Part shown: piece after piece, positions 1 to 64,000 of the stretch
Position numbering within the stretch: position 1 is the first letter of the stretch
How the letters are laid out: the number at the start of each line of letters is the position of its first letter
Sequence record: NZ_CP071296.1
DNA from: a plasmid
Direction: 5' to 3' (one strand)
DNA: 64,000 bases
Made by a program: the position numbers and the translations under genes
Notes under the pieces: generated by a model
Told to the model about the DNA's origin: nothing
What the model saw: the letters and a program-made list of their open reading frames with translations, nothing else
Databases searched by the model: none

Positions 1-1383
1 CAAGCCTTGTAAGCTCATTTTCGTACCACTCAGTAATTCCCTTCAATCGGTACTTTTCAGGCGGTACGTGTGCAATATTCAACTGTCCACCAAGCCTGTC
101 CTCTTTTTCAAAAAGAGTTACTTTATGTCCTCGTTCTGAAGCCGTTACCGCAGCTTGCATACCTCCAGGTCCTCCACCAATTACAACAATATTTTTGGAT
201 GCTTGAGGCTTTGTGTCGTATACCTTCAAAATCTCCACACCCGCTGTCGGATTCAACACACATCTAACTGGACGCCCGCCCAAAGTAATGTTATTGATAC
301 AGCCCTCCATACAGGAGACGCACTTGAGGATTTCTTTTTCCCTACCCTCCTCAGCTTTCTGCGGCCAATACGGATCGCAAATCAACTGACGACCAAGAGA
401 AACATAATCCGCTTTGCCTTCAGCCAGAACATTTTCACAAAATTGCGGTTCTCTGAGATTTCCAACACACATGACAGGAACAGAAACTGCTTTTTTTATC
501 CTTGCAGCATATTCCACTTTAGTACCTTGTGGACGTATGTATGCCTCGCACTGCCTAGAACTATCGGCTGAAGTACCATAGCTTACATCAAGGAAGTCAG
601 CGCCTGCTTTTTCAAATGTTTGTGCAATGGTAATGCACTCATCATCTGTCAAACCGCGACTGGTATTTTCTTTTCCTGGAATGCGCACACCGACGATGAA
701 GTCCTTACCAACTGCCTGACGAATGCCTGAAATAATTTCAACTCCAAAACGCATTCTGTTCTCAAGACTTTGGCATCCGTATTCATCGTCACGGAAGTTT
801 GCATCACGTGAAAGGAACTGATTGATTAGATATCCATGAGCCGCATGTACCTCGACGCCATCACAACCTGCGTCCTTGCAATTAATCGCAGCCTGTATAA
901 ACTTTTGTACAATTTTCTTAATTTCATCAGTTGTTAATGTGTGAAGCGTATCCTTATCCTCTGCATGGTAATAGCGAATCGGGAGATGTTCTATAGGAGC
1001 GTCCGCGCTGGGACAAACAGGACTCAACCCTCCAGTAGTAGACAACTGTGCCTGTGCCCCGGCATGATGAATCTGCGGAATCAAAAGTGCTCCATACGAT
1101 TGAACTCCCCTAGCAAGAGTTGCCAGAGCGGCAATATGTTTTCTGTCCTCAATGGACTCTGGAACACCAGTAGGATTACCGACCGGAAAATCTACGATAA
1201 CGCCTCCTGTGATTATAATCCCCGCGCCACCTTTGGCACGTTCAAGATAATAGGTTATAATGTTTTCACTCATGGAGCCGTCAGGGTTGGCTAAGTTTGT
1301 GTCCATAGGCGACATTACGATGCGATTTTTAACACGTTTTCCCCGAAGATAGTCTTCTGTAAATAGATGCGAGTATTTCGTCA
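1..1383 (-). CDS. NADH:flavin oxidoreductase (Old Yellow Enzyme family) with C-terminal FAD/NAD(P)-binding domain; 3' end lies outside the window (partial)
   Basis: Minus-strand ATG at 1381-1383 preceded by an AAGGAGAG RBS. Translation begins MTKYSHLFTEDYLRGKRVKNRIVMSPMDTN, an OYE-type N-terminus. A GGGPGG dinucleotide-binding motif is encoded near the window start. The listed plus-strand ORFs 155..571 and 941..1294 are shadow ORFs. Confidence 0.65.
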
Positions 1384-1689
1384 TAATTTTATCTCTCCTT
1401 CCATACTTATGCGTTCAATTAACTTTGATAAAAATTTATCAATGCAAATAGTCTATCAGTATAAATAAAATTTGTATATCGTAATACTGCTAAATCTGTT
1501 GTTTTACTGCTAAAATTTATTTAGTTAATCATTGTTAATCATTAGGTTTCAATAATTTTTTAACAGTGTTCTGATGTACATATTAGGTAAGAAAGCATAA
1601 AAAAACCGATTTATTCAATGTCATTTAGCCTGGCAATCACATTTTCAACATGTTATCTGCATCTTTAAACTGATGGAAGTACTCCTTCA

Positions 1690-2397
1690 TCACCGTTTTG
1701 TTTCTTTAGAAGAGAGATTAGTTTCCGTTTCCTGCTGTTTCACTCTATTTCCTACTGTTTTTTCTTCGATATCCTCAGCCTGATGCTGACTTTTCTCTTT
1801 TACCTGTTCATACTCCCTTACTATCTCTGTATAAAGCTTTTCACGAAATTCCTTGGTAACTGGATAACAAACATCCTGATACATCGGTTTTCCTTGCTCA
1901 TCTATCTGCTTCGTTTTATAAGCCGGCATCGAAACAAAAATATTTTCCTTTCCCTGAAGAATGTTTACATTATTTACAATAAAACTTTCCTCAATATAGA
2001 TTCTGGCAAGTCCCTTGATGTTACTTCCATCTCTTTCATATGGAGATACCGTAACTGAAAATTCTGGCATCTCTACAACACTCTTCATCCCTTTACCACT
2101 GTCTTGTACCTGCTCTGGTGCAAGTGATCGTTCATATGCTTCAAGAATATTTGTATAAAGTTCTTCACGAAATTCTGCCGTGATTGGATTACAGACATCC
2201 TTATAGATGGTTGCACCACTCTCGTCTTTTTCACTAGATTTATATCTAGGCATGGATACAAAAAGTTGATCTTTATCTGCGTTCTCAAGGATTGCGATAT
2301 TGGTAATCTTAAAACTGTCTCCAAATACCACAGTTGCAAATCCTTTGATATTGCTTCCTTCTTTTCTATTAATGCTGTTCACCTTAATTGAATATTT
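1690..2397 (-). CDS. Tandem SpoVG-domain protein (two SpoVG-like repeats); the 5' end abuts the IS and the listed ORF start lies inside the IS inverted repeat
   Basis: Two internally homologous ~95-aa domains (KGFATVVFGDSFKITNIAILEN... and KGLARIYIEESFIVNNVNILQG...) resemble SpoVG. The first 11 codons (MIVDLKLCNRT) are encoded by the IS6 terminal IR; the same peptide starts the ORF at 41388..41633. Confidence 0.55.
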   Translation of the reverse strand, partial: KYSIKVNSINRKEGSNIKGFATVVFGDSFKITNIAILENADKDQLFVSMPRYKSSEKDESGATIYKDVCNPITAEFREELYTNILEAYERSLAPEQVQDSGKGMKSVVEMPEFSVTVSPYERDGSNIKGLARIYIEESFIVNNVNILQGKENIFVSMPAYKTKQIDEQGKPMYQDVCYPVTKEFREKLYTEIVREYEQVKEKSQHQAEDIEEKTVGNRVKQQETETNLSSKETKR

Positions 2398-3206
2398 GGT
2401 TCTGTTGCAAAGTTTTAAATCTACTATCAAATAAGGTAGAATAATAGAAAAAGATAGCAGGAGGAATGAAGATGAATCATTTTAAAGGAAAGCAATTTCA
2501 GCAGGATGTGATTATTGTAGCCGTGGGCTACTATCTTCGTTATAACCTTAGCTATCGTGAAGTTCAAGAAATCTTATATGATCGTGGCATTAACGTTTCT
2601 CATACGACGATTTATCGTTGGGTGCAAGAATATGGCAAACTACTCTATCAAATTTGGAAAAAGAAAAATAAAAAATCCTTTTATTCCTGGAAAATGGATG
2701 AAACGTACATCAAAATTAAAGGAAAATGGCATTATTTGTATCGAGCCATCGATGCAGATGGTTTAACCTTGGATATTTGGTTACGTAAAAAACGGGACAC
2801 ACAAGCAGCCTATGCTTTTCTTAAGCGGTTAGTGAAGCAGTTTGATGAACCGAAGGTTGTAGTCACAGATAAAGCCCCCTCTATTACAAGTGCCTTTAAG
2901 AAACTAAAAGAATACGGCTTTTATCAAGGGACAGAACATCGTACCATTAAATACCTGAATAATTTGATTGAACAAGACCATCGTCCAGTAAAGAGACGCA
3001 ATAAATTCTATCGAAGTTTACGCACTGCCTCACCCACGATTAAAGGTATGGAAGCCATCCGAGGATTATATAAGAAAACCCGAAAAGAAGGCACTCTCTT
3101 CGGGTTTTCGGTCTGTACTGAAATCAAGGTATTATTGGGAATCCCAGCTTAAATCATAGATACCGTAAGGGATTTTATTCTTTATTTAAAACTTTGCAAC
3201 AGAACC
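2398..3206 (+). mobile_element. IS6-family insertion sequence, IS1216-type (809 bp), copy 1
   Basis: Terminal inverted repeats GGTTCTGTTGCAAAGTTT at 2398 and its complement ending at 3206. Single transposase ORF. No 8-bp target-site duplication. Confidence 0.9.
2466..3152 (+). CDS. IS6-family (IS1216-type) transposase, 228 aa
   Basis: MKMNHFKGKQFQQDVIIVAVGYYLRYNLSYREVQEILYDRGINVSHTTIYRW...; a DDE transposase of the IS6 family. Confidence 0.9.
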   Translation: MKMNHFKGKQFQQDVIIVAVGYYLRYNLSYREVQEILYDRGINVSHTTIYRWVQEYGKLLYQIWKKKNKKSFYSWKMDETYIKIKGKWHYLYRAIDADGLTLDIWLRKKRDTQAAYAFLKRLVKQFDEPKVVVTDKAPSITSAFKKLKEYGFYQGTEHRTIKYLNNLIEQDHRPVKRRNKFYRSLRTASPTIKGMEAIRGLYKKTRKEGTLFGFSVCTEIKVLLGIPA

Positions 3207-3337
3207 GGATAATCAATAGTATTATATAAAAGTATCAATCACATACGAGTGATACTTTGGGAAAAAAATAAAATAGTCCAATTTACTTGACCGTGTACTA
3301 TGGTACACGGTTTATAATATTCATGGGGTGAAATAAG

Positions 3338-3754
3338 ATGATTTATCGCATTAGTGAGTTTGCAGATAAATGTGGAGTTAATAAAGAAACGATCAGATAT
3401 TACGAGCGAAAAAATTTATTACAAGAACCTCACCGAACGGAAGCTGGTTATCGGATATATTCATATGATGACGTTAAGCGTGTTGGGTTTATTAAACGAA
3501 TACAGGAACTTGGTTTTTCTTTAAGCGAGATTTATAAATTACTTGGTGTTGTAGATAAAGATGAAGTTCGTTGTCAAGATATGTTCGAATTTATTTCTAA
3601 AAAACAAAAGGAAGCGCAAAAACAAATAGAGGATTTAAAACGAATTGAAATGATATACATCTTTCCGAAAAAGTTTGCTTTTTCTCAAAGCATGGCTATA
3701 AATAATTGTTGGTCCATTCTTAAGGTCGATAACACTTTTCAATACCGACCCTAA
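3338..3754 (+). CDS. MerR-family transcriptional regulator (138 aa)
   Basis: N-terminal MerR HTH (MIYRISEFADKCGVNKETIRYYERKNLL..AGYRIYSYDDVKRVGFIKRIQELGFSLSEI) followed by a coiled-coil region. Confidence 0.7.
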   Translation: MIYRISEFADKCGVNKETIRYYERKNLLQEPHRTEAGYRIYSYDDVKRVGFIKRIQELGFSLSEIYKLLGVVDKDEVRCQDMFEFISKKQKEAQKQIEDLKRIEMIYIFPKKFAFSQSMAINNCWSILKVDNTFQYRP

Positions 3755-3820
3755 TACTGACCCTAATACTGACCTTGATACCGACCCTAATACTGACCCT
3801 AATACCGACCTCAATACTGA
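3744..3820. repeat. 12-bp tandem repeat array (about 6.5 units of ACYGACCYTAAT)
   Basis: Direct reading: accgaccctaat actgaccctaat actgaccttgat accgaccctaat actgaccctaat accgacctcaat actga. Confidence 0.8.
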
Positions 3821-3822
3821 AC

Positions 3823-3848
3823 AAAAAAAGCCACCTGATTTCAGTGGC
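3823..3848 (-). terminator. Rho-independent terminator for the minus-strand ATPase/repeat-protein operon
   Basis: Stem GCCACTGAAATCAGGTGGC followed by TTTTTTT on the minus strand (plus strand reads aaaaaaagccacctgatttcagtggc). Confidence 0.55.
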
Positions 3849-4033
3849 CCAATTAATATATTTAAAATCTTTATAAAGGAGGATTCCTCAGATGTATCTG
3901 GTTGAGCGAATATCAAGCTTTCTGATTGGCTCGTGGTATATAACGAGTTGGTCATTGAGTTTCAACCTAGTTTGATACATTTGATTGGAGCATAATTTAA
4001 TTTCATATTCTCAAAAGATGAGAAAAATTTATA

Positions 4034-4516
4034 TTATCCCAAAAATTTCGTAATACTATCTGCAACATTTTGAATTTGTTCAGGAATGTTTTCGGTTATA
4101 CCTCCTGCAACATTTTGAATCTGTTCGGGAATGTTTTCGGTTATACCTCCTGCAACATTTTGAATCTGTTCGGGAATGTTTTCGGTTATACCTCCTGCAA
4201 CATTTTGAATTTGTTCAGGAATATTTTCGGTTATACCTCCTGCAACATTTTGAATTTGTTCAGGAATGTTTTCGGTTATACCTCCTGCAACATTTTGAAT
4301 CTGTTCGGGAATGTTTTCGGTTATACCTCCTGCAACATTTTGAATCTGTTCGGGAATGTTTTCGGTTATACCTCCTGCAACATTTTGAATCTGTTCGGGA
4401 ATGTTTTCGGTTATACCTCCTGCAACATTTTGAATTTGTTCAGGAATATTTTCGGTTATATTCCCCAAAATTTCTTGTGCTTGTTCAGTTAAGTTTTGAA
4501 ATATATTTTTAAACAT
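4034..4516 (-). CDS. Highly repetitive small protein (160 aa) made of 9 tandem 15-aa units GGITENIPEQIQNVA; function unknown
   Basis: ORF with a GGAGAG RBS. The ATG lies 8 nt after the stop codon of the upstream ATPase. Near-perfect 45-bp DNA repeats. No signal peptide or TM segment. Confidence 0.7.
   Translation of the reverse strand: MFKNIFQNLTEQAQEILGNITENIPEQIQNVAGGITENIPEQIQNVAGGITENIPEQIQNVAGGITENIPEQIQNVAGGITENIPEQIQNVAGGITENIPEQIQNVAGGITENIPEQIQNVAGGITENIPEQIQNVAGGITENIPEQIQNVADSITKFLG
4061..4465. repeat. 9 tandem 45-bp coding repeats
   Basis: Unit tgcaacattttgaatYtgttcRggaatRttttcggttatacctcc repeated head-to-tail with only third-position variation. Confidence 0.9.
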
Positions 4517-6421
4517 TTATAGCTCTCCTTCTATATCTTTTTTATTTGGCAATAATAATCTCAATGAATTTAGCAGAACAACCAGCGTACTTCCCTCATG
4601 CAATGTTATGCTTAGTACCACCGAGGTATTTTTCCATAGACTAATATACACTAAAAATAGAACAACTAATAAAGCAAATATTATATTTTGAGTTACAATA
4701 TTTTTTAATCTTTTAGAAGTTTTATGTGCACTCACAAAATTACCAAGGTCATTATTCATTAATACTACATCTGCAGTTTCTATAGCTACATCCGTGCCAT
4801 CTCCCATCGCAATACCTACATCTGCTACAGCAAGTGCTGGTGCATCATTCACACCATCTCCGATCATCGCGGTTGGACCATATTTTTCTTTATTTTCATT
4901 TATTATTTTTGCCTTTTCATCAGGCATTACATTTGCCTGCACATCTCTTACGCCTAACTGTTTCCCAATTGCCTTTCCCGTTAATACTGCATCACCAGTT
5001 ATCATAATAGTCTTTATTTGATTCTTATTTAAATATTGAATTGCCGAAATTGCAGTCTTTTGAGGAGTATCTTGAATTGCTATTAAGCCTTCGACTTTAT
5101 CGTTAACAGCAATAAATACTACCGTTTTTCCTTCATTTTCAAAGTTTTCCTGTTTTTCAATCCATTCTTGACTTACCATTTTAAATGCACTTGGTTTAGC
5201 AATTCGATAGCTTTCTCCTTGATAGGTTGCGCTCAATCCTGTCCCAAGTTCATTTTCAACTTTTATATCGTAGTCAACTTTTTGAGTTTCAAATTTATTA
5301 ACTATAGCATTTGCTAATGGGTGATTACTTTGCTTTTCCATTGCTACTAATGTATTTCTAAAGGATTCACCATCAAGTTCGGGATTAAAATAGAAATCTA
5401 CTACTTTTGGTTTTCCTTCTGTCAATGTTCCTGTTTTATCAAAAGCGACAGCTTTTAAATTAATTAAATTTGAAAGAAAATTACCACCTTTAAATAGTAT
5501 TCCTTGTTTTGCTAAAGATGATATTCCAGCTAATGTTGCAGGAATTGCAGCAACAGCTAATGCACATGGTGAAGCAGAGACTAGAAAGACTAAACTTCTT
5601 GAAATTGTTTCCGTTAATGTCCAGCCTAAAAACATTGGAGAAAATATAATTAAAGCTAAAAATATTACTAATACTCCGTTGACATAGTGTGGTTCAAAAC
5701 GTTTTATGAAATCGGCAGTTGGTGAAAGGTTATTTTGTGACTCTTCAACCATAGTTAATATTTTAGAAAATACTGTATCCTTGCTATCCTTGGATACTCT
5801 CATAGTGAATGTACCTGTACCATTAATGGTTGAACCAAAAACAATATCACCAACATTTTTTTCTCGAGGAATACTTTCACCATTTATGGTTGACTCATCA
5901 ATGCTTGTTGAACCATTAAGTATGATACCATCAGTTGGAACTTGCGCTCCATTCAAAACTTGAAGTCTATCACCTATTTTTAATTTATCAATCGAAACTA
6001 CTTCTATATTTCCCTCATTATTAATTAAACGAGCTTCCTTAGGATTTAGTTCTATTAGTTTAGTAATTTCCCGTTTACTTTTTCCCTCAACATATTCTTC
6101 AAGAAAGTGTGCCCCTGCGAATATAAAGATTAGTAGAGCAGCTTCAACGGCTTCTCCTAAGAAAATTGCACCTATTGCGGCAAGTGTCATTAAAATATGC
6201 GTATTAGGAGTAAATCTTTTCTTTTTGACTGTCTCTTTTATGGTATCATCTATCCCTTCAAGCATTACATGATATCCCGATAAAATAGTTGCTATTATGC
6301 TAATTAAAACTCTGACTGTACTTGATATTGGGAGTAATAATCCGATGATAAAAATTATTATTCCGATAAAATATAAGCGTAATGCTCTCTTTTCTTTTAA
6401 AGCTGTAATTAAGCTTTTCAT
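4517..6421 (-). CDS. P1B-4-type heavy-metal P-type ATPase (PfeT/CzcP-like; SPC motif; no N-terminal metal-binding domain), 634 aa
   Basis: P-type ATPase motifs DKTGTLT, TGD and GDGVNDAPAL. TM6 motif is SPC (VSASPCALAVA), not CPC. No CxxC HMA domain. Confidence 0.8.
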   Translation of the reverse strand: MKSLITALKEKRALRLYFIGIIIFIIGLLLPISSTVRVLISIIATILSGYHVMLEGIDDTIKETVKKKRFTPNTHILMTLAAIGAIFLGEAVEAALLIFIFAGAHFLEEYVEGKSKREITKLIELNPKEARLINNEGNIEVVSIDKLKIGDRLQVLNGAQVPTDGIILNGSTSIDESTINGESIPREKNVGDIVFGSTINGTGTFTMRVSKDSKDTVFSKILTMVEESQNNLSPTADFIKRFEPHYVNGVLVIFLALIIFSPMFLGWTLTETISRSLVFLVSASPCALAVAAIPATLAGISSLAKQGILFKGGNFLSNLINLKAVAFDKTGTLTEGKPKVVDFYFNPELDGESFRNTLVAMEKQSNHPLANAIVNKFETQKVDYDIKVENELGTGLSATYQGESYRIAKPSAFKMVSQEWIEKQENFENEGKTVVFIAVNDKVEGLIAIQDTPQKTAISAIQYLNKNQIKTIMITGDAVLTGKAIGKQLGVRDVQANVMPDEKAKIINENKEKYGPTAMIGDGVNDAPALAVADVGIAMGDGTDVAIETADVVLMNNDLGNFVSAHKTSKRLKNIVTQNIIFALLVVLFLVYISLWKNTSVVLSITLHEGSTLVVLLNSLRLLLPNKKDIEGEL

Positions 6422-6471
6422 ATTAGATACCTCTTCTAAATGATATAAATATTTTTATATGTTATACTGAT

Positions 6472-6502
6472 ATTATAAACTATACCTTTACGGTAAGGTC
6501 AA
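6472..6502 (-). promoter_or_regulatory. MerR-type promoter for the ATPase operon: -35 TTGACC, 19-bp spacer carrying the dyad ACCTTTACGGTAAGGT, -10 TATAAT
   Basis: Minus strand reads cTTGACCttaccgtaaaggtatagttTATAATatc. A 19-bp spacer carrying a dyad is the hallmark of MerR-activated promoters. A merR-family gene starts divergently at 6512. Confidence 0.5.
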
Positions 6503-6511
6503 GGAGAAAGA

Positions 6512-7291
6512 ATGGAAAATAAAAATTATTTGACTATAGGAAAACTTAGCAGCTATTCTGGTATACATATCAAGGCTTTAAGATATTATGAGTCTATCGG
6601 CATTTTACATCCAGCATTAATTGATGCTAATAATGGTTACCGCTATTACTCTCATGCACATATTCCATATGTGAAAATTATAAAATTATGTGCTGATTAT
6701 GGAATTCCTCTAGGGACTTTTAACGACTTTATTAAGTCCGAAACTGAGATCAATTTGATCGAAATCATTAGAAAAGCTAGTAACATATTAGAATTAAAAG
6801 AAAAGCAATTAAAAGAGGATAAGCAATTTTTAGAATATATACAAAATGAAATAAGCTTATCTCAAAAACTAGACTCATCAATTAATGTTGATTTAGAGCA
6901 AACTCATGAGGATTTTATCTTGATACCTTTCGATGATGTATTTTTTTCAAATAAGTACTATGATACAATTAATAAAACTATCTCTATGTTGAAGGATTTA
7001 GAAATAGAATTTTTTAACCGAATTGGGTGTTATTATTCACTCCAGTATGGTAACTACGATAAATTTCTTGCCTTAAAAGTTCGGGGCCACTCATCAAAGT
7101 TAAAAAACATAAAAATTTTGCATATTGATCATGTCTGTGTTCAAGCACAACATATTGAACCTGATAAGATAACGGATGAATTAATTAGACTTAAAAAACT
7201 TAAGCAAAATTCTATATTAATTCTGGAAACTTACGAAAATCCGTACAACTTTTCAACGCCACATCTGGAATTAAGGATATTATTAAATTAA
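6512..7291 (+). CDS. MerR-family transcriptional regulator with C-terminal effector-binding domain (259 aa)
   Basis: MerR HTH (LTIGKLSSYSGIHIKALRYYESIGILHP...GYRYYS) at the N-terminus plus a ~150-aa C-terminal domain. Divergent from the ATPase and overlaps the MerR-type promoter. Confidence 0.7.
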   Translation: MENKNYLTIGKLSSYSGIHIKALRYYESIGILHPALIDANNGYRYYSHAHIPYVKIIKLCADYGIPLGTFNDFIKSETEINLIEIIRKASNILELKEKQLKEDKQFLEYIQNEISLSQKLDSSINVDLEQTHEDFILIPFDDVFFSNKYYDTINKTISMLKDLEIEFFNRIGCYYSLQYGNYDKFLALKVRGHSSKLKNIKILHIDHVCVQAQHIEPDKITDELIRLKKLKQNSILILETYENPYNFSTPHLELRILLN

Positions 7292-7343
7292 TTGGCAGTT
7301 ATCTAAAAATACAATACTAGATATGTATCTAGTATTGTATTTT

Positions 7344-7711
7344 TTAATTTGGGAGTAGGAATACTACATTTTCTGGGCTAATATTTGTTCTAACATTTCC
7401 CCAAGGAAATGTCCCACCATATCCAGCTTCTTGAACGTTAAATGTTCCATCTGGGTTCACCCCAGTTACTACTGCCACATGACCATATGGTGAGGTTCGA
7501 GCTGTAGTAGACGTTCCATATCCTGTAAAATGGTCAGTAAATCCTGAAGCAATAACTCCTGGAGCCAAATTTGTTCGACGCAAGACTCCTTGACTCACAC
7601 CATTTGTTCCCCAATAACCTCCATTACCATTTACTATGTTTGCTATATATATTCCTTTAGCGGCAAAGTACTGCCAAACAAAATCGGTACAGCCTCCGCC
7701 TGCATAAGGAT
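7344..7711 (-). pseudogene. CHAP-domain peptidoglycan hydrolase, C-terminal fragment (5' end removed by IS insertion)
   Basis: CHAP catalytic Cys (GGGCTDFVWQYF) and His (YGHVAVVTG). The ORF reads upstream into the IS IR at 7712. Confidence 0.6.
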
Positions 7712-8520
7712 GGTTCTGTTGCAAAGTTCCCCATAACACCTGATTTATTGTAAAATGTAATAAAAAAGAATGCGAGGACAATAGATGAATCATTTTAAGG
7801 GCAAACAATTCCAAAAAGACGTGATTATTATCTCTGTTGGGTATTATCTTCGCTATAATTTGAGTTATCGTGATGTTCAAGAGATGTTATATGATCGTGG
7901 CATTAACGTTTCTCACACAACAATTTACCGTTGGGTTCAAGAATATGGTAAGCTGATCTATCAAATCTGGAAAAAGAAAAATAGACAGTCCTTTTATTCG
8001 TGGAAAATGGACGAAACTTATATTAAAATTAAAGGGAAGTGGCATTATCTCTATCGTGCAATCGACTCAGAAGGCATGACACTGGATATTTGGCTAAGAC
8101 GAAAGAGAAATACTCAGTCTGCTTATGCTTTCTTTAAACGACTATACAAGCAGTTTGGGGAACCGAAAGTTATCGTGACAGATAAAGCACCATCAATTGC
8201 TAGTGCTTTTAGGAAGTTACAAAAGCAGGGGCTATACAGCGAAACTGAGCACCGGACAGTCAAGTATCTCAATAACTTAATTGAGCAAGATCATAGACCT
8301 GTTAAACGTCGAAATAAACTTTATCAAAGTCTTCGTACTGCATCAACTACGATTAAGGGCATAGAAGCATTGAGAGGCATATACAAAAAGAACCGAAGAA
8401 ATGGAACGCTCTTCGGCTTTTCGGCATCTACTGAAATTAAAGTTTTGATGGGTATACCAGCATAGTCAAAGTATCAGAATGGGACTTTTGTACTCAGTAT
8501 TGAAACTTTGCAACAGAACC
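7712..8520 (+). mobile_element. IS6-family insertion sequence (ISS1/IS1297-like variant, 809 bp), copy 2
   Basis: IRs GGTTCTGTTGCAAAGTT at 7712 and the complement ending at 8520. The transposase differs from the IS1216 type (FQKDVIIISVGYYLRYNLSYRDVQEMLY). No TSD. Confidence 0.85.
7785..8465 (+). CDS. IS6-family transposase (226 aa)
   Basis: IS6 DDE transposase homolog. Confidence 0.9.
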   Translation: MNHFKGKQFQKDVIIISVGYYLRYNLSYRDVQEMLYDRGINVSHTTIYRWVQEYGKLIYQIWKKKNRQSFYSWKMDETYIKIKGKWHYLYRAIDSEGMTLDIWLRRKRNTQSAYAFFKRLYKQFGEPKVIVTDKAPSIASAFRKLQKQGLYSETEHRTVKYLNNLIEQDHRPVKRRNKLYQSLRTASTTIKGIEALRGIYKKNRRNGTLFGFSASTEIKVLMGIPA

Positions 8521-8819
8521 CATTTTTGCGTTTGACTTGTAAGAACAGGATTGAATGAAGCCATACTGTTCGCATATTTTTAGTGGATGAACAAACAAAA
8601 TACGAGAGATTTTTTGTTCGTTTATCCATGGTTTTAGAAAAAAGAGGGACGATTTCGGAAGAAGAAAATCGTCTCTTTTTTTCTTCTTTTTGTATGACAA
8701 AAAGAAAGATCTTTTGCCCATTTTATAAAAATAAAATGGGTAGGTGGCGTTTGCGTAAAGCAAATCGACACAATCCAAAGGGAATAAAAGGGGAAAGTGA
8801 AACTTCCCCCTTTTCAAGC

Positions 8820-8885
8820 CACATTGTAATATAAGAACGAAGTGCTTTGTATTACAATGTGATAGCTTGCAGTATTTATGGTTTT
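8820..8885 (+). other. Candidate oriT: 12-bp inverted repeat CACATTGTAATA(N18)TATTACAATGTG followed by GATAGCTTGCAGTA, upstream of mobC
   Basis: Perfect IR at 8820-8831 and 8850-8861. It lies immediately upstream of the mobC-mobA module, the usual oriT position. Confidence 0.35.
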
Positions 8886-9006
8886 ATATAGTCTATTTTG
8901 TTATAATGATTGTAACCGAATAGGGCGCAATGCTTATTACAAAATCAATGACAAAGGGCGATTGAGGAATGAGCGCTGGGGCATTTTATCTTTGAGGAGG
9001 CTATTT

Positions 9007-9372
9007 ATGGATCAGAAAGAAGTATCACAAAATCAAACAAAGTACATTCAATTTAGATTATCTGAAGAACAATACAATAAGCTGAAAATTTCAGGAGAAA
9101 CATATGGACTCTCTCCGAATCTTTATGCGAAAAAATTAGCACAAAAATCTCATTTAAAAAAACCTTATCTCGAACATGACCAAGCGAAATCTTTATTATT
9201 AGAACTCTCAAAACAAGGAACCAATTTAAATCAAATCGCCAAGAAACTCAATCAATTCGATCGGATGGACAACCAAGATAAAGAGCTGATCGAGGCTTTA
9301 CGCTATACATACGGAGTACTCGCTCAAGCTCAAAAAGGGTATCAAGAGTTATGGCAACAATTGCAAAAATAA
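9007..9372 (+). CDS. mobC: Mobilisation protein MobC (relaxosome accessory protein)
   Basis: GAGGAGG RBS. MobC family signature LNQIAKKLN. Followed by a relaxase gene whose start overlaps its end. Confidence 0.75.
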   Translation: MDQKEVSQNQTKYIQFRLSEEQYNKLKISGETYGLSPNLYAKKLAQKSHLKKPYLEHDQAKSLLLELSKQGTNLNQIAKKLNQFDRMDNQDKELIEALRYTYGVLAQAQKGYQELWQQLQK

Positions 9373-10583
9373 GCAATGGCGCAAGTGCAGCGAGCGCCCT
9401 TAATTATGCTTTAGGTCAAGACAGACCTATGCATGAAAAAACTGAACAGTGGCTACAAGACCATCAATTGGAACGTCCTGTGGAGCTGACAAATTGTCGG
9501 GCAGTTGCCGTGGGTGGAACCAACGGGATTGATCCCTTTATCGCCAAAGAACAATTTGATGTCATTCGACAACTTCATAACCAAACCAAAGAATCCAATC
9601 AAGTCTTGCGTATTACCCAATCTTTCGCCTTGGATGAACTGAATCCGAAAGTTCAAAAAGACTGGCAAAAAGCCAATGATTTAGGCGTTGAATTAGCAGA
9701 AAATCTCTATCCTAACCATCAAAGTGCTGTGTATACGCATTTAGACGGAAAAAATCACGTCTTACACAACCACATCATTGTCAATAAGGTCAATTTAGAG
9801 ACAGGAAAGAAATTAAGAGAACAAAAAGGAGAAAGCGTTCAACGAGCACGAGAAATGAATGATCGACTCGCTTCTCGAGAAAACTGGCACATTTTAGAGC
9901 CACCAAAAGAGCGCCAAACAGAGACAGAAAAAGAACTAATCGCCAAAAATGAGTATTCCTACATGGATGATTTGAGAGAAAGAATCAATAAATCGCTTCA
10001 AGATGTCTCTGTGAGCTCATATGAGACGTTTAAAGAGCGCTTATCCGATAATGGTGTAATTCTATCAGAAAGAGGCCAAACGTTCTCATACGCCTTTTTA
10101 GACGCCAATAACAAGCAAAGACGAGCACGAGAGACCCGATTGGGTTCTGATTTTGGAAGGGAGACCATTTTACATGAGTTGGAAAACCGAGCAAGACAAA
10201 ACGAATTTAGCGCTGTTGAACAACGAGAACCAGCGATTACTCCGCTTGAGCGAGACACTCAACAAAGAGAATCAGAAATTGTTAGCCTTGAACAAGCAAT
10301 TGAACCAAGAAAATCAGAAGCTCTCAAGCGAGAATCAAAAATTAATCGATTTATTGACACAATCAAACAGTTTGCAGGACGAGTACCAGAACTTACTCAA
10401 CGCGTTACAAGAAAATTAAATCAAACAAAAGAGAAAATCCTCGATGATTTTGAACGTCGCTTTTCAAAGGACATGAAAAATTACGAGCAAGAACAACAGA
10501 AAAGCCTAGAAAAACAAGCGAATAGAGACTTACAGTCTGAAAAGAAACCAACAAAAGATCATGATCGGGGGATGAGTCGATGA
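9351..10583 (+). CDS. mobA: Plasmid mobilisation relaxase (MobA/MobL family)
   Basis: Relaxase motif YTHLDGKNHVLHNHIIVN (HxDx..HxH). Coiled-coil C-terminus. Overlaps mobC. Confidence 0.8.
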   Translation: MATIAKISNGASAASALNYALGQDRPMHEKTEQWLQDHQLERPVELTNCRAVAVGGTNGIDPFIAKEQFDVIRQLHNQTKESNQVLRITQSFALDELNPKVQKDWQKANDLGVELAENLYPNHQSAVYTHLDGKNHVLHNHIIVNKVNLETGKKLREQKGESVQRAREMNDRLASRENWHILEPPKERQTETEKELIAKNEYSYMDDLRERINKSLQDVSVSSYETFKERLSDNGVILSERGQTFSYAFLDANNKQRRARETRLGSDFGRETILHELENRARQNEFSAVEQREPAITPLERDTQQRESEIVSLEQAIEPRKSEALKRESKINRFIDTIKQFAGRVPELTQRVTRKLNQTKEKILDDFERRFSKDMKNYEQEQQKSLEKQANRDLQSEKKPTKDHDRGMSR

Positions 10584-11206
10584 ATAAAGATGAACAACTC
10601 GTTGTTCAAGTATTAAATGCTTATAAAAATGGCAAAATTGATTTCAGTAACGTTCCAGAACTAGACCGCTTAGTCCGTCAAGAAGTTAATAAAGACTTTC
10701 GGGACTACCAAGAAAAAATAGAAGCTGTTGCGAATCAAAAAATTGAGTCTGCCATTCAAGAACAACTCCATCGTTTAGAGGCAGAAAGTTTAAAAGCAGA
10801 CATGCTGAAAGACATTCAAGATGAAAAACAAGCATTACTCGCTTTGAAAAAAGAACTGAATGAACAAAAAGAGCAGATAAAAGCAGATCGCAAACGTGAG
10901 ATTGTCGAACGTTACGGTATTCTGATTGCGAATATTGTCTGCCTGTTCTGTTTCTTAGTTGTCGGTATTCTCATCGGACGATGGATTTATAAAGGGATCT
11001 GGGATGGTTGGGGTTTGCATATTTTGTATGACACAGTGATGGAAATACAGCCTAAACATCCTTATGGGGCAGTCATTCTTGGATTAGGTGGTTTTGGTTT
11101 AATCGGTGCTGGAATCTATGGCAGTTTTCGATTGATGTATGAAGCTTCAACGACTTGGTTAGATAAACGTCCAAAAATCTTTAAAAGAATCTTTCCGAAA
11201 AAATAG
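10580..11206 (+). CDS. MobB-like mobilisation accessory membrane protein
   Basis: Overlaps the relaxase stop (ATGA). Coiled-coil N-terminus and two C-terminal TM segments. Confidence 0.5.
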   Translation: MNKDEQLVVQVLNAYKNGKIDFSNVPELDRLVRQEVNKDFRDYQEKIEAVANQKIESAIQEQLHRLEAESLKADMLKDIQDEKQALLALKKELNEQKEQIKADRKREIVERYGILIANIVCLFCFLVVGILIGRWIYKGIWDGWGLHILYDTVMEIQPKHPYGAVILGLGGFGLIGAGIYGSFRLMYEASTTWLDKRPKIFKRIFPKK

Positions 11207-11222
11207 AGAGTGAGGTAATCCT

Positions 11223-11825
11223 GTGGTTTTAGAAAATAAATTAGGCTTAACCAATTCAGCAGAATTAGCCAAACAAGAAGAAATCTTAACGAAAAAAAGA
11301 GCCAAAGAATTGTTTGAGTCTGGCAAAATAGAGGATCTGGAAATTGGGACGTTTCAAGGCTTATCTGATATTCATCAGTTTTTATTCCAAGATATTTACG
11401 ACTTTGCAGGAAAAATTCGAGAAGTGAATATTGCGAAAGGAAACTTTCAATTTGCGCCACGTATTTTTTTAGCGCAAACACTTGAATATATTGATAAATT
11501 ACCTCAAGAAACATTTGATGAAATTATTGATAAGTACTCGGATATGAATGTGGCGCATCCTTTTAGGGAAGGCAATGGACGAGCCACTCGTATCTGGTTG
11601 GATTTAATTCTTAAAAATAAACTACACAAAATCGTCGATTGGAATCAAATTGATAAGGATGAATATTTAAATGCCATGATCCGTAGTACAGTCAGCACCA
11701 ATGAATTAAAATATTTGATTCAAAAGGCTTTAACCGATGATTTAGGTAAAGAACAATTCTTTAAAGGAATTGATGCGAGTTATTATTACGAGGGATATTA
11801 TGAAATAAAAACAGAAGATTTATAA
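11223..11825 (+). CDS. Fic/DOC family protein (AMPylation-type)
   Basis: Fic motif HPFREGNGRATR. GTG start with a GAGTGAGG RBS. Confidence 0.8.
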   Translation: MVLENKLGLTNSAELAKQEEILTKKRAKELFESGKIEDLEIGTFQGLSDIHQFLFQDIYDFAGKIREVNIAKGNFQFAPRIFLAQTLEYIDKLPQETFDEIIDKYSDMNVAHPFREGNGRATRIWLDLILKNKLHKIVDWNQIDKDEYLNAMIRSTVSTNELKYLIQKALTDDLGKEQFFKGIDASYYYEGYYEIKTEDL

Positions 11826-12040
11826 ATAACCGATACAAACAGACTAATCAAATTCTATATTGATTAGTCTGTTTGCTTACGGGATAATTTTGACTTTTGA
11901 TTTTAAATTTTTGAAAAAAATAAAAAAAGGCGAAGCCTATATTAATTTATCATATATATTTTAATCTTTTCTTCTTTTGCGTGGTGAAAAAGTCAATGTT
12001 TCCGCCAATTATATAAATTATACCAAGACAAAAAACAATG

Positions 12041-12848
12041 GGTTCTGTTGCGAAGTTTGAAAATCAAACGAGCCCTCTCTGAACTCAGAATATCTTAGGC
12101 TGGTATTCCCATTAATACCTTGATTTCAGTAGACACCGAAAAGCCGAAGAGCGTTCCATTTCTTCGGTTCTTTTTATATATTCCTCGAAGGGTCTCCATG
12201 CCCTTAATCGTGGAAGAGGCTGTACGGAGACTTTGATAAAATTTATTCCGTCGTTTAATAGGTCGATGGTCTTGTTCTATTAAATTGTTAAGATACTTCA
12301 CAGTTCGGTGCTCTGTCTTAGTATATAAACCCACACTCTGTAACTTTCTAAAGGCGGAGCCAAGAGAAGGTGCTTTATCGGTCACAATTGCTTTCGGCTT
12401 ACCAAACGGTTTATGGAGTCGTTTTAAGAAAGCATAGGCTGCTTGCGTATCCCGTTTCTTTCGTAACCAGATATCTAAGGTTAAGCCGTCCGCATCGATG
12501 GCTCGATACAAATAATGCCAATGTCCCTTAATTTTGATATAGGTTTCGTCCATTTTCCATGAATAGAAGGATTGTCTATTTTTCTTCTTCCAAAGATAAT
12601 AGAGGACTTTGCTGTACTCTTGCACCCAACGATAAATCGTAGTATGACAAACATTTATTCCACAATCATATAACAATTCCTGAACTTCACGATAGCTTAG
12701 ATTGTAACGCAGGTAGTAACCAACAGCGACAATAATGACGTCTTTTTTGAATTGTTTGCCTTTAAAATGATTCATTACTCTGTCCTCTCTGTCTTTTTTC
12801 TCAATTTTACACTAAAATAGATTTTTTGGAAAACTTTGCAACAGAACC
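12041..12848 (-). mobile_element. IS6-family insertion sequence (ISS1-like, 808 bp), copy 3
   Basis: IRs GGTTCTGTTGCGAAGTTT (12041) and AAACTTTGCAACAGAACC (ends 12848). No TSD. Confidence 0.85.
12095..12775 (-). CDS. IS6-family transposase (226 aa)
   Basis: MNHFKGKQFKKDVIIVAVGYYLRYNLSYREVQELLYDCGINVCHTTIYRW... Confidence 0.9.
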   Translation of the reverse strand: MNHFKGKQFKKDVIIVAVGYYLRYNLSYREVQELLYDCGINVCHTTIYRWVQEYSKVLYYLWKKKNRQSFYSWKMDETYIKIKGHWHYLYRAIDADGLTLDIWLRKKRDTQAAYAFLKRLHKPFGKPKAIVTDKAPSLGSAFRKLQSVGLYTKTEHRTVKYLNNLIEQDHRPIKRRNKFYQSLRTASSTIKGMETLRGIYKKNRRNGTLFGFSVSTEIKVLMGIPA

Positions 12849-13140
12849 TTAATTATGTTTGATAAATTAATTGAAGAACTATCCGAACTAATTGACGAAG
12901 ACGAATTAAACGACTACAAAAAAAGCAAAAGAAGTCGTTGAAAAAATTCCAGAAAATGAAGTCGAAGAATTGTGTTTTACGATTGAAAGTTTGTACGGAG
13001 ATATTGAAAATTATCCTAGCTATTTCTAAAAAATGGGGATTGGGGCAACGCCACAAAAGTAAAAAGAATCGTCTGAAGCGAGGAACAAACTAAAATGTAA
13101 ATTTTAGTTGTGACCGAGTGGAAGATGATTACTTTTTAAC

Positions 13141-13160
13141 CTATGTGTATATACACATAG
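13141..13160. other. 20-bp perfect palindrome CTATGTGTATATACACATAG upstream of the second mobC-relaxase module (candidate oriT/operator)
   Basis: Perfect palindrome about 70 bp upstream of the mobC-like gene. Confidence 0.3.
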
Positions 13161-13231
13161 TAAGCTCGCTAAAGACACTAACCCCCTATTTTGAGCTTTT
13201 AGAGTTGACAGATATCTGAGAGGTTGACAAG

Positions 13232-13678
13232 ATGAAAAAAATCAAAAATCGTGAAAGAAATATTTTAAAAAGGTTCTTCGTAAATGAAAAAGAAGACGAA
13301 AGAATTAAATTGATGATGAGGAAAACTGGTATCACTAATTTTTCTATTTTTGCTAGACGAGCTTGTTGCAATAAAGAGATTTTTACTCTTGATTTTTCAG
13401 AGTATAAAAATATTATTTCTGAAATTTCTTCGACAAAATCTGAACTCAAACGTATCGGAAATAATATCAATCAAATTGCTAAACATTTAAACGAAAATAA
13501 AAATAATCAGACAAAAGAATGGATGTCTGATTATCAAAATCAATTAGAAAATTTGGAAGAAAAATTCAAGAAGTCGTTCATTTTATTTCGGAGGGGGAGA
13601 AAAAATGACAGTTATTTATATGCCAAAACAATCGAACGGAACCGTTCATTCTGCAAAAGATTTAAACCAACTTATTGA
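13232..13678 (+). CDS. MobC-like mobilisation accessory protein (second module)
   Basis: Same LNQIAKHLN motif as MobC. Overlaps the downstream relaxase start. Confidence 0.6.
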   Translation: MKKIKNRERNILKRFFVNEKEDERIKLMMRKTGITNFSIFARRACCNKEIFTLDFSEYKNIISEISSTKSELKRIGNNINQIAKHLNENKNNQTKEWMSDYQNQLENLEEKFKKSFILFRRGRKNDSYLYAKTIERNRSFCKRFKPTY

Positions 13679-15122
13679 TTATGTGATGAACCCTGAAAAA
13701 ACAAATGACTTTGAATATGTTTCCGGTCAAAATATTTTAGATATTCATTCAACTTGTGATGAAATGTTAGCGACTAGAACAATGGCAAACACTTTAAAAA
13801 ATCAAGCACGAAAAAACGAAAGGTTTGGTTATCATTTTGTCCAATCTTTTTCACCTGATGACCATTTAACACCTGAACAAGTGCATGAAATTGGTTTGAA
13901 AACCATGAAAGAATATCTCGGAAGTTCTGCGGAGTTTATTATCGCCACTCATATCGATAAACCACACCTGCATAATCATATTGTTTTAAATGCAACCAAC
14001 CCCTTGACCTTAAACAAATTTCAACAAAATAAAAATGATTTGGATACTTTAAAAGAAATTTCTGATAACATTTCTAAAGAATATGGCTGTAAAATTATTG
14101 TCCGTCCTGAACAAAAACTAGGGAATTCTCACAAAAATTATTTGGTCTATCTTGCTCAAATTTCTTACCGGAAAGAGATTAAAAACAAACTTGAATTTTT
14201 GATGAACCATTCTCATACGTGGGAAGATTTTAAAGAAAAAGCAAGTGCCTTAAATTTAAAAGTGGACGATACTAAAAAATATACCACTTATCTTTTAGAG
14301 GGAAGCGAACAAACCAAAAAAATTAGAGATAGAAGTTTAAAAAATGATAAATTTTTAAAAGAAAATCTCAAAGAACGGATAGATAAAAATACCATTGGTT
14401 ATTCAGTTGAGGAAGTCGTGAAACTTTGGAAAGACAAAGAAAGCATTCAAGAAAAAGGACGAGAAAAAGAAATTTCAATTTTGGTAGAAGATTGGCAAAT
14501 TGAGAAAGAAACTGAAAATTTTTTATACGTAACGATTGATACTGCTTTAGATAAAGAAGCGACAATAAAGATACCTGCACGCTGTGTCGATAAATTAGAA
14601 AATGGCGATTATCAAGTCTTTATCAAAAATAAAGACCGATTTTCTTATCTTGATAAGAAAAGTCCGGCAAACAATAAAATCATGTATGGAACAACTGTTG
14701 CTAAAAATCTACAACGACAAAGTGGAAATGTCCCTCTTTATTCTGACAATGCCAATATCAAACTCAAACAAGTCTTTCATGAGTTCGATTTTTTGATTAG
14801 TCAAGGACTTGGTTTTGATAGAAGTTTTGAAACCATAGGAAAGGACTTAAAAGCCGCCTATCACGAAACAGAAAAGCAATTAGATAAATTAGATACAAAG
14901 ATTATAGAGTATGTCGAACAAAACAAAAGTTTAGATTATGTAGATACCACTATCAGAGATACAATAAAAAATCTAAAACTTGAACGTGATGATTTAAGAG
15001 ATACTTTATATAAAGTCGATAAAAACATTCAATACTATCAAAAATCAGAACAGCGATTAGAAGCCTATCAAAAAAATCAAAGTCCAAAACACAAAGCACG
15101 TAATGATGATTTTGAAATTTAG
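13605..15122 (+). CDS. Relaxase/mobilisation nuclease (MobA/VirD2-type relaxase domain), 505 aa
   Basis: Motif III HIDKPHLHNHIVLN. N-terminal relaxase fold. Long coiled-coil C-terminus. Confidence 0.8.
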   Translation: MTVIYMPKQSNGTVHSAKDLNQLIDYVMNPEKTNDFEYVSGQNILDIHSTCDEMLATRTMANTLKNQARKNERFGYHFVQSFSPDDHLTPEQVHEIGLKTMKEYLGSSAEFIIATHIDKPHLHNHIVLNATNPLTLNKFQQNKNDLDTLKEISDNISKEYGCKIIVRPEQKLGNSHKNYLVYLAQISYRKEIKNKLEFLMNHSHTWEDFKEKASALNLKVDDTKKYTTYLLEGSEQTKKIRDRSLKNDKFLKENLKERIDKNTIGYSVEEVVKLWKDKESIQEKGREKEISILVEDWQIEKETENFLYVTIDTALDKEATIKIPARCVDKLENGDYQVFIKNKDRFSYLDKKSPANNKIMYGTTVAKNLQRQSGNVPLYSDNANIKLKQVFHEFDFLISQGLGFDRSFETIGKDLKAAYHETEKQLDKLDTKIIEYVEQNKSLDYVDTTIRDTIKNLKLERDDLRDTLYKVDKNIQYYQKSEQRLEAYQKNQSPKHKARNDDFEI

Positions 15123-15842
15123 TCCGTTGAAAATTCTGATAAGTGAACAATAAAACAAGTCGGATCTAAAATTTTTGGGCTTTAAAATTTAAGACCGGAC
15201 TTTTTTATTTGAGTTTTTTTAAACTCTATTTTTTACTTTGTAAAAAATAATGCTCCTGTCGTTGAGCAAACCAACGAAAAAGCACTAAAGAAATTGAAAA
15301 ATGAATTTTTCACTCCCTTTAATGCTTGAATCATCCTATAAGCTCATATTTTGTCTTTTAAGCCCTTTAAAAAGCATTCTGATATAATTTTCTGTAATAT
15401 CTGACTGAGACAATATTTTAAGAAATTATCGCAAAATTACTTTCAATGTTCTTGAGCGGACTCTATAATGTTGTCCAAAATAATTTTTGACTCTAATAAA
15501 TTGACTTAACGTCATATGTACAGTAGATAATATATCTGTAGGAAATGCTTTTGTAAAATGTGTTACTTGTCAAGAAGATGGAATCCTCTTAGAATCATTG
15601 AATGTAGAATTAAATCAATATGGATAAAGGAAATTTCCAGACAAGAAGATTAGTTGGGAAGACAACCCAAGAATAATTGGAAAAGTAGTTGCTGCATTTA
15701 CTCCGATTGAAATTAATAATATATTTTAAAAAAAGAAAATTGGGACTCCTTAGAGTCCCTTTTAATTATTTTATATTATATATTTTGTCTTTTGTTCTTT
15801 TGCGAAAAAAAAATTCTAGTGTTTGCAAGGGATAACAGGATT

Positions 15843-15920
15843 ATAGTCCTACAAAAAACTGTGCATAGTCCTACAAAAAACTGTGTATAGTCCTACAAAA
15901 AACTGTGTATAGTACTACAA
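15843..15920 (+). repeat. Replication-origin iterons: 3.5 x 22-bp direct repeats ATAGTCCTACAAAAAACTGTGY
   Basis: Head-to-tail 22-bp repeats about 60 bp upstream of the rep gene; an AT-rich region lies upstream of them. Confidence 0.8.
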
Positions 15921-15981
15921 TTTATTTGTATTTGTAGGTGTTTTGTGTTATTATTTATTTAAATCATAAAAGGAGTGGATT

Positions 15982-17136
15982 ATGCAAGAGATAGCCACAG
16001 GAGAAAGAAATAAACAAATACAGGAAATAAGTTCAAGGAAGGTGGCAGAGCATAACGATTTAATTAGCTCAGTTGCAAAAATGGATAAGACACCATTAAA
16101 AATCTTTGAGCTAGCTGTTTCATGTATAGATACTGATGCTCCTCCTAAAGATAATACAGTATTCTTGTCAAAAAAGGAATTATTTACTTTTTTTGATGTT
16201 TCTGATAATGATAAACATCGTCGTTTTAAGGAAGCTGTTGAAAAAATGCAAGAACAAGCTTTTTTCAGAATAAAGGAGAAAAAGAATAGAGGGTTCAAGT
16301 TTAAACGGATAGTACCTATACCTTATGTTGAGTGGAATGATTATAATGATAAAGTTTTGATACGTTTTGATCTAGCTATTATGCCTTATCTCATAGATTT
16401 AAAAAATAATTTTACGCAATATGCCATATCAGATATTATGGAACTGAATAGCAAGTACAGTATTATTTTATATAAATGGTTCTCTATGTCTTATAATCAA
16501 TTTGAGCATTACCAATATAAACCTAATAGAACGAAGAAACAATTGGAAGATTACAAGAATCCTAGGATAATAATTAGTGACTTAAGAGAATTAACAGATA
16601 CTGTTGATGATTATAGTAGATTTGATAATTTTGAAAAAAGAGTCATAAAAGATGCAATTAAAGAAATAAATTCTTTTACTCATTTTAATGTTGAGTATGA
16701 AAAAATAAAAAAAGGACGTTCAATCGATTCAATACAGTTTCATATAGTTAAGAAAGCAAATTGGAAAGATGAGAACTATAAACGTAATGATGTACAAGCA
16801 CAATTAACTGAAGAACAAAAACAAGCTCAAAATCAGGTTAATTATGCAGTAGCAGTTGCAAATCCTTTTACCATGAAACTTATAAATTCCTCTTTGTTAT
16901 ATGCAACGGATATAGCAAACCAGGACACGATTTTAGAGCTTGCTGAGAGTGTTTATCCGTTATATGATAAACTTGTAAAAGAACTTGGAGAAGATGCTTT
17001 AGAAACGCATATGGACTATGTACGAAGAAAGATGGTAGACTATTCAAATGAGAAAAAGAATATCGCCAAGTATTTAAGTATAGCAGCAAAACAATATCTT
17101 AATTCAAGGTTGAGTAAACAGCAAATGAAAGAGTAA
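15982..17136 (+). CDS. repB: Theta-replicon initiator protein (Rep_3/RepB family)
   Basis: 384-aa protein downstream of the iterons, with the typical Rep_3 N-terminus (..NDLISSVAKMDKTPLKIFELAVSCID). Confidence 0.8.
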   Translation: MQEIATGERNKQIQEISSRKVAEHNDLISSVAKMDKTPLKIFELAVSCIDTDAPPKDNTVFLSKKELFTFFDVSDNDKHRRFKEAVEKMQEQAFFRIKEKKNRGFKFKRIVPIPYVEWNDYNDKVLIRFDLAIMPYLIDLKNNFTQYAISDIMELNSKYSIILYKWFSMSYNQFEHYQYKPNRTKKQLEDYKNPRIIISDLRELTDTVDDYSRFDNFEKRVIKDAIKEINSFTHFNVEYEKIKKGRSIDSIQFHIVKKANWKDENYKRNDVQAQLTEEQKQAQNQVNYAVAVANPFTMKLINSSLLYATDIANQDTILELAESVYPLYDKLVKELGEDALETHMDYVRRKMVDYSNEKKNIAKYLSIAAKQYLNSRLSKQQMKE

Positions 17137-17162
17137 GGAAGAAGTTAATACAAAAGAAAGAA

Positions 17163-17196
17163 AAAGGTCGTGCAAAGGTATGACCTTTTTCTTGAC
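17163..17196 (+). terminator. Rho-independent terminator after rep
   Basis: AAAGGTCgtgcaaaggtatGACCTTTttctt. Confidence 0.5.
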
Positions 17197-17281
17197 TTTA
17201 TCTTATATAAGTGTTAAGATATAGGTGTGACTTAAGTAATACCTATGGAATACTAAAGTAGTCGAAAGAGGAGAATAAGGT

Positions 17282-18091
17282 ATGCAAGTAATTAGTTTTA
17301 TGGCAATTAAAGGTGGTGTAGGAAAGACTACAATGGCTTTCCAATTTGCAAAATATTTGCAAGAAAATAATAAAAGTACATTATTAATTGATTTGGATTC
17401 ACAAAAAAGTTTGACTGGTACATTTGAGACAAAAGATTTTAATTTTAAAGATAAACACAATATTTCAGAAATTCTCAGCAATCCCCAAATTGGAATCATT
17501 GCTACTACGGTTGAAAAAAATATTGATGTAATTCCTTCAACTAGTAATTTAGAAGAAATCGCAGATAACTTAGCAACTAAACCTAATAAAGAATTATTGT
17601 TATTTATGTGGTTTGTAAAAAATTCAAAAGAACTAAATCAAAAATATGATTATATTATTTTAGACTTACCGCCTGCATGGAATTTATTAACCAAAAATGG
17701 TGTGGCAGTTGCGGATAAGGTAATATCACCAATGGAACCAAGTCGTTTTGGATACGAAAGTCATACCAAAGTATTACAAAGCGTTTCAACTTTAAAAAAT
17801 GAAGTTGTTGATCCTGTCAGTGGTAAATCATATGTTAGCGCAAAAATCTATTTTTTAGGAAATAGAGTTAAACACAATACTAATTCATCTAAAGAATTTT
17901 TAGAAGCGTTAAAAAATATAAATGATGTAATTGGAATTGTACCTGAAAAAGAAGCTATTAATACAAGTATGCTTCTTAAAAAGGGAATATTTGATTATTT
18001 AGAAGAGACAGGGCAAACTCATACACAAAATAAATTCATTGCATCATTAAAAAAAGTATTCAACCAAATAGAAACAAAGGGGATAGAGTAA
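17282..18091 (+). CDS. parA: ParA/Soj-family partition ATPase
   Basis: Deviant Walker A motif AIKGGVGKTT. Confidence 0.85.
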   Translation: MQVISFMAIKGGVGKTTMAFQFAKYLQENNKSTLLIDLDSQKSLTGTFETKDFNFKDKHNISEILSNPQIGIIATTVEKNIDVIPSTSNLEEIADNLATKPNKELLLFMWFVKNSKELNQKYDYIILDLPPAWNLLTKNGVAVADKVISPMEPSRFGYESHTKVLQSVSTLKNEVVDPVSGKSYVSAKIYFLGNRVKHNTNSSKEFLEALKNINDVIGIVPEKEAINTSMLLKKGIFDYLEETGQTHTQNKFIASLKKVFNQIETKGIE

Positions 18092-18092
18092 A

Positions 18093-18317
18093 ATGGCAAA
18101 CAAGTTTGAAGATATGACCTTTGATAATAATGATTATCAAGTAGTAAAAAATATTTCGGAAGATAATAACACAAATTTGGGTTGGGAGAAAAAAATCAAA
18201 ACTAGTTTTTCAATAAAAAAAAGTAATTCAGAAAAACTAGATGAATTAGTAAAAAAATTTAATGCTAAATCAAGGTCAGTAATTATTGACATGCTAATTG
18301 AAAAAAGTGAACTATAA
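18093..18317 (+). CDS. Small partition protein (ParB/ParG-like DNA-binding adaptor), 74 aa
   Basis: Start overlaps the parA stop. Small basic C-terminus typical of type Ib partition systems. Confidence 0.5.
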   Translation: MANKFEDMTFDNNDYQVVKNISEDNNTNLGWEKKIKTSFSIKKSNSEKLDELVKKFNAKSRSVIIDMLIEKSEL

Positions 18318-18580
18318 AAAGTATTACTAAAGTAATACTTTTATCTTGCTAAGGTGTCCCTTTGGTATTTAATTGGTAAGAACATGATAGTATCCCATAG
18401 ATTATTCTTTGAATTATGAAAGAGGTTTAAATAGATGATAGTTTAAAAGAGTTAGAAGAATAGTTTATTAATTTAAGTAGGTAGTAAACGAAGAGTAATA
18501 GAATTTATAATCAAGGATGATGTTAAGAAAAAGGTATTACTTTACGAATACTTTTATCTTGATAAAGTAATACTGCTTTA
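18318..18580. repeat. Centromere-like repeats containing GTATTACT/AGTAATAC palindromic motifs
   Basis: aaagtattactaaagtaatacttttatcttg at 18318 and ggtattactttacgaatacttttatcttgataaagtaatactg at 18533. Confidence 0.45.
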
Positions 18581-18656
18581 TGGAACACAGGCAAAAAAGA
18601 CTAGCAATTTTGCAACTAGTCTTGTCATAGATCAGATTTTACTTTTTATTTTATAT

Positions 18657-19007
18657 TTAAGAAATATTTATAATCTGTTCAATGGATATAAGATAGATTT
18701 TATCTGTTGATTTTATTCTCACTTGATTCTTGATAAATTCAGAAACAAAACCATAAATTTCAGTCAATTTATCTTTTGATTGATATTTAACTTTGATTTG
18801 GACTTGATTTGAAAAAGACTGATTAAGAAGATGAAGCACTAGATGATGTGGTAATGTTTGAATTACCTTATCATCTTTTTTTTCTTTTTCAAAAGTATTT
18901 TGAGCCTCCGTGAGTTCTCCAGTCGCAAATGCGCCCCATTTCATCATCCCTCTATCGTGGTAAGCACGGATGACTTCATAGGGGCTATAGGAACGGTCAA
19001 CTGACAT
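18657..19007 (-). CDS. YolD-like protein (accessory protein of Gram-positive Y-family polymerase operons)
   Basis: Lies immediately downstream of the polymerase gene (7-nt gap, AAGGAGGA RBS). Likely start is MSVDRSYSPYEV. Confidence 0.6.
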   Translation of the reverse strand: MSVDRSYSPYEVIRAYHDRGMMKWGAFATGELTEAQNTFEKEKKDDKVIQTLPHHLVLHLLNQSFSNQVQIKVKYQSKDKLTEIYGFVSEFIKNQVRIKSTDKIYLISIEQIINIS

Positions 19008-20463
19008 CTTTTTCCTCCTTGTCTTGACTTGCTGCATGACCTCCAATGAGTTTGTTCCGATAAATGACACGTGACCCCTCGGACAAACTACTTGCCTTTT
19101 GTATCGATAGGAAATCGAATGTTTCTCTAATCTCATCAATAGCTTTTTGGAGTGATTCTTGCTTTTCGTTTGAATGATTTTCTTCAACACTTTCAAATAA
19201 AGAAAGTTGTTTAACAGAACTATCAGAGAGTTGATTTCCGCTTATTCCTATTTGTCTTATCGCTCCCCCCTGGTACTTTTCACGAAATAAGGAGATTGCG
19301 AGGTCTTGCAATTCTTTTGTGTTTTGCGTTGCTTCAATATTGCGAGAAACCTTAACAGAAGAGTATTCAGAAGTAGAAGCAGCACCTGCATAAAGTGAAA
19401 GATTGCTTGCTAGTTTTCCGCCCTTTCTCAATCTTATCGCTAAGTTCTCAGCCATTTCTTTAATCACAAGCTCAATTTCTCTTTGCTTATGATAGTCACG
19501 TGGCAGAATTTGAGAATTGCTGAAGCTAGTAGATTTTGGAGTATATTTTTCTCTTACGTTGCTTTCATCAATTCCGTTTGCGTGGAAAAAATGTTGAAGT
19601 CCAATTGTTCCCAAATTTTGTTTAAGGAGAAGTGGGTCAGCATTCGCAAGCTCTTTGATAGAAGTGATTCCAAGTTTGTTTAATCGTTTCTCAGTTCGCT
19701 TTCCAATTCCCCAGAAATCTGTCATCTTAGGAATTGTCCATAGTTTATTAGGGACATCTTCATAACGGATTAGGGCTCTCATATTATCATTGTGCTTGGC
19801 ATAGTTATCCATTGCAAGTTTGGCAAGCAAGGGGTTGTCTCCCATCCCAACAGTCACATATAGTCCTAGTTTATCTCGAATCTCACGTTGCAAGTCTAAA
19901 GCAATTCGATTCATTTGTTCATAACGGTTTTTAATTCCAGGATAAAAGAAATTAAGCGATTCAGTAATATCCAAAAAAGATTCATCAATCGAGTAGGAGT
20001 GAATCTCATCAATTGACGTATAATTGGTCAGTATATCTGTCACTTCAATTTTATAGTCCACATAGAGTTGCATTTGTGGAGGAACAATCCACGTGCGTTT
20101 CGCCCAAGATTCAATAAAAGCGACATATTGCAAAGTTGGTTCAGTTCGCTGTCCATGAATGTCTGTATGTGTTCGATACCATTGCGGATAATTGAACTTT
20201 CGTGTTTCTATAAGAAAAGGTAAATCGCTGGCACGACTGACATTTTTCATACCAAAAACTTTTTTAAAGGTTGGACTAGAGGCAAGCGTTAACCCTTTAG
20301 AATGATCTGCTCGACTCATGACACAAAGAGAAGTGGTCAGAGGATTTAAATTTCGCTGAACGCATTCAATTGAAGCATAATTAGACTTGACATCTTGAAA
20401 GAGGATGGCACGGCGTGGCTCAAGGGAATAGTCAAAGTATTGATTTAATTTTAATCGTTCCAT
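18997..20463 (-). CDS. Y-family DNA polymerase (UmuC/DinB/UvrX-like, error-prone lesion bypass)
   Basis: N-terminal FDYSLEPRRAILFQDVKSNYASIEC, typical of the ImpB/MucB/SamB family. Probable start MERLK at 20463 with a GGAGAG RBS. Confidence 0.8.
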   Translation of the reverse strand: MERLKLNQYFDYSLEPRRAILFQDVKSNYASIECVQRNLNPLTTSLCVMSRADHSKGLTLASSPTFKKVFGMKNVSRASDLPFLIETRKFNYPQWYRTHTDIHGQRTEPTLQYVAFIESWAKRTWIVPPQMQLYVDYKIEVTDILTNYTSIDEIHSYSIDESFLDITESLNFFYPGIKNRYEQMNRIALDLQREIRDKLGLYVTVGMGDNPLLAKLAMDNYAKHNDNMRALIRYEDVPNKLWTIPKMTDFWGIGKRTEKRLNKLGITSIKELANADPLLLKQNLGTIGLQHFFHANGIDESNVREKYTPKSTSFSNSQILPRDYHKQREIELVIKEMAENLAIRLRKGGKLASNLSLYAGAASTSEYSSVKVSRNIEATQNTKELQDLAISLFREKYQGGAIRQIGISGNQLSDSSVKQLSLFESVEENHSNEKQESLQKAIDEIRETFDFLSIQKASSLSEGSRVIYRNKLIGGHAASQDKEEKDVS

Positions 20464-20895
20464 AGTCTCTCCTAAATCAAAAATATCAGTTTTACTGATA
20501 TTATTTTTTTTTTTAGAGTGAAAAACAATCGAAATAAACACCAAAACTGATAACTTGGAATATTTAAGGGAAATTCTTAGTCCTTCAACATCCTTCTTAT
20601 GCTTTTGTTATAATAGAGTTAAGCATATTATCATTTGAAAGAGAACGAGGAGAAAAATTGGATAAATACTTAAGGCGATCCTATCAGAGAATGAATTAAA
20701 TGTCTTTTGGAGGACAGGCGTTGGCTTGGTTCCTTTCAATAAGGTTATCAGATTTGGTTTTAAAAAAATTGAAAATATCGGTTCTAAAATCAACTAGCCC
20801 CATGGGGAATATCTAACAATTTTTGCCAAAATTTATCCAGTTTGTTTAAAAAAAATTGATTATGATAGTATCAAGAAGAAGAGAGGGAGAAATAG

Positions 20896-21753
20896 ATGAA
20901 TGAATTTTCTGCTATTATTAATTACATTGAGGAACACTTAGAAGATAACATCGATATGAAAAAAATAGAGCAACTTGCTAGAGTTTCTGAGTATAATTTT
21001 CAAAAGATTTTTTCTGTTCTTTCTGGTTTAACTTTAGGTGATTATATCAGAAAAAGACGTCTTTCTAAATCACTATATGATTTAAGAGAAACCGATGAAA
21101 AAATAATCGATATTGCTTTTAAATATGGTTACAGTTCATCAGAAAGTTATAGCAGAAGCTTTCAACAACTTTTCAATATCTCTCCTTCTAAGGCACGTAA
21201 AGAACAACATGAGTTAACTATTTTCCCTAAGTTGTCTATTCGTGTCCAAATAAAAGGAGGCATTCAAATGAATTATTTAATTACAAACAAACCAGAAATG
21301 ATGATCACGGGTATTAAAGAAAGTTATCCTAATATCACAGTCGGACAAGCTAGCATTCCTAAGTTTTGGGATAGATTTAATGAATCTGATTTATTTAATC
21401 AAGTAATTAATGAAAAATCAGAGCACTCACCTAATACTATTTTAGGTATTTGTTTACCTCGAGAAGGTGAGGCGTATGATTATTTTATTGGGGTCTACAC
21501 TGATGAAAAAACAACTGCTGATAAGCTAGAAACAATTACACTTCCTGCTTCTGACTGGGCAGTATTTAAAGCTGTCGGTAAAGTCCCTGAAGCTATTCAT
21601 CAAACGTATCAAGATATTTATGAATCTTTCTTTCCAAGTACCACTTACACTCAAAAAAAGGCTCCGGATTTTGAATCTTACCCACTTGATCTTAACCCAA
21701 TGTCAGAAAATCATATAACAGAAATTTGGATTCCTATTCATAAGAATAATTAA
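20896..21753 (+). CDS. AraC-family transcriptional regulator with C-terminal GyrI-like effector-binding domain
   Basis: N-terminal AraC HTH pair (..YIRKRRLSKSLYDL..IAFKYGYSSSESYSRSFQQLF) followed by a ~160-aa GyrI-like domain. Confidence 0.75.
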   Translation: MNEFSAIINYIEEHLEDNIDMKKIEQLARVSEYNFQKIFSVLSGLTLGDYIRKRRLSKSLYDLRETDEKIIDIAFKYGYSSSESYSRSFQQLFNISPSKARKEQHELTIFPKLSIRVQIKGGIQMNYLITNKPEMMITGIKESYPNITVGQASIPKFWDRFNESDLFNQVINEKSEHSPNTILGICLPREGEAYDYFIGVYTDEKTTADKLETITLPASDWAVFKAVGKVPEAIHQTYQDIYESFFPSTTYTQKKAPDFESYPLDLNPMSENHITEIWIPIHKNN

Positions 21754-21796
21754 GGGTCTAAAATTATATAATCGCCCCTTAGAAATACAATAAAAA

Positions 21797-21845
21797 CAGC
21801 CCCTATTATCTAACACTTAGATAATAGGGGCTGTTTTCTTATTTT
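21797..21845 (+). terminator. Rho-independent terminator
   Basis: CAGCCCCTATTATCTaacacttAGATAATAGGGGCTGttttctt. Confidence 0.6.
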
Positions 21846-21847
21846 TT

Positions 21848-22010
21848 ATCAATATAACCCGTCCAAGGAATATACAAAAAGAACTGAAGAAATGGAATGC
21901 TTTTCGGATTTTCAGTTTCTACTGAAATCAAAATATTAATGGGAATACCTGCTTAAATTGACGGTTGGTCAGAGATAGTGTTTTTGAGTTTCAGACTTTG
22001 CAACAGAACC
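21848..22010 (+). mobile_element. IS6-family remnant: 3' ~160 bp including the terminal IR
   Basis: Encodes the transposase C-terminus (...KKN..RRNGMLFGFSVSTEIKILMGIPA*) and the IR AGACTTTGCAACAGAACC ending at 22010. No upstream portion. Confidence 0.75.
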
Positions 22011-22023
22011 TCTTATATTTATT

Positions 22024-22350
22024 TCAAAGTAAATAACCTAACCCAATAGATAGAATTAAAGTAAATCCCAAAAAGCTAATAATGGAAAAAGAGAAAAGAA
22101 AAAATATTATTATTTTTTCTAATTTATTATCAACTGAATAATATAGTCTACCACAACATATTATTGATAAAATAGGTATACCAAGAAATATCAAACAGTC
22201 AGATATAGGATTAGATGGTACTAAGTCAGAAAAGAACATGTAAGAACTTTTCAGAATATTCAAAGGGGTTATAAAAAATCCTGATGAGAAGACAAGCCAA
22301 AACAATATAAGTGTTGGGATAAGGTATAAAAAATTTAAAAGTTTTTTCAT
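22024..22350 (-). CDS. Small polytopic membrane protein (108 aa, 4 predicted TM segments); paralog of 27692..28033
   Basis: Hydrophobic. Shares its architecture and C-terminal IGLGYLL/IGLGNYL with the paralog. Confidence 0.5.
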   Translation of the reverse strand: MKKLLNFLYLIPTLILFWLVFSSGFFITPLNILKSSYMFFSDLVPSNPISDCLIFLGIPILSIICCGRLYYSVDNKLEKIIIFFLFSFSIISFLGFTLILSIGLGYLL

Positions 22351-22644
22351 GGTTAATATTTCCCCAATAGATAAGGTTTATATTGATTTGAAAACACATT
22401 TGGCAAATTAGTCGGAGGTAATATCATTGATGGACTTACCAATGAAATAACTGGCAAATTACCAGAACCATTATAATACGCTTGATAGACTAATTTGGAA
22501 CAATAATTAGGGTTTTTTGTTCTAATGTAATGATTAATCTTATAGTCTATATGAATATTTTTAATTGCCCTTTTTTCATAAGATATTCTTACAGCTCTCT
22601 TGAATCATTTCATGTATTGTCAGTGGATATAATAATAATCTATA

Positions 22645-23184
22645 TTAATTTTCAAACCAAGGGAGGTCCGTTGATAATTTAGAAGCGAATGCTTTGTAGT
22701 CATTACGATCTTCTAAACGACGAAGACGCCTTTCTTCATAACCAGAACAAACCAATTTTTCTTCTTGAGTTTCTGGTACAACTTTTGGTACAGTAAATTT
22801 AATTTCAACATTCATGTGTGAAGGAATTGCAACAAATGTGGTAAAACAAGTTGCTGCAAGATAGCGATCGCCAGTAACAAGATTTTCTCCAATCACTTTA
22901 ACAAAAACTTCCATTGACTTGTGATGAGTTCCAGAGACATAAGACTCAATACACACAGAATGGTTTTCGTGCAGAGGCTTAAGAAAAATAAGATTATCAA
23001 GAGAAGCTGTAACGGCTCCTCTTCTACAATGTCTTGATACCGAAATAGAAGCTGCATCATCAATGAGAGATGTTAGTTTGCCTCCAAATAAAAAGCCAAA
23101 TGGATTTAAGTCGAACGGAAATATACGATGAGTTTCGATAACAAAAGATTGTTTACAATTTTTTGTATGATTTTTCATTTTCAT
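22645..23184 (-). CDS. Acyl-CoA thioesterase (hotdog fold)
   Basis: Hotdog-fold thioesterase-like sequence (..GGKLTSLIDDAASISVSRHCRRGAVTASLDNLIFLKP..). Confidence 0.6.
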   Translation of the reverse strand: MKMKNHTKNCKQSFVIETHRIFPFDLNPFGFLFGGKLTSLIDDAASISVSRHCRRGAVTASLDNLIFLKPLHENHSVCIESYVSGTHHKSMEVFVKVIGENLVTGDRYLAATCFTTFVAIPSHMNVEIKFTVPKVVPETQEEKLVCSGYEERRLRRLEDRNDYKAFASKLSTDLPWFEN

Positions 23185-23338
23185 TATTACAATTATAATA
23201 AATCACCACTAAAAAAACAATAGTACCTGTTTTGAATTCCATTTCTTACTAAATTAGAGAAGTAGAATAAACTAGAAACGCACTTTTAAAGTGCTCATTA
23301 ACTAGAAAGTCAACGGGAAACTAGACACGGAGTTAAGA

Positions 23339-24182
23339 GAATTTAATAATTATATTTTTCAAAGTCTTTTGAAGACTTATAATCAAGAGCTGCATGCATC
23401 CTTTTTGTATTGTAATAGGTCTCAATGTATTTAAAAATTTATTGAGTAGCCTCAGCTCTTGTCTCAAAATGAGCATCATTAATAAGCTCCCTCTTTAGCG
23501 TCTTATAAAAAGACTCCATCATTGCATTGTCATAGGGATTTCCTTTACGACTCATGCTAGATTGAGCACCGACTTGACGAAGAGTAGATTGATAACGAGA
23601 GCTTGTATATTGACTCCCTTGATCAGTATGGACAATCAAGCCAGGCTGAGGATGTTCTTTCCCACAAGCTTGTAAGAAGCAATCCCTCACCAGTTTATCT
23701 TGCATCCGTGAAGACATTGACTAACCTACAATCTTACGTGAAAAAACGTCGATATTCACGGCTAAGTATAAGGTGCCTTCTTTGGTAGGGATATAGGTCA
23801 TGTCTCCCAGCCATACTTTATTAGGAGCTGTTGCTTTAAAGATCTGATTAATTAAATTGGGTCTTGAAAGCGAAGCTCCTTTTCTGTTGTAATGTTTATA
23901 TTTATAACGGCTTCCCTTGGCATAAAGTCCCATCAAGTGCATCAGTTTTCCAACACGTTTCGTGTTGGTCATAATACCAGTATTATGAAGTACCTTGGTA
24001 ATTCTAACCGCACCATAGCGTCCCTTATGCTCATGAAAGACAGCTTTTATTTTCTCTGAGAGAATTTCTCTCTCCACTTGTTGTTTTGAAGGACGACGAT
24101 GCATGTATTCATAGAAACCTGAGCGAGAAACCTTAAGAACTTTTACTGCATGCTTAATTTTTATCTTCCCATGATGTTTCAA
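23339..24182 (-). pseudogene. IS3-family transposase OrfB (integrase core), frameshifted
   Basis: DDE region (HTDQGSQYTS...) split across frames at ~23720 and ~23440. Confidence 0.7.
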
Positions 24183-24199
24183 GAGAAATTCAAAACGTT

Positions 24200-24505
24200 T
24201 TACTTGCTTCGCTTCAAGAAGACCCGGAACTTTTTTAGAAGTTCAAGTTCCTCCTGAAGATAACGATTTTCTTTCTCTAACAATTTAATCTTATGTTGGG
24301 CATCAGCTAGGGCTGTCCCATTGCCTGGAAAAGCACTTTCTCCATATTCTTCAACTTCTTGAACCCAGCGATAAAGACTATTGGCATGAACCTCAAGCTC
24401 TTGGCTGACTTCTTTAACAGAGTAACCCTCTTCAAGAACGAGTTTTACTGCAGAATTTTTAAATTGTTTATCGAATTTTCTTCTTGCCATAATAAACCTT
24501 TCCAC
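24200..24505 (-). CDS. IS3-family transposase OrfA (HTH)
   Basis: MARRKFDKQFKNSAVKLVLEEGYSVKEVSQELEVHANSLYRWVQE; leucine zipper (ELELLKK). Confidence 0.8.
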   Translation of the reverse strand: MERFIMARRKFDKQFKNSAVKLVLEEGYSVKEVSQELEVHANSLYRWVQEVEEYGESAFPGNGTALADAQHKIKLLEKENRYLQEELELLKKFRVFLKRSK

Positions 24506-24634
24506 GATTTCTCTTAACTCCGTGTCTAGTTTTTCGTTGACTTCCCAAATTAATTTCCATTTTCGTGTCTAATTATTTGACATTAGTCCAAGTCAGGTTA
24601 TAATGATTATAAATTAGTAATCGGGGGCGGGCAT

Positions 24635-25285
24635 ATGAATTCATTGATTAGTTTAGAAAAAGTTAATTATCAAATCGCTGATCAACATATTTTACATGAT
24701 GTTGATTGGCAGATTCCATCTGGGGCTCATATTACATTGACGGGACCATCCGGTGGTGGGAAAAGTACGTTATTACGGATCATTGCGGCCATGATTTCTA
24801 AAACAAGTGGGACCTTGATTTTTGATGGGCAGCCGATTGAAAGTTATGACCCAATCATGTATCGGCGGCAAGTCTCATATTGTTTTCAACAACCGACGTT
24901 ATTTGGTGAGACGGTGGCAGATAACTTAGCTTTCCCGTACCAAATTCGTAAGCAAGTCATGGATACGCAACGAGTGGTAACGGCGTTAAATAATGTTGGG
25001 CTGTCCGAACGAACCCTGCATCAGCCGATTATCGAGCTTTCCGGTGGTGAACGGCAGCGAGTCGCGCTGATTCGCAACATCTTATTCTCACCAAAAGTGT
25101 TGTTATTAGATGAGGTGACAGCTGGGTTGGATGAAAATAATAAGCAAATCGTGCACGCCTGGTTACGACAGTTAAATGAGCAGGATCACGTGACAACGAT
25201 CATGATTACTCATGACGCGACAGAGATTGCTGCGGCAGATCAATTAGCGAAAGTGATTGCTGGCAGATTGGAGGTACACGCATGA
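24635..25285 (+). CDS. ABC transporter ATP-binding protein (FetA/YbbL-like)
   Basis: Walker A GPSGGGKST, signature LSGGERQR, Walker B LLLDE. Confidence 0.75.
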   Translation: MNSLISLEKVNYQIADQHILHDVDWQIPSGAHITLTGPSGGGKSTLLRIIAAMISKTSGTLIFDGQPIESYDPIMYRRQVSYCFQQPTLFGETVADNLAFPYQIRKQVMDTQRVVTALNNVGLSERTLHQPIIELSGGERQRVALIRNILFSPKVLLLDEVTAGLDENNKQIVHAWLRQLNEQDHVTTIMITHDATEIAAADQLAKVIAGRLEVHA

Positions 25286-26037
25286 ATTTAGCGGTTAATA
25301 ATACGTCGCTATTTTTGGCGGCAATGTTAGTGCTCGTCGCGTTAGGAATTAGTTTGTGGCAGAAACTTGGCTTGGATAGGGACATCGTCATTGGTGTCGT
25401 GCGGGCTGTTGTACAACTATTTATCGTGGGTTACTTGCTAAAGTATATTTTCCGAGTCAACAATTTGTGGCTAACGCTGGCGATGATGGGCTTCATTATC
25501 TTCAATGCGGCTTGGAATGCGAAAAAACGGGGACCGGGGATTGACCATGCATTAGCCATTTCGTTATTAGCCATTTTTGTTAGTACGGGGGTAACACTCG
25601 GCGTCCTCATGCTATCTGGTGCGATTAAGTTTGTGCCATCGCAAATGATTCCCATTTCTGGTATGATTGCGTCGAATTCAATGGTCGCAATTGGGCTGGC
25701 TTATCGCAGCCTCAATAGTCAGTTTCATGACCAGCGGCAAGGTGTGCTTGAACGGTTGGCGTTAGGGGCTGGTCTACTTGATGCTTCGATTGCCATCGTG
25801 CGTGAGGCGATTCGTACGGGGATGTCACCAACCATTGATTCGGCAAAGACTGTGGGTCTAGTCAGTCTGCCAGGGATGATGTCCGGTTTGATCTTTGCAG
25901 GGGTCGATCCAGTACGGGCCATTAAGTATCAAATTATGGTCACGTTCATGCTCTTATCAGCGACTAGTTTGGGGTCAATCATTGCTTGCTATTTAGCTTA
26001 CCGTAATTTCTATAATGAACAAAAACAGTTGAAGTAA
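25282..26037 (+). CDS. ABC transporter permease (FetB/YbbM-like, UPF0014)
   Basis: Start overlaps the ATPase stop. Polytopic membrane protein. The YbbL/YbbM pairing is typical of putative iron exporters. Confidence 0.7.
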   Translation: MNLAVNNTSLFLAAMLVLVALGISLWQKLGLDRDIVIGVVRAVVQLFIVGYLLKYIFRVNNLWLTLAMMGFIIFNAAWNAKKRGPGIDHALAISLLAIFVSTGVTLGVLMLSGAIKFVPSQMIPISGMIASNSMVAIGLAYRSLNSQFHDQRQGVLERLALGAGLLDASIAIVREAIRTGMSPTIDSAKTVGLVSLPGMMSGLIFAGVDPVRAIKYQIMVTFMLLSATSLGSIIACYLAYRNFYNEQKQLK

Positions 26038-26153
26038 TGACTCCTGATTGCAGTCCCGCGAGGTACGAACAAGTTAAACGTTTAAATCTCAAAACATGGC
26101 GGTAATCTGTCTAAAATAAGAATAAACAGTCAAGTGGCGTCTGTAACATAAAG

Positions 26154-26198
26154 AAAAACACAGTAGACTATGCTTAGTTTTCTGTGTTTTTTTCTAAT
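26154..26198 (+). terminator. Rho-independent terminator
   Basis: AAAAACACAGtagactatgcttagttttCTGTGTTTTTttct. Confidence 0.5.
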
Positions 26199-26267
26199 TT
26201 CATTTAGAGGTGAATTAATTGGTAGTTATTAGAGGTGCCCTTAATTTGACAAATCATATAACTAAAA

Positions 26268-26690
26268 TTAGTCTTCATTAGGATCATTTTTAGCTTCCTC
26301 ATGCGTTTTATGTACTGTACCAGGGACATGATCAGGGCCTGCATAAATTGAGTAAATTTTCAGAGGTTTGTCACCAATATTGGTTACATTATGCCAAGTA
26401 TCAGCAGGTACTAAAATTACATCATCATCTGAAACTTCTTGTTCAAATGTAAGATTATCTTCGGCATCTCCCATTTGGCATAAACCTTTACCTTCTTCGA
26501 TACGGAGGAATTGATCGATACCCATGTGTACTTCTAAACCAATATCGTCACCGGGTTCAATAGCCATTAATGTAACCTGAAGTTTTTCACCAGTCCAAAT
26601 TGTTGTACGGTAATTCTCGTTTTCTTTGGTATAATCCTCAATGTTAACGATAAATTTTTCTTTGCCATGATCTTTATAATCGAATGTCAT
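26268..26690 (-). CDS. Cupin-domain protein (140 aa)
   Basis: Cupin-like beta-barrel motifs (..GLEVHMGIDQFLRIEEGKG.. / ..PADTWHNVTNIGDKPLKIYSIY). Confidence 0.65.
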   Translation of the reverse strand: MTFDYKDHGKEKFIVNIEDYTKENENYRTTIWTGEKLQVTLMAIEPGDDIGLEVHMGIDQFLRIEEGKGLCQMGDAEDNLTFEQEVSDDDVILVPADTWHNVTNIGDKPLKIYSIYAGPDHVPGTVHKTHEEAKNDPNED

Positions 26691-26782
26691 TAGAAAGTCC
26701 TCCTTGTTCTTAATTAGACTAATTCTAATAATTAATCTATACTATAGTAATAACATAAAACCGTTTACAAAGCAAAGAAAAA

Positions 26783-27590
26783 GGTTCTGTTGCAAAGTTT
26801 AAAAATCAAATACAAGGTTTATAATCCTTCTTGTTCTTAAGCTAATATTCCCATTAAGACCTTAATCTCAGTAGATACCGAAAATCCGAAGAGCGTTCCA
26901 TTTCTTCGGTTCTTTTTGTATATTCCTCGAATTGTTTCCTTGCCCTTAATCGTGGTTGAGGCAGTTCGTAGACTTCGATAAAATTTATTGCGTCGTTTGA
27001 TTGGTCGATGGTCTTGCTCAATGAGGTTATTGAGATACTTCACGGTTCGATGCTCTGTCTTAGTATATAAACCGTTACTCTGTAACTTTCTAAATGCAGA
27101 ACCAATAGAGGGCGCTTTATCCGTGACAATTACTCTTGGTTGACCAAACTGTTTATGTAGTCGTTTCAAGAACGCATAAGCAGCTTGAGTATCCCGTTTC
27201 TTGCGTAGCCAGATGTCTAAAGTCAATCCATCCGCATCAATTGCACGATAGAGATAATGCCAACGACCTTTGATTTTGATATAAGTTTCATCCATTTTCC
27301 ACGAATAGAAGGACTGTCTATTTTTCTTTTTCCAGAGATGATAGAGGACTTTACTGTATTCTTGTACCCAACGATAAATAGTTGTGTGACAAACGTTAAT
27401 CCCACGATCATAAAGGAGTTCTTGAATTTCACGATAGCTTAGATTGTAACGTAGATAATAACCAACAGCGACAATAATCACATCTTTTTGAAATTGTTTA
27501 CCTTTAAAATAGTTCATTGATATATCCTCGCTGTCATTTTTATTCATTTTACACTAAAATAGACTTATCAGAAAACTTTGCAACAGAACC
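26783..27590 (-). mobile_element. IS6-family insertion sequence (ISS1-type, 808 bp), copy 4
   Basis: IRs at 26783 (GGTTCTGTTGCAAAGTTT) and ending 27590. No TSD. Confidence 0.85.
26837..27547 (-). CDS. IS6-family transposase (ISS1-type, 236 aa with N-terminal extension MNKNDSEDISMN)
   Basis: MNKNDSEDISMNYFKGKQFQKDVIIVAVGYYLRYNLSYREIQELLYDRGINVCHTTIYRW... Confidence 0.9.
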   Translation of the reverse strand: MNKNDSEDISMNYFKGKQFQKDVIIVAVGYYLRYNLSYREIQELLYDRGINVCHTTIYRWVQEYSKVLYHLWKKKNRQSFYSWKMDETYIKIKGRWHYLYRAIDADGLTLDIWLRKKRDTQAAYAFLKRLHKQFGQPRVIVTDKAPSIGSAFRKLQSNGLYTKTEHRTVKYLNNLIEQDHRPIKRRNKFYRSLRTASTTIKGKETIRGIYKKNRRNGTLFGFSVSTEIKVLMGILA

Positions 27591-27691
27591 GATAAAATTA
27601 TGAATAAATAAAGTAAAAAACACATCCTGACTTATAATACAGTTCATTAGGGTGTGTTTTTGCTAAACGTTTAATAAAAAATTAGGAGCCA

Positions 27692-28033
27692 TTGATGAAA
27701 AAAACTATAATCTTTATATTACATATTCCATTTATACTTCTCCTCTGGCTCTGTATAACGTCTCCCTTTTTTATAAAAAATAGTCTGCTTAATTCATCCT
27801 TTGGTCACATTTTTAAAGGAGTAGAAAATATTTCTCATAGTGGACCTCTAGCAACAGTTTTGTTGTTATTCGTCATACCTTTGCTTTCACTCATTTCATG
27901 CTTATACCTTGCTTTTAAGAAAAACCAGAGCGGAAGAAATTATGTGATTTATATTTTGATGTCGTTATTTTCTCTTGTTTGCCTCTCAGTTTTTTCTGTT
28001 ATTATGATAATAGGTTTAGGAAACTATTTATGA
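27692..28033 (+). CDS. Small polytopic membrane protein (113 aa); paralog of 22024..22350
   Basis: 4 predicted TM segments; similar length, architecture and C-terminal motif. Confidence 0.5.
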   Translation: MMKKTIIFILHIPFILLLWLCITSPFFIKNSLLNSSFGHIFKGVENISHSGPLATVLLLFVIPLLSLISCLYLAFKKNQSGRNYVIYILMSLFSLVCLSVFSVIMIIGLGNYL

Positions 28034-28046
28034 AAAAAGCCTCTAC

Positions 28047-28090
28047 AAGCTAAATGGCTTGTAGAAGCTTTTTTTGTTATAATAATGGAG
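28047..28090 (+). terminator. Rho-independent terminator
   Basis: GCCTCTACAAGCtaaatgGCTTGTAGAAGCttttttt. Confidence 0.6.
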
Positions 28091-28162
28091 TAGAGTTTAT
28101 GAACGGTAGCTTTGATTGGAGGTGGTGCTTATGATTATTTCGTGGGCAAAACCTCATAAAAC

Positions 28163-28264
28163 ATGAAAGGCGAAAATTTTTTGACTGTATTTCAGGCATT
28201 GAGTCTCATGATTGCATTTGCAACTTTGATGATTCTTGTCATTAATACGAGTAACAAAAAATGA
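28163..28264 (+). CDS. Hol-Tox-like small hydrophobic toxin peptide (34 aa: MKGENFLTVFQALSLMIAFATLMILVINTSNKK)
   Basis: Resembles the putative holin-like toxin family of Lactobacillales. Its ATG overlaps the TGA stop of an 11-codon upstream ORF (28131..28166) that has a strong GGAGGTGGTG RBS. A terminator hairpin lies ~70 bp downstream. Confidence 0.5.
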   Translation: MKGENFLTVFQALSLMIAFATLMILVINTSNKK

Positions 28265-28453
28265 CCGTTCATCTTAGCGGATAAGGTCATTTAGATAGTA
28301 TTTGCTACCGTTCTTAAAACGGCTACATTGGACTTGTTACTAGCAAGTCCTTTTTTCTTTATCTTTATTTTATCACAACTTCCATTTTTTGTCATCTCTG
28401 ATGTTATCCTTAAATTCTAGAGTCGCTATTGTATAATTTTAAACTGTTTATTT

Positions 28454-28660
28454 TAAGTGATTGCTTTTTCAAATTGATTAGGCGTAATATACCCTAAACT
28501 CTGATGGATGCGTTTTGAATTATAAAAGGCTTCAATGTACCAGAAAATACTCTGATAGGCTTCTTCAAAGTCCTTATATTTAAATTGATACACCCATTCT
28601 CTTTTTAAATTTCCATGCCAAGATTCAAGACTGGCATTATGATAAGGATAACATCACGCG
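28454..28660 (-). pseudogene. IS3-family transposase OrfB, C-terminal remnant
   Basis: Minus strand encodes ..NASLESWHGNLKREWVYQFKYKDFEEAYQSIFWYIEAFYNSKRIHQSLGYITPNQFEKAIT*. No upstream portion. Confidence 0.6.
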
Positions 28661-28819
28661 GAAGCTATCCGCTAATATAAATATAAGGAAATATAATATT
28701 ATTGACGTAATGAAAGCGATTGTGATATAATTGATTTACCTTAAAAAAAGCGCTTTTATTTTTGGTTGATTACGCAAACGGTTGCGTAATTTTTTTCGAA
28801 TTTTTTGGAGGATATCTTA

Positions 28820-29025
28820 TGTCGGAAGTAAAAACTTCTAAATTACCAACTTTACCATTAAAAACAATCTGGATGTTGTCGTTTGGTTACCTTGGGGTTC
28901 AAATGGCTTTTTCTCTTCAAAGCTCAAATATGGGAAGAATTTTTGAAACACTTGGTGCGGACCCAACTCGTTTAGGTTTTTTCTTCATTTTACCACCTAA
29001 AGGATATTCCATCTGTACAAAATAA
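28820..29025 (+). pseudogene. Sugar transporter (MFS/GPH-like), N-terminal fragment
   Basis: MSEVKTSKLPTLPLKTIWMLSFGYLGVQMAFSLQSSNMGRIFETLGADPTRLGFFF then a premature stop; the rest of the gene is absent. Confidence 0.4.
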
Positions 29026-29176
29026 TTTATAATTAAACTTATTAATAATGAGCTCTACTATAACTGGATTAATAAATAAGTAAGTAACCCACTGAATTGA
29101 CAGTCTTTACTTCCAATTATGTCATCCTGGGAATATCAGTTTTATAAAAAATAGAAGGTGAGAACAAGATAACACT

Positions 29177-31435
29177 ATGAAACAAATCAAAAGAATTATG
29201 GGCATTGACCCTTGGAAAATTACATCAAATCAGATTGAAAAAGAAGACCGTCGTTTGCAAGAATCACTTACTTCCATTGGAAATGGCTACATGGGAATGC
29301 GCGGAAATTTTAGTGAAACTTATAGTGGCGACAGTCACCAAGGAACTTATATTGCAGGGGTTTGGTTTCCAGATAAAACACGTGTAGGTTGGTGGAAAAA
29401 TGGTTATCCTGAATATTTTGGTAAAGCAATCAATGCCCTCAATTTTGCTTCTGTCAGAGTTTTTATTGATAACAAAGAAGTTGATTTAGCCGCAAGTCAC
29501 GTGACTGATTTTAATCTGTCGCTTGATATGGAAAAAGGGATACTCACCTATACTTATGTAGCTTATGGAGTACGTGTGACTGCCGAAAGATTTTTCTCAA
29601 TTGCTCAACAAGAACTTGCGGTTTTTGCTTTCATGTTTGAAAGCTTAGATGGTGAAATTCATCAAATCCGTACAGCCTCAATCATTGATGCAAATGTTCG
29701 TAATGAAGATTCCAACTACGATGAAAAATTTTGGACAGTAAAAAACCTTGATAATACAGCTACAGGTTCATTTATTGTCACTGAAACAATTCCTAATCCA
29801 TTTGGAGTTGAACAATTTACGGTAGCAGCTAAACAAAGCTTTGCAGGCGATTTTACTCGAGTTAAGCAAGAAACAAGAGAAAGTTCTGTTTTAGATGTTT
29901 ACGAAGCAAAATTAGTGGAAAATGCACCACTCACCTTTATTAAAAATGTTTTGGTTGTCACAAGTCGTGATATTGACCCCTCGAATTTAACAAAGGTGCT
30001 ATCAAATTTGACCCTTGAAATTTCTAAGAAAACATATCATGAATTTTATAAAGAACAAGAAATTGCTTGGAAAAAACGTTGGGAAATTGCTGATGTACAA
30101 ATTGACGGTTCAGCAGAAGCTCAACAAGGGATTCGCTTTAATCTTTTCCAACTTTTCTCTACCTATTATGGCGAAGATGAACGTTTAAATATTGGCCCTA
30201 AAGGATTTACTGGAGAAAAATATGGCGGAGCAACTTATTGGGATACAGAAGCCTATGCCGTTCCATTATACTTGGCACTTTCTGATGAAAAAGTTGCTAA
30301 AAATCTTTTAAAATATCGTCATAATCAATTGCCACAAGCACAACATAATGCCCGTCAACAAGGACTTAAAGGTGCTTTGTATCCAATGGTTACTTTTACA
30401 GGTGTTGAATGTCATAATGAGTGGGAAATTACATTTGAAGAAATTCACCGTAATGGAGCAATGGCTTATGCGATTTATAACTACAGCAACTACACGGGAG
30501 ATGAAACTTATCTTGCTCATGAAGGCTTAGAAGTTTTGATTGAAATTGCTCGTTTTTGGGCAGACCGTGTGCATTATAGTAAACGAAATGATAAATACAT
30601 GATTCATGGAGTCACAGGCCCAAATGAGTATGAAAATAATATCAATAACAACTGGTACACTAATAAATTGGCAGCTTGGGTTTTGACTTATACTGCTGAA
30701 AGTTTAGCGAAATATCCACGCCCAGATTTAATTGAAGGTGCTGAAACTGCTCACTGGTCAGAAATTGTGGATAAAATGTATTATCCAGAAGATGAAGAAT
30801 TGGGTATCTTTGTTCAACATGATGGTTATTTAGATAAAGATTTGACTCCAGTGGCTCAACTTGACCCTAAAAATCTTCCATTGAACCAAAATTGGTCTTG
30901 GGATCGAGTGTTACGTAGTCCATATATTAAGCAGGCAGATGTACTTCAAGGAATATATTTCTTCGGGAATCAATTTTCATTAGCCGAAAAACAACGAAAT
31001 TTTGATTTTTATGAACCATTAACTGTTCATGAAAGCTCACTTTCTCCATCCATTCATGCGATTTTAGCGGCAGAGCTTGGCATGGAAGACAAGGCTGTTG
31101 AAATGTATGAAAGAACAGCTCGTCTTGACTTAGATAATTATAATAACGACACAGAAGATGGACTTCACATCACATCAATGACTGGCTCATGGTTGTCGAT
31201 TGTTCATGGTTTTGCCCAAATGAAAACCTGGGATGGTCAATTGAGTTTCGCCCCATTTTTACCACAAGCATGGACGGGTTATGCCTTTCACATTAACTAT
31301 CGCGGACGTTTATTAAAAATTTCTGTTGGTCAAGAAGTGAAGCTTGAATTATTAAGTGGTCAAGCCTTAAATCTTGAAATTTATGGTGAAAAAATTAAAC
31401 TTTCAAATTTTGTTTCAGTAAACTTAAAAAAATAA
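29177..31435 (+). CDS. Maltose phosphorylase (GH65)
   Basis: 752 aa with the typical GH65 N-terminus ([36 protein letters not shown]...). Followed by a beta-phosphoglucomutase gene. Confidence 0.85.
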
Positions 31436-31444
31436 GGAGAAGTT

Positions 31445-32113
31445 ATGTTTAAAGCAGTTTTATTTGATCTAGATGGTGTTATCACAGATACAGCAGAGTA
31501 TCATTATCAAGCTTGGAAAGAGTTGGCAGAATACCTAGGGATTAAAGGAGTTAATCGAAAATTTAACGAACAATTAAAAGGTGTATCAAGAGAAGAATCC
31601 CTAAAGAAAATTCTATCGCTTGATGAGGGAATGAAATCATACACTGAGAAAGATTTTTTTGCTTTAGCGAATATGAAAAATGATAATTATGTCAAGATGA
31701 TTCAGAATATAAGCTCTCAAGATGTTTATCCAGGAATTTTAAAACTTTTGAAAGATTTGAAAAAAAATGATATTAAAATTGGACTAGCTTCTGCATCTAA
31801 AAATGGTCCATTTCTATTAGAAAAAATGGAATTAACTGAATATTTTGATGCTATTGCTGACCCGTCTGAAGTTGTGGCATCAAAGCCAGCACCAGATATT
31901 TTTATTGCAGCAGCACATGCTGTTGGCGTTATGCCTTATGAATCAATCGGTTTGGAGGATTCTCAAGCTGGAATTCAATCCATAAAAGATTCTGGGGCAT
32001 TACCAATTGGTGTGGGAGATAAAGAAAATTTGGGAAATGATATTGCATTAGTAGAAAGCACTGAAATGCTGACTTTTGAATATTTAAAAAAAATTTGGGA
32101 GATAAATCATTAA
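31445..32113 (+). CDS. pgmB: Beta-phosphoglucomutase (HAD superfamily)
   Basis: [10 protein letters not shown] motif, 222 aa. Its substrate is the product of maltose phosphorylase. Confidence 0.85.
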
Positions 32114-32124
32114 TGTTAAGTGAA

Positions 32125-32143
32125 ACGGTTCTGTTGCAAAGTT
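32125..32143 (+). mobile_element. Solo IS6-family terminal inverted repeat (GGTTCTGTTGCAAAGTTCA) with no IS body
   Basis: A 17/19 match to the IS1216/ISS1 IR lies between pgmB and malT; no transposase is adjacent. Confidence 0.6.
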
Positions 32144-32184
32144 CAAATATGTACACAAATATTAATTTTTAAGGAGATGAGGAA

Positions 32185-34347
32185 ATGAAAAAAATATTTA
32201 GCTTTGAGTTTTGGCAAAAATTTGGAAAGGCTTTAATGGTCGTTGTGGCAGTTATGCCAGCGGCAGGTTTGATGATCAGTATCGGTAAATCGATTCCGTT
32301 GATCAATCCTGATCTTGCACCTTTAGTTACAACGGGTGGCGTGATCGAAAATATTGGTTGGGCAGTTATCGGAAATTTACATCTTTTATTTGCACTAGCA
32401 ATAGGTGGTAGTTGGGCAAAAGAACGAGCAGGGGGAGCATTCGCTGCGGGGATCTCATTTATATTGATCAATCGGATCACAGGAGCAATTTTTGGTGTGA
32501 CTAATGAGATGTTGGCAAATGAAGACGCATTTACGCATACCTTGTTTGGCACGAAAATCATGGTTAAAGGGTTCTTTACCAGTGTATTAGAAGCACCAGC
32601 ATTAAATATGGGGGTATTTGTTGGTATTATTGCAGGGTTCGTTGGGGCGATGGCCTATAATAAATATTACAATTATCGTAAATTACCTGACACATTATCG
32701 TTCTTTAATGGAAAAAGATTTGTTCCTTTTGTAGTTATTTTGTGGTCAACGATTGTTGCATTGATTCTTGCTATTGTATGGCCGAATGTCCAAGCAGGGA
32801 TCAATAACTTTGGATTGTGGATTGCACAGTCAAAAGAAAGCGCTCCGATTTTAGCACCATTCCTATATGGTACATTGGAACGTCTATTGTTACCATTTGG
32901 CTTACATCACATGTTGACGATCCCAATCAATTATACGCAGCTGGGTGGTACCTATGAGATATTATCTGGTGCGCAAGCGGGAACAAAAGTATTTGGACAA
33001 GATCCTTTATGGTTGGCGTGGGCGACTGATTTGGTCAACTTGAAAGGCGCCGGCAACATGTCGCAATATGAATTCGTATTGACGAACTGGACACCTGCTC
33101 GTTTTAAAGTGGGACAAATGATTGGTTCTTCCGGTATCTTGATGGGATTAGCACTAGCGATGTACCGTAATGTTGATCCAGACAAAAAGTCTAAATATAA
33201 ATCAATGTATTTTTCAGCAGCACTTGCAGTTTTCTTAACAGGTGTAACCGAACCATTAGAGTTCATGTTCATGTTTGCAGCTGTACCTCTTTACATTGTT
33301 TATTCTGTGATCCAAGGGGCAGCTTTTGCAATGGCAGATATTCTACCTTTACGTGTCCATTCATTTGGGAACATTGAACTATTGACACGTACACCATTAG
33401 CGATCAAAGCAGGATTAGGTATCGACTTGCTCAATTTTGTTATCTGTGTCATATTATTTGGAGTATTGACGTATTTTGTGGCAAACTTTTTGATCAAAAA
33501 ATTCAATTATGCTACACCAGGACGTAATGGGAACTATAATAACGACAGTGAAGAAACGCCGTCAGGTTCTGCAACTAATGCAGATCAACAAATCATTAAG
33601 ATCATCCATTTGTTAGGTGGAAAAGAAAACATCAAGGATGTAGATGCTTGTATGACTCGTTTACGTGTCAGCGTCGAGGATCCTGGGAAAGTCGGTTCAG
33701 AAGAAGAATGGAAACGTGCTGGAGCGATGGGCTTGATCGTTAAGGACAAAGGTGTGCAAGCCGTGTATGGACCAAAAGCGGATGTGTTGAAATCGGATAT
33801 TGAAGATTTACTACAATCAGGCGCTGATATTCCAGAGCCAACAGTTGAGGCAACAAATAAAAATGAGAAGAATGAAGAGAAACATATTTTAGGTATCGAA
33901 AAAGAATTATTCACTGTAGCAACTGGTGAGGTAATTGCTTTAACAGATGTGAATGATCCAGTCTTTTCACAAAAGATGATGGGTGATGGCTTTGCTGTCA
34001 TTCCTGCCACTGGAGAAGTGACGGCACCACTTTCTGGTAAAATCGTGAGTGTCTTCCCAACCAAGCATGCAATTGGCATGCAAACAGCAGAAGGAGCAGA
34101 AGTTTTGATCCATATGGGACTGGATACTGTTCAGATGAGCCAGCCAGCGTTTGAGATCTTAGTTTCTGAAGGCCAAGAAGTAGTAGCAGGAACAACGATT
34201 GCTCAGATGAATCTAGATGCAATCAAGAACGAAGGGAAAGAAACGACGATCATAGTAGTCTTTACAGATGACAAAGTCAATGGGCTGACCATCAATAAAT
34301 TAGGAGACACTGAACGAGGAACAGTGATCGGGAAAATAAACTTGTAA
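32185..34347 (+). CDS. malT: PTS maltose/glucoside transporter EIICBA (MalT-like), 720 aa
   Basis: EIIC membrane domain, EIIB (..DACMTRLRV..) and a C-terminal EIIA-Glc domain. Confidence 0.8.
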   Translation: MKKIFSFEFWQKFGKALMVVVAVMPAAGLMISIGKSIPLINPDLAPLVTTGGVIENIGWAVIGNLHLLFALAIGGSWAKERAGGAFAAGISFILINRITGAIFGVTNEMLANEDAFTHTLFGTKIMVKGFFTSVLEAPALNMGVFVGIIAGFVGAMAYNKYYNYRKLPDTLSFFNGKRFVPFVVILWSTIVALILAIVWPNVQAGINNFGLWIAQSKESAPILAPFLYGTLERLLLPFGLHHMLTIPINYTQLGGTYEILSGAQAGTKVFGQDPLWLAWATDLVNLKGAGNMSQYEFVLTNWTPARFKVGQMIGSSGILMGLALAMYRNVDPDKKSKYKSMYFSAALAVFLTGVTEPLEFMFMFAAVPLYIVYSVIQGAAFAMADILPLRVHSFGNIELLTRTPLAIKAGLGIDLLNFVICVILFGVLTYFVANFLIKKFNYATPGRNGNYNNDSEETPSGSATNADQQIIKIIHLLGGKENIKDVDACMTRLRVSVEDPGKVGSEEEWKRAGAMGLIVKDKGVQAVYGPKADVLKSDIEDLLQSGADIPEPTVEATNKNEKNEEKHILGIEKELFTVATGEVIALTDVNDPVFSQKMMGDGFAVIPATGEVTAPLSGKIVSVFPTKHAIGMQTAEGAEVLIHMGLDTVQMSQPAFEILVSEGQEVVAGTTIAQMNLDAIKNEGKETTIIVVFTDDKVNGLTINKLGDTERGTVIGKINL

Positions 34348-34559
34348 AGAATCACAGAAGTTCATGTGTGTATTTCATATCGAAAGAATGTGTTCGATGT
34401 GTGTAACTCCTAGAAGTAAGCCGATAATCCCGAAATTGCTTTTCCTATTTCAGGGATTATTGGCTTATTTTTTGAATAAACTACTTTGGGGTCTTTACCT
34501 ATATGGATCCAGAAGGTGGGAGCAATGTTTCGACCCATCCCATTAAGAAGGAGAATTAT

Positions 34560-35384
34560 ATGAAAATAATGACGTTGAATACGCATAGCTGGTTAGAAGA
34601 GGAACCACAAGAAAAATTAAAACAGATCGCTCAAAAAATCTATCATGAACAATATGATGTGATCGCATTGCAAGAAGTCAATCAAACGATGAACGCAAAA
34701 CGACTAACCAGTGAGCAGCTGAAGAATTTTAGTCAGGTGCAGGAACAAACGCCTGTCCGCTCGGATAACTTTGCCTATTGCTTGATCCAGCTCTTAGCAG
34801 AACAAGGTGAAACTTACTATTGGAGTTGGGAAATGAGTCATATCGGCTATGCTATCTATGAGGAAGGCAATGCGCTTCTTTCCAAACAACCACTAACTAG
34901 TCAAACGCACCTAGTCTCCGAAACAAAAGAAAAAGAGGATTACCATACTCGAAAAATATTAGTAGGTCAAACCTCTGTCAAAACACAATGTATTACTGTA
35001 GCAAGCTGTCATTTTTCTTGGTGGGCAGATGAAAAAAGCGGATTTGCATTTGAGTGGAAAGAATTAGAAGCAAGTTTAGCGCCTCTTACAACACCACTGT
35101 ATCTATTAGGGGATTTCAACAATCCTGCTGAAGGCAGCGGGTACGATTTAGTGGCAAAAAGTCAGTTGCCTATTCGTGATGCTTATCCAATCGCGCAAAA
35201 AAAACAAGCTGAAGCAACGATCGAAAAGAGAATCGATGGCTGGGAAAACAATAAAGAGGGGCTACGTATCGACTATATTTATGTACCACAAGATTGCTTT
35301 GTTACAAGTTATCAACGTATTTTTGACGGGGAAAATGGCCCGATTGTCAGTGATCATTATGGGGTAGCAGTCACGTTGGAGTGA
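34560..35384 (+). CDS. mapP: Maltose-6'-phosphate phosphatase MapP-like (endonuclease/exonuclease/phosphatase family)
   Basis: EEP-family protein immediately downstream of PTS malT, as in Enterococcus faecalis. Start at MKIMTLNTHSW with an AAGAAGGAG RBS. Confidence 0.65.
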   Translation: MKIMTLNTHSWLEEEPQEKLKQIAQKIYHEQYDVIALQEVNQTMNAKRLTSEQLKNFSQVQEQTPVRSDNFAYCLIQLLAEQGETYYWSWEMSHIGYAIYEEGNALLSKQPLTSQTHLVSETKEKEDYHTRKILVGQTSVKTQCITVASCHFSWWADEKSGFAFEWKELEASLAPLTTPLYLLGDFNNPAEGSGYDLVAKSQLPIRDAYPIAQKKQAEATIEKRIDGWENNKEGLRIDYIYVPQDCFVTSYQRIFDGENGPIVSDHYGVAVTLE

Positions 35385-35469
35385 AGAGAAACGAAAGTGT
35401 CAGGTTACCATTCGAGCGGATGGCAAGTTTCAAGATTTCATGAAGTGAAATCGCAGAAAGGGAAAAAAT

Positions 35470-36474
35470 ATGAGTGTAAGAGTCGAAAAAGTTAGCATGG
35501 GTGAGGGAAAAACAACCCAGTTGGTCAGATTGGAGAATGCCAGTCTGACAGTTGAATTAGTCGCCTATGGGGCACATTTGTATCGTGTCTTGGCTAAAGA
35601 TAGGCAGGGTATTGCTGAAAATGTCGTTCTAAATGTGACACCAATATCCGCATTAGCCACTGATTTACAGTATTTTGGGGCCACTGTAGGACCAGTCGCG
35701 GGCCGGATTAAACAAGCACAAATTGGTGACCTAAGCTTAGAAGTTAACGACAATACAAATTCGCTTCATAGTGGCTCTCAAGGCTGGTCATTCCAAGAGT
35801 GGGATTTAGATTGGCAAGAAAGCGATGACGAGATCACTGTTACTTTCAGTTATATCGATCACAAATCTGGTTTCCCTGGTCCGATTGCTGCCCAGGTTAT
35901 TTATCACCTAATCGACAATCAGCTCAGCATTACCTTCACAGGAGAGTCGCCAGTTGCTACCTTCTTTAATCCAACCAATCATGGCTACTTTAACCTTAGT
36001 GGTGAGTTGAAAACAGATATTCGACAACAAATCCTTGAAATTTCAGCTGATCACATTCTGGACACAGATGCCGAGTTAATTCCGACAGGACTATTTTTAC
36101 CAGTAGCAGAGACGCCCTACGACTTCACGACAGCTAAACCAGTAGAAAATGCGCTAAATGCGCTTCCGAGTGGCTTAGATACAGCTTTTGTTTTCGATGA
36201 CCATGTGGGTGACCACCATGTTACCCTGTACGATAAAGCAAGTGGTAGACGACTAGACGTGACGAGCGAGGCTAGGAGTGTGATCATTTATAGCGTCAGT
36301 GCATGGGATCGGGATACTCAAGTGAATGATCATCCGATGGCAAAAGAACTGGGGTTAGCTATTGAATTTCAGGAGTTGCCGGATTTACCGCATCATCCAG
36401 AATGGGGCAGCATCGCACTTCTACCAGATGAGAAAGTGTCAAAGACAATTCACTATAGATTTGGAGTCAGCTAA
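35470..36474 (+). CDS. Aldose 1-epimerase (galactose mutarotase-like; MalM-type)
   Basis: 334-aa mutarotase-fold protein (..LYRVLAKDRQGIAENVVLN..). Confidence 0.75.
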   Translation: MSVRVEKVSMGEGKTTQLVRLENASLTVELVAYGAHLYRVLAKDRQGIAENVVLNVTPISALATDLQYFGATVGPVAGRIKQAQIGDLSLEVNDNTNSLHSGSQGWSFQEWDLDWQESDDEITVTFSYIDHKSGFPGPIAAQVIYHLIDNQLSITFTGESPVATFFNPTNHGYFNLSGELKTDIRQQILEISADHILDTDAELIPTGLFLPVAETPYDFTTAKPVENALNALPSGLDTAFVFDDHVGDHHVTLYDKASGRRLDVTSEARSVIIYSVSAWDRDTQVNDHPMAKELGLAIEFQELPDLPHHPEWGSIALLPDEKVSKTIHYRFGVS

Positions 36475-36475
36475 A

Positions 36476-37100
36476 ATGGTCAAAACAATCATCAGTATAA
36501 CAGGAGATTATTATCATGAAGGAAAGGACACCGATCAATGTCTTCAGCGTGTCTTAAGTTTGCTAGATGAGCCTGTTATCTATGAAATATCCCTTTAGAT
36601 GCTTTAAGTGAGGCACTTTCTAAAAATCCAGACCTCATTATCCTATCGGCTGAAAACCAACGGACGCCCCAACAAACAGAGCTAAATGGCTGGTTAACGC
36701 CGGAAATGAGTGCTTTGATCACGACTTATGTCGCTCATGGTGGCAGTTGGCTTGCGCTGCACTCGGGGATGTCCAACTATCCGATCGATTCAGGCTACAG
36801 CCAAATGTTAAAGGGCTATTTCATCCAGCATCCGGAGCCATTGCCGGTCACTTATAAGTGTGATTTGACTGATTCGCCGAGTCAATTTGTGATTCAGGAT
36901 GAGCATTATCAAGTGGGTCTCGTAGATGACTATACGCATATTTTCCTGCGAAGTTTTTCGGATGCGGGGGAATCGGTTGCGGGTTGACGTCATTTTTATG
37001 GCAGTGGGAAGGTGGCAGGTTATGTGCCCGCCCATGACATCGAGGGGATGCTCGATCAGCAAAATCTAGCGCTGTTGAAGACAGTTGTCGATTGGCTATT
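36476..37100 (+). pseudogene. Hypothetical gene disrupted by at least two frameshifts/stops
   Basis: Three consecutive ORF segments in different frames (36476-36598, 36600-36987, 36990-37100) read as one protein (MVKTIISITGDYYHEGKDT...). Confidence 0.4.
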
Positions 37101-37285
37101 GACGCATCAATCTAGTGTTAGATGGAAACAATATTTAAAAATGTAGCTGGTTATTGATGGGCTAATAGATTTTTTATAAGATAAGGAATAGGTTCGGTTT
37201 GCTGAACCTATTTTTATGTCGTTAGAAAGAGATGATTGTTTTTTGATAAAAAACGCTTTTTTTGAGGAAAATTCGTAAGAAATAA

Positions 37286-38093
37286 GGTTCTGTTGCAAAG
37301 TTTTCTGATAAGTCTATTTTAGTGTAAAATGAATAAAAATGACAGCGAGGATATATCAATGAACTATTTTAAAGGTAAACAATTTCAAAAAGATGTGATT
37401 ATTGTCGCTGTTGGTTATTATCTACGTTACAATCTAAGCTATCGTGAAATTCAAGAACTCCTTTATGATCGTGGGATTAACGTTTGTCACACAACTATTT
37501 ATCGTTGGGTACAAGAATACAGTAAAGTCCTCTATCATCTCTGGAAAAAGAAAAATAGACAGTCCTTCTATTCGTGGAAAATGGATGAAACGTACATCAA
37601 AATTAAAGGAAAATGGCATTATTTGTATCGAGCCATCGATGCAGATGGTTTAACCTTGGATATTTGGTTACGTAAAAAACGGGACACACAAGCAGCCTAT
37701 GCTTTTCTTAAGCGGTTAGTGAAACAGTTTGATGAACCGAAGGTTGTAGTCACAGATAAAGCCCCCTCTATTACAAGTGCCTTTAAGAAACTAAAAGAAT
37801 ACGGCTTTTATCAAGGGACAGAACATCGTACCATTAAATACCTGAATAATTTGATTGAACAAGACCATCGTCCAGTAAAGAGACGCAATAAATTCTATCG
37901 AAGTTTACGCACTGCCTCACCCACGATTAAAGGCATGGAAGCCATTCGAGGATTATATAAGAAAACCCGAAAAGAAGGCACTCTCTTCGGGTTTTCGGTC
38001 TATACTGAAATCAAGGTATTATTGGGAATCCCAGCTTAAATCATAGATACCGTAAGGGATTTTATTCTTTATTTAAAACTTTGCAACAGAACC
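37286..38093 (+). mobile_element. Hybrid IS6-family element: ISS1-type left third fused to an IS1216-type right two-thirds (808 bp)
   Basis: Positions 37286-37589 match copy 4 (ISS1), including the MNKNDSEDIS extension. From ~37590 the sequence matches IS1216 copy 1. No TSD. Confidence 0.85.
37329..38039 (+). CDS. Chimeric IS6-family transposase (236 aa)
   Basis: N-terminal ~97 aa are identical to the ISS1-type copy; the remainder is identical to the IS1216 type. Confidence 0.9.
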   Translation: MNKNDSEDISMNYFKGKQFQKDVIIVAVGYYLRYNLSYREIQELLYDRGINVCHTTIYRWVQEYSKVLYHLWKKKNRQSFYSWKMDETYIKIKGKWHYLYRAIDADGLTLDIWLRKKRDTQAAYAFLKRLVKQFDEPKVVVTDKAPSITSAFKKLKEYGFYQGTEHRTIKYLNNLIEQDHRPVKRRNKFYRSLRTASPTIKGMEAIRGLYKKTRKEGTLFGFSVYTEIKVLLGIPA

Positions 38094-38363
38094 TTTGATT
38101 CCCATAGCGAAGTTCGTTTTTGTTCCTTAGGAAAAACTTGACTGATATACTAGTTTTGAAATGACGAGTAACTCTGTACTTCATCAATAATCAAGTATTG
38201 AATTTTAATTGTATACTTTTTATGCTTGAGGGATGTCTACTGTAATACAGCTACTGCAAAAAAAATCAGTACACTTATTTTCTTATAAAGGATATCAAGA
38301 ACTAAGCTCAATGGTATGCATAGAAAAGAAAAAGCCGATAAAATGAGATTTTGATATCTCGAA

Positions 38364-38552
38364 TTATCGGCTCTGCGTCTTTGCGTCTGGCTCTGTAATT
38401 ACAGTTATTCTAAACTTCGTTATTTCAATTAAAATTTCTTGTCTGCATTTAGGACAAAATAGAGGGAAATTTTTTAATTCAGTATCTTCCCTCATTTTTA
38501 AACGGGTCTTATTGCCACATATAGGGCACAGTATCCACCTAGTATTTACAAT
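38364..38552 (-). CDS. Cysteine-rich KTR-domain protein (Tn916-family small protein found downstream of tet genes); non-ATG start
   Basis: ..ILCPICGNKTRLKMREDTELKNFPLFCPKCRQEILIEITKFRITVITEPDAKTQSR*. AGGAGG RBS 8 nt upstream of an ATT codon; there is no in-frame ATG. Confidence 0.5.
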   Translation of the reverse strand: MVNTRWILCPICGNKTRLKMREDTELKNFPLFCPKCRQEILIEITKFRITVITEPDAKTQSR

Positions 38553-38618
38553 ATCTATATCCTCCTGTTCTAATTAACAACTCAATATTCATTTTAAAAA
38601 TTTCTCTTTAGTTCACTA

Positions 38619-40544
38619 TCAATGTAAGTTGATTTTATTAAACATATGCCTTACTTTGTCTATTCTATTATTTGGACGACGTGGTTGGAAAGCAGACTTA
38701 ATGTTAGTAACCTGATAACCTTTTAACTCTGTTAAACAGACACTGCGTCCATTTGTAAAGAAAGTTAAACTGTTTCGATACTCTTGAATACAACGGGCTG
38801 GAATTTCACCAATGAGAATGACCTCGTTACCTTTTAACTTAGTATTTAAAATATTTGCACAATATTTGGAAGCATCATTATATGCTCTCGAAAGATATTC
38901 TTGTGGTACATAAATTTCGAAGCTAAGATATGGCTCTAATAACTCTGTACCACTCTTTCTAAAAGCCTGCTCTAGTACAATAGGCGCAAGCATTCGGAAA
39001 TCTGCTGGCGTACTGACAGGGCTGTAATATAGACCATACTTAAAACAGATCTTACAGTCTGTTAATTTCCAACCGTACAATCCTTGTTCACACCCATAGC
39101 GTATACCTTCCATAACTGCATTTTGAAATGATTGATTTAAATAACCTAGAGAAACCAGGCTCTCATACTGAATGCCACTACCCAAAGGAAGTGGTGTTAC
39201 AGATAAACCAATAGAAGCCCAGAAAGGATTTGGAGGTACTTCGATATCAATGGTAAATTCAGATTTTTTTAATGGTCTTTCCATATAAATGACAGTTGGT
39301 TTTCTTGTTTCTATCTCAATATGATATTTTTCTTGAATCAGAGTACAAGTTACCTCCATTTGGACCTCACCTAAAAAAGATAGCACAATTTCGTGAGTTA
39401 CTGTATCTACATAATATTGTAGAAGGGGATCACTATCGGATATTTCAAAAAGTGCATCTAGTAACTTTTCTCTTTGTACTGATTTACATGGTTCAATTGT
39501 TGTTTGTAACATAGGAAGAGGATTCTCAAGAATTTCTCTATGTGGTAATCTTTTTTTATCTCCAAGTACGTTATTTAGTTTTAAAAGCTCATTTTTTAAA
39601 ATAATAATCTCACCAGGCTCTGCCTTATCTATCTGGCGTAATTCTCCATTTATTGAAGTATACATTTCTGTAACTTTTATTTTTTCCTTTTCTGATATAT
39701 TGACTGAGTCTCGCAAATGTAGCGTTCCACTATAAAGACGTACATAGACAAGCCGTTGACCATCATCTGAATATTCTACTTTAAAAACATTTCCACAAAG
39801 TTTATCTGAATTGAGTTGTGTGGGTGAAAATAATTTGCTAGTAATTACCTCTATAAGTTGTTTAATTCCAATATTATTCTTTGCACTTCCGTGATAAACA
39901 GGATATAAGGAGCAACTTTGAATTCTTTCGTTTTCCTCCTTTTCAAGTTCTGCAATATTCAATGTTTTCCCAATGGTATATTTTTCTAATAAATAATCAT
40001 TTCCCACAATTACTGTCTCCCATTGTTCTGGTTCAGTATAATCTATTACATAAGGTTTCAAATTTAGATTCACAGTCTGCTTAATTATGATGTCGTCAGA
40101 AAGTTTGTCCTTAATATCTTGATAAACATCTGGCAAATTTATTCCATTTTGATCAATTTTGTTAATAAAAAATATTATAGGTATGTTCATCTTTCTAAGT
40201 GCATGGAATAGTATACGAGTTTGTGACTGTACTCCATCTTTTGCAGAGATTAGCAAAATAGCTCCATCCAAAACAGATAATGAACGGTATACATCTGCCA
40301 AAAAATCCATGTGTCCAGGAGTATCTACAATATTTACTTTAACATTTTCCCGTTGAAAAGATGTTATTGCGGTCTGAATAGTAATACCTCTCTGGCGTTC
40401 CAAAAACATAGTATCCGTTTTCGTTGTACCGCTATCTACACTTCCTAACTCTTTAATTGCTCCGCTACTGTATAGTAAGCTTTCTGTCAAAGTAGTTTTT
40501 CCTGCATCAACATGTGCTAAGATACCGATATTAATAATTTTCAA
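38619..40544 (-). CDS. tet(S): Ribosomal protection tetracycline resistance protein Tet(S) (641 aa from the TTG start)
   Basis: Translational GTPase ([14 protein letters not shown]). Sequence is highly similar to but distinct from Tet(M). GGAGGAAATAAAA RBS upstream of TTG ([11 protein letters not shown]). Confidence 0.85.
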
Positions 40545-40701
40545 TTTTATTTCCTCCATTCAAAAGCTCAAAAAGCAGAAAAAATCCCAGTGATAAATAC
40601 TCTTATCACTGGGATTTTAATACAAAAATAGCTGTATACTACACACTGATAGCCACAGATGCTTTATGATAAAATGATAAAAGTATTCTTAAACTGGGCA
40701 C
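40545..40701 (-). promoter_or_regulatory. Tn916-like tet leader: short leader ORF (~20 codons) plus an attenuator hairpin/terminator
   Basis: Minus-strand hairpin AATCCCAGTGATAAgagtatttTTATCACTGGGATT followed by a T-tract, ~20 nt upstream of the tet(S) RBS. Upstream is a small ORF VPSLRILLSFYHKASVAISV and a second hairpin TCCTTATTTaaAATAAGGA. Confidence 0.5.
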
Positions 40702-41387
40702 AAAAAACCAGTCCTTATTTTAAATAAGGATGCTTAATTAATTATTCCCGCTATCTAATTGACAGTTTATTTAAGAATACCTTGCCGCATTTTTATTATC
40801 TCCTTTTGAATGTTATCTTAATTCTATCATATGATAGAATGCTTGTAAAGCCAACCATATTTTTTGAACGAAAGGGAAATTAATGAGAAATTAATGGAAG
40901 TTAGTGTAGTAGTTGAAGATAACTCTTCAGAATGGCTATCAAAATTCAGCGATTTAATAACGATTTACAAGTTCATAAGGGATTCTTTATTCATCCAGCT
41001 ATTATATTACTTTTCAGGTCAATAGGACAACTGTCCACAACCTTTCTACAAATATATTACGTATAATTTTTGAAATATATACTGCTTAACAAAATATTTT
41101 GCAGTGGTTCCAATAGTTTTGAATTGTTAATATTAAGTTTGACTTGGAAAATATCATTAAAAGTTATACTGTTTATTTGGAAAAAATTGGAGAGACCTTT
41201 TTAAGTAATGTAATGAAAATAGTTATAAGTTAGAATAAAGGTGAATTTGCTTATACTTCTCATAGAAGGTTGATTTCACGCTATATTTTGGATTATTTAT
41301 GCTAAATCATTATAAGTTTGCTATAGTGACATACAATTTTTTTTGCTTATACTAAATATTCAAGTATTGTTTTCATCTTAATATTCT

Positions 41388-41588
41388 TTATTCATTCATT
41401 ATTATTTTCCAGTTATCCTTCTTCTCTAAAGTTAATTGGTATTGGGAAATATTTTCAATCTTTGTTTCATTGTCTAAATATCGAACGGCTATTTTTACTA
41501 GATACTGTTTCTCTTTCTTCTGAATAATTGGATTCACCAACTCAGAGTAAATAAAGTTTTGACTGATTATTGGTAAAACATCTTCCAT
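41388..41588 (-). CDS. Hypothetical small protein (~66 aa)
   Basis: ORF MMEDVLPIISQNFIY...; the upstream reading frame continues into the IS IR, so the context is uncertain. Confidence 0.25.
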   Translation of the reverse strand: MEDVLPIISQNFIYSELVNPIIQKKEKQYLVKIAVRYLDNETKIENISQYQLTLEKKDNWKIIMNE

Positions 41589-41599
41589 CATATAATAAT

Positions 41600-42409
41600 C
41601 GGTTCTGTTGCAAAGTTTTAAATCTACTATCAAATAAGGTAGAATAATAGAAAAAGATAGCAGGAGGAATGACGATGAATCATTTTAAAGGAAAGCAATT
41701 TCAGCAGGATGTGATTATTGTAGCCGTGGGCTACTATCTTCGTTATAACCTTAGCTATCGTGAAGTTCAAGAAATCTTATATGATCGTGGCATTAACGTT
41801 TCTCATACGACGATTTATCGTTGGGTGCAAGAATATGGCAAACTACTCTATCAAATTTGGAAAAAGAAAAATAAAAAATCCTTTTATTCCTGGAAAATGG
41901 ATGAAACGTACATCAAAATTAAAGGAAAATGGCATTATTTGTATCGAGCCATCGATGCAGATGGTTTAACCTTGGATATTTGGTTACGTAAAAAACGGGA
42001 CACACAAGCAGCCTATGCTTTTCTTAAGCGGTTAGTGAAGCAGTTTGATGAACCGAAGGTTGTAGTCACAGATAAAGCCCCCTCTATTACAAGTGCCTTT
42101 AAGAAACTAAAAGAATACGGCTTTTATCAAGGGACAGAACATCGTACCATTAAATACCTGAATAATTTGATTGAACAAGACCATCGTCCAGTAAAGAGAC
42201 GCAATAAATTCTATCGAAGTTTACGCACTGCCTCACCCACGATTAAAGGCATGGAAGCCATCCGAGGATTATATAAGAAAACCCGAAAAGAAGGCACTCT
42301 CTTCGGGTTTTCGGTCTGTACTGAAATCAAGGTATTATTGGGAATCCCAGCTTAAATTATAGATACCGTAAGGGATTTTATTCTTTATTTAAAACTTTGC
42401 AACAGAACC
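41600..42409 (+). mobile_element. IS6-family insertion sequence IS1216-type, copy 5
   Basis: IRs as in copy 1. No TSD. Confidence 0.85.
41669..42355 (+). CDS. IS1216-type transposase (228 aa)
   Basis: Identical to copy 1 except for M/T at residue 2. Confidence 0.9.
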   Translation: MTMNHFKGKQFQQDVIIVAVGYYLRYNLSYREVQEILYDRGINVSHTTIYRWVQEYGKLLYQIWKKKNKKSFYSWKMDETYIKIKGKWHYLYRAIDADGLTLDIWLRKKRDTQAAYAFLKRLVKQFDEPKVVVTDKAPSITSAFKKLKEYGFYQGTEHRTIKYLNNLIEQDHRPVKRRNKFYRSLRTASPTIKGMEAIRGLYKKTRKEGTLFGFSVCTEIKVLLGIPA

Positions 42410-42974
42410 CCTTTTAGTCCAGCTGATTTCACTTTTTGCATTCTACAAACTGCATAACTCATATGTAAATCGCTCCTTTTTAGGTGGCACAAATGTGAGG
42501 CATTTTCGCTCTTTCCGGCAACCACTTCCAAGTAAAGTATAACACACTATACTTTATATTCATAAAGTGTGTGCTCTGCGAGGCTGTCGGCAGTGCCGAC
42601 CAAAACCATAAAACCTTTAAGACCTTTCTTTTTTTTACGAGAAAAAAGAAACAAAAAAACCTGCCCTCTGCCACCTCAGCAAAGGGGGGTTTTGCTCTCG
42701 TGCTCGTTTAAAAATCAGCAAGGGACAGGTAGTATTTTTTGAGAAGATCACTCAAAAAATCTCCACCTTTAAACCCTTGCCAATTTTTATTTTGTCCGTT
42801 TTGTCTAGCTTACCGAAAGCCAGACTCAGCAAGAATAAAATTTTTATTGTCTTTCGGTTTTCTAGTGTAACGGACAAAACCACTCAAAATAAAAAAGATA
42901 CAAGAGAGGTCTCTCGTATCTTTTATTCAGCAATCGCGCCCTTTAATGGAACAAAAAGATTTGAATTCCTGTTA

Positions 42975-43016
42975 TAAAAAAAGGATCAATTTTGAACTCT
43001 CTCCCAAAGTTGATCC
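42975..43016 (-). terminator. Hairpin plus T-tract terminator downstream of tet(L)
   Basis: Minus strand: GGATCAA..(loop)..TTGATCC followed by TTTTTTT. Confidence 0.4.
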
Positions 43017-43025
43017 CTTAACGAT

Positions 43026-44399
43026 TTAGAAATCCCTTTGAGAATGTTTATATACATTCAAGGTAACCAGCCAACTAATGACAATGATTCCTGAAAAAAG
43101 TAATAACAAATTACTATACAGATAAGTTGACTGATCAACTTCCATAGGTAACAACCTTTGATCAAGTAAGGGTATGGATAATAAACCACCTACAATTGCA
43201 ATACCTGTTCCCTCTGATAAAAAGCTGGTAAAGTTAAGCAAACTCATTCCAGCACCAGCTTCCTGCTGTTTCAAGCTACTTGAAACAATTGTTGATATAA
43301 CTGTTTTGGTGAACGAAAGCCCACCTAAAACAAATACGATTATAATTGTCATGAACCATGATGTTGTTTCTAAAAGAAAGGAAGCAGTTAAAAAGCTAAC
43401 AGAAAGAAATGTAACTCCGATGTTTAACACGTATAAAGGACCTCTTCTATCAACAAGTATCCCACCAATGTAGCCGAAAATAATGACACTCATTGTTCCA
43501 GGGAAAATAATTACACTTCCGATTTCGGCAGTACTTAGCTGGTGAACATCTTTCATCATATAAGGAACCATAGAGACAAACCCTGCTACTGTTCCAAATA
43601 TAATTCCCCCACAAAGAACTCCAATCATAAAAGGTATATTTTTCCCTAATCCGGGATCAACAAAAGGATCTGTTACTTTCCTGATATGTTTTACAAATAT
43701 CAGGAATGACAGCACGCTAACGATAAGAAAAGAAATGCTATATGATGTTGTAAACAACATAAAAAATACAATGCCTACAGACATTAGTATAATTCCTTTG
43801 ATATCAAAATGACCTTTTATCCTTACTTCTTTCTTTAATAATTTCATAAGAAACGGAACAGTGATAATTGTTATCATAGGAATGAGTAGAAGATAGGACC
43901 AATGAATATAATGGGCTATCATTCCACCAATCGCTGGACCGACTCCTTCTCCCATGGCTACTATCGATCCAATAAGACCAAATGCTTTACCCCTATTTTC
44001 CTTTGGAATATAGCGCGCAACTACAACCATTACGAGTGCTGGAAATGCAGCTGCACCAGCCCCTTGAATAAAACGAGCCATAATAAGTAAGGAAAAGAAA
44101 GAATGGCCAACAAACCCAATTACCGACCCGAAACAATTTATTATAATTCCAAATAGGAGTAACCTTTTGATGCCTAATTGATCAGATAGCTTTCCATATA
44201 CAGCTGTTCCAATGGAAAAGGTTAACATAAAGGCTGTGTTCACCCAGTTTGTACTCGCAGGTGGTTTATTAAAATCATTTGCAATATCAGGTAATGAGAC
44301 GTTCAAAACCATTTCATTTAATACGCTAAAAAAAGATAAAATGCAAAGCCAAATTAAAATTTGGTTGTATTGAACCCTGTTACATTCATTACACTTCAT
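43026..44399 (-). CDS. tet(L): Tetracycline efflux MFS transporter Tet(L) (457 aa)
   Basis: From residue ~14 onward ([32 protein letters not shown]...) it matches Tet(L) as recalled. The N-terminal 13 aa ([13 protein letters not shown]) differ from the recalled MNTSYSQSNLRHNQ. Confidence 0.85.
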
Positions 44400-44457
44400 A
44401 ATTAATTCCTCCTAAACTTGATTAAAACATTTTACCACATATAAACTAAGTTTTAAA

Positions 44458-45266
44458 GGTTCTGTTGCAAAGTTTTAAATCTACTATCAAATAAGGTAGA
44501 ATAATAGAAAAAGATAGCAGGAGGAATGACGATGAATCATTTTAAAGGAAAGCAATTTCAGCAGGATGTGATTATTGTAGCCGTGGGCTACTATCTTCGT
44601 TATAACCTTAGCTATCGTGAAGTTCAAGAAATCTTATATGATCGTGGCATTAACGTTTCTCATACGACGATTTATCGTTGGGTGCAAGAATATGGCAAAC
44701 TACTCTATCAAATTTGGAAAAAGAAAAATAAAAAATCCTTTTATTCCTGGAAAATGGATGAAACGTACATCAAAATTAAAGGAAAATGGCATTATTTGTA
44801 TCGAGCCATCGATGCAGATGGTTTAACCTTGGATATTTGGTTACGTAAAAAACGGGACACACAAGCAGCCTATGCTTTTCTTAAGCGGTTAGTGAAGCAG
44901 TTTGATGAACCGAAGGTTGTAGTCACAGATAAAGCACCATCAATTGCTAGTGCCTTTAAGAAACTAAAAGAATACGGATTTTATCAAGGGACAGAACATC
45001 GTACCATTAAATACCTGAATAATTTGATTGAACAAGACCATCGTCCAGTAAAGAGACGCAATAAATTCTATCGAAGTTTACGCACTGCCTCACCCACGAT
45101 TAAAGGCATGGAAGCCATCCGAGGATTATATAAGAAAACCCGAAAAGAAGGCACTCTCTTCGGGTTTTCGGTCTGTACTGAAATCAAGGTATTATTGGGA
45201 ATCCCAGATTAAATCATAGATACCGTAAGGGATTTTATTCTTTATTTAAAACTTTGCAACAGAACC
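44458..45266 (+). mobile_element. IS6-family insertion sequence IS1216-type, copy 6 (carries a short ISS1-like patch)
   Basis: IRs at 44458 and ending 45266. Transposase residues SIASAFKK and the matching DNA (aaagcaccatcaattgctagtgcc) equal copy 2 (7712..8520) rather than IS1216. No TSD. Confidence 0.85.
44526..45212 (+). CDS. IS1216-type transposase (228 aa, C-terminal GIPD variant)
   Basis: IS6 transposase homolog. Confidence 0.9.
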   Translation: MTMNHFKGKQFQQDVIIVAVGYYLRYNLSYREVQEILYDRGINVSHTTIYRWVQEYGKLLYQIWKKKNKKSFYSWKMDETYIKIKGKWHYLYRAIDADGLTLDIWLRKKRDTQAAYAFLKRLVKQFDEPKVVVTDKAPSIASAFKKLKEYGFYQGTEHRTIKYLNNLIEQDHRPVKRRNKFYRSLRTASPTIKGMEAIRGLYKKTRKEGTLFGFSVCTEIKVLLGIPD

Positions 45267-45526
45267 CATGATAAGCCCTCCATTTAAAAATTGACAATGG
45301 ACAACCCGAGGGAAGGTTACTTACACAAAAAGTGCTACGGAATACCGACCGTATATTGTTTTTATGTCTCTATAAAATTATCATATTAATTAACTAATTT
45401 CTAGTTTCTAATTTTTTTATGGTTTTTACTAGTCATAACTTAACAGTTTTGAGCTCTTTTTGTGTATACTATAAATAAAGAGATTTCAACAGCTCATAAC
45501 TAGGGGTTATAAATAGAGGAGAAATT

Positions 45527-46093
45527 ATGAAATTTGGATATGCTCGAGTGAGTACAACGGATCAAAAATTAGAAAGTCAAATTGAAAATTTAAAAGCTGC
45601 AGGGGCAGAAAAAATTTATCAAGAAAAATTTACTGGGACAACAACAGAACGACCAGAATTTCAAAAATTACTTGGCCAGCTGAAAAAAGATGATATGCTT
45701 ATTGTGACGAAATTGGACCGATTTGCAAGAAATACTCGAGAAGCTTTGGAAATCATTCAGCATCTATTCCAGAATGATATAAAAGTGCATATCTTAAACA
45801 TGGGGATTATTGATAACACTCCCACAGGTCAGCTTATCTTCACGATTTTTAGTGCATTTGCGCAGTTTGAAAGAGATATGATAGTTAACCGTACGAGTGA
45901 GGGGAAAAAATATGCCAGGGATAACGACCCATCATTTAAAGAAGGGCGTCCTCGAAAATTTACTGAAGAACAAATTATTTTTGCTTTTGAACTGAAGAAG
46001 CAGGGGATGACTTATAAAATGATTGAGCGAAAAACTGGGATTAGCATTGCGACGCAAAAAAGAAGGTTTAGTAAACTTACGACCAAAGAGTAA
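45527..46093 (+). CDS. Serine recombinase (resolvase/invertase family)
   Basis: Catalytic-serine N-terminus [13 protein letters not shown] and a C-terminal HTH. Confidence 0.8.
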
Positions 46094-46169
46094 ATTCTAT
46101 AATGATACAATCAGGTTAATGAATAGTAGATAAGGAAGTTTTTCGTCGGTTTTGTTTGCTATTAAAATA

Positions 46170-46214
46170 AAAAAGCAACTAATTGATAAAAAAATCAACT
46201 TGTTGCTTTTTTTG
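46170..46214 (+). terminator. Rho-independent terminator
   Basis: AAGCAACtaattgataaaaaaatcaactTGTTGCTTttttttt. Confidence 0.6.
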
Positions 46215-46346
46215 TGAGTACATGTGCACTATTTTATTACTTTAATTACGATATCAAGGGAGAGCCTTCCAATATTATAAACTAATTAGCGGAGATCTAT
46301 AATCCAGATTTTCTACAAGATAAACTGCAGAGCTGAGCGAAAATTA

Positions 46347-47225
46347 CTAATTTAATAGTCCTTGATATACACGTTCAAAAATTTTTCTATTAAATTCAAT
46401 CAAAAAATTAAAATCTATTCTTTGATTCGAAGGTATCTGAGGTATAACTTTACTGTTATAATCTGTTTCTAATCTTTGGAGGAGTTCCTGGGAAGGATTG
46501 ATAAATTCCTTGATTAAATCAATCGGGACAAGTTTAATATCAAACATTTTTCTAATAATAGCTATATTATCAATCGAATCAATATTCATGAAATATTCTG
46601 GTTTACTCGTGAGAGTTGTATATATATCGTACAGATCTCTAGAGCGGGTTTTAGGTGAAGAAATCTCATAATCTGGCAATTGTTGACAGCTTGCACGAAT
46701 TTTTTCATCAACAATCATCAGTGGAGAATATATAAAAATATCAATGCCATCATAATTATATTGTTGCCTGTCTTCTGTTATTTCATCAAAACTTAAATCT
46801 ATACAAATTTTTTTTTGACTATTTTCAATAGATTCCGCATAAGCACCTGGATTCTTTTTTTGGGTTTCATTGAGTTGTTGAAATATTTCTTCTGAGATAA
46901 TCGTAAAAGTTACTGCATAGCCTCCCCAAAAAGGTGGGGTATTTTCTCCTCTTTTTGATGGTCTATGTTCAAACTTGAAATTAACTACTCTATATCCTAA
47001 GTTTAAAAAAGAACTGGAAATAACTTCAAGAAAAATAGGGCCATGTATTTCTTTGTCTAATCTTTTAGATTCAGCTATCGAAAAATCTAAATCTTGAGAT
47101 TGCCTTTGTGTAATTCCTAAAAGCTTTAAAGCATTGCCTCCTTTTAATGTAAGTAAGCTTGCCAAATCAGGATTAGAGAAAATAGCTGTTAAACATGTCA
47201 TTCGAATTTTATCTGGTGTAATCAT
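46347..47225 (-). CDS. Nucleotidyltransferase of the AbiEii/DUF1814 family (abortive-infection / type IV TA toxin-like)
   Basis: N-terminal motif LKGGNALKLLGITQRQSQDLDFSI matches the GGxAL...DLDF nucleotidyltransferase signature of AbiEii. Confidence 0.6.
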   Translation of the reverse strand: MITPDKIRMTCLTAIFSNPDLASLLTLKGGNALKLLGITQRQSQDLDFSIAESKRLDKEIHGPIFLEVISSSFLNLGYRVVNFKFEHRPSKRGENTPPFWGGYAVTFTIISEEIFQQLNETQKKNPGAYAESIENSQKKICIDLSFDEITEDRQQYNYDGIDIFIYSPLMIVDEKIRASCQQLPDYEISSPKTRSRDLYDIYTTLTSKPEYFMNIDSIDNIAIIRKMFDIKLVPIDLIKEFINPSQELLQRLETDYNSKVIPQIPSNQRIDFNFLIEFNRKIFERVYQGLLN

Positions 47226-47297
47226 TAAGTATCTCCATTGAAGTATGTATCTATTTTATCATAAATTCTATATTGGATTGTTATAGAAGAAAATTGA

Positions 47298-47411
47298 AGA
47301 TAAAATAATAGCTATAGTATATATACTATAGCTATCTTTATATTTGTAATTTTGCTATAATTTAGATAGAGATAAAATAATAGCTATAGTATATATACTA
47401 TAGCTATCTTT
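47298..47411. repeat. Two 42-bp direct repeats (47298-47339, 47370-47411), each containing the 28-bp perfect palindrome ATAGCTATAGTATATATACTATAGCTAT, in the divergent promoter region
   Basis: agataaaataatagctatagtatatatactatagctatcttt occurs twice, 72 bp apart, between two divergent genes. Confidence 0.85.
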
Positions 47412-47435
47412 TGAAAAATATATTTGGAGACTTTT

Positions 47436-48359
47436 ATGGATAAAGACCCATATCATTTGAAAGAAAATAAATATCTATTACAAGAACTAGGGCAAACTTT
47501 TGGAAATGTTCTCAATCGCACATCCATGATAAATTTTATAAAGAAAGCTAAAAATGAGTCAAACATCTCAAAAAATGTGAGTTTTGGTATTATGGTGAAA
47601 TATTTAGTAGATCATTTAGATTTATTTGATGAAATTCGAATTTACCCAGAAGGAAAAGAACCCATTTCAAGGTACGTTGCTAAATATTGTGTAGTTTCTC
47701 CATATGAAATTGCCCTTTCATTATTATCAAATTCTTTTTTATCGCATTATAGTGCTTTATATGTAAATGATTTAACAATAAATGAACCTAAAGATATATA
47801 TATAAATAGAGAGCAAACGGCAAAGCCTAAAAATGATTCTAATGCCAAGTTAACTCAAGGAAAAATTGATTATGCCTTTTCTAAACCAATGCGAAGAACA
47901 AATACCGTTTATTTATTTAGGTATAAGGGAGTAATGTATAATGTTTTTGTTTTAAATTCAAAGAATACAAAAAATACTGGTATTATAAAAAAGAAACCTG
48001 TAGGATTCTCTAAGGCTATAAGAGTAACTAATTTAGAAAGAACATTAGTAGATACTGTAGTACGGCCACAATATAGTGGAGGTTTTTCAGAAATACTTGA
48101 AGCATATAAGACAGCCTGCTTTGATGTAGATTTAAAACGTATCAACAAATATATTAAAAAATTTGATTATATTTATCCTTATGAAAAATCCATTCTTTTG
48201 TATCTTAAATACACTGAAAATCAGAAGTTATTTAACCAACTTAGGAATTTATGGATAGATAAAATTGAGGATGATTTAAATTTCTACTTAGACTATCAAA
48301 TGTTACAAACTGTACTTGACAAAGATTTAAATATTTATTATCCAAAAGACCTTAAATAA
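47436..48359 (+). CDS. Lys-rich putative regulator/antitoxin partner of the AbiEii-like gene (AbiEi-like, assigned by position only)
   Basis: Divergent from the nucleotidyltransferase gene. GGAGA RBS before ATG (MDKDPYHLKENK); the track ORF begins at an upstream TTG. Confidence 0.45.
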   Translation: MDKDPYHLKENKYLLQELGQTFGNVLNRTSMINFIKKAKNESNISKNVSFGIMVKYLVDHLDLFDEIRIYPEGKEPISRYVAKYCVVSPYEIALSLLSNSFLSHYSALYVNDLTINEPKDIYINREQTAKPKNDSNAKLTQGKIDYAFSKPMRRTNTVYLFRYKGVMYNVFVLNSKNTKNTGIIKKKPVGFSKAIRVTNLERTLVDTVVRPQYSGGFSEILEAYKTACFDVDLKRINKYIKKFDYIYPYEKSILLYLKYTENQKLFNQLRNLWIDKIEDDLNFYLDYQMLQTVLDKDLNIYYPKDLK

Positions 48360-48544
48360 TATAGGGCTGATTATCAAAAGAAGAATATATGTGTTAAAAA
48401 AAAAAACAAATTCTATATGTACAGGAACCATTGAATAAAAAACAACTTTCAGTAATATTTTGGTTTAATTGACAGTTGTTTTTTCTAAAAACGATATACT
48501 TCCTGTTATATCTATCTTTCTAATATATGTAAGAGTGGAGCTAT

Positions 48545-48895
48545 ACTATAAAAGTAGACACAAATATGTGTATTATAATCTGTCTAAGAAGACACAAAAA
48601 CGAAAGGACTTTTATGTCAGGCTTTAAACGTTACGACGAGGAATTTAAACAATCTCTTGTCACCCTCTACCAAACAGGTAAAACTCAATCTGAACTCTGT
48701 AAAGACTATGGAGTCTCCGTTTCTGCACTTGCAAAATGGATCAACCAGTACTCTCAAGTTCGTCTTGAAGATAATACAGTGTTGACTGCTAAACAGATTC
48801 AAGAATTGCAAAAACGCAATGCCCAATTAGAGGAAGAGAACTTTTTTAAGAAAATATAGTTCATTTTCTGTCTAATTATTTGACATTAGTCCAAT
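48545..48895 (+). mobile_element. IS3-family deletion derivative: left end plus orfA plus right end, with no orfB (~350 bp)
   Basis: Left end TATACTATAAAAGTAGACA (as at 60305) and right end TTTCTGTCTAATTATTTGACATTAGTCCA immediately after the orfA stop. Confidence 0.6.
48614..48859 (+). CDS. IS3-family transposase OrfA (HTH), from the deletion derivative
   Basis: MSGFKRYDEEFKQSLVTLYQTGKTQSELCKDYGVS...; 80% identical to the orfA at 60357. Confidence 0.7.
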   Translation: MSGFKRYDEEFKQSLVTLYQTGKTQSELCKDYGVSVSALAKWINQYSQVRLEDNTVLTAKQIQELQKRNAQLEEENFFKKI

Positions 48896-49001
48896 CTAGT
48901 ACAATATCATTTTGAGAAACAATATTGGTTCCTTTTTTCATCTGGCATTAGGTCTGGATCTTGTGTAGGATCAGAATCTATTGTGTCCTCTTTAGACCAT
49001 T

Positions 49002-49691
49002 TTAAGCATAATCATCTTCAAGCCTATCAATATCTAGTATTTTGATTACCTTTCCTCGACGCTCAATGAATCCCTTTTCTTCTAGTATTTTGAACTTACG
49101 AGAAATAGTTTCGGGAGTTGTTCCAATGAACGTTGCGAGATCTTTCATTTTCATTGGAATCGTAACAAGATTTGAATCTACTATTTTGACGAGTTGCAAA
49201 AGATAATTAGCGATTCGACTTTCAACATCTTCCATCATGAGAAATTGTGCTTGATATTGCATTTCCGCAGCTCTTCTCACGGTGGTTTCAAGTAATTTCA
49301 AACTTAGCTCGGGATATTTTAACAATAAATTTTTGAAATCTTGTTGTCGCAAAAAGCAAATTTTTGTTTCTTGCAATGTTTCGCCATAAAGATTCTCATT
49401 CACTACTCCAAACAAGGCGTCTTCACCTGCGTATCCACCAGGTTCAATTACACGTAGTAACTGCTCTTTACCAGCGCTAGAAAGCTGATATATCTTTAAA
49501 GTACCGTGCGCCACAATTGCGAGTTGAGGCACCGTAAAAGGGCTGATGACCGCTTCGCCCTTTTCAAAAGTCTTATGATGAACAACCTGCTCAACTTGCG
49601 CCAGTTCACTTTCTGAAAGTAAAGCAAATAGTGGGACAAGCTGTACACAGTGGTGTTCATCATGACTAAAATGATGTTCATACTTGCTCAT
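49002..49691 (-). CDS. flp: Crp/Fnr-family regulator (FNR-like protein Flp type)
   Basis: cNMP-binding-like domain plus C-terminal HTH (DLATFIGTTPETISRKF). Third gene of an orfX-orfY-flp arrangement. Confidence 0.7.
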   Translation of the reverse strand: MSKYEHHFSHDEHHCVQLVPLFALLSESELAQVEQVVHHKTFEKGEAVISPFTVPQLAIVAHGTLKIYQLSSAGKEQLLRVIEPGGYAGEDALFGVVNENLYGETLQETKICFLRQQDFKNLLLKYPELSLKLLETTVRRAAEMQYQAQFLMMEDVESRIANYLLQLVKIVDSNLVTIPMKMKDLATFIGTTPETISRKFKILEEKGFIERRGKVIKILDIDRLEDDYA

Positions 49692-49776
49692 TTTGGTAAT
49701 TCTCCTTATCTTATTATCGCGCTAAAATTATAAAACTGCAAGCTTTGTTCAATTAAAGCCTACAGTTTCGTAAAAA

Positions 49777-50325
49777 TTAATTGTCATTATCTTCATCTTC
49801 GTCATGAAAATCAGCAACAGCTTTACCCAAATCACCTGCCAAGTGACGAATAACTTGAAGATTGTAGCCGTAAAGTTCGACTACAACAGCCGCCAAAGCA
49901 AATTTTTCTTCTTTATTTGCTAGCTTAATTGCTCGCGTAATGAACATATTTTGTGCTTGAAAATCTGCAATGAAGCTTTCAAGTAGAGCTTCATCAGTCC
50001 AATATTTGGCTTTTGGATCCTCAGTAATGAACTTGTGATACTTTAAAAATTCTTCAGTTGTACTTGGTACAATCTCATTTTCGTCAAGAAGTAAATCCGA
50101 AATTTTAAAGAAATATTCATCTTCTTTTTTTGCAATTTCACGTAAATGCTCACACTTAACTGGGCTTTTCGCGTATATTCCTGCTTGAGTCAGTCGTACA
50201 TTTTCAATGAACAAATTGGATAAGACATGTCCTAGCATCGCACCAGCCGTAGGCTTGTGGTGGTCAACCTCTGCTTTATCAAGTTCTTTAGCATATTTTT
50301 CATCAATCGTTAATTTAGTCATCAA
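49777..50325 (-). CDS. dps: Dps-family ferritin-like protein
   Basis: Dps fold signature (..HVLSNLFIENVRLTQAGIYAKSP.. / ..EEKFALAAVVVELYGYNLQVIRHLAGD). Confidence 0.8.
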   Translation of the reverse strand: MMTKLTIDEKYAKELDKAEVDHHKPTAGAMLGHVLSNLFIENVRLTQAGIYAKSPVKCEHLREIAKKEDEYFFKISDLLLDENEIVPSTTEEFLKYHKFITEDPKAKYWTDEALLESFIADFQAQNMFITRAIKLANKEEKFALAAVVVELYGYNLQVIRHLAGDLGKAVADFHDEDEDNDN

Positions 50326-50370
50326 TTTTTTCCTTTATTCAATTTATAGTGCTGTCTTTACTGGTAGAAA

Positions 50371-50598
50371 TCACACAACAGTTACTTTGCTACTTAAAAC
50401 AGGGTACCCAAGTTTCTCAACCTTGCTGATAAGTTCATCAGCACTGACAACATTTTCGTCAAATTCTGCTTTAACTTTTGATGCATTGAAAAGCACTTTT
50501 GCATTTGCTACACCCTTAGTTGTAGTCATTGCTCCTTCGATTTTTGCCATGCAAGATGGGCAGCTCAATTCATTGAGTTTCATAATTACTTTTGACAT
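50371..50598 (-). CDS. Heavy-metal-associated (HMA) domain metallochaperone (CopZ-like)
   Basis: CPSC metal-binding motif within a ferredoxin-like ~70-aa domain. AGAGGTGA RBS. Confidence 0.75.
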   Translation of the reverse strand: MSKVIMKLNELSCPSCMAKIEGAMTTTKGVANAKVLFNASKVKAEFDENVVSADELISKVEKLGYPVLSSKVTVV

Positions 50599-50660
50599 AA
50601 GATTCACCTCTTTCTCTTTCTTTATAAATTAATTATAACTCGTTAGTACTAGCAAAAAAT

Positions 50661-50674
50661 TGATATCTATCAAG
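50661..50674. promoter_or_regulatory. Perfect FNR/Flp box TTGATATCTATCAA (TTGAT-N4-ATCAA) upstream of the orfX-dps-flp operon
   Basis: ttgatatctatcaagaatatcaa lies ~65 bp upstream of the HMA gene start. Confidence 0.55.
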
Positions 50675-51299
50675 AATATCAATTTTATTTTTTTATCTAC
50701 AAAATAATAAAGTTTCTCGAGTCTCTTTTTTAACGCTGAATAACCTTCTATGAGGAGCGCAATCAGCACCAGTTAGAGTCTACCGAGACGGTCCGCGGAA
50801 CGGTGTTTAAATCAATCCCTAATTTTGCCTGTATGAGATTTAAAAGAGCGAAACCATTAGTGATTTTTTTAAAACATCCATCGTACATAAGATGTTTGAA
50901 GTGTTCTGAAAACGCTATGTCCCCTCCTACCTGACAATCTTCCTGTCTAGCAAATGTGTGTGTTTCCTTTTTAAATAATTGTCATTGGAACTTCCTATCT
51001 ATTTTTATAAAAAAGTTATATTGAGATAGGTATCAAAGCTTTTAAACAAGTTTAAATCCCTAACGTGCTACATTGCTTGCGATAGTTTCTCTCATAGCCT
51101 CAAATTCAGTGTCTTATTGAACCTCCCTATTAGTAAGGAAAACTTTAATTGTAAAGATTCTAGAAGCCATCGAAAATGTCTCGATGATTTTATCAAATCA
51201 TTTTTGATAAAATCATTATAAACTTTATTGATATCAAAAAAATGATTCCTTTCAAAAAAAGAAAACAAACCGCATAAATTTTGGTTTGTTTCCATTCTT

Positions 51300-53162
51300 C
51301 TATTTCTCTCGATACCTAATCAGTCGCATGCCATTGACAATGACGATAAGGATACTAGCTTCGTGGACGAACATACCTGTGCCCATGTTGACAAAACTAG
51401 GTACTAATCCTGTACCTCCAAGAATTAGACCAGCCAGTAAAAAGAGCACAACTACAATCGCAATCACAATATTTTGTGTCATGTTGGCAACCGTGCGTTT
51501 ACTCAAACCATATGCATGGACAAGTTCGTCAAAACTGGATTTCATTAGCACGATATCGGACGTTTCAATCGCAGTATCAGTACCAGAACCCATTGCAATA
51601 CCTATATTAGCAAGTGCCAAGCTAGGGGAATCGTTGACACCATCACCGATAAAAGCAATTTTTTTACCAGAGTTTTTGAGTGATTTGACAACTTCAGCTT
51701 TTTCCTCAGGCATGAGATTGGCACGTACTTCATCGATCCCAAGTTGGTCGGCGACTGCTTTAGCTGTTGTCTCGTTGTCTCCAGTCAGCATAATCATACG
51801 AGAAATACCTTCGTGGCGTAGCTCTTCGAGGGCTTCTTTGACACCAGAACGCATTTCGTCTGCGATACCATAAACCAGTTGTAATCTGTTATCAGCTGCA
51901 ACCAAAACAACTGATGCACCTGAATCAGTGATTTCTGTGATGTCCTGTTTCTGCTCGGGAGAAATCGTAATATGATTAACCACCATCATTTTTTCATTAC
52001 CAATCAATAGGTCGTCTGCGATGATTCCCTGTCCTTTAACAACGTCTGTTTTTTTAAATTTGACAGGATTGAATTCTCCAATCATGCGTACAACAGCTGT
52101 TGCTAATGGGTGATCGGATTCATTTTCTGCTGAAGCAACTGCATCAATCAATTCTTTTGAAGCACCATAATTTTTGACGACAACAACTTCTGTATTGCCT
52201 TTCGTCAGAGTACCCGTTTTATCAAACAGAAGCGTGTCAATATGACTGAAGGTATTCATAACATCACCTCCCTTAATAAGGACACCTCTTTTTGCACCAT
52301 TACCGATTCCTGCAACATTTGAAACAGGCGCACCAATCACGAGGGCACCAGGACAACCGAGTACGAGAATCGTGATGGCTAGCTCTAGATTATGACTAAA
52401 AACCCAAGCAATAGCTGCAATAACAAGTACTGCTGGCGTGTAATACTTAGCAAAGCGGTCGATGAATTTCTCAGCAGGAGATTTGGTATCTTGGGCTTCT
52501 TCAACCAGTTCAATAATTTTACCAAAAGTTGTATCTTCGCCAACTTTTTCTGCTTCTACGTAAATTGTACCATTTTCTAAGATAGAACCTGCAAAAACCT
52601 TAGCACCAGTTTCCTTTCTGATTTCACGTGATTCACCTGTGATGCTGGCTTCGTTGACATAGCCAGACCCTTGGTAAATATGACCATCAACAGGAACTTG
52701 ACGTCCTGTTTTTACTAAAAGTTTATCACCAATTTCAACTTCATCAATATCTATTTCTTCGCCATCAGCAGATAGGGCTGTGCTGGGTGCCATATTCGTG
52801 AGTTCTTTGATACTTGATCGCGTTTTTTCAAGCGTTTTTTTCTCCAAAAATCCACCGAAAGCGAAGAGAAAAGTGACAATTGCTGATTCTTCGTATTCAC
52901 CGATGAACAGAGCACCGATAACTGCAATAGAAACTAGCAGGTCAATCGAAATTTGTTTCACTTTGATTGCTTGATAGGCATGAATTGCAACAGGTATAAA
53001 ACCGATAATACTTGCAATAATCATTGTCGAATTCCAAATCCATATTTGATTTACACCATATTTACCAAGGTATCCGAGTACAATGAGAATGGCTGAGAGG
53101 ATAACCAAGTGATTACTGTGTTGTTGAAGTTGTTTTTGAAAGTTCAGTGTTATTTTTGCCAT
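51300..53162 (-). CDS. P-type ATPase (P1B-like heavy-metal type) with an atypical CPG transmembrane motif and no N-terminal HMA domain, 620 aa
   Basis: DKTGTLT, TGD, GDGVNDSPSL. TM6 reads LGCPGALVIGAP. Confidence 0.75.
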   Translation of the reverse strand: MAKITLNFQKQLQQHSNHLVILSAILIVLGYLGKYGVNQIWIWNSTMIIASIIGFIPVAIHAYQAIKVKQISIDLLVSIAVIGALFIGEYEESAIVTFLFAFGGFLEKKTLEKTRSSIKELTNMAPSTALSADGEEIDIDEVEIGDKLLVKTGRQVPVDGHIYQGSGYVNEASITGESREIRKETGAKVFAGSILENGTIYVEAEKVGEDTTFGKIIELVEEAQDTKSPAEKFIDRFAKYYTPAVLVIAAIAWVFSHNLELAITILVLGCPGALVIGAPVSNVAGIGNGAKRGVLIKGGDVMNTFSHIDTLLFDKTGTLTKGNTEVVVVKNYGASKELIDAVASAENESDHPLATAVVRMIGEFNPVKFKKTDVVKGQGIIADDLLIGNEKMMVVNHITISPEQKQDITEITDSGASVVLVAADNRLQLVYGIADEMRSGVKEALEELRHEGISRMIMLTGDNETTAKAVADQLGIDEVRANLMPEEKAEVVKSLKNSGKKIAFIGDGVNDSPSLALANIGIAMGSGTDTAIETSDIVLMKSSFDELVHAYGLSKRTVANMTQNIVIAIVVVLFLLAGLILGGTGLVPSFVNMGTGMFVHEASILIVIVNGMRLIRYREK

Positions 53163-53226
53163 ATTTTCTACTTCCTTTGATTTTCTTTATGATACTAGTA
53201 TAGCGCTGCCCTTACTGATAAAAATT

Positions 53227-53240
53227 GACGACTATCAAGA
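53227..53240. promoter_or_regulatory. FNR/Flp-like box TTGACGACTATCAA upstream of the CPG-motif ATPase
   Basis: A 9/10 match to TTGAT-N4-ATCAA, ~65 bp upstream of the ATPase start. Confidence 0.4.
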
Positions 53241-53491
53241 AAATAAAAAAATTATACTATTTTACATGTTTCCTATATATAAGACTTAATATTGTATTTG
53301 GAATATAGCAAAAAGAATAAAACGATTGAAAAAAGTCATATAATAAAGAAAAAGGACTTGCTGCAAACAAGTCCAATATAGCCGAGTAAAAGTCGGTGGC
53401 AGTATTTAGTTCGAGAACTGTTAATTAGCCAAAGTTGATATGACCCTAAAAATATAGACTTAAGAACCTATAAATTTGGAGGTCATTTTTC

Positions 53492-53701
53492 TTGTCAAAA
53501 TATTCCATTGAGTCTAAATTAAAAGTAGTTCGTGAATATCTAGAAGGCAAGACTGGGGCAACGTTTCTTGCAAGAAAATATAATATCCCCTCATCAGGAC
53601 TCCTTAGAAGTTGGATATGGAAGTACAAAGCTGAAGGAGCTGCAGCTTTTCAGAAAAAGGTTAAACAAAATTATGCTTATAGCAAAGTTTTTAAAGAGTG
53701 A
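53492..53701 (+). pseudogene. Transposase HTH (IS3-family OrfA-like) remnant
   Basis: MSKYSIESKLKVVREYLEGKTGATFLARKYNIPSSGLLRSWIWKYKAEGAAAFQ; no adjacent orfB or IS ends. Confidence 0.45.
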
Positions 53702-54001
53702 AAAATTATTAAGACTATTGGGTTCAGGTAAAATATTTCTATTAATGTAAAAGTTTTTAATACTGTACATGTCGTAATCTTCGTCAATTACAGACTACTC
53801 TGTGTTATCAATTAAATAATTTTCTATAATAAATAATGCTTGGTACAGATAACCCTTTAGATTGTCTTTATTTATTCCTCGTATAAAATGAAGAAATCAT
53901 TGAATAGTTTGCCTTCAATTTTATATTCTGGAATCATAATTTTATCTGAAATTTTTTGTAAGATATTCATCATCATCTCCTGATTTTACTTTAAATATAT
54001 A

Positions 54002-54553
54002 CTATTTATTAATATATCGATAAATAGTTGTTCTCGAAACACCCCAAGACTCCGCAATGTTCTTTATTGGTGTTCCACTATCTACAAGTGTTTTAAGTAG
54101 CTCTATATCTTTCTCAGAGAATTTCTCAGGTCGACCACCTAATCTTCCTCTAGCACGTGCTGCAGCTCTCCCCGCAGCCGAGCGTTCAAGAATAAGGTTA
54201 CGTTCAAACTCCGCAAATGCTGCAAATAAATGAAACATAAGCTGTCCAGTAGAACTTGATTTGTCCATCGTGATATTTTCTTGCAAACTATGGAAACTTA
54301 CTCCTTTATCGTTTAGTGAGTTGACTATGCTGATTAAATCCTCCATATTTCTTCCCAATCGATCCAATCGCCAAACGACAATTGTGTCTCCGGGCCGAGA
54401 AAATTCTATTGCTGATTTTAACCCTGGTCTATCTTTTTTACTTCCAGACATGTGATCAGTAAATATTTTCTCACAGTCATATTTTCCAAGACTGTCTTTT
54501 TGTAAATCTAAATTTTGTAGTCCAGTTGAAACTCGTGCATATCCAATATTCAA
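54002..54553 (-). CDS. Serine recombinase (resolvase/invertase family)
   Basis: MNIGYARVSTGLQ catalytic N-terminus; C-terminal HTH (GVSRTTIYRYINK). Confidence 0.8.
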   Translation of the reverse strand: MNIGYARVSTGLQNLDLQKDSLGKYDCEKIFTDHMSGSKKDRPGLKSAIEFSRPGDTIVVWRLDRLGRNMEDLISIVNSLNDKGVSFHSLQENITMDKSSSTGQLMFHLFAAFAEFERNLILERSAAGRAAARARGRLGGRPEKFSEKDIELLKTLVDSGTPIKNIAESWGVSRTTIYRYINK

Positions 54554-54699
54554 ATTTCTGTACCTCCGTTAGTTTAATTGTACCATAACTTAAAACAATA
54601 TATATAAATGGACATAGATTAAATTATGGGTTAATGAACACAAAATATAAAAGATATTGACGAAAATTGTAGAAAATAAAAAGTGTCCAGAAAATGACC

Positions 54700-54790
54700 A
54701 TTTTATGAACATTCAAACATTCACTTGAATATAGATGGATGTTCTGATATAATACATTCAAACAAACATTTGAATGTAAAGGAATGATCG
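54700..54790 (+). promoter_or_regulatory. cad promoter/operator region with ATTCAAA..TTTGAAT dyads
   Basis: cattcaaacattcacttgaatatag and cattcaaacaaacatttgaatgta lie immediately upstream of cadC. Confidence 0.4.
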
Positions 54791-54791
54791 T

Positions 54792-55151
54792 ATGAATAAT
54801 GAAATTTGTGAAATAACTTGTATTCATGAAGACAAAGTTAATCGTGCTAAATCTAAACTAGCAAACTTTGATACTCCGTCAGTAAGTGGTTTCTTTAAAA
54901 TATTGTCAGATGAAAATCGACTTAAAATTGTACATGCTTTAGTTCATGAAGATGAGCTATGTGTTTGTGATATTGCTAATATCATTGATGCTTCGGTCGC
55001 AACAACTTCACACCATCTGAACTCCTTAAAAAAATTGGGAGTAGTTGATAGTCACAAGGATGGTAAGTTAGTCTACTATTTTATTAAAAATATCAAAATC
55101 TTAAATCTTATGGAGCTTGGCGTAAATTTTAAAGAAGAGGTGCTAGCATGA
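54792..55151 (+). CDS. cadC: ArsR/SmtB-family Cd(II)/Pb(II)/Zn(II)-responsive repressor CadC
   Basis: [10 protein letters not shown] metal site plus HTH; overlaps the cadA start. Confidence 0.85.
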
Positions 55152-57265
55152 GTGAGAAAATGACCGAAAAAACCTATCGAATAGAAGGATTAAGCTGTAC
55201 AAATTGTGCAGGTAAATTTGAAAAAAATGTAAAGCAGTTGCCAGGAGTTACGAGTGCAACAGTAAACTTTGGTGCAAGTAAGATTTCAGTAGAAGGCCAA
55301 ACAACAATTGAAGAACTCGAAGAAGCGGGAGCCTTCGAAAATCTTATCATTCGTGATGATCAAGAAAATGATGAACAAGTTAGATCAAAAGAGTCTTTTA
55401 TTAAACGGAATATCGCTTTAATCATCTCTCTTGGTTTTATACTTGTTGCTGTGATTTCCCAACTATCATTGGGCGAAGATCATTTATTAACGAAAGCTCT
55501 TTATATATTGGCAATAATAATTGGTGGATTTGATTTATTTAAAGAAGGGTTCTCTGATTTGATCAAATTGGACTTCTCCATGGAATCTTTAATGACTATT
55601 GCAATTATTGGGGCCGCATTTATTGGAGAATGGGCCGAAGGTTCTATTGTAGTAATACTATTTGCTATTAGCGAAGCTTTGGAACGATTTTCAATGGATA
55701 AAGCAAGACAGTCGATTCGTTCTCTTATGGATATAGCTCCCAAAGAGGCTCTTATCAGGAGAAACAATGTAGAGCAATTAGTCAGTGTCGATAAAATCGA
55801 TATCGACGATATTATGATCATTAAACCCGGACAAAAAATAGCCATGGATGGGCTTGTTATCAACGGTCATTCTTCAGTAAATCAAGCAGCAATAACAGGA
55901 GAATCGGTTCCTGTTGAAAAACAGTTAGATGATGAAGTGTTTGCAGGAACACTAAATGAAGAAGGTGTTCTTGAAGTCAAAGTAACAAAAAAAGTAACGG
56001 ATACAACGATTGCCAAAATCATTCACTTAGTTGAAGAAGCGCAAGGAGAACGAGCTCCTGCACAAGCCTTTGTAGATAAATTTGCAAAATACTATACGCC
56101 ATTCATAATTATTATGGCCCTTTTGATAGTGGTTGTTCCTCCGCTATTCTTTGGTGGTGACTGGAATAAATGGCTTTACCAAGGGTTATCCATTTTAGTT
56201 GTCGGATGTCCTTGTTCATTAGTGATCTCAACACCTGTTTCAATTGTTTCGGCTATTGGTAATGCAGCAAAAAATGGTGTTTTAGTAAAAGGCGGAGTCT
56301 ATCTGGAAGAAATTGGTCATTTGAGAGCAATTGCTTTCGATAAGACTGGAACCTTAACAAAAGGAAAGCCTGTCGTAACGGATTTCATTGCAACCAGTTC
56401 TGAAACTGATATAAATTATCTATCGATTATTTCATCGTTGGAATCTCTTTCTCAACACCCATTAGCTTCTGCTATTTTAAACGAAGCGGATAAAACTAAT
56501 GTGGATTACAAGTCAATACAAATCGAGGATTTCCAATCTATCACAGGTAAAGGACTTACAGGTATACATCAAAACATACGTTACTATATTGGAAGCCCTA
56601 AACTGTTTTCTGCATCAGTAATCGAAGAAACAGCGGTCAAAGTACAATACAGACAATTTCAAGAACAAGGGAAAACCGCCATGTATTTCGGTACTGACGA
56701 ACAAATTTTAGGAGTAATTGCTGTCGCGGATGAAGTAAGAGATTCAAGTGCTGCCGTTATTTCTGAACTCCACAAGTTGTCAATTGAACACACTATTATG
56801 CTTACTGGTGATAATACTAAAACCGCTGAATCTATTGGTAAGCAATTAGGTGTGACTGAAATAAAAGGAGATCTAATGCCTCAAGAAAAATTAGATTCGA
56901 TTAAAGCGTTGCGGACAACTTATAATAAAGTAGCAATGGTTGGCGACGGCATTAATGATGCACCAGCATTAGCTGCATCGACGGTTGGTATTGCAATGGG
57001 CGGTGCAGGAACAGATACGGCTCTCGAAACTGCTGATGTTGCTCTAATGGGCGACGATTTACAAAAATTACCATTCATTGTTAGACTTAGCCGTCAAACT
57101 CTAAAAGTAATTAAGCAAAATATCACCTTCTCATTAGGTATAAAACTATTAGCTCTACTACTAGTCATACCAGGTTGGCTAACACTATGGATTGCTATTG
57201 TAGCAGATATGGGAGCAACGCTTTTAGTAACATTAAACGGATTACGATTGATGAAAGTTAAATAA
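55148..57265 (+). CDS. cadA: Cadmium-translocating P1B-type ATPase CadA
   Basis: N-terminal [29 protein letters not shown]; 705 aa. Confidence 0.9.
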
Positions 57266-57278
57266 CACAACAAATAAA

Positions 57279-57310
57279 AGAAGGCATGTTTATAAGCGTG
57301 CCTTCTTTTT
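57279..57310 (+). terminator. Rho-independent terminator after cadA
   Basis: AGAAGGCAtgtttataagcgTGCCTTCTttttat. Confidence 0.6.
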
Positions 57311-57365
57311 ATGATACTTTTTAGTTTTTTTGAACGCTAGTTATGAAGCAAACTATGCGCCATTT

Positions 57366-58174
57366 GGTTCTGTTGCAAAGTTTTAAATCTACTATCAAAT
57401 AAGGTAGAATAATAGAAAAAGATAGCAGGAGGAATGACGATGAATCATTTTAAAGGAAAGCAATTTCAGCAGGATGTGATTATTGTAGCCGTGGGCTACT
57501 ATCTTCGTTATAACCTTAGCTATCGTGAAGTTCAAGAAATCTTATATGATCGTGGCATTAACGTTTCTCATACGACGATTTATCGTTGGGTGCAAGAATA
57601 TGGCAAACTACTCTATCAAATTTGGAAAAAGAAAAATAAAAAATCCTTTTATTCCTGGAAAATGGATGAAACGTACATCAAAATTAAAGGAAAATGGCAT
57701 TATTTGTATCGAGCCATCGATGCAGATGGTTTAACCTTGGATATTTGGTTACGTAAAAAACGGGACACACAAGCAGCCTATGCTTTTCTTAAGCGGTTAG
57801 TGAAGCAGTTTGATGAACCGAAGGTTGTAGTCACAGATAAAGCCCCCTCTATTACAAGTGCCTTTAAGAAACTAAAAGAATACGGCTTTTATCAAGGGAC
57901 AGAACATCGTACCATTAAATACCTGAATAATTTGATTGAACAAGACCATCGTCCAGTAAAGAGACGCAATAAATTCTATCGAAGTTTACGCACTGCCTCA
58001 CCCACGATTAAAGGCATGGAAGCCATCCGAGGATTATATAAGAAAACCCGAAAAGAAGGCACTCTCTTCGGGTTTTCGGTCTGTACTGAAATCAAGGTAT
58101 TATTGGGAATCCCAGATTAAATCATAGATACCGTAAGGGATTTTATTCTTTATTTAAAACTTTGCAACAGAACC
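57366..58174 (+). mobile_element. IS6-family insertion sequence IS1216-type, copy 7
   Basis: IRs at 57366 and ending 58174. No TSD. Truncates the 3' end of the helicase gene. Confidence 0.85.
57434..58120 (+). CDS. IS1216-type transposase (228 aa)
   Basis: IS6 transposase homolog. Confidence 0.9.
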   Translation: MTMNHFKGKQFQQDVIIVAVGYYLRYNLSYREVQEILYDRGINVSHTTIYRWVQEYGKLLYQIWKKKNKKSFYSWKMDETYIKIKGKWHYLYRAIDADGLTLDIWLRKKRDTQAAYAFLKRLVKQFDEPKVVVTDKAPSITSAFKKLKEYGFYQGTEHRTIKYLNNLIEQDHRPVKRRNKFYRSLRTASPTIKGMEAIRGLYKKTRKEGTLFGFSVCTEIKVLLGIPD

Positions 58175-60298
58175 CTACCAGATGGGTCTGCACATTTACA
58201 CCAGTACCGCACTTATCTGTAGAACCAATCAGCACTTTTCTCTTACCTGTTCTCATTTCTTTGAACAAAATATCTCTCTGCGCATCCGTCTTTGCGTCAT
58301 GGATAAATGCGATTTCTTCCTCCGGGATGCCGTATTCTATCAGACTTTCCTTCAGATAATCATAAACAGTGAACTCTTTCCCTGGTGCTGGTGTACCACT
58401 ATCCGAAAAAATAAGCTGACAACCAATTCGGCTATCAGCTCTCGCTTTTTCGTATTCGTTCCATACATTCTCTGCTACCTTGTTTAGCTTTCCATCTGGA
58501 TTGTTCGGTGCGTCCTTATCAATTAACCTCGCATCCGTACCAAGAAGTCTTGCCTCGTGTGTAATCTTTAGAAAATTATCTTCACTTGGATCAATACCTC
58601 CGTTTCGGATTCGTTCCGCCCTTACTACAAAATCCTCCATCACCTGCTTCACATACCAGTCAGGTTCTGATTCTACAATGATTGGCTTTCCTCCACGCAA
58701 ATCTGGTACATCAAGATCAAGCATATCAGAAGTCTGTACGTCAGCTACCTCACGAAAGATATTCATCAGCTCAGGAAGATTGGTAAACTTATTGAATCTA
58801 CTCTTAAATCGAAATCCACTTCCTTCTACTGTCAGCTCCAGAGCTGTTGTTACTTCTCCAAAGTTCGCCGCCCAGGAATCAAAATGATAAATCCCCATTT
58901 CCTCCAATGCTTCCTTCTGCAAATAAAGCTGCATAACATACATCTCGCACATGGTATTAGAAATTGGAGTCCCCGTTGCAAAAACTATACCCCTACCATT
59001 ATTAATCTCACTAAGATACTGACATTTCAACTGCATGTCGGTGGACTTTTGTGCTCCGTTAGAACTGATTCCAGAAACATTATTCATCTTAGAAAAGATA
59101 GCAAGGTTCTTAAAGGTGTGCGCTTCATCCACCATAATAGAGTCCACACCCATTTCTTCAAAAGTAATCAGATCATCTTTTCTACTTTCATCGCTTAGTT
59201 TCTTTAACTGTTCCTCCAGTTTTTTCTTCTGGCTCTCCATCTGCTTAACCGTCCATCGTTCGCCATTCTTACTCTTTGTTTCATCAATGGCATAAGTAAT
59301 CTCATCAATCTGCTGATTTAACATCCTCTCTTTCCGCTCTGCTGAAATTGGAATCTTCTCAAACTGGGAATGGGACATAATAATTGCATCATAATCTCCG
59401 GTTGCAATTCGTGAGACAAACTGCTTCCTACGGCTCTTTTCAAAATCCCTCTCCGTTGCCACCAAAATATTCGCTGACGGATAAAGACGTAAAAATTCGC
59501 TCGCAGTCTGACCAATCAATGGTTTTGGTACAACCAAAATGGTTTTATTGGCAAGTCCAAGCCTTTTCTGCTCCATACATGCTGCCATCATTTCAAAGGA
59601 CTTTCCTGCACCTACACAATGAGCCAGTAGGGTATTTCCGCCAAGCAGAATTCTTGCTACTGCATTCTTCTGATGTAGTTTTAACTCGATTTCTGGATTC
59701 ATCCCTGGGAACTGCAAATGGCTTCCATCATATTCACGCAAACGAATATTATTAAAGGTTTCATTATAATACTCTACATACTTCTGCCTTCTCTCAGGGT
59801 CCCTAAAAAGCCACTCCTTGAATTTCTCTTTCATTTGGTTTTGCTTTTCTCTAGCAAGCATAGTCTCATTCTTATTGACTACATAATGGTATTTCCCATC
59901 TCCATCCTCCACACGGTCTCTTACCGTGACCGTTTTCAGATTCAGAGTCTCCTCAAAAATTGAATAAGCATCCATACGGCTTGTACCATAGGTCTTGGTA
60001 GCTGCCACAGAATGCTTATCCATGGACTTATTCTCAATAAACCATTCCATGCTCAACTTATTCAAATGTACTTGAATTCCCGAATTATACCACTGACTTC
60101 TGACTGCTCTAGCTCTTCTTGGAGTATTTAAAAGATCATAGACAAATTCCTCATAATCAATGGGTTCAATCCATGTACTTCCAATCCTCACATCAATATC
60201 CGATGCTTCAATATCAACAGGTTGAACCTTCTCTAGTGCCTCCACGTTGATTGCAAACTGCGGATTTTCCTTTACCATCGCTTTTGCCAAACGAAGTT
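58175..60298 (-). pseudogene. Large ICE/plasmid-type SNF2/DEAD-like helicase protein, central portion (3' end removed by IS1216, 5' part separated by the IS3 insertion)
   Basis: Helicase motifs [11 protein letters not shown] (Walker A) and [10 protein letters not shown] (DEAH box). The reading frame is open from the IS3 junction to the IS1216 IR. Confidence 0.6.
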
Positions 60299-60356
60299 TG
60301 GATGTATACTATAAAAGTAGACAGAACTTTATGTGTTATAATCTGTTTTAAAAGAC

Positions 60357-60653
60357 ATGAAAACGAAAGGACATCCTATGTCAAAATCTAAACGCTACGA
60401 TGAAGAATTCAAACAATCCCTTGTCAATCTTTATCAAACTGGAAAAACTCAGTCTGAACTCTGTAAAGACTATGGTGTATCTCAAACAGCACTTTCTAAA
60501 TGGATCAAACAGTATTCTCAAGTTAAACTCGAAGATAATTCTGTACTTACTGCCAAACAAATACAAGACCTACAAAAACGTAATGCACAGCTTGAAGAGG
60601 AGAACCTCATCTTAAAAAAAGCAAGTGCCATATTCATGCAAAACTTAAAGTAA
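60357..60653 (+). CDS. IS3-family transposase OrfA
   Basis: MSKSKRYDEEFKQSLVNLYQTGKTQSELCKDYGVS; leucine zipper; slippery TTAAAAAAAGC near the 3' end. Confidence 0.8.
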   Translation: MKTKGHPMSKSKRYDEEFKQSLVNLYQTGKTQSELCKDYGVSQTALSKWIKQYSQVKLEDNSVLTAKQIQDLQKRNAQLEEENLILKKASAIFMQNLK

Positions 60654-60700
60654 GACTCCTCGCTGTCTATCGGTTACGCTTTGAACACGCCACAACAACC

Positions 60701-61522
60701 TTGTGTCGTGTTTTACATGTCAATCGTTCTACTTACTATAAATTTTTAAAACATAAGCCCTCAAAAAGAGAACTGGATAATCAAATTTATAGAAAACAAA
60801 TACTTCAAATTTATACCAAAGCAAACAAAAGACTTGGTGTGAAGTCTATCAAGGTCATTCTTCAAAGAGACTATGATACAAAAATCTCTGAAGGAAGAAT
60901 TTACCGTCTCATGAAGAATATGGCGCTCCCTAAAATGGCAACCGTTAAGCCAAAACGCTCACTTAAAGAAGTTCAAAAAACGTACCCTCAGAACTTACTC
61001 AAGCAAGAATTTAATCCTGACCAACCAAATCAAGTATGGACAACAGACTTCACCTATATTTCTATCGGATATAAGAAACATGTCTATCTCTGCGCTATAC
61101 TTGATCTCTACTCTAGAAAATGTATTGCTTGGAAACTCAGTCATCGTATCGATGCAAAGTTAGCATGTGACACTCTAGAATTAGCACTTAATAAAAGAAA
61201 GATTGAAGGAACACTTCTCTTCCATTCTGACCAAGGTTCACAATTTAAGGCCATTGAATTTAGAAAAATAATTGATGACAATAATATCATGCATTCTTTT
61301 TCTAAGCCTGGATATCCTTATGATAATGCCGTTACTGAAGCATTTTTCAAGTATTTGAAGCATAGACAAATCAACCGAAAAAATTATCAAAATATGAAAC
61401 AGGTTCAATTAGATTGCTTTGAATATATTGAGAATTTTTATAACAATTACAACCCACATTCGGCTAATCTTGGACTCACTCCTAATCAGAAAGAAGAAAA
61501 TTACTTTAATTCAATCAATTAA
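60701..61522 (+). CDS. IS3-family transposase OrfB (DDE integrase core)
   Basis: ..VWTTDFTYI..HSDQGSQF..YDNAVTEAFF; -1 frame relative to orfA. Confidence 0.8.
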   Translation: MCRVLHVNRSTYYKFLKHKPSKRELDNQIYRKQILQIYTKANKRLGVKSIKVILQRDYDTKISEGRIYRLMKNMALPKMATVKPKRSLKEVQKTYPQNLLKQEFNPDQPNQVWTTDFTYISIGYKKHVYLCAILDLYSRKCIAWKLSHRIDAKLACDTLELALNKRKIEGTLLFHSDQGSQFKAIEFRKIIDDNNIMHSFSKPGYPYDNAVTEAFFKYLKHRQINRKNYQNMKQVQLDCFEYIENFYNNYNPHSANLGLTPNQKEENYFNSIN

Positions 61523-61557
61523 CACTTTTTTCTGTCTACAAATTTGACATTAGTCCA

Positions 61558-62560
61558 GTTTGTTTCTGACATTTCCTGATAAATACTCATCTGCTGTTTC
61601 CCAACCTGCATTAGGATTGTTCTCATTATAACTTTCCGGATTCAGATAAATCAGTCCTTCCAACTCTTCCACCAGCAGGGCACGCTTTAAATCTACTTCT
61701 AAATCTTGAGAGAAACGAACCTCTTCTGGTCGTTCTCCGTTTTCTTTTGCCACCTGTTCTCTCACTGTGCTAATATCTGGTTCATAAATGCTCAGCATAT
61801 TGGGAATATTCACAGCACCATACTCATTGACTGAAACATTTAATGCCTCTACTGCTGTTTCTACCCTTTCATTCATTATCTTTGCCTTAATTGTCTGCTT
61901 ATAGAACATATCTGCTTTTTTCACTTCTCCATCCTCATTCACCTCCTCAAGACTACAAAGTAACGGATAATCGCTGTCATCCCGAAATGCTGTCTTATTT
62001 GCTTTTGAAGTAATATGTCCATACTGTTCTATAAATGCATCGTACTTCGAATTCAATTCCTTCTGTTTTGCCGCCAGTTCTTCCTCACTACATCCTTCCA
62101 TCTGAATGTCAATCAACTCTCTTGTTATCTGTCTGATCTCATGCAGAAATCGAATTCGCTCTTTCAAACTTTGTGTTACTTCCTGCCTTATCATCTCTGA
62201 ATTTTCTCTGAAATACAGCTTTCCGTCAAAGATTGTATAGGTAAAGTTTCTCACATCCGGATCAGCTGGTATGACTTCTGCTGACCTTTCCTCATCCTCT
62301 GAAATTCGTTCAAAGTCTCTCATTTCTGCCTTAATATTATGAATCGCACGATTCAAAGCTTCATACAAATTCAGATGCTCATCATCATTGACACAGACCG
62401 TATATCTGCTGTCTTGTCCAATGGTATAATCATGACCTTCCAAATAACCAAGAAGAATCTCTGCATCTTCAACCGAAAAATCAAAAGACAAACCACTTTT
62501 CTGTATCCACTGAATCACTTCTTCTGGTTTTGTAAATAATTCAATTTCCTGTTCCATCAC
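61558..62560 (-). pseudogene. N-terminal ~335 aa of the same large helicase protein (upstream of the IS3 insertion)
   Basis: AAGGAGG RBS then MMEQEIELFT at 62560. Frame continues into the IS3 end; continuity with 58175..60298 can be reconstructed. Confidence 0.6.
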
Positions 62561-62716
62561 TCCCTTGCACCTCCTTATCTGTCTTTGTGAATTCTATCCT
62601 TGCTCTAATGTCCCCCGTAAAGTTCCCGGTGTCCACTGCTAGATACGCTTCTAAGCCATCTCTGGCTTTCGAAGCATCTAGTTAGGGGAAAATCCCCTAA
62701 ACCCCCTTCTATATAC

Positions 62717-62935
62717 GAGTGATAGCACTTTTTGCTATCACTTTTGCCTTGTGAATGCACTTTCTGCTATCACATGGCAATTATGAGTGCACTTTCTGCT
62801 ATCACTTTTTATATAGACTTTTCCTAACTTTGATTACCTTATAATTGTGATAGCACTTTTTACTATCACTTTTGCTTTGTGAGTGCACTTTCTGCTATCA
62901 CTGCCTCGTTTTGATGGCACTTTCTGCTATCACTT
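62717..62935. repeat. Array of six copies of a 17-bp motif GCACTTT(C/T)TGCTATCAC in two triplets, each beginning with a palindromic version GTGATAGCACTTTTTRCTATCAC
   Basis: Copies at 62717, 62751, 62785, 62846, 62879 and 62913, at ~34-bp spacing. They sit in the intergenic region upstream of the helicase gene. Confidence 0.8.
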
Positions 62936-63048
62936 AAATCCCAAACACTGGACATAAATTTTGAATACAAATCAAAACAATAGACATTGGTTTTTAGGAG
63001 AATTCCTGTAGACAAATGTTTTGCATACAAATCCAAACCGTAATCTGC

Positions 63049-64000
63049 TTATTTTGCATGCATCCCTTTTTCTGAACAGTTCTTTGGAAATTCCAAATCT
63101 CGTTTCTTTGCCACTAGCCATTCGTTATAATCTTTAAAACCAATTGGTGGTGGACTATCCTCCACTTCATAACCAAGTCCATAGTATTTCTCACATAATT
63201 CCAATGAAGCCTTTCTCCCTGGCTCATCATTATCAAGGCAAAACCGTATGAATGAGATCTGTGGATTCTCTGTTAGAAACATAATCAGTGGAGCATCTGC
63301 AAGCATTCCAAGAGCAAGCTTATTTGTTTCAAAATCAGAAAAAATATCCGTATAACTCATAAGATCGATAGCTGCTTCAAATACAATCAGTTCAGAACTT
63401 TCTGCATTCGTTACATTAAATCCATAGTTCTTATCATTTCCAGCAACATCGCATTTAAATGAAGAACCTTCCCTATCAAAAACCCCTCTCATACTTGCAA
63501 ATCTAGTCATTCCGTCTTTGTCATTTCCCTTAAAGACCACATTATGATAATGTCTGCTCTCATAAATCAAATCCTTATCAATAAAATAGTCAATGACCTG
63601 ATCGCTTAATCCGCGTTCTTCCCTTAGATACGAGTACAAATAAGAATTATCCCTAGCTGGTAATGGTAGTACAAACTCTTTTACCTTTGGTGATTCTGGT
63701 TCTACCCGATACATTAATTCTGACATTCTGTTATCTTCCTGCATTCTTTGATAACCCACAAAGTCCAAAAGCCAAAACACTGCTTCTTTCACTTCCATTC
63801 CAGCAAAAACTCGAAGGAAATCAATCTGTGAACCACCGTTGCTTCCCTTTTCATACTGCCTTGACCAGCGAAACCAATGACTTTTATCATAAATTCTTAC
63901 AGAGTCCATTTCCTTCAGCGTGTGATATCTACCCACACGTTTTACTGTATATCCAAGGTTAGTAGCTACTGCTGTTAAATCAACACTCTTTGCAATAGCC
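63049..64000 (-). CDS. Toprim-domain protein of ICE/conjugative-plasmid type (DUF3991-like); N-terminus possibly outside the window
   Basis: Toprim-like acidic motifs LIVFEAAIDLMSY and IRFCLDNDEPGRK. The reading frame is open to the window end. Confidence 0.4.
   Translation of the reverse strand, partial: AIAKSVDLTAVATNLGYTVKRVGRYHTLKEMDSVRIYDKSHWFRWSRQYEKGSNGGSQIDFLRVFAGMEVKEAVFWLLDFVGYQRMQEDNRMSELMYRVEPESPKVKEFVLPLPARDNSYLYSYLREERGLSDQVIDYFIDKDLIYESRHYHNVVFKGNDKDGMTRFASMRGVFDREGSSFKCDVAGNDKNYGFNVTNAESSELIVFEAAIDLMSYTDIFSDFETNKLALGMLADAPLIMFLTENPQISFIRFCLDNDEPGRKASLELCEKYYGLGYEVEDSPPPIGFKDYNEWLVAKKRDLEFPKNCSEKGMHAK

Follow-up and report, generated by a model that had tools for sequence, protein, structure and literature searches.

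An in-frame, variable-number repeat ORF directly behind a P1B-4-type ATPase gene in an IS6-flanked plasmid module

A P-type ATPase gene for heavy metals is followed on a plasmid by an open reading frame (ORF) that consists almost entirely of tandem repeats. Is this ORF a gene, how did it arise, and does its product act together with the pump? The locus lies in the window, which is the whole 64,000-nucleotide stretch of sequence record NZ_CP071296.1 analysed here. Among heavy-metal ATPases, P1B-4 pumps (the PfeT, PmtA, CzcP and sCoaT type) accept the widest range of metals.

Results

The ATPase gene and the repeat ORF

The repeat ORF and the ATPase gene are both encoded on the minus strand. The features of the pair are as follows.

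4034-4516, minus strand: repeat ORF, 160 aa (ORF list and sequence)
4058-4462, minus strand: in-frame array of nine 45-bp units (codon register, Tandem Repeats Finder and unit typing)
4514-4519, minus strand: TAAATG junction, in which the ATPase stop abuts the repeat-ORF start (sequence)
4517-6421, minus strand: P1B-4-type heavy-metal P-type ATPase, 634 aa (Pfam, TIGR01525 and motifs)
4523-4528, minus strand: GGAGAG ribosome-binding site of the repeat ORF (sequence)
3828-3850, minus strand: intrinsic terminator-like hairpin with a T-run (terminator scan)

The original prediction of a repeat-only ORF of nine near-identical 45-bp (15-aa) units after the ATPase gene describes 4034-4516 correctly. 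Tandem Repeats Finder reported 4060-4460 with a period of 45 bp, 8.9 copies, 96% matches and a score of 732. In order, the nine 15-aa units are NITENIPEQIQNVAG, seven copies of GITENIPEQIQNVAG and GITENIPEQIQNVAD, and the array is bordered by an 18-aa head (MFKNIFQNLTEQAQEILG) and a 7-aa tail (SITKFLG). The unit types run B-A-A-A-G-D-A-A-C. Differences confined to third positions, predicted for the units in general, were found among the interior units of this array, at three such positions (AAT/AAC, CCT/CCC and CAA/CAG).

The upstream gene was examined with the P1B-4 motif definitions, SPC and HEGxT, of PMC8880997, and its earlier assignment as an SPC-motif P1B-4 ATPase held. SPC lies in the M4 helix at residues 284-286 (window 5564-5572) in the context SASPCAL, and HEGST, the HEGxT of M6, lies at residues 608-612 (window 4586-4600). 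The catalytic core is represented by NGES at residue 180 (TGES-like, in the A-domain), DKTGT at 328 and GDGVNDAP at 521. Pfam matched E1-E2_ATPase (1.2e-41) and Hydrolase (7.2e-32), and the score against TIGR01525 was 558 bits with a cut-off of 346. No CxxC was found over the whole protein, the classical N-terminal heavy-metal-binding domain is absent, and the first hydrophobic helix begins at about residue 18. The best solved relative is sCoaT (7qbz/7qc0, E=7e-94), with ZntA (4umv, 5e-93) close behind. Since this margin is small, the P1B-4 assignment is based mainly on the motifs.

For P1B-4 pumps no chaperone is known (PMC8880997), in line with the earlier statement that these transporters normally have no dedicated partner. 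The one experiment found that bears on transport, the curing of plasmid pLG42 with its 13-unit allele of the small ORF, left all metal MICs unaltered (PMC4420470). The pSMA198 paper makes no statement on the ATPase/small-ORF locus, and a literature search on lco copper-resistance genes returned unrelated papers only.

At the junction, the 8-nt gap originally described between the two genes turned out to be 0 nt: TAA (4519-4517) touches ATG (4516-4514). The GGAGAG of the repeat ORF is placed 6 nt before the ATG, within the final ATPase codons. In sister alleles, a 1-nt indel within an A-run shifts the ATPase stop, and 14 nt separate the two genes instead. Therefore, strict abutment of stop and start is not conserved. 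GGAG-type ribosome-binding sites are present upstream of the small ORF in all alleles. Between the ATPase gene and the repeat ORF, the terminator scan found no minus-strand terminator-like site and the promoter scan no promoter enrichment. The sequence thus looks like that of a translationally coupled pair, with adjacent stop and start codons, a ribosome-binding site inside the ATPase gene and neither promoter nor terminator intervening. Translation of the small ORF is predicted to use its own GGAG site and is probably coupled to termination of the ATPase. The transcript probably ends at the terminator-like hairpin at 3828-3850, about 185 nt beyond the repeat-ORF stop. The P1B-4 ATPase gene and, as the final cistron, the repeat ORF form a two-gene unit.

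The divergent regulator and the operon promoter

Two further features lie on the other side of the ATPase gene.

6472-6502, minus strand: MerR-type promoter of the ATPase/small-ORF operon (sequence)
6512-7291, plus strand: divergent MerR-family regulator of the long type, 259 aa (Pfam MerR and MerR_1)

Promoters of the MerR family typically have a 19-nt spacer with a dyad. The promoter at 6502-6472 reads TTGACC, a 19-nt spacer and TATAAT, and the spacer holds the imperfect dyad ACCTTAC-c-GTAaAGGT (6499-6484). It was unlisted in the consensus promoter scan, which took 16-18-nt spacers only. The over-long, dyad-bearing spacer and the divergent merR-family gene from 6512 mark it, by prediction from sequence, as a MerR-type promoter. 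The regulator is nearest BmrR over residues 4-119 (PDB phmmer, 1.6e-11), and its pairing with the ATPase persists down to 60% ATPase identity. A single-sequence AlphaFold2 model was poor (pLDDT 35), and only the order of its secondary-structure elements suggests a pair of beta-alpha-beta-beta modules like those of a GyrI-like domain. Since the regulator is nearer to the drug-sensing BmrR class than to the short metal sensors, induction by metal is uncertain.

Repeat number varies from 1 to 13 units

Alleles of the small ORF range from 1 to 13 units behind ATPases that are 96-99% identical, as expected from the original prediction of a recent expansion with a repeat number that varies between strains. 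The natural series includes 1, 4, 5, 6, 7, 8, 9 and 13 units, the window having 9. Arrays of 4-13 units are found in finished plasmids and isolate genomes, and alleles of 2-3 units come from metagenome assemblies only, where repeat collapse is possible. One contig (P0160) breaks inside the array.

The single-unit orthologues P0133 and P0151 are 40-41 aa long. Single-unit alleles at five loci (L014 and L015-L018) lie 14 nt behind an ATPase 96-98% identical to that of the window. In L014 and L018, which are k=141 contigs, we reason that the single unit cannot reflect collapse of an array. The existence of these 40-41-aa alleles indicates that the repeat protein arose recently, when a small peptide expanded in frame. 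The ancestral 40-41-aa acidic peptide reads MFKNIFQNLTgQAQEILGnITENIPEQIQNvaDsITKFLG.

The unit patterns are BFDAC, BFDAAC, BFDFDAC, BAAAGDAAC and BFAAGFAGGDAAC, together with HEI, HEDEEI and HEDEDEEI. They show interior duplication and deletion, with the first and last units constant. Units were probably gained and lost by slipped-strand mispairing or unequal recombination. All arrays assembled from end to end are in frame, with the sole exception of L046, which has a 1-nt insertion. In a further allele (L045), the end of an IS6 element cuts the array, and these two are the disrupted alleles among about 30. The small ORF has the characters of an in-frame variable-number tandem-repeat gene. 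Each unit spans 45 bp (15 codons), which excludes on/off phase variation. The suggestion that the ORF could be a phase-variable modulator of the pump was not supported, since a change in copy number cannot switch the frame.

Coding constraint and properties of the peptide

Six of the eight changes in core codons between units are synonymous, compared to 22% expected (p=0.002), and for all changes between units the count is 9/18 (p=0.009). Of the six frames, the annotated one scores best for synonymous bias. The start codon, ribosome-binding site, head and tail are retained in every allele, including the 96% lineage. The synonymous bias and the retained start codon and ribosome-binding site argue for a translated gene. 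Values of pN/pS, which are based on very few sites, were 0.4-0.76 for the small ORF and 0.09-0.12 for the ATPase. The small ORF is probably translated and appears to be under weak purifying selection.

The 160-aa product was expected to be acidic, with neither transmembrane segment nor signal peptide, and this was confirmed. Its charge is about -19 and its pI 4.05. No transmembrane segment was found, the maximum 19-residue Kyte-Doolittle mean being 0.05 (about -0.1 in the single-unit forms), and neither a signal peptide nor a sorting motif is present. Its composition is limited to I, N, Q, E, G, T, A, P, V, F, L, K, M1, D and S. Thus, Cys, His and internal Met are all absent from the repeat protein, which offers carboxylate and amide side chains only and therefore no soft-metal site.

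The hydrophobic residues of the peptide return at intervals of 3.75 positions, the spacing of an amphipathic alpha-helix. Within each unit they are spaced 4, 4, 3 and 4, which amounts to 15 residues in four turns. This periodicity is strongest at 96 degrees (hydrophobic moment 0.48-0.53), and the single-unit forms behave likewise. Each 15-aa unit has a Pro and a Gly-Gly. AlphaFold2, run on the 160-aa protein as a single sequence, produced two long helices of a generic kind with low confidence (pLDDT 64), so that matches from a fold search with this model would be meaningless.

Family and homology searches

The original reader did not recognise the repeat, and it could indeed be placed in no known family. 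Against Pfam, NCBIfam, PHROGs and PADLOC, all matches were either sub-threshold or inflated by the repeats, and no domain-level match exceeded its threshold. One Pfam family, LNYV_PP_C, scored above its cut-off for the whole protein (51.9 bits). It was rejected, since no single domain passes. The score is inflated because nine repeats are summed against one 18-residue stretch, and the match disappears with the single-unit forms. The NCBIfam matches were all far under their cut-offs. PHROGs and PADLOC returned weak matches to tape-measure and ZorA helical regions only; these, UbiK and ApoLp-III were all sub-threshold and were rejected. Apolipophorin-III reached 26.9 bits with a cut-off of 36.3, and CsbD had E=0.16.

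When the 160-aa protein was compared by phmmer to 1.8 billion representatives, 826 matches were obtained. Those inspected were fragments of the same gene and unrelated, long proteins of repeat or coiled-coil type whose similarity is periodic. The latter were rejected as homologues. A word-indexed homology search with the full 160-aa protein as query gave zero matches and succeeded with a single-unit sequence as query only.

Distribution of the module

Relatives of the small ORF occur solely behind ATPases at least 96% identical to that of the window. They are part of a module of MerR regulator, ATPase and small ORF, flanked by IS6, on plasmids of Lactococcus, Leuconostoc and Lactiplantibacillus. 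The module probably moved between plasmids by means of the flanking IS6/IS1216 elements. The carrier plasmids are mobile and are found in food and fish-pathogen lactococci.

Linkage was checked in 13 plasmid records, 13 metagenome contigs, the isolate-genome and protein-lookup contigs and the Lactococcus genome representatives. At every examined locus with the ORF start inside the contig, the homologue directly follows an SPC-type ATPase gene, which answers in the affirmative the question originally posed on this point. This linkage carries little weight because all the loci copy one recently spread module and because ATPases of 57-68% identity are found without the ORF. Behind those relatives the small ORF is absent, and the loci end in a terminator. 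The contig of the closest outgroup ATPase (L023, 79% identical) stops 27 nt past the ATPase stop codon. A 72%-identical ATPase (L024) has an unrelated His-rich ORF of 83 aa in the position of the small ORF. This ORF was compared with the small ORF through the shared motif 'NIFxxL' and was rejected as a relative (shuffle p 0.4-0.56).

Discussion

The best explanation of these findings, to which we give a probability of roughly one half, is that an expanded small ORF in a P1B-4 operon is translated and acts together with the pump. Judged from sequence, an accessory role of the repeat protein is plausible. The product would be helical and acidic, located in the cytoplasm and possibly at the membrane periphery, and would work with the pump, although the certainty of this picture is low. 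The polar face of each unit would carry Glu pairs spaced i, i+4 (E-N-I-P-E), and these may retain hard divalent cations (Fe2+, Co2+, Zn2+, Mn2+) close to where ions enter the pump. Alternatively, the helix could dock on the pump. Added units would raise valency or length without switching expression on or off. That this is the first dedicated P1B-4 partner, a newly arisen, non-membrane, amphipathic acidic peptide that would capture cations or dock at the cytoplasmic entrance and be tuned by unit number, seems unlikely to us. Counted against the accessory model were the confinement to one clade, outside which relatives of 57-68% lack the ORF and the 72% relative has the His-rich ORF in its place, a pN/pS above that of the ATPase, the disrupted alleles, the lack of an effect of pLG42 curing, the absence of a soft-metal site and the likeness of the regulator to the BmrR class.

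A serious rival is that the ORF is young and close to neutral. On this view, a short open frame in the 3' part of the ATPase transcript would have become translatable in one lineage, its 45-bp segment would have expanded by slippage as a DNA-level minisatellite, and the product would be unimportant and only travel along with the pump module. This would account for the restriction to one clade (ATPases at least 96% identical) and the absence from relatives of 57-68%, for a constraint that is relaxed relative to the ATPase, for a copy number free to vary from 1 to 13, and for the existence of disrupted alleles. The lack of a metal phenotype after pLG42 curing (PMC4420470) and the lack of a homologue in 1.8 billion representatives also fit. 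Against neutrality stand the synonymous bias found in the annotated frame (p=0.002 and 0.009) and the start codon, ribosome-binding site, head and tail that every allele retains, the 96% lineage included. A coherent amphipathic periodicity over 40 aa is unexpected for random AT-rich sequence, and just two of about 30 alleles are disrupted. We regard neutrality as possible but less likely. A stress-protective protein of the hydrophilin or LEA type, which would shield membranes or proteins from acid, cold or desiccation in food environments and be linked to the pump by co-transcription only, is improbable. Tandem amphipathic-helix repeats in a hydrophilic, acidic protein with no transmembrane segment, the weak, sub-threshold likeness to apolipophorin-III and CsbD, and the dairy and food plasmids that gather adaptive genes would suit it. 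On the other hand, no family match is significant, the small ORF was never seen apart from the ATPase, and single-unit forms of 40 aa are too short for a LEA-type shield.

A CopZ-like metallochaperone would pass metal to the pump via a dedicated binding site. The repeat protein resembles one in that it is small, soluble and encoded in one operon with a P1B ATPase, and the 72%-identical ATPase has a His-rich small ORF in the equivalent position. Such a function is very improbable for a protein that lacks Cys, His and internal Met, is predicted to be all-helical rather than ferredoxin-like in fold and is unrelated to the His-rich ORF (shuffle p ~0.5), and P1B-4 pumps have no known chaperone (PMC8880997). 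Hardly credible is a phase-variable (on/off) protein or antigen. Repeat number does vary from strain to strain, and a legacy name in databases and in PMC4420470 points this way, but that name is based on low-complexity similarity alone. A change in copy of the 45-bp unit (15 codons) never shifts the frame, and the protein has no signal peptide, transmembrane segment or sorting motif.

The preferred reading, a translated accessory of the pump, can be compared to several known systems. The small partners of P-type ATPases, which include KdpF, MgtS/MgtR, sarcolipin, phospholamban, FXYD and yeast PMP1, are all single-pass membrane peptides. Like peptides of the KdpF, sarcolipin and FXYD type, the ancestral form is encoded by a very short ORF (40-41 aa) with a P-type pump, here directly behind it. 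In contrast to them, the repeat protein is acidic and amphipathic with no hydrophobic membrane-spanning helix, shares no sequence similarity with them, has a variable number of repeats and acts on the pump only hypothetically. With CopZ/Atx1 of the P1B-1 copper ATPases it shares the format of a small soluble operon protein and a proposed role near the cytoplasmic ion entrance. Those proteins have a beta-alpha-beta-beta-alpha-beta fold and CxxC, whereas Cys and His are missing from the repeat protein, for which helices are predicted. The window ATPase shares the motifs of the P1B-4 ATPases (sCoaT 7qbz, PfeT, PmtA, CzcP and CtpD) and likewise has no N-terminal CxxC domain, but its regulator is a long, BmrR-like MerR-family protein and not PerR or Fur. 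To our knowledge, no co-encoded small protein has been reported for these described members.

Amphipathic-repeat proteins include group 3 LEA proteins, apolipophorin-III and the 11-mers of perilipin and synuclein, and 15-residue (15/4) coiled-coil repeats occur in trimeric autotransporter stalks. The repeat protein has tandem short units with hydrophobic positions in alpha-helical phase, as in all of these, but its period is 15 rather than 11, each unit has Pro and Gly-Gly, and it is much shorter. Gram-positive in-frame variable-number repeats are known from the alpha C/Rib family and the Xr region of Spa, which are secreted, wall-anchored surface proteins. Near-identical coding units, a unit length that is a multiple of 3 nt and a number that differs between close strains are common to both; unlike them, the repeat protein has no export or anchoring signal and is the operon partner of a transporter.

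If the accessory reading is true, a co-translated peptide that modulates or feeds a P1B-4 pump opens a testable question. Should the peptide prove to be a new partner, the series of 1-13 units would document how a new gene was born and grew. The expected importance is modest, given the narrow distribution and the absence of a known phenotype. Whatever the function, the alleles form a clean natural series of a lineage-restricted small gene that enlarges through internal duplication. The series is useful for the study of new-protein origin and possibly as a plasmid typing marker.

Structure of the repeat ORF and its single-unit relatives

The small ORF, its ATPase, and the signals around them are listed below.

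4034-4516 (-), repeat ORF, 160 aa, directly 3' of the 634-aa ORF
4517-6421 (-), ATPase, 634 aa
4528-4523 (-), GGAGAG, 6 nt 5' of the small-ORF ATG
6502-6472 (-), promoter in the 90-bp spacer, TTGACC, 19 nt, TATAAT, read from the sequence
6512-7291 (+), MerR-family regulator, 259 aa, divergent from the ATPase
3850-3828 (-), hairpin and T-run, good terminator-like structure

Tandem Repeats Finder reported a 45-bp period at 4060-4460 (8.9 copies, 96% matches, score 732), far more than chance would give. In codon register, the ORF is made of an 18-aa head (MFKNIFQNLTEQAQEILG), nine 15-aa units (NITENIPEQIQNVAG, then seven GITENIPEQIQNVAG, then GITENIPEQIQNVAD), and a 7-aa tail, SITKFLG; the interior units differ at three third-codon positions only. 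The original prediction described this anatomy of nine 45-bp/15-aa units with third-position differences correctly, but the 8-nt gap it placed after the ATPase is really 0 nt, as the stop TAA (4519-4517) abuts the ATG (4516-4514). Compared with loci L002-L004, L007, L014, and L015, a 1-nt indel in an A-run (4520-4545) shifts the last ATPase codons, giving either ...PNKKDIEGEL* (634 aa, stop abutting ATG) or ...PNKKI* (629 aa, 14-nt spacer). Neither the C-terminus of the ATPase nor the precise geometry of the coupling is, therefore, conserved.

When a non-repetitive version of the repeat protein was used as the query, proteins of 40-41 aa surfaced. These single-unit proteins, P0133 (MFKNIFQNLTGQAQDILGQITENIPEQIQNISDNFTKYLGL) and P0151 (MFKNIFQNLTGQAQEILGNLTENIPEQIQNITDRITKFWG), are encoded 14 nt 3' of an ATPase of 629 aa that shares 96-98% identity with the window's. 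Two of the contigs with the single-unit allele, L014 and L018, were assembled at k=141 and, we reasoned, cannot result from collapse of a 45-bp array, so these alleles are real. The repeat protein has thus grown out of a small peptide by a recent expansion from within. The L014 neighborhood is also fuller, with a response regulator, histidine kinase, PcsB/CHAP protein, MerR regulator, ATPase, and peptide gene; the plasmids retain only fragments of it. Where L014 (1-4008) has the two-component system and the PcsB/CHAP protein next to the MerR regulator, the window (7344-7880) and most plasmids retain just a shortened CHAP ORF of 178 aa that an IS6 element interrupts at ~7785.

Units per array in the alleles compared
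4 units: L. hircilactis
5 units: pUCCL631A
6 units: six plasmids
7 units: pLG50 and one L. plantarum plasmid
8 units: pIBB-JZK and LG606
9 units: the window's allele
13 units: pLG42 and FDAARGOS_893
1-4 units: metagenome assemblies, where array collapse is possible

Unit types were assigned by the synonymous differences between units. One series of alleles reads BFDAC, BFDAAC, BFDFDAC, BAAAGDAAC (the window), and BFAAGFAGGDAAC, and a second lineage reads HEI, HEDEEI, and HEDEDEEI. In these typed alleles the terminal units are constant and interior units are duplicated or lost, as slipped-strand mispairing or unequal recombination would yield. Two arrays are disrupted in unit 2: an L. formosensis isolate (L045 3100-3150) carries an IS6-type inverted-repeat end (GGTTCTGTTGCAAAGTTTTAAAT), and the six-unit array of an L. 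lactis draft genome (L046 3100-3130) has a 1-nt A insertion, which may be a sequencing error.

The ATPase operon and its regulator

The ATPase has Pfam E1-E2_ATPase and HAD hydrolase domains, matches TIGR01525, and carries SPC at residue 284, DKTGT at 328, GDGVNDAP at 521, and HEGST at 608. The signatures of P1B-4 pumps are SPC in M4 and HEGxT in M6 (PMC8880997). No CxxC was found in the 634-aa protein, and its first membrane helix starts at residue ~18. The closest solved structure is the P1B-4 pump sCoaT (7qbz, E=7e-94), with ZntA narrowly behind. We class the window's ATPase as a P1B-4-type pump.

An imperfect dyad, ACCTTAC-c-GTAaAGGT, lies inside the 19-nt spacer of the promoter; TTGACC and TATAAT at this distance around a dyad form the classical MerR-type layout. 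The 259-aa regulator is of the long type and is nearest to BmrR, a drug sensor, over residues 4-119, the DNA-binding half. For this reason the inducer may be a metal or an organic compound. The C-terminal half of the regulator gave no family match; it contains the cluster HIDHVCVQAQH and a predicted, low-confidence secondary-structure pattern of two beta-alpha-beta-beta modules.

Co-transcription of the ATPase and small ORF, with coupled translation, is likely, since the scanned region showed no enrichment of promoters, the two genes are not separated by a terminator on the - strand, and the hairpin and T-run follow at 3850-3828.

Distribution of the module

Thirteen plasmids of the collection carry the regulator/ATPase/small-ORF module, at 97-99% DNA identity. 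They come from Lactococcus lactis, L. garvieae, L. piscium, Lactococcus sp., Leuconostoc lactis, and Lactiplantibacillus plantarum, and IS6/IS1216 elements flank the module in nearly all cases. A tblastn search of the plasmid collection with head, units, and tail found the small ORF in those 13 records only. Single-unit alignment scans gave genome matches only in L. hircilactis and L. formosensis (one genome per species) and 13 metagenome loci, in all of which the small ORF immediately follows an ATPase of at least 98.9% identity; 11 of them also have the regulator.

Among ATPases with 57-68% identity, which come from Streptococcus, Carnobacterium, Isobaculum, and uncultured sources, none has the small ORF behind it. 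Several of these loci retain a MerR-type neighbor, and in at least three a clear hairpin and T-run could be read 3' of the ATPase stop. The contig of a 79% relative ends too early for this comparison. A 72% relative has another ORF in its place. The linkage to the ATPase is therefore real, but it stems from a single module that has spread recently, and does not show conservation over separate lineages.

The ORF in the 72% relative (L024 4758-5009, logan:SRR25399794_9606) is 83 aa, basic, and His-rich, with DFTNDxHERTKHG repeats and its own GGAGG site; it is plausibly a metal-binding protein. Its similarity to the MFKNIF peptide is not significant (shuffle p about 0.5), and kinship was rejected.

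Coding status and possible role of the product

Three conclusions are firm: the repeat ORF is an orphan gene for a small protein, with an in-frame repeat that varies in unit number; it closes, as the last cistron, a P1B-4 ATPase operon with a MerR-type promoter; and it is carried on a mobile module. In the annotated frame, 9 of the 18 changes among distinct unit variants are synonymous (22% expected, p=0.009), and in the core (codons 2-12, ITENIPEQIQN) the figure is 6 of 8 (p=0.002). Of the six frames, the annotated one shows this bias best; only one other frame stays open through the array, and there the changes count as 5 synonymous, 11 non-synonymous, and 2 stops. No allele has lost the start codon, GGAG-type ribosome-binding site, head, or tail, and this, together with the bias, counts for a gene. 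On the other side, pN/pS is 0.4-0.76 against 0.09-0.12 for the ATPase, with very few sites, and this and the disrupted alleles L045 and L046 speak against strong constraint.

The protein has no 19-residue hydrophobic window and, therefore, no transmembrane segment. Its charge is about -19 and its pI 4.05; it lacks Cys and His, and its sole Met is the initiator. The hydrophobic moment of the whole sequence has its maximum at 96 degrees, or 15 residues per four turns, and is 0.48, compared to 0.48-0.53 in the single-unit peptides, where repetition cannot force the peak. AlphaFold2 modeled it, with low confidence (pLDDT 64), as a pair of long helices. Each unit contains N-I-P-E and A-G-G, which could cap a short helix, and two Glu spaced i, i+4; the protein might be beads of amphipathic helices of ~8-13 residues each.

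The reading we favor, tentatively, is that the product acts with the pump at the cytoplasmic face, where it would either capture cations through paired carboxylates or dock on the pump; valency or length would then depend on how many units there are. Its chief rival is a young ORF that is nearly neutral. A chaperone of the CopZ kind is unlikely, as the soft ligands are missing, and the phase-variable modulator proposed originally is excluded as an on/off switch because the unit is 15 codons. In the sole experiment found, curing of pLG42 left all metal MICs as before (PMC4420470).

The gene is already in databases as a 'hypothetical protein', and we found no paper on it as a family, on the repeat polymorphism, or on the 40-aa-peptide origin. 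It is similar in kind to small partners of P-type ATPases and to in-frame repeat proteins, but belongs to no known family. Its attraction is that it may be the first partner found for a P1B-4 pump, and that a new gene can be seen growing, tempered by its very narrow distribution.

Other observations in the window

A mercury-type merR ORF (3338-3754, +) is convergent with the ATPase operon and looks like a truncated remnant, as the MerR model matched residues 4-106 only; the 5' 351 bp of the query are 98-99% identical to an Enterococcus faecium plasmid merR. A 12-bp tandem repeat (AATACTGACCCT, 6.7 copies, 3741-3820) overlaps its 3' end. Direct 22-bp repeats at 15842-15920 (TATAGTCCTACAAAAAACTGTG, 3.6 copies, 94% matches) probably serve as the iterons of a lactococcal replicon of the theta type, like those reported for pLG42, and degenerate 32/64-bp tandem repeats (GCACTTTCTGCTATCACTT..., 64-79% matches) lie at 62720-62935. 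Finally, a 246-aa ORF at 1690-2430 (-) has two SpoVG domains (Pfam 7e-46), an unusual duplicated architecture, in a plasmid that is otherwise mosaic lactococcal.

Follow-up and report, generated by a model that had tools for sequence, protein, structure and literature searches.

Can an AbiE toxin and its antitoxin be encoded on opposite strands, and what is then controlled by the palindromes lying between their genes? This question is raised by a Lactococcus plasmid, of which a stretch of 64,000 nucleotides (hereafter the window) was analyzed and in which the gene for a nucleotidyltransferase (NTase) on the minus strand diverges from that for an AbiEi-like partner on the plus strand, the palindromes being situated in between. 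In the literature, AbiE, described as the fourth most abundant phage-defence system (PMC11375011), is a bicistronic operon with the regulator first "in each case" (Dy et al., 2014, PMC3985639), and the first-pass annotation of the window, in which canonical pairs were described as co-directional with the antitoxin first, agrees with that account. The coding sequences and their putative Shine-Dalgarno elements are the following.

46347-47225, minus strand: NTase ORF of 292 aa, DUF1814/AbiEii family, predicted toxin (Pfam, PADLOC, AF2 model)
47232-47236, minus strand: putative Shine-Dalgarno-like GGAGA of the NTase gene, 6 nt before the ATG
47426-47430, plus strand: putative Shine-Dalgarno-like GGAGA of the partner gene
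47436-48359, plus strand: partner ORF of 307 aa with an AbiEi fold, predicted antitoxin and autorepressor (PADLOC, AF2 model, PDB fold matches)

Counted from the ATG at 47436, as in the database form (WP_206921838), the partner has 307 aa and the spacer between both genes is 210 bp (47226-47435); an alternative TTG start at 47424 gives 311 aa. The 308 aa and 198-bp intergenic region proposed initially fit these two starts roughly, the spacer being longer when the ATG is used. A search of PLSDB, from which the plasmid itself is absent, for near-identical DNA matched a 66-bp flank alone.

Assignment of the Two Proteins

The NTase, which contains LKGGNALKLLGITQRQSQDLDFS, is recognized by the Pfam AbiEii model PF08843 (E 1.4e-14, 55 bits; cutoff 22.5) and by the PADLOC AbiEii HMMs (E down to 1.9e-13). 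The fold of its AF2 model (pLDDT 92.7) matches JHP933 and Rv1045/TglT/MenT3 with a probability of 1.0; a PDB search by sequence returned nothing, or marginal JHP933 matches only. Pfam, PADLOC and the fold match thus bear out the earlier reading of the 292-aa protein as an AbiEii/DUF1814 nucleotidyltransferase. The expected motifs are found at G29-G30, R41-x-S43-x-D45-x-D47, D143, E174-K175-x-R177-A178, and R194/R196-D197, with residues that are invariant or nearly so among 20 homologues (R41, S43, D45, and D47 being invariant), and as in other AbiE toxins the protein is a DUF1814 (COG2253) nucleotidyltransferase of the DNA-polymerase-β type with motifs I-IV. The R41-x-S43-x-D45-x-D47 loop, at which JHP933 aligns with R-F-S-E-D-L-D-F, resembles the R76/S78 loop of MenT3 (PMC11375011), the equivalence being one of motif only. 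MenT3 S78 and AbiEii T65 are the active-site phospho-acceptors for antitoxin-induced auto-phosphorylation. The NCBI product label also carries the name AbiG; such labels on AbiE homologues are misannotations (Dy et al., PMC3985639), and a 2026 review found no structural relatives of AbiGi and AbiGii.

The partner has no match in Pfam, NCBIfam, and PHROGs searches, nor in a PDB search by sequence. It is matched by PADLOC AbiEi HMMs that were possibly built from the same family (E 1.1e-17), and its AF2 model (pLDDT 93.5) has as best PDB matches AbiEi 6Y8Q (E 2e-7), then Rv2827c 1ZEL, both with a probability of 1.0, at TM 0.43-0.63 and about 10-12% identity in the structural alignment. At the fold level, the two domains characteristic of AbiEi (COG5340), namely an N-terminal winged HTH and a C-terminal antitoxicity domain, are present in the model. 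Pfam AbiEi_1 is matched by 2/27 relatives, and in JGI relatives bear the name "transcriptional regulator of viral defense system." The AbiEi assignment hence rests on the predicted fold, the PADLOC HMMs and COG-based names. Given the best matches of the partner model to AbiEi antitoxins, the locus is an AbiE pair, whose two-domain AbiEi-fold partner probably serves as antitoxin and also represses transcription. The partner is moderately rich in lysine (11.4% K), which tempers its initial description as Lys-rich. Its family comprises about 740-1,200 clusters at 50% identity, with 351 matches in species-representative genomes. PGAP labels the antitoxin "hypothetical protein."

Gene Arrangement Among Relatives

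Gene arrangement was surveyed in the best 80 of the 351 genome hits together with 8 annotated plasmids (about 90 loci). Wherever located, the NTase gene lies on the strand opposite to the partner gene, and the two are co-directional in none of these loci. The bicistronic order of AbiE (antitoxin gene before NTase gene) is found neither in the window nor in the surveyed relatives, so that the departure from the canonical operon noted at first is genuine and conserved, not an accident of one plasmid. Divergent pairs (12 genome loci and the L. petauri plasmid CP146757) form a branch of mainly Lactobacillales that includes the plasmid of the window and whose proteins are 43-69% identical. Convergent pairs are found at 63 loci in many phyla and in the PGAP annotation of Planococcus, Burkholderia, S. 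epidermidis, B. subtilis, Riemerella, and Veillonella plasmids; the coding ends overlap in 54 of the 63 loci, by exactly 24 nt in 23 of them.

Only two ORF families are conserved around the locus, that of the partner (83 loci) and that of the NTase (79). No third conserved gene was found in the relatives' loci, the next ORF clusters (at most 20 loci) being apparent shadow frames in a spot check. The co-occurrence with an NTase in 79/83 related loci, together with the two-domain AbiEi fold, upholds the proposal that the divergent neighbor is the functional partner. A single relative was found in viral contigs, which indicates that the system is not typically phage-borne. The literature searched contains no description of a convergent or divergent AbiEii arrangement or of the sequence of the palindrome center, nor any experimental report on members of this group. 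It is likely, as part of an explanation that we hold with this confidence as a whole, that the locus of the window belongs to a large AbiE sub-clade whose genes are never co-transcribed.

Architecture of the Palindromes

47298-47339, no strand assigned: 42-bp direct repeat, copy 1, holding palindrome P1 (47308-47335, center GTATATATAC) (repeat search)
47370-47411, no strand assigned: 42-bp direct repeat, copy 2, holding palindrome P2 (47380-47407) (repeat search)

The two 42-nt direct repeats are 100% identical and 72 nt apart from start to start, and P1 and P2 both correspond to the perfect 28-nt palindrome ATAGCTATAGTATATATACTATAGCTAT, all in agreement with the first-pass annotation. The center of P2 is 43 nt upstream of the partner ATG. 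With up to 3 mismatches allowed, the 28-nt palindrome occurs at these 2 sites only in the 64-kb window, and 0/100 shuffles gave any match. P1 is the only invariant block in an alignment of 8 divergent intergenic regions, and the 24-bp core AGCTATrGTATATATACyATAGCT is the sole invariant intergenic block in the divergent branch.

The relatives, too, carry inverted repeats ahead of the partner gene, at a strongly non-random position: of the 166 perfect palindromes found in 603 kb (arms of 11 nt or more), 150 lie within 430 nt upstream of the partner start and 139 are centered on GTATATATAC. Each locus has 0-4 palindromes, most often 2 (39 loci). In 47/66 loci, a distance of 18-61 nt separates the center of the proximal one from the first in-frame ATG; in GC-rich loci, the proximal palindrome lies directly against the ATG, with no other −10-like element there. 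In the 63 convergent loci, no palindrome is found upstream of the NTase gene, all of them sitting upstream of the partner gene. The palindromes are the signature cis element of the clade.

They are built of a conserved center, a locus-specific inner arm and an outer arm that is free in sequence but self-complementary up to position 14. Arm identity within versus between loci is 0.78 vs. 0.46 at positions 6-7 and 0.55 vs. 0.32 at positions 8-10, and such locus specificity at positions 6-10 is as expected for a repressor co-evolving with its operator. At positions 11-14, complementarity to the opposite arm of the same palindrome reaches 95%, yet identity among palindromes of one locus is only 37% (background 30%), and complementarity falls to 38% at positions 17-22. 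These outer arms, self-complementary and unrelated within a locus, are unexplained by a simple repressor-operator model.

Outer-arm symmetry hints at a hairpin or cruciform function. The palindromes could work, beyond being duplex binding sites, as extruded DNA cruciforms or both-strand hairpins: the easily melted, alternating purine-pyrimidine center would nucleate extrusion, which arms of at least 14 bp would stabilize, and extrusion would either hide or expose the −10-like center or make the form recognized by the AbiEi-like protein. Supercoiling, or phage enzymes that process junctions, would then influence transcription of the antitoxin gene. Such a structure-dependent operator is compatible with autoregulation, to which it adds a layer. 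Besides the outer arms, it is favored by an arm length that peaks at 14 across very different phyla with few arms below 13, i.e., with a sharp lower bound at 13-14, and by pairs that are Watson-Crick in 1744/1792 cases with no excess of the G:T type among mismatches (6/48), from which it follows that symmetry is kept on both strands, as is needed by a cruciform but not by an RNA hairpin. Moreover, the outer arms of some palindromes (loci L029, L036, and L079) pair even though positions 6-8 are asymmetric, and the 28-nt unit folds as ssDNA at −8.3 kcal/mol (z −2.7). Center variants, too, differ by symmetric transitions only and keep the alternating R-Y pattern. That the alternating center might reflect Z-DNA or a restriction site was considered as well, but the variants, being related by transitions, do not count as independent evidence for this. 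On the other hand, extrusion is deduced from symmetry of sequence, AT-rich 12-bp stems are marginally stable, perfect symmetry could stem from mutation (template switching), and the AbiEi of S. agalactiae binds linear duplex probes, a cruciform-binding AbiEi not being known. A structure-dependent operator is therefore regarded as rather unlikely.

Mutation by template switching at quasi-palindromes is well established. If the inner ~9-10 bp of each arm were functional as an operator, the outer symmetry could be a by-product of quasi-palindrome correction of this kind, and the geometric decay of arm length beyond 14 nt, with a ratio of about 0.5 vs. roughly 0.3 by chance, is consistent with a tendency to extension. 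A neutral process would, however, generate a broad distribution from about 9-10 nt instead of the mode at 14 shared across phyla, and it fits poorly with outer arms whose symmetry is kept despite mismatched positions 6-8, which makes a purely mutational origin quite unlikely.

Candidate Promoters and Proposed Regulation of the Pair

47253-47261, minus strand: candidate extended −10 TGATAAAAT of a separate NTase promoter, outside the palindromes
47353-47361, plus strand: candidate extended −10 TGCTATAAT of the partner promoter, between P1 and P2

At the place equivalent to TGATAAAAT, the −10-like sequences TGATAGAAT, TGATATAAT, and TGGTATAAT can be seen by eye in several divergent homologue loci, and at the place equivalent to TGCTATAAT, TGATATAAT and TGATAGAAT are found in loci L007 and L009. 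An alternative −10 for the partner gene is the TATATA center of P2. A scan of the AT-rich spacer with the σ70 consensus gave 15 matches vs. 14.3 in shuffles, which is not above chance, and the promoter positions are consequently comparative inferences only.

The palindromes lie between both start codons and were initially viewed as an operator that could control both promoters. In the divergent branch, the two palindromes could indeed control the NTase and partner promoters together, for instance with each palindrome giving a −10 on one strand and the repressor setting both genes jointly. The palindromic TATATA center is a −10-like hexamer on either strand, the consensus scan gave minus-strand TATACT hexamers within P2, and in the single-palindrome divergent loci L010 and L011 the palindrome lies roughly midway between the genes. 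Against this stands the upstream region of the NTase gene, devoid of palindromes in 63/63 convergent relatives, so that the ancestral role is antitoxin-specific; furthermore, TGATAAAAT is closer to the NTase start, comparable elements are visible by eye in other divergent loci, and P1 would be located at about −62 to −89 of the TGATAAAAT promoter. Joint control is thus unlikely. Their position upstream of the partner gene only in the convergent relatives, together with the separate TGATAAAAT element, argues that the palindromes chiefly serve to control the antitoxin gene itself; in divergent loci, they may secondarily affect the NTase promoter too.

The palindromes could also act at the RNA level, as hairpins that the partner mRNA would carry in its 5' leader, with a role in attenuation or termination, RNase III processing, translational control, or as a protein-binding RNA. 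From the TGCTATAAT promoter, P2 would be at about +13 to +40 of the transcript; P1 and P2, T-runs included, were picked out as resembling terminators on both strands (4 found vs. 0.6 expected), and in some loci a palindrome directly adjoins the start codon, where a hairpin could obstruct ribosome binding. Yet the lack of G·U tolerance in about 1800 pairs is atypical for RNA stems, most relatives are without flanking T-runs, an Rfam search of the spacer gave no family at threshold but only sub-threshold hairpin look-alikes, and a 14-19-bp hairpin directly at the ATG would shut off translation permanently if the transcription start were not inside the palindrome. An RNA element is accordingly considered very unlikely. 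As intrinsic terminators, the 42-bp repeats, although flagged by the scan, were dismissed because their flanking T-runs are not conserved in relatives. An invertible promoter flanked by the palindromes was likewise rejected: the TGnTAnAAT box faces the partner in every divergent locus examined, and the serine recombinase next door (45527-46093) is not conserved with the module.

We consider it likely that the locus is an AbiE toxin-antitoxin/abortive-infection module in which AbiEi autorepression is exerted via the palindromes and the toxin is transcribed separately; its DNA binding, promoter positions, toxicity, phosphorylation, and role in phage defence are inferred. Most likely, the AbiEi-like partner would repress its own promoter, overlapped by the operators, through binding to the palindromes, with two protomers per palindrome as for AbiEi at IR1/IR2. 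The repressed promoter could be the TGCTATAAT box between P1 and P2 or the TATATA center of P2. The NTase gene would be transcribed from its own promoter outside the palindromes, and the synthesis of toxin and antitoxin would hence be uncoupled. By analogy, neutralization could proceed through antitoxin-induced auto-phosphorylation of the active-site serine S43 of the NTase (in R-x-S-x-D-x-D). Antitoxin-induced auto-phosphorylation of the toxin has recently been shown for S. agalactiae AbiE, where AbiEi induces that of AbiEii (bioRxiv 10.64898/2026.01.19.700257), and for MenAT3. As this mechanism needs no stoichiometric co-expression, it may have made the loss of the operon structure possible. 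S. agalactiae AbiE in E. coli gave no protection against 32 coliphages, and a defence role is therefore not to be assumed.

A stronger form of the structural hypothesis joins these elements: the palindromes would be cruciform- or hairpin-forming promoter-operators whose meltable center doubles as a −10 and whose arms are selected solely to pair with each other over about 14 bp, gating antitoxin transcription through supercoiling or through attack by junction-resolving or structure-specific enzymes of phages, while the toxin is transcribed independently, antisense in most lineages. Taken as a whole, this combination is improbable.

Implications

The locus of the window opens onto a coherent sub-clade in which the operon rule is broken in a conserved way. 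If the toxin and antitoxin genes are transcribed independently or in antisense, models of AbiE silencing and triggering need a second scheme, and such uncoupled transcription would fit neutralization by induced auto-phosphorylation, not by stoichiometric sequestration. The palindromes are a rare natural case in which covariation within a bacterial operator points to DNA secondary structure; gating by such a structure, if true, would represent a new sensing or regulation logic for one AbiE sub-clade. Regarding annotation, pipelines could name the partner, and toxin-antitoxin finders restricted to the same strand will miss AbiE pairs on opposite strands.

Comparison With Known Systems

Inverted repeats in pairs upstream of AbiEi genes are already known, as IR1/IR2 in S. 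agalactiae (PMC3985639) and as two pairs at rv2827c (PMC7319586). The AbiE of S. agalactiae, reclassified as type VII (bioRxiv 10.64898/2026.01.19.700257), resembles the pair of the window in its DUF1814 NTase toxin, whose catalytic motifs are the same, in the long inverted repeats that precede its antitoxin gene, and in its location on a mobile element. Its two-domain AbiEi (wHTH and C-terminal domain), of known structure (6Y8Q), is what the partner model matches best. However, it is bicistronic, with the antitoxin first and a 4-nt overlap, whereas the genes of the window are on opposite strands, and its AbiEi has 195 aa, against 307 aa for the partner, without detectable sequence similarity. 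AbiEi binds 23-bp inverted repeats in its own promoter (Dy et al., 2014, PMC3985639); this operator is one pair of 23-bp arms, 3 bp apart, with 11 bp conserved at the outer ends, while the window has two separate 28-bp palindromes in which the center is conserved.

The Rv2827c–Rv2826c pair of M. tuberculosis (MenA4/MenT4, 1ZEL) also has a large (~295 aa) antitoxin with an AbiEi fold, which ranks second among the fold matches to the partner model. Two pairs of inverted repeats serve as binding sites of Rv2827c (Beck et al., 2020, PMC7319586), and the two sets in its promoter, within about 130 bp of the start codon, match the two-palindrome layout of the window. Unlike in the window, the genes form a co-directional operon and the 23-bp arms are 13 bp apart; neither a conserved TATATA-type center nor hairpin-like covariation is reported for these repeats. 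That gene order is not fixed in DUF1814/AbiEi-like pairs is illustrated by RlegTA, SanaTA, and SdenTA, where the gene for the DUF1814 toxin precedes that for a COG5340-like antitoxin, although these are co-directional two-gene units with smaller antitoxins (136-205 aa).

Type I toxin-antitoxin loci, such as txpA/RatA and bsrG/SR4 from Bacillus subtilis, have convergent toxin and antitoxin genes with overlapping 3' ends. The 54 convergent AbiE relatives with overlapping 3' ends are alike in this respect, which suggests, by analogy, that antisense or transcription-interference coupling is possible in them. In contrast to the non-coding RNA antitoxin of type I, both genes of the AbiE relatives are protein-coding, and the divergent pair of the window has no 3' overlap.

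Finally, the AbiE of Lactococcus lactis pNP40, with a 298-aa AbiEii, is the only family member for which phage resistance has been demonstrated in Lactococcus. Like the pair of the window, it consists of two genes borne on a lactococcal plasmid; its abiEi and abiEii are reportedly adjacent and co-directional, with one common promoter.

Layout of the locus

The locus in the window comprises a DUF1814/AbiEii nucleotidyltransferase (NTase) and an adjacent gene on the opposite strand (the partner), with repeated palindromes between them:

46347-47225, − strand: NTase ORF, 292 aa, containing LKGGNAL…RQSQDLDFS
47436-48359, + strand: partner ORF from ATG 47436, 307 aa
47298-47339 and 47370-47411: two copies of a 42-nt direct repeat, 100% identical, 72 nt apart
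47308-47335 (P1) and 47380-47407 (P2): perfect 28-nt palindrome ATAGCTATAGTATATATACTATAGCTAT, one inside each repeat
47353-47361: candidate extended −10 TGCTATAAT of the partner promoter, between P1 and P2
47253-47261, − strand: candidate extended −10 TGATAAAAT of the NTase promoter
− strand: putative NTase ribosome-binding site GGAGA

The first-pass annotation had described a 292-aa protein with an AbiEii/DUF1814 signature, a divergent neighbor, and two 42-bp repeats spaced 72 bp apart, each holding a perfect 28-bp palindrome; all of these were recovered, the NTase matching Pfam AbiEii (PF08843, E 1.4e-14) in addition to the motif. Its intergenic length of 198 bp holds if the partner starts at the alternative TTG 47424 (311 aa), while the spacer up to the ATG is 210 bp, and its Lys-rich partner is only moderately so, since Lys makes up 11.4% of the residues. 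No further copy of the ATAGCTATAGTATATATACTATAGCTAT palindrome, allowing up to three mismatches, was found in the rest of the 64-kb window, and none of 100 shuffled sequences gave a match. Both exact proteins are also present on a 71.9-kb plasmid contig of Lactococcus sp. LG1267, where the partner is labeled "hypothetical protein". A further contig with the same two proteins (L004, Logan SRR31860683) has a single 42-bp repeat copy and a spacer of 138 bp, exactly 72 bp shorter, which reflects either a genuine deletion between direct repeats or an assembly collapse; five other Logan contigs end within the repeat. With their flanking A/T runs, P1 and P2 (47307-47336 and 47379-47408) resemble intrinsic terminators on both strands (4 observed vs. 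0.6 expected).

Mobile-element and resistance genes surround the module in a mosaic. Neighbors were identified from their ORFs and from the Pfam labels that matching contigs carry, or by eye where indicated:

43026-44399, − strand: 457-aa MFS efflux protein, Tet(L)-like by appearance (by eye)
44526-45212, + strand: IS6-family transposase (by eye)
45527-46093, + strand: 188-aa serine recombinase (by eye)
48566-48859, + strand: IS3 OrfA-like HTH
49002-49691, − strand: Crp/Fnr-type regulator
49777-50325, − strand: Ferritin/Dps-like protein
50371-50607, − strand: HMA metallochaperone
51300-53162, − strand: 620-aa P-type ATPase

Many members of the family reside on very small plasmids of 7-25 kb (PLSDB matches), among them a 9.1-kb B. 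subtilis Rep/MobV plasmid with only seven annotated genes, a location that fits a role in plasmid maintenance as well as one in defense.

The two proteins

The NTase also matches many PADLOC AbiEii models, and its AlphaFold model (pLDDT 92.7) matches the DUF1814 toxins JHP933 and Rv1045/TglT/MenT3 with a probability of 1.0. Across 20 aligned homologues, K28-G29-G30, R41, S43, D45, D47, E174-K175, R177-A178, and R194/R196-D197 are invariant and D143 is nearly so. The partner has no match among Pfam, NCBIfam, and PHROG families, nor by sequence in the PDB, and is recognized by PADLOC AbiEi models (E 1.1e-17); Pfam AbiEi_1 touches 2 of 27 relatives, and some relatives bear the JGI name "transcriptional regulator of viral defense system". 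The winged HTH about which the first-pass annotation had asked appears in the predicted model (pLDDT 93.5) as an N-terminal winged-helix unit of three helices and a β-hairpin (approximately residues 1-85) with a larger α/β domain after it. All four top PDB matches of this model come from two AbiEi-family antitoxins of solved structure, AbiEi of S. agalactiae (6Y8Q, E 2e-7) and Rv2827c of M. tuberculosis (1ZEL), and it is on this predicted structure that the putative AbiEi identity of the partner is based. From these matches, the pair is therefore read as probably AbiEi-like plus AbiEii.

Partner homologues of about 400 aa (P0150, P0179, P0182, and related proteins) have an extra 75-100 aa or so at the C terminus, which the window protein lacks. 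Ranked under the AbiEi matches, the partner model also shows weak Foldseek similarity to proteins with a nucleotidyltransferase fold (JHP933, TglT, ANT(2'')-Ia, MenAT1), and the NTase model is weakly similar to AbiEi 6Y8Q, a hint that the toxin and the C-terminal domain of the antitoxin are remotely related in fold.

Gene arrangement across relatives

A search of species-representative genomes with the partner-family profile yielded 351 confirmed loci, of which the best-scoring 80 were kept and the NTase placed by tblastn. Twelve of these 80 are divergent (protein identity to the window 43-69%), in Pseudolactococcus, Trichococcus, Enterococcus, several Streptococcus species, and a Psychroflexus MAG, as is an annotated L. 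petauri plasmid. Another 63 are convergent (30-43% identity) and range over Bacillota, Bacteroidota, Planctomycetota, Acidobacteriota, Pseudomonadota, and one archaeal MAG. The 3' ends of the coding regions overlap in 54 of the 63, by exactly 24 nt in 23 loci. Six more plasmids annotated by PGAP (Planococcus pNM8, Burkholderia pMSMB1471, S. epidermidis, the 9-kb B. subtilis plasmid, Riemerella, and Veillonella) are convergent with overlap, and the partner is a "hypothetical protein" in all six. Besides 24 nt, tail-to-tail overlaps of 4, 14, 27, and 36 nt recur (convergent loci L021-L086; plasmids L088, L089, and L091-L094). No co-directional pair was found among the best-scoring 80 of 351 genome loci and eight annotated plasmids. 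The AbiEii-type NTase and the AbiEi-fold protein are a conserved gene pair encoded on opposite strands, an arrangement that is a property of the clade. In ORF clustering, no gene other than these two (families present in 83 and 79 loci) was conserved. In a search of 1.84 billion cluster representatives, the profile of the partner hit 742 clusters with an E-value of 1e-30 or lower; at 1e-10 the number rose to 1,211.

In a few loci the fetched flank lacks an NTase or the two genes are separated by an insertion. The Salinicoccus sp. YB14-2 chromosome (L008) has a partner homologue and one degenerate palindrome, and Enterococcus diestrammenae (L020) a 5'-truncated partner match, both without an NTase in the fetched flanks; these may be orphan or decayed modules. 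In Granulicatella sp. WM01 (L015, 1493-3760), about 2.2 kb with three small unannotated ORFs (110-143 aa), tentatively read as mobilization-gene fragments, separate the NTase start from the palindromes, which remain beside the partner gene.

Palindromes and promoters

Spacers of the divergent branch contain one or two copies of AGCTATrGTATATATACyATAGCT, the sole invariant block in an alignment of eight of them. Differences between copies are symmetric, with A/T replaced by G/C in both arms or, in copy 2 of several streptococci, GC replaced by GT/AC. Over all loci (603 kb), perfect palindromes whose arms reach 11 nt or more number 166, 150 of them within 430 nt upstream of the partner start; the others lie mostly just beyond this zone or in loci retrieved in reverse orientation. 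The centre is GTATATATAC in 139 and GTGTATACAC in 11, with GCGTATACGC, GCATGCATGC, and TCATATATGA as further variants. Each locus has 0-4 palindromes, most commonly two, with adjacent centres mostly 48-130 bp apart. The palindromes are a cis signature of the clade, tied to the AbiEi-like gene. The first-pass annotation had proposed an operator shared by both promoters; as a general role this is contradicted by the convergent loci, where no palindrome of this kind occurs upstream of the NTase, and it is possible in the divergent branch only.

In 47 of 66 loci, with start codons of un-annotated loci assigned heuristically, the proximal palindrome centre lies 18-61 nt from the first in-frame partner ATG; the P2 centre lies 43 nt before it. 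In three GC-rich loci (L039, L058, and L078) the palindrome lies directly against the ATG, with no −10-like element in the vicinity other than its TATATA centre, which suggests that this centre may also serve as the −10 of the partner promoter. A consensus scan gave no more σ70-like sites than in shuffles, and we infer the window promoters from the candidate extended −10 elements. Counterparts of TGCTATAAT are present in two other loci (L007 and L009); with this promoter, P1 would span about −60 to −33 and P2 about +13 to +40. Elements comparable to TGATAAAAT can be read by eye in other divergent loci, and P1 would lie upstream of this candidate NTase −10, at about −62 to −89.

Family-wide, the five arm positions next to the centre (1-5) hardly vary, positions 6-7 are weakly conserved, and positions 8-14 carry almost no information.

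Table. Identity and complementarity of palindrome arms in 45 convergent loci with at least two palindromes.
Positions 6-7: identity within locus 0.78, between loci 0.46; complementarity to own arm 0.97
Positions 8-10: identity within locus 0.55, between loci 0.32; complementarity 0.99
Positions 11-14: identity within locus 0.37, between loci 0.30; complementarity 0.95
Positions 17-22: complementarity 0.38

The inner arm thus has the properties of a recognition sequence particular to each locus, as would be expected with a repressor that co-evolves. For the outer arm, selection (or the process that generates it) appears to concern self-complementarity alone, a symmetry beyond what a protein reading two half-sites can explain; it is better accounted for by intramolecular pairing in each of the two strands (a cruciform) or by quasi-palindrome correction. 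Outer symmetry as a mutational by-product is weakened by the arm lengths, which peak sharply at 14. Hairpins in the RNA leader of the partner are likewise weakened: across 128 distinct palindromes, 1,744 of 1,792 pairs are Watson-Crick and G:T types (6 of 48 mismatches) are not enriched, there is no G·U tolerance, T-runs beside the palindromes are not conserved among relatives, and there is no Rfam match. The palindromes may also work as extruded cruciforms or hairpins, a possibility supported by the outer-arm covariation; this would be a layer added to repressor binding and not an alternative to it. Folded as a single strand, 47290-47420 pairs P1 with P2 in a long-range stem of 28 bp (−24.2 kcal/mol, vs. 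−8.8 for each local hairpin). In most convergent relatives the outer arms of the two palindromes are unlike each other, which would block such cross-pairing and also recombination between copies.

Proposed mechanism

By analogy with AbiE, where AbiEi binds IR1/IR2 (PMC3985639) and Rv2827c binds two IR pairs (PMC7319586), the winged HTH domain of the partner would bind the palindromes and repress its own promoter. Its C-terminal domain may neutralize the NTase by inducing auto-phosphorylation of an active-site Ser, as precedented by MenT3 S78 (PMC11375011) and AbiEii T65 (bioRxiv 2026); the candidate phospho-acceptor is S43 in the invariant R-x-S-x-D-x-D. Free NTase would presumably modify tRNA 3' ends and arrest translation. 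We infer that autorepression could keep the antitoxin at a set level while a separate promoter drives the toxin gene; since such neutralization would not need stoichiometric co-synthesis, the two genes could dispense with a common operon. Where the genes are convergent, as in most loci, read-through of either gene would be antisense to the other and may add a layer of mutual interference, which would be missing in the divergent window.

Comparison with known AbiE systems

The regulator has been held to precede the NTase in a bicistronic AbiE operon "in each case" (PMC3985639), in agreement with the first-pass description of canonical pairs as co-directional with the antitoxin first. The window pair departs from this by lying on opposite strands, whereas the known exceptions RlegTA, SanaTA, and SdenTA have a swapped gene order but remain on one strand. 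In the literature searched, which covered few subscription journals, neither the opposite-strand arrangement nor the GTATATATAC palindromes are described, and no well-described system with this exact architecture was found. The pNP40 AbiE is the sole lactococcal AbiE with phage data. As here, rv2827c has paired inverted repeats upstream of the antitoxin; unlike these, palindromes with a conserved centre and free self-complementary arms are without precedent. The protein content is the same as that of AbiE, with PADLOC models matching both proteins, and the pair would work like AbiE. The unusual variant of a toxin-antitoxin or abortive-infection system suspected in the first-pass annotation is accordingly retained as an AbiE by protein content in which the operon rule is broken.
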